From IMG/VR virus record IMGVR_UViG_2529292837_000006: a stretch of DNA of 13,047 bases; one strand, written 5' to 3'. Numbering within the stretch: position 1 is the first letter of the stretch; every line of letters starts with the position of its first letter. Both the position numbers and the translations under genes were made by a program. The notes beneath the pieces are model-generated. The model saw only the letters and a list, made by a program, of their open reading frames with translations, did no database searches and was not told the origin of the DNA. This DNA is from a virus (lineage: Duplodnaviria > Heunggongvirae > Uroviricota > Caudoviricetes). Shown piece after piece: positions 1 to 13,047 of this stretch.

Positions 1-86
1 CCCCGGATGTGGCGGACATGACGGAGGATGACGTAATGCTGATGACAGTATCAGAAGGGATCGCAGGAGGAGTCCGGTATGGCTGA
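1..86 (+). CDS. T: 3' end of tail assembly protein T (G-T frameshift product C-terminus), partial
   Basis: Frame-3 ORF open from the window edge to TGA at 84-86, translation ...TEDDVMLMTVSEGIAGGVRYG; it overlaps the H start by 8 nt, the same arrangement as lambda T/H. Too short to judge independently. Confidence 0.5.
   Translation, partial: PDVADMTEDDVMLMTVSEGIAGGVRYG
65..70 (+). promoter_or_regulatory. Shine-Dalgarno (AGGAGG) for H
   Basis: aggagg 8 nt upstream of the ATG at 79. Confidence 0.6.
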
Positions 87-2658
87 ACCGGTAGGCGATC
101 TGGTCGTTGATTTAAGTCTGGATGCGGCCAGATTTGACGAGCAGATGGCCAGAGTCAGGCGTCATTTTTCCGGTACGGAAACTGATGCGAAAAAAACAGC
201 GGCAGTCGTTGAACAGTCGCTGAGCCGACAGGCGCTGGCTGCACAGAAAGCGGGGATTTCCGTCGGGCAGTATAAAGCCGCCATGCGTATGCTGCCTGCA
301 CAGTTCACCGACGTGGCCACGCAGCTTGCAGGCGGGCAAAGCCCGTGGCTGATCCTGCTGCAACAGGGGGGGCAGGTTAAGGACTCCTTCGGCGGGATGA
401 TCCCCATGTTCAGGGGGCTTGCCGGTGCGATCACCCTGCCGATGGTGGGGGCCACCTCGCTGGCGGTGGCGACCGGTGCGCTGGCGTATGCCTGGTATCA
501 GGGCAACTCAACCCTGTCCGATTTCAACAAAACGCTGGTCCTTTCCGGCAATCAGGCGGGACTGACGGCAGATCGTATGCTGGTCCTGTCCAGAGCCGGG
601 CAGGCGGCAGGGCTGACGTTTAACCAGACCAGCGAGTCACTGACGGCGCTGGTGAATGCCGGTGTGCGTGGTGGTGAGCAGTTTGAGGCGATCAGCCAGA
701 GTGTGGCGCGTTTCTCCTCTGCATCCGGCGTGGAGGTGGACAAGGTCGCTGAAGCCTTCGGGAAGCTGACCACAGACCCGACGTCGGGGCTGACGGCGAT
801 GGCGCGTCAGTTCCATAACGTGACGGCGGAGCAGATTGCGTATGTTGCTCAGTTGCAGCGTTCCGGAGATGAAGCCGGGGCATTGCAGGCGGCGAACGAG
901 GCCGCAACGAAAGGGTTTGATGACCAGACCCGCCGCCTGAAAGAGAACATGGGCACGCTGGAGACCTGGGCAGACAGGACAGCACGGGCATTCAAATCCA
1001 TGTGGGATTCGGTGCTGGATATTGGTCGCCCGGACACTGCCCAGGGAATGCTGGAGAAAGCAGAAAAGGCTTTTGATGAGGCGGACAAAAAATGGCAGTG
1101 GTATCAGAGCCGGAGCCACCGGCGCGGTAAAACCTCAGCATTTCTTGCCAATCTCCGGGGAGCATGGGAGGACAGAGCGAATGCGCAACTTGGGCTTTCA
1201 GCCGCCACGTTGCAGGCCGATCTTGAAAAGGCCAGAGAGATGGCAGCAAAGGACTGGGCCGAGTCTGAGGCATCACGGCTGAAATATACCGAAGAGGCGC
1301 AGAAGGCTTACGAACGGCTGCAGACGCCGCTGGAGAAATATACCGCCCGTCAGGAAGAACTGAACAAGGCACTGAAAGACGGGAAAATCCTGCAGGCGGA
1401 TTACAACACGCTGATGGCGGCGGCGAAAAAGGATTATGAAGCGACGCTGAAAAAGCCGAAACAGTCCGGCGTGAAGGTGTCTGCGGGCGATCGTCAGGAA
1501 GACAGTGCTCATGCTGCCCTGCTGACGCTTCAGGCAGAACTCCGGACGCTGGAGAAGCATGCCGGAGCGAATGAGAAAATCAGCCAGCAGCGCCGGGATT
1601 TGTGGAAGGCGGAGAGTCAGTTCGCGGTACTGGAGGAGGCGGCGCAACGTCGCCAGCTGTCTGCACAGGAGAAATCCCTGCTGGCGCATAAAGATGAGAC
1701 GCTGGAGTACAAACGCCAGCTGGCTGCACTTGGCGACAAGGTTACGTATCAGGAGCGCCTGAACGCGCTGGCGCAGCAGGCGGATAAATTCGCACAGCAG
1801 CAACGGGCAAAACGGGCCGCCATTGATGCGAAAAGCCGGGGGCTGACTGACCGGCAGGCAGAACGGGAAGCCACGGAACAGCGCCTGAAGGAACAGTATG
1901 GCGATAATCCGCTGGCGCTGAATAACGTCATGTCAGAGCAGAAAAAGACCTGGGCGGCTGAAGACCAGCTTCGCGGGAGCTGGATGGCAGGCCTGAAGTC
2001 CGGCTGGAGTGAGTGGGAAGAGAGCGCCACGGACAGTATGTCGCAGGTTAAAAGTGCAGCCACGCAGACCTTTGATGGTATTGCACAGAATATGGCGGCG
2101 ATGCTGACCGGCAGTGAGCAGAACTGGCGCAGCTTCACCCGTTCCGTGCTGTCCATGATGACAGAAATTCTGCTTAAGCAGGCAATGGTGGGGATTGTCG
2201 GGAGTATCGGCAGCGCCATTGGCGGTGCTGCCAGTGGTGGAGCATCCGCGTCAGGCGGTACAGCCATTCAGGCCGCTGCGGCGAAATTCCATTTTGCGAC
2301 CGGGGGATTTACGGGAACCGGCGGCAAATATGAGCCAGCGGGGATTGTTCACCGTGGTGAATTTGTCTTCACGAAGGAGGCAACCAGCCGGATTGGTGTC
2401 GGCAACCTGTACCGCCTGATGCGGGGCTATGCGGAAGGTGGTTATGTGGGCGGTGCCGGAAGTCCGGCGCAGATGCGGCGGGCTGAAGGCATTAATTTTA
2501 ATCAGAACAATCACGTGGTGATTCAGAACGACGGTACGAATGGTCTGCCAGGTCCACAGATGATGAAGGCAGTGTATGACATGGCCCGCAAGGGTGCCCG
2601 TGATGAAATTCAGACACAGATGCGTGATGGTGGCCTGTTCTCCGGAGGTGGACGATGA
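79..2658 (+). CDS. H: Tail tape measure protein (lambda gpH-like), 859 aa
   Basis: Uninterrupted 859-codon ORF with ATG at 79 and an upstream AGGAGG. Long predicted helical, charged central region and a Gly-rich C-terminus (GSIGSAIGGAASGGASASGG); N-terminus MAEPVGDLVVDLSLDAARFDEQ matches lambda H as I recall it. Stop overlaps the M start (ATGA). Confidence 0.93.
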   Translation: MAEPVGDLVVDLSLDAARFDEQMARVRRHFSGTETDAKKTAAVVEQSLSRQALAAQKAGISVGQYKAAMRMLPAQFTDVATQLAGGQSPWLILLQQGGQVKDSFGGMIPMFRGLAGAITLPMVGATSLAVATGALAYAWYQGNSTLSDFNKTLVLSGNQAGLTADRMLVLSRAGQAAGLTFNQTSESLTALVNAGVRGGEQFEAISQSVARFSSASGVEVDKVAEAFGKLTTDPTSGLTAMARQFHNVTAEQIAYVAQLQRSGDEAGALQAANEAATKGFDDQTRRLKENMGTLETWADRTARAFKSMWDSVLDIGRPDTAQGMLEKAEKAFDEADKKWQWYQSRSHRRGKTSAFLANLRGAWEDRANAQLGLSAATLQADLEKAREMAAKDWAESEASRLKYTEEAQKAYERLQTPLEKYTARQEELNKALKDGKILQADYNTLMAAAKKDYEATLKKPKQSGVKVSAGDRQEDSAHAALLTLQAELRTLEKHAGANEKISQQRRDLWKAESQFAVLEEAAQRRQLSAQEKSLLAHKDETLEYKRQLAALGDKVTYQERLNALAQQADKFAQQQRAKRAAIDAKSRGLTDRQAEREATEQRLKEQYGDNPLALNNVMSEQKKTWAAEDQLRGSWMAGLKSGWSEWEESATDSMSQVKSAATQTFDGIAQNMAAMLTGSEQNWRSFTRSVLSMMTEILLKQAMVGIVGSIGSAIGGAASGGASASGGTAIQAAAAKFHFATGGFTGTGGKYEPAGIVHRGEFVFTKEATSRIGVGNLYRLMRGYAEGGYVGGAGSPAQMRRAEGINFNQNNHVVIQNDGTNGLPGPQMMKAVYDMARKGARDEIQTQMRDGGLFSGGGR

Positions 2659-2984
2659 AAACCTTCCGCTGGAAAGTGAAACCCGGTATGGATGTGGCTT
2701 CGGCCCCTTCTGTAAGAAAGGTGCGCTTTGGTGATGGCTATTCCCAGCGAGCGCCTGCCGGGCTGAATGCCAACCTGAAAACGTACAGCGTGACGCTTTC
2801 TGTCCCCCGTGAGGAGGCCACGGTACTGGAGTCGTTTCTGGAAGAGCACGGGGGCTGGAAAGCCTTTCTGTGGACGCCGCCTTATGAGTGGCGGCAGATA
2901 AAGGTGACCTGCGCAAAATGGTCGTCGCGGGTCAGTATGCTGCGTGTTGAGTTCAGCGCAGAGTTTGAACAGGTGGTGAACTGA
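2655..2984 (+). CDS. M: Minor tail protein M (lambda gpM-like), 109 aa
   Basis: 109-codon ORF, MKTFRWKVKPGMDVASAPSVRKVRFGDGYSQRAP..., same length as lambda M; start overlaps the H stop and its stop overlaps the L start (TGATG). Confidence 0.93.
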   Translation: MKTFRWKVKPGMDVASAPSVRKVRFGDGYSQRAPAGLNANLKTYSVTLSVPREEATVLESFLEEHGGWKAFLWTPPYEWRQIKVTCAKWSSRVSMLRVEFSAEFEQVVN

Positions 2985-3681
2985 TGCAGGATATCCGGCA
3001 GGAAACACTGAATGAATGCACCCGTGCGGAGCAGTCGGCCAGCGTGGTGCTCTGGGAAATCGACCTGACAGAGGTCGGTGGAGAACGTTATTTTTTCTGT
3101 AATGAGCTGAACGAAAAAGGTGAGCCGGTCACCTGGCAGGGGCGACAGTATCAGCCGTATCCCATTCAGGGGAGTGGTTTTGAACTGAATGGCAAAGGCA
3201 CCAGTACGCGCCCCACGCTGACGGTTTCTAACCTGTACGGTATGGTCACCGGGATGGCGGAAGATTGCAGAGTCTGGTCGGCGGAACGGTGGTCCGGCGT
3301 AAGGTTTACGCCCGTTTTCTGGATGCGGTGAACTTCGTTAACGGAAACAGTGACGCCGATCCGGAGCAGGAGGTGATCAGCCGCTGGCGCATCGAGCAGT
3401 GCAGCGAACTGAGCGCGGTGAGTGCCTCCTTTGTACTGTCCACGCCGACGGAAACAGATGGCGCTGTTTTTCCGGGACGTATCATGCTGGCCAACACCTG
3501 CACCTGGACCTATCGCGGCGATGAGTGCGGTTATCACGGTCCGGCGGTCGCGGATGAATATGACCAGACAACGTCCGATATCACGAAGGATAAATGCAGC
3601 AAATGCCTGAGTGGCTGTAAGTTCCGCAATAACGTCGGCAACTTTGGCGGCTTCCTTTCCATTAACAAACTTTCGCAGTAA
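2984..3681 (+). pseudogene. L: Minor tail protein L (lambda gpL-like), interrupted by a frameshift near 3263-3268
   Basis: Two overlapping ORFs, 2984..3331 (frame 2) and 3265..3681 (frame 1), together span 698 nt, one short of the 699 nt expected for a 232-aa L plus stop. Frame 2 reads ...NLYGMVTGMAED, then the continuation QSLVGGTVVRRKVYARFLDAVNFVNG... through the Cys-rich C-terminus (CSKCLSGCKF) is in frame 1. Consistent with a 1-bp deletion at gaagat|tgcag. Confidence 0.8.
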
Positions 3682-3686
3682 ATCCC

Positions 3687-4430
3687 ATGACACAGACAGA
3701 ATCAGCGATTCTGGCGCACGCCCGGCGATGTGCGCCAGCGGAGTCGTGCGGCTTCGTGGTAAGCACGCCGGAGGGGGAAAGATATTTTCCCTGCGTGAAT
3801 ATCTCCGGTGAGCCGGAGGAGTATTTCCGGATGTCGCCGGAGGACTGGCTGCGGGCAGAGATGCAGGGTGAGATTGTGGCGCTGGTCCACAGCCACCCCG
3901 GTGGTCTGCCCTGGCTGAGTGAGACCGACCGGCGGCTGCAGGTGCAGAGTGATTTGCCGTGGTGGCTGGTTTGCCGGGGGGCGATTCACAAGTTCCGCTG
4001 TGTGCCACATCTTTCCGGGCGGCGCTTTGAGCACGGGGTGACGGACTGTTACACGCTGTTCCGGGATGCTTACCATCTGGCGGGGATTGAGATGCCGGAT
4101 TTTCATCGCGAGGATGACTGGTGGCGTAACGGTCAGAATCTCTATCTGGATAATCTGGAGGCCACAGGGCTGTATCAGGTGCCGTTGTCAGCGGCGCAGC
4201 CGGGCGATGTGCTGCTGTGCTGTTTTGGTTCATCGGTGCCGAATCATGCCGCCATTTACTGTGGTGATGGCGAGCTGCTGCACCATATTCCTGAACAACT
4301 GAGCAAACGAGAGAGGTATACCGACAAATGGCAGCGACGCACACACTCCCTCTGGCGTCACCGGGCATGGCGCGCATCTGCCTTTACGGGGATTTGCAAC
4401 GATTTGGCCGCCGCATCGACCTTCGTGTGA
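3687..4430 (+). CDS. K: Tail tip assembly protein K (lambda gpK-like); MPN/JAB plus NlpC/P60 two-domain protein
   Basis: 247-codon ORF starting 6 nt after the L stop. JAMM-type motif HSHPGGLPWLSETD (HxHx7Sx2D) encoded about 3889-3930; NlpC/P60-like Cys in VTDCYTLFRDAYH (about 4040-4060). An alternative internal start is the ATG at 3831, preceded by GGAGGA and giving about 199 aa, but the longer ORF contains the N-terminal part of the MPN fold (ESCGFVV). Confidence 0.85.
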   Translation: MTQTESAILAHARRCAPAESCGFVVSTPEGERYFPCVNISGEPEEYFRMSPEDWLRAEMQGEIVALVHSHPGGLPWLSETDRRLQVQSDLPWWLVCRGAIHKFRCVPHLSGRRFEHGVTDCYTLFRDAYHLAGIEMPDFHREDDWWRNGQNLYLDNLEATGLYQVPLSAAQPGDVLLCCFGSSVPNHAAIYCGDGELLHHIPEQLSKRERYTDKWQRRTHSLWRHRAWRASAFTGICNDLAAASTFV

Positions 4431-4999
4431 AAACGGGGGCTGAAGCCATCCGCGCACTGGCCACACAGCTCCCGGCGTTTCGTCAGAAACTGAGCGACGG
4501 CTGGTATCAGGTACGGATTGCCGGGCGGGACGTCAGCACGTCCGGGTTAACGGCGCAGTTACATGAGACTCTGCCTGATGGCGCTGTGATTCATATTGTT
4601 CCCAGAGTCGCCGGGGCCAAGTCAGGTGGCGTATTCCAGATTGTCCTGGGGGCTGCCGCCATTGCCGGATCATTCTTTACCGCCGGAGCCACCCTTGCAG
4701 CATGGGGGGCAGCCATTGGGGCCGGTGGTATGACCGGCATCCTGTTTTCTCTCGGTGCCAGTATGGTGCTCGGTGGTGTGGCGCAGATGCTGGCACCGAA
4801 AGCCAGAACTCCCCGTACACAGACAACGGATAACGGCAAACAGAACACCTATTTCTCCTCCCTGGATAACATGGTTGCCCAGGGTAATGTTCTGCCGGTT
4901 CTGTACGGTGAAATGCGCGTGGGGTCACGCGTGGTTTCTCAGGAGATCAGCACGGCAGACGAAGGGGATGGTGGTCAGGTTGTGGTGATTGGTCGCTGA
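4328..4999 (+). CDS. I: Tail tip assembly protein I (lambda gpI-like), 223 aa
   Basis: 223-codon ORF with ATG at 4328, MAATHTLPLASPGMARICLYGDLQRFGRRIDLRV...; Gly/Ala-rich hydrophobic C-terminal half (GAAAIAGSFFTAGATLAAWGAAIGAGG). Overlaps the 3' end of K by 103 nt in a different frame, as in lambda. Confidence 0.9.
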   Translation: MAATHTLPLASPGMARICLYGDLQRFGRRIDLRVKTGAEAIRALATQLPAFRQKLSDGWYQVRIAGRDVSTSGLTAQLHETLPDGAVIHIVPRVAGAKSGGVFQIVLGAAAIAGSFFTAGATLAAWGAAIGAGGMTGILFSLGASMVLGGVAQMLAPKARTPRTQTTDNGKQNTYFSSLDNMVAQGNVLPVLYGEMRVGSRVVSQEISTADEGDGGQVVVIGR

Positions 5000-5017
5000 T
5001 GCAAAATGTTTTATGTG

Positions 5018-5038
5018 AAACCGCCTCCGGGCGGTTTT
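5018..5038 (+). terminator. Hairpin plus T-run between I and J (weak intrinsic terminator or attenuator-like)
   Basis: aaaccgcc-tccg-ggcggtttt: GC-rich stem ccgcc/ggcgg extended by A:T pairs, followed by ttttgtcgttt; lies in the 60-nt I-J spacer. Confidence 0.35.
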
Positions 5039-5059
5039 GTCGTTTATGGAGCATGACGA

Positions 5060-8462
<3,403 letters not shown>

Positions 8463-8480
8463 ATTTTATAACCCAGAACG

Positions 8481-8504
8481 GGCGTCAGAAATGACGCCTT
8501 TTTT
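8481..8504 (+). terminator. Rho-independent terminator-like hairpin between J and lom
   Basis: ggcgtca-gaaa-tgacgcc followed by tttttt; 7-bp perfect stem, 4-nt loop, 6 T. Confidence 0.6.
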
Positions 8505-8528
8505 ATTGCAGAAAAGCGAGAGGTAATT

Positions 8529-9128
8529 ATGCGTAAACTTTATGCCGCCATTTTGTCCGCAGCCATTTGTCTGGCCGTATCCGGTGCGCCTGCATGGGCG
8601 TCTGAACATCAGTCCACGCTGAGCGCGGGGTATCTTCATGCCCGGACGAACGTTCCCGGCAGTGATGATCTGAACGGGATTAACGTGAAATACCGTTATG
8701 AGTTTACGGACACACTGGGGCTGATTACGTCATTCAGTTATGCCAACGCTGAAGATGAGCAAAAAACGCATTACAGCGATACCCGCTGGCATGAAGATTC
8801 CGTGCGTAACCGCTGGTTCAGCGTAATGGCGGGGCCGTCTGTGCGCGTGAATGAATGGTTCAGCGCGTATGCGATGGCGGGTGTGGCTTACAGCCGTGTG
8901 TCGACTTTCTCCGGGGATTATATCCGCGTAACTGACAATAAGGGGAAAACGCACGATGTGCTGACCGGAAGTGATGACGGTCGCCACAGCAACACGTCTC
9001 TGGTGTGGGGGGCTGGCGTGCAGTTTAACCCGACCGAATCCGTGGCCATTGATGTCGCTTATGAAGGCTCCGGCAGTGGTGACTGGCGCACTGACGGGTT
9101 CATCGTGGGTGTTGGTTATAAATTCTGA
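8529..9128 (+). CDS. lom: Lom outer-membrane protein (Ail/Lom/PagC-family beta-barrel), 199 aa
   Basis: ATG at 8529 with GAGAGG upstream; signal peptide [24 protein letters not shown] with probable cleavage after AWA; aromatic-rich alternating beta-strand pattern and C-terminal ...[10 protein letters not shown] typical of an outer-membrane beta-barrel; sits between J and stf as in lambda. Confidence 0.9.
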
Positions 9129-9155
9129 TTAGCCAGGTAACACAGTGTTATGACA

Positions 9156-9181
9156 GCCCGCCGGTTCAGGCGGGCTTTTTT
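9156..9181 (+). terminator. Rho-independent terminator after lom
   Basis: gcccgcc-ggttca-ggcgggc followed by tttttt; 7-bp GC-rich stem, immediately 3' of the lom stop. Confidence 0.7.
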
Positions 9182-9192
9182 GTGGGGTGAAT

Positions 9193-12100
9193 ATGGCAGT
9201 AAAGATTTCAGGTGTACTGAAAGACGGCACAGGAAAACCGGTACAGAACTGCACAATCCAGCTGAAAGCAAAACGTAACAGTACCACGGTGGTGGTGAAC
9301 ACGCTGGCCTCAGAAAATCCGGATGAAGCCGGGCGTTACAGCATGGACGTTGAGTACGGTCAGTACAGCGTTATTCTGTTGGTGGAGGGATTCCCGCCGT
9401 CACATGCCGGGACCATCACCGTGTATGAAGATTCCCGACCCGGTACGCTGAATGATTTTCTCGGTGCCATGACGGAGGATGATGCCCGTCCTGAGGCACT
9501 GCGCCGTTTTGAACTGATGGTGGAAGAGGTGGCGCGTAACGCGTCCGCGGTGGCACAGAACACGGCAGCCGCGAAGAAGTCAGCCAGCGATGCCGGCACA
9601 TCAGCCCGTGAGGCGGCAACCCATGCGACTGATGCTGCAGGCTCAGCACGCGCAGCCAGCACGTCAGCCGGACAGGCCGCGTCGTCGGCTCAGTCAGCAT
9701 CTTCCAGCGCAGGAACGGCATCAACAAAGGCCAGTGAAGCATCGAAAAGTGCTGCTGCTGCAGAGTCCTCAAAAAGCGCGGCAGCTACCAGTGCCGCTGC
9801 GGCGAAAACGTCAGAAACGAATGCGGCAGCGTCACAACAATCAGCAGCCACTTCTGCATCCGCCGCGACCACGAAGGCGTCAGAAGCAGCCACCTCAGCC
9901 CGGGATGCGGCGGCCTCAAAAGAGGCAGCGAAATCATCAGAAACGAACGCATCATCAAGCGCCAGTAGTGCCGCTTCCTCGGCAACGGCGGCAGGCAATT
10001 CCGCGAAGGCGGCAAAGACGTCTGAGACAAACGCCAGGTCTTCTGAAACGGCAGCGGGACAGAGCGCCTCAGCTGCGGCAGGCTCAAAAACAGCGGCTGC
10101 GTCGTCTGCCAGTGCCGCGTCAACAAGTGCCGGGCAGGCCTCAGCCAGTGCCACCGCCGCCGGAAAATCGGCAGAAAGTGCCGCATCGTCTGCTTCAACA
10201 GCCACAACGAAGGCTGGCGAAGCCACTGAACAGGCCAGCGCAGCAGCGAGGTCTGCTTCCGCAGCGAAGACATCCGAAACGAACGCGAAAGCGTCGGAAA
10301 CCAGCGCAGAATCCTCAAAAACGGCTGCCGCATCGTCCGCCAGTTCGGCGGCGCCATCGGCCTCATCGGCGTCTGCTTCAAAAGATGAGGCGACCAGACA
10401 GGCATCAGCAGCGAAAGGCAGCGCCACGACGGCATCCACGAAAGCAACAGAGGCGGCAGGCAGTGCGACGGCAGCATCTCAGAGCAAAACTACTGCTGAA
10501 TCCGCTGCGACCCGTGCGGAAGCTGCTGCTGATCGTGCTGAAGAGATTGCCGGTGCAGTTGCGATGGAAGACGCAAGCCTTACAACTAAAGGTGTTGTGA
10601 AACTTAGCAGTGCTGTTGATAGCACCAGTGAATCGCTGGCCGCAACGCCAAAAGCAGTTAAAGCAGCCAATGACAATGCGAATAGCAGGGTGCCATCTAA
10701 CCGAAAAGTTAACGGAAAAGCACTGACTGCGGATATAACATTAACGCCGAAAGATATTGGTACTTTAAATTCAGTAACGATGTCTTTCTCTGGCGGGGCT
10801 GGGTGGTTCAAACTGGCTACGGTTACCATGCCACAAGCGAGTTCCATCGTTTACATCGCATTGATTGGTGGCGCTGGTTACAACGTCGGTTCCCCACATC
10901 AGGCAGGCATTTCAGAACTGGTTCTACGAGCAGGCAATGGAAACCCCAAAGGAATTACCGGGGCTTTGTGGAAGCGTACAGCCGTCGGATTAACGAATTT
11001 CGCCTGGATCAACACATCCGGCGATACATATGATATTTACGTTGAGATTGGCAATTATGCGACGAGTGTAAATATCCATTGGGATTGTACTGCAAATGCG
11101 TCAGTTTCTGTTTATACCTCGCCAACATATTCAGCGAGTAAGCCTTCCAGCGTTACCTATGGTGTTGTTTATACGATGTATAGCTCACATCAGAAACCTA
11201 CACCATCAGATATTGGAGCACTGCCAACAACCGGAGGAACAGTTTCAGGTCCGTTGTCTGTTACAGGTGGATTAACTGGTTCATTGAATGGTAATGCAAG
11301 TACAGCCACGAAATTGCAGACGGCAAGATCTATCGGTGGAGTTGTTTTCGACGGTTCTGCAAATATTAACCTTCCAGGTGTAAACACTACGGGTAATCAG
11401 AACACCACTGGTAATGCTGCAACTGCTACAAAACTTCAGACTGCAAGAAAAATATCCGGTGTTCCATTTGATGGTTCTACTGATATCACTTTAACCGCCG
11501 CGCATGTGGCTGCTTTTGCCAGAAGGGCAACGGATACATATGCCGATGCGGATGGTGGCGTTCCCTGGAATGCCGAATCAGGCGCTTACAATGTCACCCG
11601 CTCTGGCGACACCTATATTCTGGTTAACTTCTATACCGGAGTCGGAAGTTGCCGGACCTTGCAGATGAAGGCACATTACAGAAATGGAGGTCTGTTCTAC
11701 CGTTCCTCAAGAGATGGCTATGGTTTTGAGGAAGACTGGGCAGAAGTTTATACCTCGAAAAATCTTCCACCAGAAAGCTACCCAGTCGGCGCACCAATCC
11801 CGTGGCCATCAGATACCGTTCCGTCTGGTTATGCCCTGATGCAGGGGCAGACTTTTGACAAATCTGCATACCCGAAACTTGCAGCCGCTTATCCGTCAGG
11901 CGTGATCCCTGATATGCGTGGCTGGACGATTAAGGGCAAGCCCGCCAGTGGTCGGGCCGTATTGTCTCAGGAACAGGACGGCATTAAATCACACACCCAC
12001 AGCGCCAGCGTATCCAGTACGGATTTGGGGACGAAAACCACATCGTCGTTTGATTACGGCACTAAATCCACGAATAACACTGGTGCGCATACCCATAGTG

Positions 12101-12420
12101 TTAGCGGTACGGCTGCTTCAGCCGGTGCACATACCCATTCGATGACATTTGTTTCAGGTGGTTCCAGTGGTGCTCCGGGAAGTGGATCACCTGATTATTC
12201 TAAATACAGTGTTAACACTTCTTCTGCAGGCGCTCATACGCACTCTGTATCGGGTACTGCTGCAAGCGCAGGCGCACATGCACATACTGTCGGTATTGGT
12301 GCTCATACGCACTCCGTTGCGATTGGTTCACATGGACACACCATCACCGTTAACGCTGCTGGTAACGCGGAAAACACCGTCAAAAACATCGCATTTAACT
12401 ATATTGTGAGGCTTGCATAA
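9193..12420 (+). CDS. stf: Side tail fibre protein Stf, full length and mosaic (about 1075 aa from the ATG)
   Basis: Uninterrupted ORF; the ORF track starts at GTG 9187 but the ATG at 9193 gives [26 protein letters not shown], the lambda Stf N-terminus. Contains an Ala/Ser/Thr-rich low-complexity region with repeated K[TS]SETNA motifs, two tandem fibre repeats ([28 protein letters not shown] and [28 protein letters not shown]), and a C-terminus with GAHTHS/GAHAHT/GSHGHT HxH motifs ending ...[22 protein letters not shown]. Stop overlaps the tfa start (TAATG). Confidence 0.9.
9545..10560 (+). repeat. Low-complexity Ala/Ser/Thr-rich repetitive coding region inside stf
   Basis: About 330 codons dominated by A/S/T with recurring KTSETNA-type motifs (about 9805, 9931, 10015, 10266); the repetitive GC-rich DNA leaves long ORFs open in several frames on both strands. 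Confidence 0.7.
11290..11496 (+). repeat. Two tandem phage tail-fibre repeat units inside stf
   Basis: Two 28-aa units sharing G-N-A[25 protein letters not shown], about 120 nt apart. Confidence 0.6.
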
Positions 12421-13004
12421 TGGCATTCAGAATGAGTGAACAACCACGGACCATAAAAATTTATAATCTGCTGTCCGGAACTAATGAATTTATTGGTGAA
12501 GGTGATGCATATATTCCGCCTCATACAGGTCTGCCAGCAAACAGTACCGATATTGCACCGCCAGATATTCCGGCTGGTTTCGTGGCTGTTTTCAACAGTG
12601 ATGAGGCATCGTGGCATCTCGTTGAAGACCATCGGGGTAAAACGGTTTATGACGTAGCGTCAGGGGACGAGTTATTTATTTCTGAACTCGGTCCGTTACC
12701 GGAAAATGTTACCTGGTTATCGCCGGAAGGGGAGTTTCAGAAGTGGAACGGCACAGCCTGGGTGAAAGATGCAGAAGCAGAAAAACTGTTCCGGATCCGG
12801 GAGGCGGAAGAAACAAAAAACAGCCTGATGCAGGTAGCCAGTGAGCATATTGCGCCACTTCAGGATGCTGTAGATCTGGAAATCGCAACGGAGGAAGAAA
12901 CCTCATTGCTGGAAGCCTGGAAAAAGTATCGGGTGTTGCTGAACCGTGTTGATACATCAACTGCACCTGATATTGAGTGGCCTACGAACCCTGTCAGGGA
13001 GTAA
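12420..13004 (+). CDS. tfa: Tail fibre assembly protein Tfa, 194 aa
   Basis: 194-codon ORF with ATG at 12420 overlapping the stf stop; [54 protein letters not shown]..., same length and near-identical N-terminus to lambda Tfa as I recall it. Confidence 0.93.
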
Positions 13005-13047
13005 TCATTGGGATTATGCCGCAGCACGTCTTAAGCAAGAACGTGCT

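Follow-up and report, generated by a model that had tools for sequence, protein, structure and literature searches.

A one-base gap in the lambda-type tail tip gene L of an E. coli prophage contig is probably a consensus error in a collapsed repeat

In the stretch of DNA analysed here (13,047 nt, hereafter the window), the lambda-type tail gene L cannot be read from start to stop in one frame. The first-pass annotation described this as a single one-base frameshift in a gene required for tail-tip assembly, and the question is whether the break represents a mutation carried by a prophage, a site of recoding or an error in the deposited sequence. The tail-tip module of the window has the gene order H-M-L-K-I-J, the same as in lambda and nine relatives, and the genes and the separate parts of L are located as follows.

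79..2658, + strand: tape measure gene H, ORF intact (ORF map)
2655..2984, + strand: gene M, intact (PF05939)
2984..3265, + strand: 5' part of L, codons 1-94, frame 2 (translation; PF05100 profile positions 1-67)
3265..3266, + strand: junction with one absent base, the first base of codon 95 (alignment to relatives)
3266..3331, + strand: frame-2 read-through, 21 unrelated codons and a stop (translation)
3266..3681, + strand: 3' part of L, last two bases of codon 95 and codons 96-232, frame 1 (translation; PF05100 75-206)
3687..4430, + strand: gene K, intact (PF14464, PF00877)
to 4999: gene I (ORF map)
5060..8462, + strand: gene J, split over several frames (ORF map, alignment)
8529-9128: lom (ORF map)
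9187-12420: stf (ORF map)
12420-13004: tfa (ORF map)

The ORF of L starts with an ATG at 2984 in frame 2 and encodes 94 gpL residues (MQDIRQ...GMAED), after which, because a base is missing from L, translation continues through 21 unrelated codons (CRVWSAERWSGVRFTPVFWMR) to a stop at 3329-3331. Frame 1, read from 3266, gives (x)QSLVGGTVVRRKVYARFLDAVNFVNG...CSKCLSGCKF...SQ and a stop, ending at 3681, and this 3' part of L holds the C-terminal cysteine-rich part. As deposited, L reads as two ORFs of 115 aa and 130-138 aa and spans 698 nt (2984-3681), and 699 nt are spanned in 30 of the 30 phage matches and 40 of the 40 E. coli matches listed. Alignment to intact L genes placed a one-base gap between 3265 and 3266, where the window has GAAGAT-TGCAG and its relatives have GAAGATCTGCAG (closest relatives) or GAAGATATGCAG (lambda). 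Insertion of any single base at this position resulted in a 232-codon ORF, and insertion of a C resulted in 100% nucleotide identity with L of TW10828 and of both prophages (A and B) of E2980; the 5' part (2984..3265) is 100% identical to the same three genes as it stands. The deposited gene has no full-length match to PF05100 (Phage_tail_L) in one frame, the match being split between the ORF at 2984-3331 (profile positions 1-67) and the ORF at 3289-3681 (75-206); the base-restored protein matches over 1-206 of 206 positions (E = 7e-100).

At this level the first-pass annotation had read L correctly, as a lambda-type L gene that is one base short. Translations and alignment bear out the switch from frame 2 to frame 1 that it saw near gaagat/tgcag, the profile match and the translation to 3681 identify the downstream frame-1 sequence as the continuation of L, and the read-through that it took to be unrelated indeed consists of 21 foreign codons and a stop at 3331. 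The length deficit (698 versus 699 nt) holds against all listed phage and E. coli matches, and the one-base insertion that was proposed to restore a 232-aa L did so, with a profile match from end to end. Intact homologues sharing the junction had been named as evidence to the contrary, and none of the listed homologues has it.

An exact look-up of the 115-aa product showed that the window is contig AQGH01000026.1 in full, from draft assembly GCA_000356085.2. Besides AQGH01000026, only two contigs of sister drafts (AQDN01000069 and AQDG01000087) have the truncated L product on record; the intact 232-aa L protein is found on about 1000 contigs. The named sources of the 115-aa product are E. coli 2735000 and E. 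coli 2866750, both of which are among the CS7-expressing ETEC strains (PMC6301781). Searching the literature by draft accessions (AQGH, AQDN, AQDG and GCA numbers) returned nothing relevant, and searching by strain names led to the CS7 assignment only. The three drafts, which are probably Illumina assemblies made in a large ETEC project with many isolates, all contain one-base gaps: 8 in the window (one in L, seven in J), 12 in AQDN and 29 in AQDG. We also observed that L is in three pieces in both AQDN01000069 and AQDG01000087, that K is truncated in AQDG01000087 (gap near window 4229) and that stf is split in AQDN01000069 (gap near window 9492).

The description of the frameshift as a single one holds within L and fails for its neighbourhood, as at least seven further one-base gaps are located in J, near 5967, 5976 (two), 5982, 5987, 6749 and 6812, and more are found near 8195, 8279 and 8390. 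The coding sequence of J is distributed over at least four frames, and a TGA at 8197-8199 was made by one of the gaps. Five of the J gaps lie within about 21 nt (5967-5987) and are common to all three drafts; five one-base deletions in so short a stretch are not a natural mutation pattern. All J gaps are located on or beside differences between the J alleles of co-resident prophages, and they have the same cause as the gap in L, with far more damage. In the window stf and tfa (9187-13004) are intact ORFs of normal length. Inside stf an antisense ORF (window 9690-10439, - strand, 249 aa) is present, which the source annotation lists as a gene and which has no match in Pfam; the antisense orf206b of lambda occupies a comparable position, and the ORF of the window is probably not a gene.

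A complete genome of the CS7 lineage, E2980 (record L3_CS7_E2980), contains a pair of lambdoid prophages, A and B, which encode identical H, M, L, K and I proteins and whose DNA is base-identical over window 1501-5000. Both have a C at the position that is missing from the window, and so have both prophages of TW10828. Since copies A and B agree at the site, two copies alone leave the L gap unexplained, and a collapse of the two TW10828 prophages alone was rejected as its cause for the same reason. A third allele was predicted by filling the positions missing from the drafts (those of AQDG) with lambda-type bases, and this sequence was then used for searching. Among the top matches were ETEC-2264 (Dhaka) and O114:H49 90-9280, with 99.5% identity at a third locus.

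This third prophage (C, in ETEC-2264) has an intact 699-nt L with an A at the missing-base site, and ETEC-2264 also has an L of the window type, identical to that of the window apart from the gap. The alignment column at the gap is C, C and A in copies A, B and C, respectively, and codon 95 is CTG (Leu95) in prophages A and B and ATG (Met95) in prophage C; it is Met in lambda too. The nearest other differences between the three copies are at 3175 and 3339. L is intact in the complete genomes of E2980 (two copies), TW10828 and ETEC-2264. At least two near-identical copies of the region are thus present in complete genomes of the CS7 lineage, the copies being those of relatives and not of the window's strain.

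An IS66-family element (tnpA, tnpB, tnpC) is located between I and J in E2980 prophage B, ETEC-2264 and 90-9280. The BLAST pieces that flank this element in E2980 prophage B overlap by nine bases (window 5041-5049), which suggests a target-site duplication of the IS66-family element. The window has no IS66 insertion at 5041-5049; it may follow the path of another copy there, or the element may have been skipped by the assembler.

Comparison with the three prophages showed that the contig is put together from different copies. Window 1-1500 is identical to prophage C (1500/1500 identities), versus 114 mismatches and 68 gap columns against prophage A, and window 1501-5000 matches A and B at every base (3500/3500 identities), with the L gap as the sole difference. 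Private substitutions amount to one in 8 kb of the window, with none around the L gap. The source switches at 1500/1501, inside gene H, from prophage C (ETEC-2264) to A/B (E2980), so that the 859-aa H ORF is probably chimeric and present in no real prophage. Gene J is made up of blocks from the A, B and C alleles. Its C-terminal receptor-binding part together with the J-lom spacer (window 7900-8560) has at most about 92% identity to any of 5426 complete E. coli genomes and consists of alternating blocks of roughly 100-200 nt that largely follow one prophage allele or another. The last 141 nt of the window (12907-13047), located just after tfa, share 99.3% identity with a segment of the second TW10828 prophage (15517-15657), and segments of this kind recur in that prophage beside fragments of tail-fibre assembly genes. 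The contig therefore ends in a repeat, as expected for a repeat-bounded contig. The stretches of full identity, first to C and then to A/B, are the mosaic of copies by which a collapsed-repeat artefact can be recognized.

The second mark of such an artefact is the coincidence of errors with differences between copies, and this was evaluated in two ways. In the first, nine intact references were used (lambda, phi458, PhiR30_1, 2H10 and five complete E. coli genomes). Of the gaps, 6 of 8 in the window, 9 of 12 in AQDN and 19 of 29 in AQDG lie on polymorphic columns, on a background of about 10% (Fisher p = 3e-5, 3e-7 and 2e-12, respectively). Within L, eight of the nine distinct gap columns coincide with the 15 lambda-type SNP columns (of 699; p = 4e-14), at which L of the lambda type and L of the window type have different bases. 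The L gap of the window is among these eight, and its column is the sole one at which lambda alone of the nine references differs (A). In the second evaluation, A, B and C were placed in one alignment and the 510 differing columns of 7961 served as background, with the following outcome for the private gaps.

Window: 8 private gaps, 5 exactly on a differing column, 8 on or within one column
AQDN: 12 private gaps, 10 exactly on a differing column, 12 on or within one column
AQDG: 29 private gaps, 20 exactly on a differing column, 28 on or within one column

Taken together, 48 of the 49 private one-base gaps in the three drafts lie on or beside a difference between A, B and C (Fisher p = 5e-5 for the window, 3e-11 for AQDN and 5e-18 for AQDG; 3e-20 for the union of 34 distinct gap columns), which is the coincidence that a collapsed repeat should give. 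The dropped SNPs are relatively isolated: the median number of further differences within 50 nt is 5 for them and 18 for the retained SNPs (p = 2e-6). Not every difference is lost: only about 1 of the 129 A/B-versus-C differences in window 1501-5000 was dropped, and the isolated SNPs at 3108 and 3175 were kept. Private insertions relative to the intact references were found in none of the three drafts, which contain deletions only. The deleted bases are all in runs of length 1 or 2 and none is in a run of three or more.

We consider it highly probable (roughly 90%), on the basis of sequence comparison, that the L frameshift is a consensus-calling error in a collapsed repeat and not a mutation. 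The presence of the copies in relatives, their C/A difference, the chimeric make-up of the contig and the coincidence of the gaps with copy differences can be read directly from the genomes compared. The course of events would then be that a strain of the CS7 ETEC lineage carries three lambdoid prophages whose tail modules (H-M-L-K-I-J) are nearly identical, that a short-read assembler merged reads from copies A, B and C into one 13-kb contig, and that the consensus step left out the base at some of the isolated SNPs by which the merged copies differ. At 3265/3266 the conflict would have been between the C of A and B and the A of C, leaving no base in the deposited consensus. That the window's strain carries these three copies is inferred, as is the software step at which the base was lost. 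The raw reads would be predicted to contain GAAGATCTGCAG and GAAGATATGCAG in a ratio of about 2:1, and none would have the deletion (GAAGATTGCAG). Most likely, L is intact in every copy of the real genome and encodes a 232-aa lambda-type tail tip protein L. The biology implied by the first-pass annotation, a disabled L and a lost tail-tip assembly gene, is unsupported, as the gap falls on a C/A difference between prophage copies in a chimeric contig.

A genuine 1-bp deletion, with one co-resident prophage of a CS7 ETEC sub-clade carrying L as a frameshifted pseudogene, is improbable, although it is the most probable alternative to a consensus error. Defective lambdoid prophages are common in E. 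coli, prophage C of ETEC-2264 is already a remnant with IS elements on its flanks, and the same L site is dropped in all three separate drafts of related strains, a pattern that also fits an inherited mutation. The three drafts, however, also share the five J gaps within about 21 nt, which cannot be natural. The L gap coincides with a lambda-type SNP column, of which there are only 15 among the 699 columns, and chance alone would place it there in about 2% of cases. Moreover, L is intact in A and B in complete genomes of the lineage and in C in ETEC-2264, and no private substitutions surround the gap. A 70-nt query across the junction found no match of at least 99% at any of the 7834 places in 4106 complete E. 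coli records, a search in which identity bands alone could miss a copy with the deletion and a nearby SNP and in which all listed spans are one base longer than the query. The exact junction was likewise not found in viral contigs, GTDB species representatives and JGI metagenomes. A genuine pseudogene should recur in independent high-quality assemblies of the lineage, and the exact junction occurs in none of the 4106 records. If the deletion were real, an intact L of a sibling prophage could supply the protein in trans, which would be a small case of inter-prophage complementation.

Still less probable is a generic sequencing error unrelated to repeats, caused by low coverage or by a platform-type indel such as homopolymer miscounting. 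The many one-base gaps in the sister drafts and the fact that all errors are deletions are in line with this explanation, but the gap positions are far from random (on SNPs between copies, with p down to 3e-20), and stf and tfa, the distal part of which has no counterpart in the copy in the second TW10828 prophage, are intact. Homopolymer miscounting was ruled out in particular, as every deleted base lies in a run of 1 or 2. Programmed +1 ribosomal frameshifting, or other recoding that would yield full-length L, can practically be dismissed even though this gene module has an established case of recoding (the -1 frameshift of lambda G/GT), as the junction is not conserved (the listed homologues are 699 nt and in frame, and the 4106 complete E. 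coli records lack it), no slippery motif is visible at GAT TGC AGA, and J contains at least seven such gaps.

With a consensus error as the preferred reading, the L frameshift has little biological importance, and its practical value is that of a warning about these drafts, in which bases lost at SNPs between collapsed prophage copies have led to frameshifts and the contigs combine sequence from several prophages. Pseudogene calls, prophage-integrity scores and the typing of J or tail-fibre alleles from these drafts would be misleading; the sister drafts probably overstate pseudogene counts in prophage regions, and J allele typing from the window contig would be spurious in view of the mosaic at 7900-8560. 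The test used here, whether private indels coincide with sites that differ between paralogous copies, can be reused.

In comparison with known systems, the base-restored L is a typical representative of the lambda gpL family (PF05100; 8IYK, 8IYL, 8K35, 8XCG, 9E7M): it is the same gene in the same slot between M and K. The restored 232-aa protein is colinear with lambda tail tip protein L (8iyk_L, residues 1-232 on 1-232, E = 5.5e-156) and differs from it in five residues (42, 95, 124, 185 and 196), with no cysteine among them. Unlike the lambda gene, the deposited L of the window is without the first base of codon 95.

The frameshift itself can be set beside two known kinds of defects. Genuine frameshifted tail genes of cryptic lambdoid prophages in E. 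coli resemble it in having a one-base frameshift in an essential tail gene, but real prophage decay consists of substitutions, insertions and larger deletions unrelated to copy SNPs, whereas the window has deletions only, all of them on or beside such SNPs, with one private substitution in 8 kb. Consensus errors in collapsed or chimeric repeats of multi-prophage short-read drafts resemble it in the mosaic structure, in the errors at SNPs between copies and in the contig end in a repeat; such errors usually result in a wrong or ambiguous base, and in the window a base is dropped instead, which gives rise to frameshifts. Very probably the L frameshift belongs with these assembly errors, not with pseudogenes or recoding, and does not represent a real biological feature.

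Follow-up and report, generated by a model that had tools for sequence, protein, structure and literature searches.

The stf locus and its predicted coiled-coil rod

The DNA analysed here (hereafter the window, 13,047 nt) carries a lambda-type tail module with the gene order H-M-L-K-I-J-lom-stf-tfa. The stf gene lies between lom and tfa, a placement shared with lambda, Rac, 2H10, PhiR34_1 and TW10828 (ORF map, with Pfam for lom and tfa). Its translation comprises 1075 codons plus a stop and contains zero internal stops, which bears out the single uninterrupted frame described in the sequence-only reading of this DNA. The chosen ATG at 9193 agrees with lambda Stf and with the solved N-terminal chain 9e7m_Ta; an alternative GTG start is present at 9187, two codons upstream. 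RefSeq already contains the exact 1075-aa protein. Further long ORFs, in alternative frames and on the opposite strand (9590-10600), were rejected as genes, being by-products of the periodic GCN/AGC/ACN codons; 'orf206b' in the lambda record resembles such other-frame ORFs across this part of the window. Whole-protein scans were incomplete, as Pfam gave three families and NCBIfam none, and segment scans added Phage_fiber_2 and gp37_C. The resulting modules are collected in Table 1. Throughout, lambda is represented by the rebuilt Ur-lambda Stf (774 aa), compared segment by segment.

Table 1. Modules of the side tail fibre gene and its immediate neighbours, in window coordinates
Feature	Extent	Position	Strand	Basis
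Terminator-like hairpin and T-run between lom and stf		9155..9186	+	8-bp stem, 7 GC pairs, then TTTTT
stf, side tail fibre gene	1075 aa	9193..12420	+	Uninterrupted ORF; protein = WP_071607718.1
StfN collar domain	aa 1-91	9193..9465	+	Pfam phage_tail_N; PDB 9e7m_Ta
Predicted proximal coiled-coil rod, ~49 heptads, Ala/Ser core	aa ~102-455	9496..10557	+	Heptad register
15-heptad block, absent in lambda Stf, present in StfR-type	aa 304-408	10102..10416	+	Alignment gap
Phage_fiber_2 motif, conserved linker/recombination junction	aa 462-502	10576..10698	+	PF03406, E 2.6e-20
Swapped cassette relative to StfR-type	gene nt 1488-2217, aa ~496-739	10680..11409	+	DNA comparison
Jelly-roll beta-sandwich module (predicted)	aa 523-669	10759..11199	+	Structure prediction; without Pfam family
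Two 28-residue repeats (FDGS...I.L)	aa 700-727 and 740-767	11290..11493	+	Regex and sequence
Mu S-like/gp37_C segment before the tip	aa 772-860	11506..11772	+	PDB 8ju3; Pfam gp37_C
T4 gp37-type tip (collar, HxH needle, head)	aa 861-1075	11773..12417	+	PDB 2xgf, E 1.6e-87
Putative receptor-specificity insert	aa 983-1014 (= T4 gp37 932-965)	12139..12234	+	Divergence
tfa, tail fibre assembly chaperone	194 aa	12420..13004	+	Caudo_TAP, E 2.7e-45

The N-terminus is clearly related to lambda. PF08400 (phage_tail_N) matches aa 1-134 (E 1.5e-71), a PDB search retrieves the Ur-lambda Stf N-terminus 9e7m_Ta (E 1.8e-51), and aa 1-116 are 92% identical to Ur-lambda Stf. According to PMC12617516, the StfN collar attaches the fibre to the tail where gpV and gpM meet. 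Downstream follows the Ala/Ser/Thr tract, which had been described as enlarged and repetitive. The enlargement relative to lambda is real and consists of one in-register gap of 105 aa (aa 304-408), corresponding to exactly 15 extra heptads. The term repeat tract is less apt. The heptad register is unbroken, with Ala at 47 of 48 occurrences of one position and Ser at 37 of 48 three residues on, and the power at periods 7 and 3.5 reaches z = 14-40 against shuffles. DNA repeat spacings in this region are all multiples of 21 nt, and Tandem Repeats Finder reported no array in the tract, the repeat being degenerate at the DNA level. Judged by this pattern, the tract is a predicted coiled-coil rod and not low-complexity repetition; the equivalent proximal rod of lambda Stf is a coiled coil (PMC12617516). 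An internal duplication was considered as source of the 15 additional heptads, and a recent one was rejected because the best identity to any other in-register block (57/105) is near the background self-similarity of the tract at heptad-multiple shifts (42-47%). Assuming the canonical coiled-coil rise, the proximal rod would measure ~53 nm, about 16 nm (15.6 nm) more than that of lambda. Given these heptads and a differently built distal shaft, the earlier suggestion of a different reach is a fair one, and the reach would be longer than lambda's.

Lambda is nevertheless the wrong yardstick for calling this fibre expanded. It is longer than lambda Stf and no longer than StfR-type fibres, which comprise 1120 aa (K-12 Rac StfR, b1372), 1117 aa (2H10) and 1134 aa (PhiR34_1). 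The rod aligns to K-12 StfR, 2H10 and PhiR34 with 0 gaps, i.e., with equal coiled-coil length. The ORF very probably specifies a side tail fibre (Stf) of the long StfR-type class, carried by a lambda-like siphovirus prophage of E. coli.

Mosaic architecture of the distal shaft

Along the protein, a segment comparison with K-12 StfR gives 95-99% identity, then about 20%, then high identity again. Against StfR, 2H10 and PhiR34_1, aa 1-455 are 95-99% identical and aa 772-930 and 1011-1075 are 98-99% identical (99% to StfR for aa 772-860), while the cassette at aa ~496-739 is non-homologous. Colinearity with K-12 StfR over the whole protein fails, as aa 506-729 reach 20-23% identity in a forced global alignment. 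The transitions are sharp at the DNA level. Homology to StfR, 2H10 and PhiR34 stops at gene nt 1487, just within the Phage_fiber_2 motif, and homology to StfR restarts exactly at the second 28-residue repeat (gene nt 2218, window 11410). In between (gene nt 1488-2217), zero DNA homology to K-12 stfR, 2H10 and PhiR34_1 is found, with flanks that are 90-95% identical. Even against the nearest alleles, differences are patchy. The mosaicism of stf proposed from the sequence is thus real, with breakpoints at conserved motifs.

Relative to Ur-lambda Stf, homology is absent over aa 506-860. The middle region had been considered foreign to lambda from its start; this holds for these residues, whereas aa 456-505, which include the Phage_fiber_2 motif, are homologous to lambda Stf with 58% identity. 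The motif also matches the Mu S structures 5yvq and 8ju3 in a PDB search. Both repeats noted earlier are present. At 69-82% DNA identity, their stretch recurs in the fibres of P1, P7, 9g, SSU5 and Goslar, of Acinetobacter T4-like phages and of a cyanophage. StfR carries one such ATKLQT-type repeat compared to two in the window. The segment preceding the tip matches Mu S/S' (8ju3) at aa 772-866 (domain E 5.6e-20), and a segment scan places Pfam gp37_C at aa 786-853 (E 1.4e-6). No sign of an invertible fibre segment as in Mu S/U-Gin, P1 S-Cin or e14-Pin was seen: the Gin/Cin/Pin crossover site (AAACCNNGGTTT core), expected at the constant/variable junction, has 0 matches in the whole window at up to one mismatch. 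Relatives carry pinR-type recombinases downstream; the window contig stops 43 nt past tfa.

Within the cassette lies a predicted jelly-roll. AlphaFold2 reached a pLDDT of 82.7 for aa 520-699 when supplied with diverse representatives. An earlier run covering aa 500-770 used a shallow alignment from E. coli alone (pLDDT 50.7), and its fold search was set aside. In the predicted monomer, aa 523-669 would form an eight-stranded, two-sheet beta-sandwich resembling the jelly-roll sandwiches at the C-terminus of WceF (6tgf, 531-667) and of tailspikes from Acinetobacter phages; this likeness is a fold match of a modelled monomer, and the search does not give the aligned WceF residues. No homology to the WceF-type sandwich is found at the sequence level (11-13% identity; 13% for WceF itself). 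The two also differ in context, as the WceF sandwich follows an enzymatic beta-helix, while the window module sits mid-shaft without a beta-helix or depolymerase domain. When PDB sequences were searched with a profile of the jelly-roll family, only the gp37 tip was retrieved, via the flanks of some members, and the jelly-roll HMM has no match in StfR, 2H10 and PhiR34. As far as sequence profiles reach, the module is a family without a Pfam model or a detectable solved relative.

One speculative reading is that the fibre has two binding sites, the jelly-roll knob recognising a glycan of the cell surface, be it O-antigen, capsule or LPS core, in addition to the receptor bound by the tip, so that a cassette swap would shift the host range. 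The module of ~147 residues would then be a portable glycan-binding adhesin traded between chromosomal lambdoid prophages and ~110-kb phage-plasmids, and this second adhesin would retune host range independently of the gp37-type tip. Both the two-site fibre and the portable adhesin appear rather unlikely. For WceF, the literature assigns the sandwich to trimer packing and gives it no binding role, and a structural knob in the shaft would account just as well for the in-line, multi-copy occurrence of the module. No ligand-binding residues emerged, and characterised lectins share 5-16% sequence identity with the module.

Receptor-binding tip and proposed role

The C-terminus is again lambda-like, as had been recognised before (87% identity for aa 861-930 and 88% for aa 1011-1075). 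Pfam Collar (E 6.4e-12) and five Phage_fiber repeats are annotated in the tip, and its flanks are identical to T4 gp37 at 96 of 122 and 47 of 61 positions (gp37 812-931 and 966-1026; region boundaries and contact residues were taken from PMC9659904 and PMC5221442). Seven HxH motifs occur at positions matching the seven of T4, compared to eight in lambda; in the gp37/Stf tip family such motifs coordinate iron ions along the needle axis, and by analogy this needle would bind iron. The seven-HxH tip class is common to StfR, 2H10 and PhiR34_1. Between flanks of 79-100% identity, the putative specificity insert retains only 8/34 identical residues with T4, 6/45 with lambda, 12/37 with StfR and 15/33 with 2H10 (5-15 residues across the StfR-type fibres). 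The T4 residues that contact OmpC/LPS, T939, V941, G943, Y949 and A955, correspond to G, S, A, G and K in the window. A receptor differing from that of lambda Stf is possible; the tip is of the same gp37/Stf class as lambda's and only the insert of ~32 aa differs. The start of the adjacent tfa overlaps the stop codon of stf, and its product matches the TW10828 counterpart at 100%, lambda Tfa at 93.8% and TfaR at 92.8% identity.

By homology with Ur-lambda, three chains would assemble into one fibre, in which the ~354-residue coiled coil with its Ala/Ser core would act as a rigid proximal rod. From the Phage_fiber_2 motif onwards, the distal shaft would consist of the jelly-roll knob, the two 28-residue repeats and the Mu S/gp37_C-like segment, replacing the hinge and distal coiled coil of lambda. 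The gp37-type tip at the fibre end would have a collar, a needle whose HxH motifs bind iron, and a head with a short variable insert; the neighbouring Tfa chaperone presumably folds the tip. In Ur-lambda, trimeric Stf fibres on the virion accelerate adsorption, with a role for OmpC (PMC12617516), and gp37-type tips use OmpC, OmpF or LPS core as receptors (PMC9659904). The tip studied here may similarly establish an initial, reversible contact with a receptor in the outer membrane (a porin, for example OmpC, or an LPS-core sugar) and would speed adsorption before J binds its own receptor. Homologous recombination at conserved linker motifs has probably joined the modules, which also occur in other lambdoid prophages and ~110-kb phage-plasmids.

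Distribution, state of the prophage and relation to known fibres

A copy covering at least 80% of stf is found in 369 of 5426 complete E. coli genomes, and the 30 matches listed extend over the full stf length at 97.8-99.3% identity. From gene nt 1163 to the end of tfa, TW10828 shows 100% identity, and the EC2341 copy differs at 23 of 3228 nt. The cassette has a wider distribution: 557 of the 5426 genomes contain it, with 173 of the places on plasmids, and so do 121 PLSDB plasmids. Those listed measure 101-113 kb and are in many cases non-mobilizable. The cassette is 97-98% identical to phi458 and CMS-2020a and 93% to Cyrano. Together with the RefSeq entry, the complete-genome copies identify a widespread allele rather than a recent exchange peculiar to the source genome, and in a literal sense these full-length homologues are what the sequence-only reading had named as arguing against recent mosaic exchange. 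The allele is established and already catalogued, and neither new nor rare.

The same matches bear on the origin of the mosaic. With 2 stf-like places per E. coli genome at the median and 16 at most, a short draft contig breaking off soon after tfa might be a chimera of reads from several co-resident lambdoid prophages. However, the full-length module order recurs in complete genomes, with TW10828 and EC2341 as the closest examples, and such an assembly artefact is extremely improbable and effectively ruled out.

The condition of the tail module raises a different question. With the intact TW10828 prophage as reference, L lacks 1 nt at 3266 and J lacks 1-2 nt at several places (5967-5988, 6750, 6813, 8196, 8280 and 8391). 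None of these deletions lies at a homopolymer. The genes stf, tfa, H, M, K, I and lom are intact. As assembled, the prophage could therefore not build a tail to which the fibre attaches. It is conceivable, albeit not the favoured reading, that stf is an unused relic in a defective prophage, serving as a reservoir of modules for incoming lambdoid phages. In line with this, the best-matching copy (EC2341) resides in a heavily deleted prophage without J, and recombination of lambda with the stf-tfa genes of Rac and Qin, both defective prophages, is documented (PMC3945230). Nonetheless, the window is a 13-kb draft contig in which the frameshifts of L and J may be assembly errors, and the same allele is part of a complete tail module in TW10828 and other genomes. 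Moreover, silence would concern the state of one copy and not the identity of the gene, which we continue to read as a StfR-type side tail fibre.

Side tail fibres, gp37-like tips, Tfa chaperones and mosaic evolution are textbook knowledge, and this stf is an ordinary example. Its module map can replace the generic annotation 'prophage tail fiber N-terminal domain-containing protein' and flags a predicted jelly-roll fibre module, not covered by any Pfam model, that is exchanged between prophages and phage-plasmids. In addition, the map shows natural junctions, one at the Phage_fiber_2 motif and one at the ATKLQTAR repeat, of the kind used in designing chimeric lambda Stf delivery particles.

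Among known systems, Ur-lambda Stf shares the StfN collar, the same heptad-pattern rod, the Phage_fiber_2 motif, the gp37-type tip flanks and Tfa. It differs in its hinge and distal coiled coil (aa 394-525), the place of which is taken by ~355 aa of unrelated modules in the window, and in its tip, which has eight HxH motifs, an additional SFDYGTK repeat and a longer head insert. T4 gp37 (2xgf) aligns end to end with aa 861-1075, has an identical C-terminal stretch and likewise has an adjacent gp38/Tfa-type chaperone gene, but is unrelated to the window Stf outside the tip. The ~110-kb phage-plasmids Cyrano and CMS-2020a share gene nt ~534-2537 at 94-98% DNA identity, i.e., the distal coiled coil, Phage_fiber_2, the jelly-roll cassette and the repeats, whereas the N-terminal attachment region and C-terminal end of their fibres are unlike those of the window Stf. 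The Cyrano fibre is 1341 aa long, carries five ATKLQTAR repeats and is encoded without an adjacent tfa.

Mosaic architecture of the side tail fibre gene

As had been read from the sequence, stf is one uninterrupted ORF of 1075 codons (window 9193-12420, + strand; gene nt and aa are counted from its ATG). The ATG at 9193, with a GGGG run a few bases 5' of it, is the same start as in lambda Stf and the solved Ur-lambda N-terminal chain. Proteins were compared per segment with K-12 StfR of the Rac prophage (1120 aa) and with Ur-lambda Stf (774 aa), reconstructed from J02459 by putting back the single missing C. The terminal parts are indeed lambda Stf-like (Table), and the gene proved the modular mosaic that had been proposed. 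Identity to StfR passes from 95-99% to 20-23% (forced alignments) and back to 98-99%, so that the two proteins are not colinear throughout. DNA homology to stfR and to the fibre genes of phages 2H10 and PhiR34_1, whose products show a segment pattern like that of StfR, covers gene nt 1-1487 and then runs from nt 2218 to the 3' end and into tfa; PhiR34_1 additionally lacks homology at nt 2916-3041 (tip-insert region). The intervening cassette (aa ~496-739) includes a predicted jelly-roll module (aa 523-669), and StfR homology restarts exactly at codon 1 of the second 28-residue repeat (window 11410). Phage phi458 has nt 1-2282 in common at 96.7% and is divergent beyond. The sequence-only reading had not recognised the segment at about 10560-11740 as lambda-like; this holds for aa 506-860 but not for aa 456-505. 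Assembly chimerism as the cause of the mosaic is excluded by complete-genome matches.

Table. Tail-module genes (window coordinates) and segments of Stf (residues), with protein identity to two reference fibres
Feature	Position	Context or best match	Ur-lambda Stf	StfR
Tape measure gene	79-2658	lambda-type tail module
M	2655-2984	lambda-type tail module
L	about 2984-3681	lambda-type tail module
K	3687-4430	lambda-type tail module
I	4328-4999	lambda-type tail module
J	about 5060-8460	lambda-type tail module
lom	8529-9128	Pfam Ail_Lom, E 1e-126; stf comes next
Tail fibre assembly gene (tfa)	12420-13004	194 aa, Caudo_TAP; after stf
StfN collar domain	aa 1-91	Pfam phage_tail_N, E 1.5e-71; PDB 9e7m_Ta, E 1.8e-51
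Segment	aa 1-116		92%	99%
Segment	aa 117-455		colinear, window +105 residues	95%, 0 gaps
Segment	aa 456-505		58%	64%
Phage_fiber_2 motif	aa 462-502	Pfam, E 2.6e-20
Segment	aa 506-579		no homology	23% (forced alignment)
Segment	aa 580-729		no homology	20% (forced alignment)
Two 28-residue repeats, [13 protein letters not shown]...FDGS...I.L	aa 700-727 and 740-767
Segment	aa 730-771		no homology	69%
Mu S/S'-like segment	aa 772-860	8ju3 domain, E 5.6e-20; Pfam gp37_C	no homology	99%
T4 gp37-type receptor-binding tip	aa 861-1075	PDB 2xgf, E 1.6e-87
Segment	aa 861-930		87%	99%
Segment	aa 931-1010		60%	71%
Segment	aa 1011-1075		88%	98%

Rod, cassette and tip of the fibre

Residues ~102-455 form a continuous heptad register of ~49 heptads, which rules out a loose Ala/Ser/Thr repeat. 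Ala occupies one position in 47 of 48 heptads and Ser follows three residues on in 37 of 48; the period-7 and period-3.5 power exceeds shuffles by 14-40 standard deviations, and every DNA repeat spacing in the rod-coding region is a multiple of 21 nt. This stretch corresponds to the proximal coiled coil of Ur-lambda Stf, placed at residues 102-393 by cryo-EM/ET (PMC12617516). The tract described earlier as enlarged is thus 105 aa longer than that of lambda, but it consists of coiled-coil heptads and shows no expansion relative to StfR-type fibres. The residues absent from lambda form a single in-register block (aa 304-408) of exactly 15 heptads, which would be ~15.6 nm long at the canonical coiled-coil rise; its origin by recent internal duplication was rejected. 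Stf would reach further than its lambda counterpart, because its rod is 15 heptads longer and its distal shaft measures ~355 aa compared to ~132 aa.

The Phage_fiber_2 motif also occurs in lambda and Mu S. The repeat-stretch DNA has 69-82% in common with fibres of P1, P7, 9g, SSU5, Goslar, T4-like Acinetobacter phages and a cyanophage. The jelly-roll knob may possibly have a second, glycan-binding role, for which its fold resemblance is the one argument.

The tip combines a collar domain with seven HxH motifs located as in T4 (lambda has eight), and its C-terminal [15 protein letters not shown] is identical to that of T4 gp37. In T4, receptor specificity resides in gp37 932-965, with contacts at T939, V941, G943, Y949, Y953 and A955 (PMC9659904, PMC5221442). 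The putative specificity insert (aa 983-1014) matches T4 at 8/34, lambda at 6/45, StfR at 12/37 and 2H10 at 15/33 positions, while its flanks are 79-100% identical. The adjacent chaperone, Tfa, shares 93.8% identity with its lambda counterpart and 100% with that of the E. coli TW10828 prophage. In every testable respect, the protein belongs to the lambdoid Stf and gp37/Stf tip families.

By homology with Ur-lambda, three Stf chains would form one fibre, whose N-terminal domains would become part of the collar where gpV meets gpM. The coiled coil would keep the distal part clear of the tail, and the gp37-type tip, folded with the help of Tfa, would make a first, reversible contact with an outer-membrane receptor, accelerating adsorption before J engages its own receptor.

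State of the prophage and its neighbourhood

The RefSeq record of the protein is located on a contig of 13,047 nt, so that the window is one entire draft-assembly contig. Either stf is a relic in a defective prophage or this draft contig carries errors. Compared with the intact TW10828 prophage, one nt is missing from L (at 3266) and J has 1-2-nt deletions at 5967-5988, 6750, 6813, 8196, 8280 and 8391, none in a homopolymer run. They disrupt both reading frames and represent either recent pseudogenisation or draft-assembly errors; the DNA around them (1501-5000) is otherwise 100% identical. This question bears on the status of one copy, not on gene identity. Identity to TW10828 falls to 76-78%, with several indels, at 1001-1500 (tape measure gene) and 8001-8500 (3', receptor-binding end of J), which indicates further mosaic patches.

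The lom gene lies between two terminator-like hairpins, each with a T-run (8480-8499, after J; 9155-9176, lom/stf gap). This arrangement fits lom as a separately expressed 'moron' and stf as dependent on antiterminated late transcription; the scanner count of two is no excess over the shuffle expectation (1.0 +/- 1.1). ORFs of 230-336 aa in other frames or on the opposite strand overlie the coiled-coil-coding DNA (9590-10600, +; 9690-10439, -; 9785-10477, -). A comparable one is annotated in lambda as 'orf206b', and they are most likely by-products of periodic GCN/AGC/ACN codon usage, not genes.

An invertible-segment fibre system is not indicated: the whole window holds no Gin/Pin crossover core, and it ends too soon after tfa to show an invertase gene. 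Beyond its identical tfa, TW10828 (L009 14456-15523) carries an opposite-strand methyltransferase gene and a partial tfa pseudogene, a region possibly left over from a fibre-chaperone set that was alternative or inverted. In E. coli EC2341 (L001 14258-15862), tfa is followed by a gene for an anti-phage reverse transcriptase with a TIR domain and by a frameshifted recombinase; the prophage there is decayed and lacks J, and the defence gene, outside the window, lies at its fibre-distal end.

Spread of the allele and precedents for its mosaicism

The exact protein is catalogued in RefSeq (WP_071607718.1, 'prophage tail fiber N-terminal domain-containing protein [Escherichia coli]'). Of 5426 complete E. 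coli genomes, 369 carry the gene at 80% coverage or more. The 30 copies listed are full-length matches with 97.8-99.3% DNA identity. TW10828 holds the same allele inside a complete, intact tail module, and EC2341 Stf has 99.4% protein identity. No record in the phage collection searched covers at least 80% of stf; the exact module combination has so far been found in prophages only. All 34 differences from TW10828 fall within gene nt 105-1162, and most of the 23 from EC2341 cluster at nt 879-1434 and 2799-3123. Such patchiness is what continuing homologous exchange among stf copies would lead to, since the number of stf-like places per genome has a median of 2 and reaches 16.

The cassette (queried as positions 10700-11400, at least 80% coverage) is present in 557 of 5426 complete E. 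coli genomes, at 601 chromosomal and 173 plasmid places, and in 121 PLSDB plasmids. Nearly all matching plasmids (169/170) are non-mobilizable, those listed measuring 101-113 kb, and most matches are 95-99% identical. Lambdoid prophages and large phage-plasmids therefore exchange this module. The 108-kb phages CMS-2020a and Cyrano have only the stf interior in common with the window (nt ~534-2537 and ~545-2300; 94% DNA identity). Their 1341-aa fibre (L008 3466-7491 in Cyrano; L007 in CMS-2020a) matches the window in the distal coiled coil, the jelly-roll cassette and the repeats (94-98% DNA identity), but carries five ATKLQTAR repeats and has different ends. Phages of very different types have thus exchanged fibre modules.

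The stf finding is correct but ordinary, concerning a known kind of gene and a common, already catalogued allele; only the jelly-roll fibre module, which lacks a Pfam model, is mildly new. Receptors of gp37-class tips include OmpC (T4, lambda), OmpF (TuIa) and LPS-core sugars (PhiNP, Glc-II), and the lambda Stf orthologue of Gifsy-1 recognises Gal-II of the LPS core. Reports of mosaic tail fibres with exchange at conserved motifs go back to the early 1990s, according to references cited in PMC3945230, and such mosaicism is put to use in engineered chimeras of lambda Stf, in which the fusion point is residue 393, residue 528 or the first homology stretch (bioRxiv 10.1101/2025.02.28.640725).
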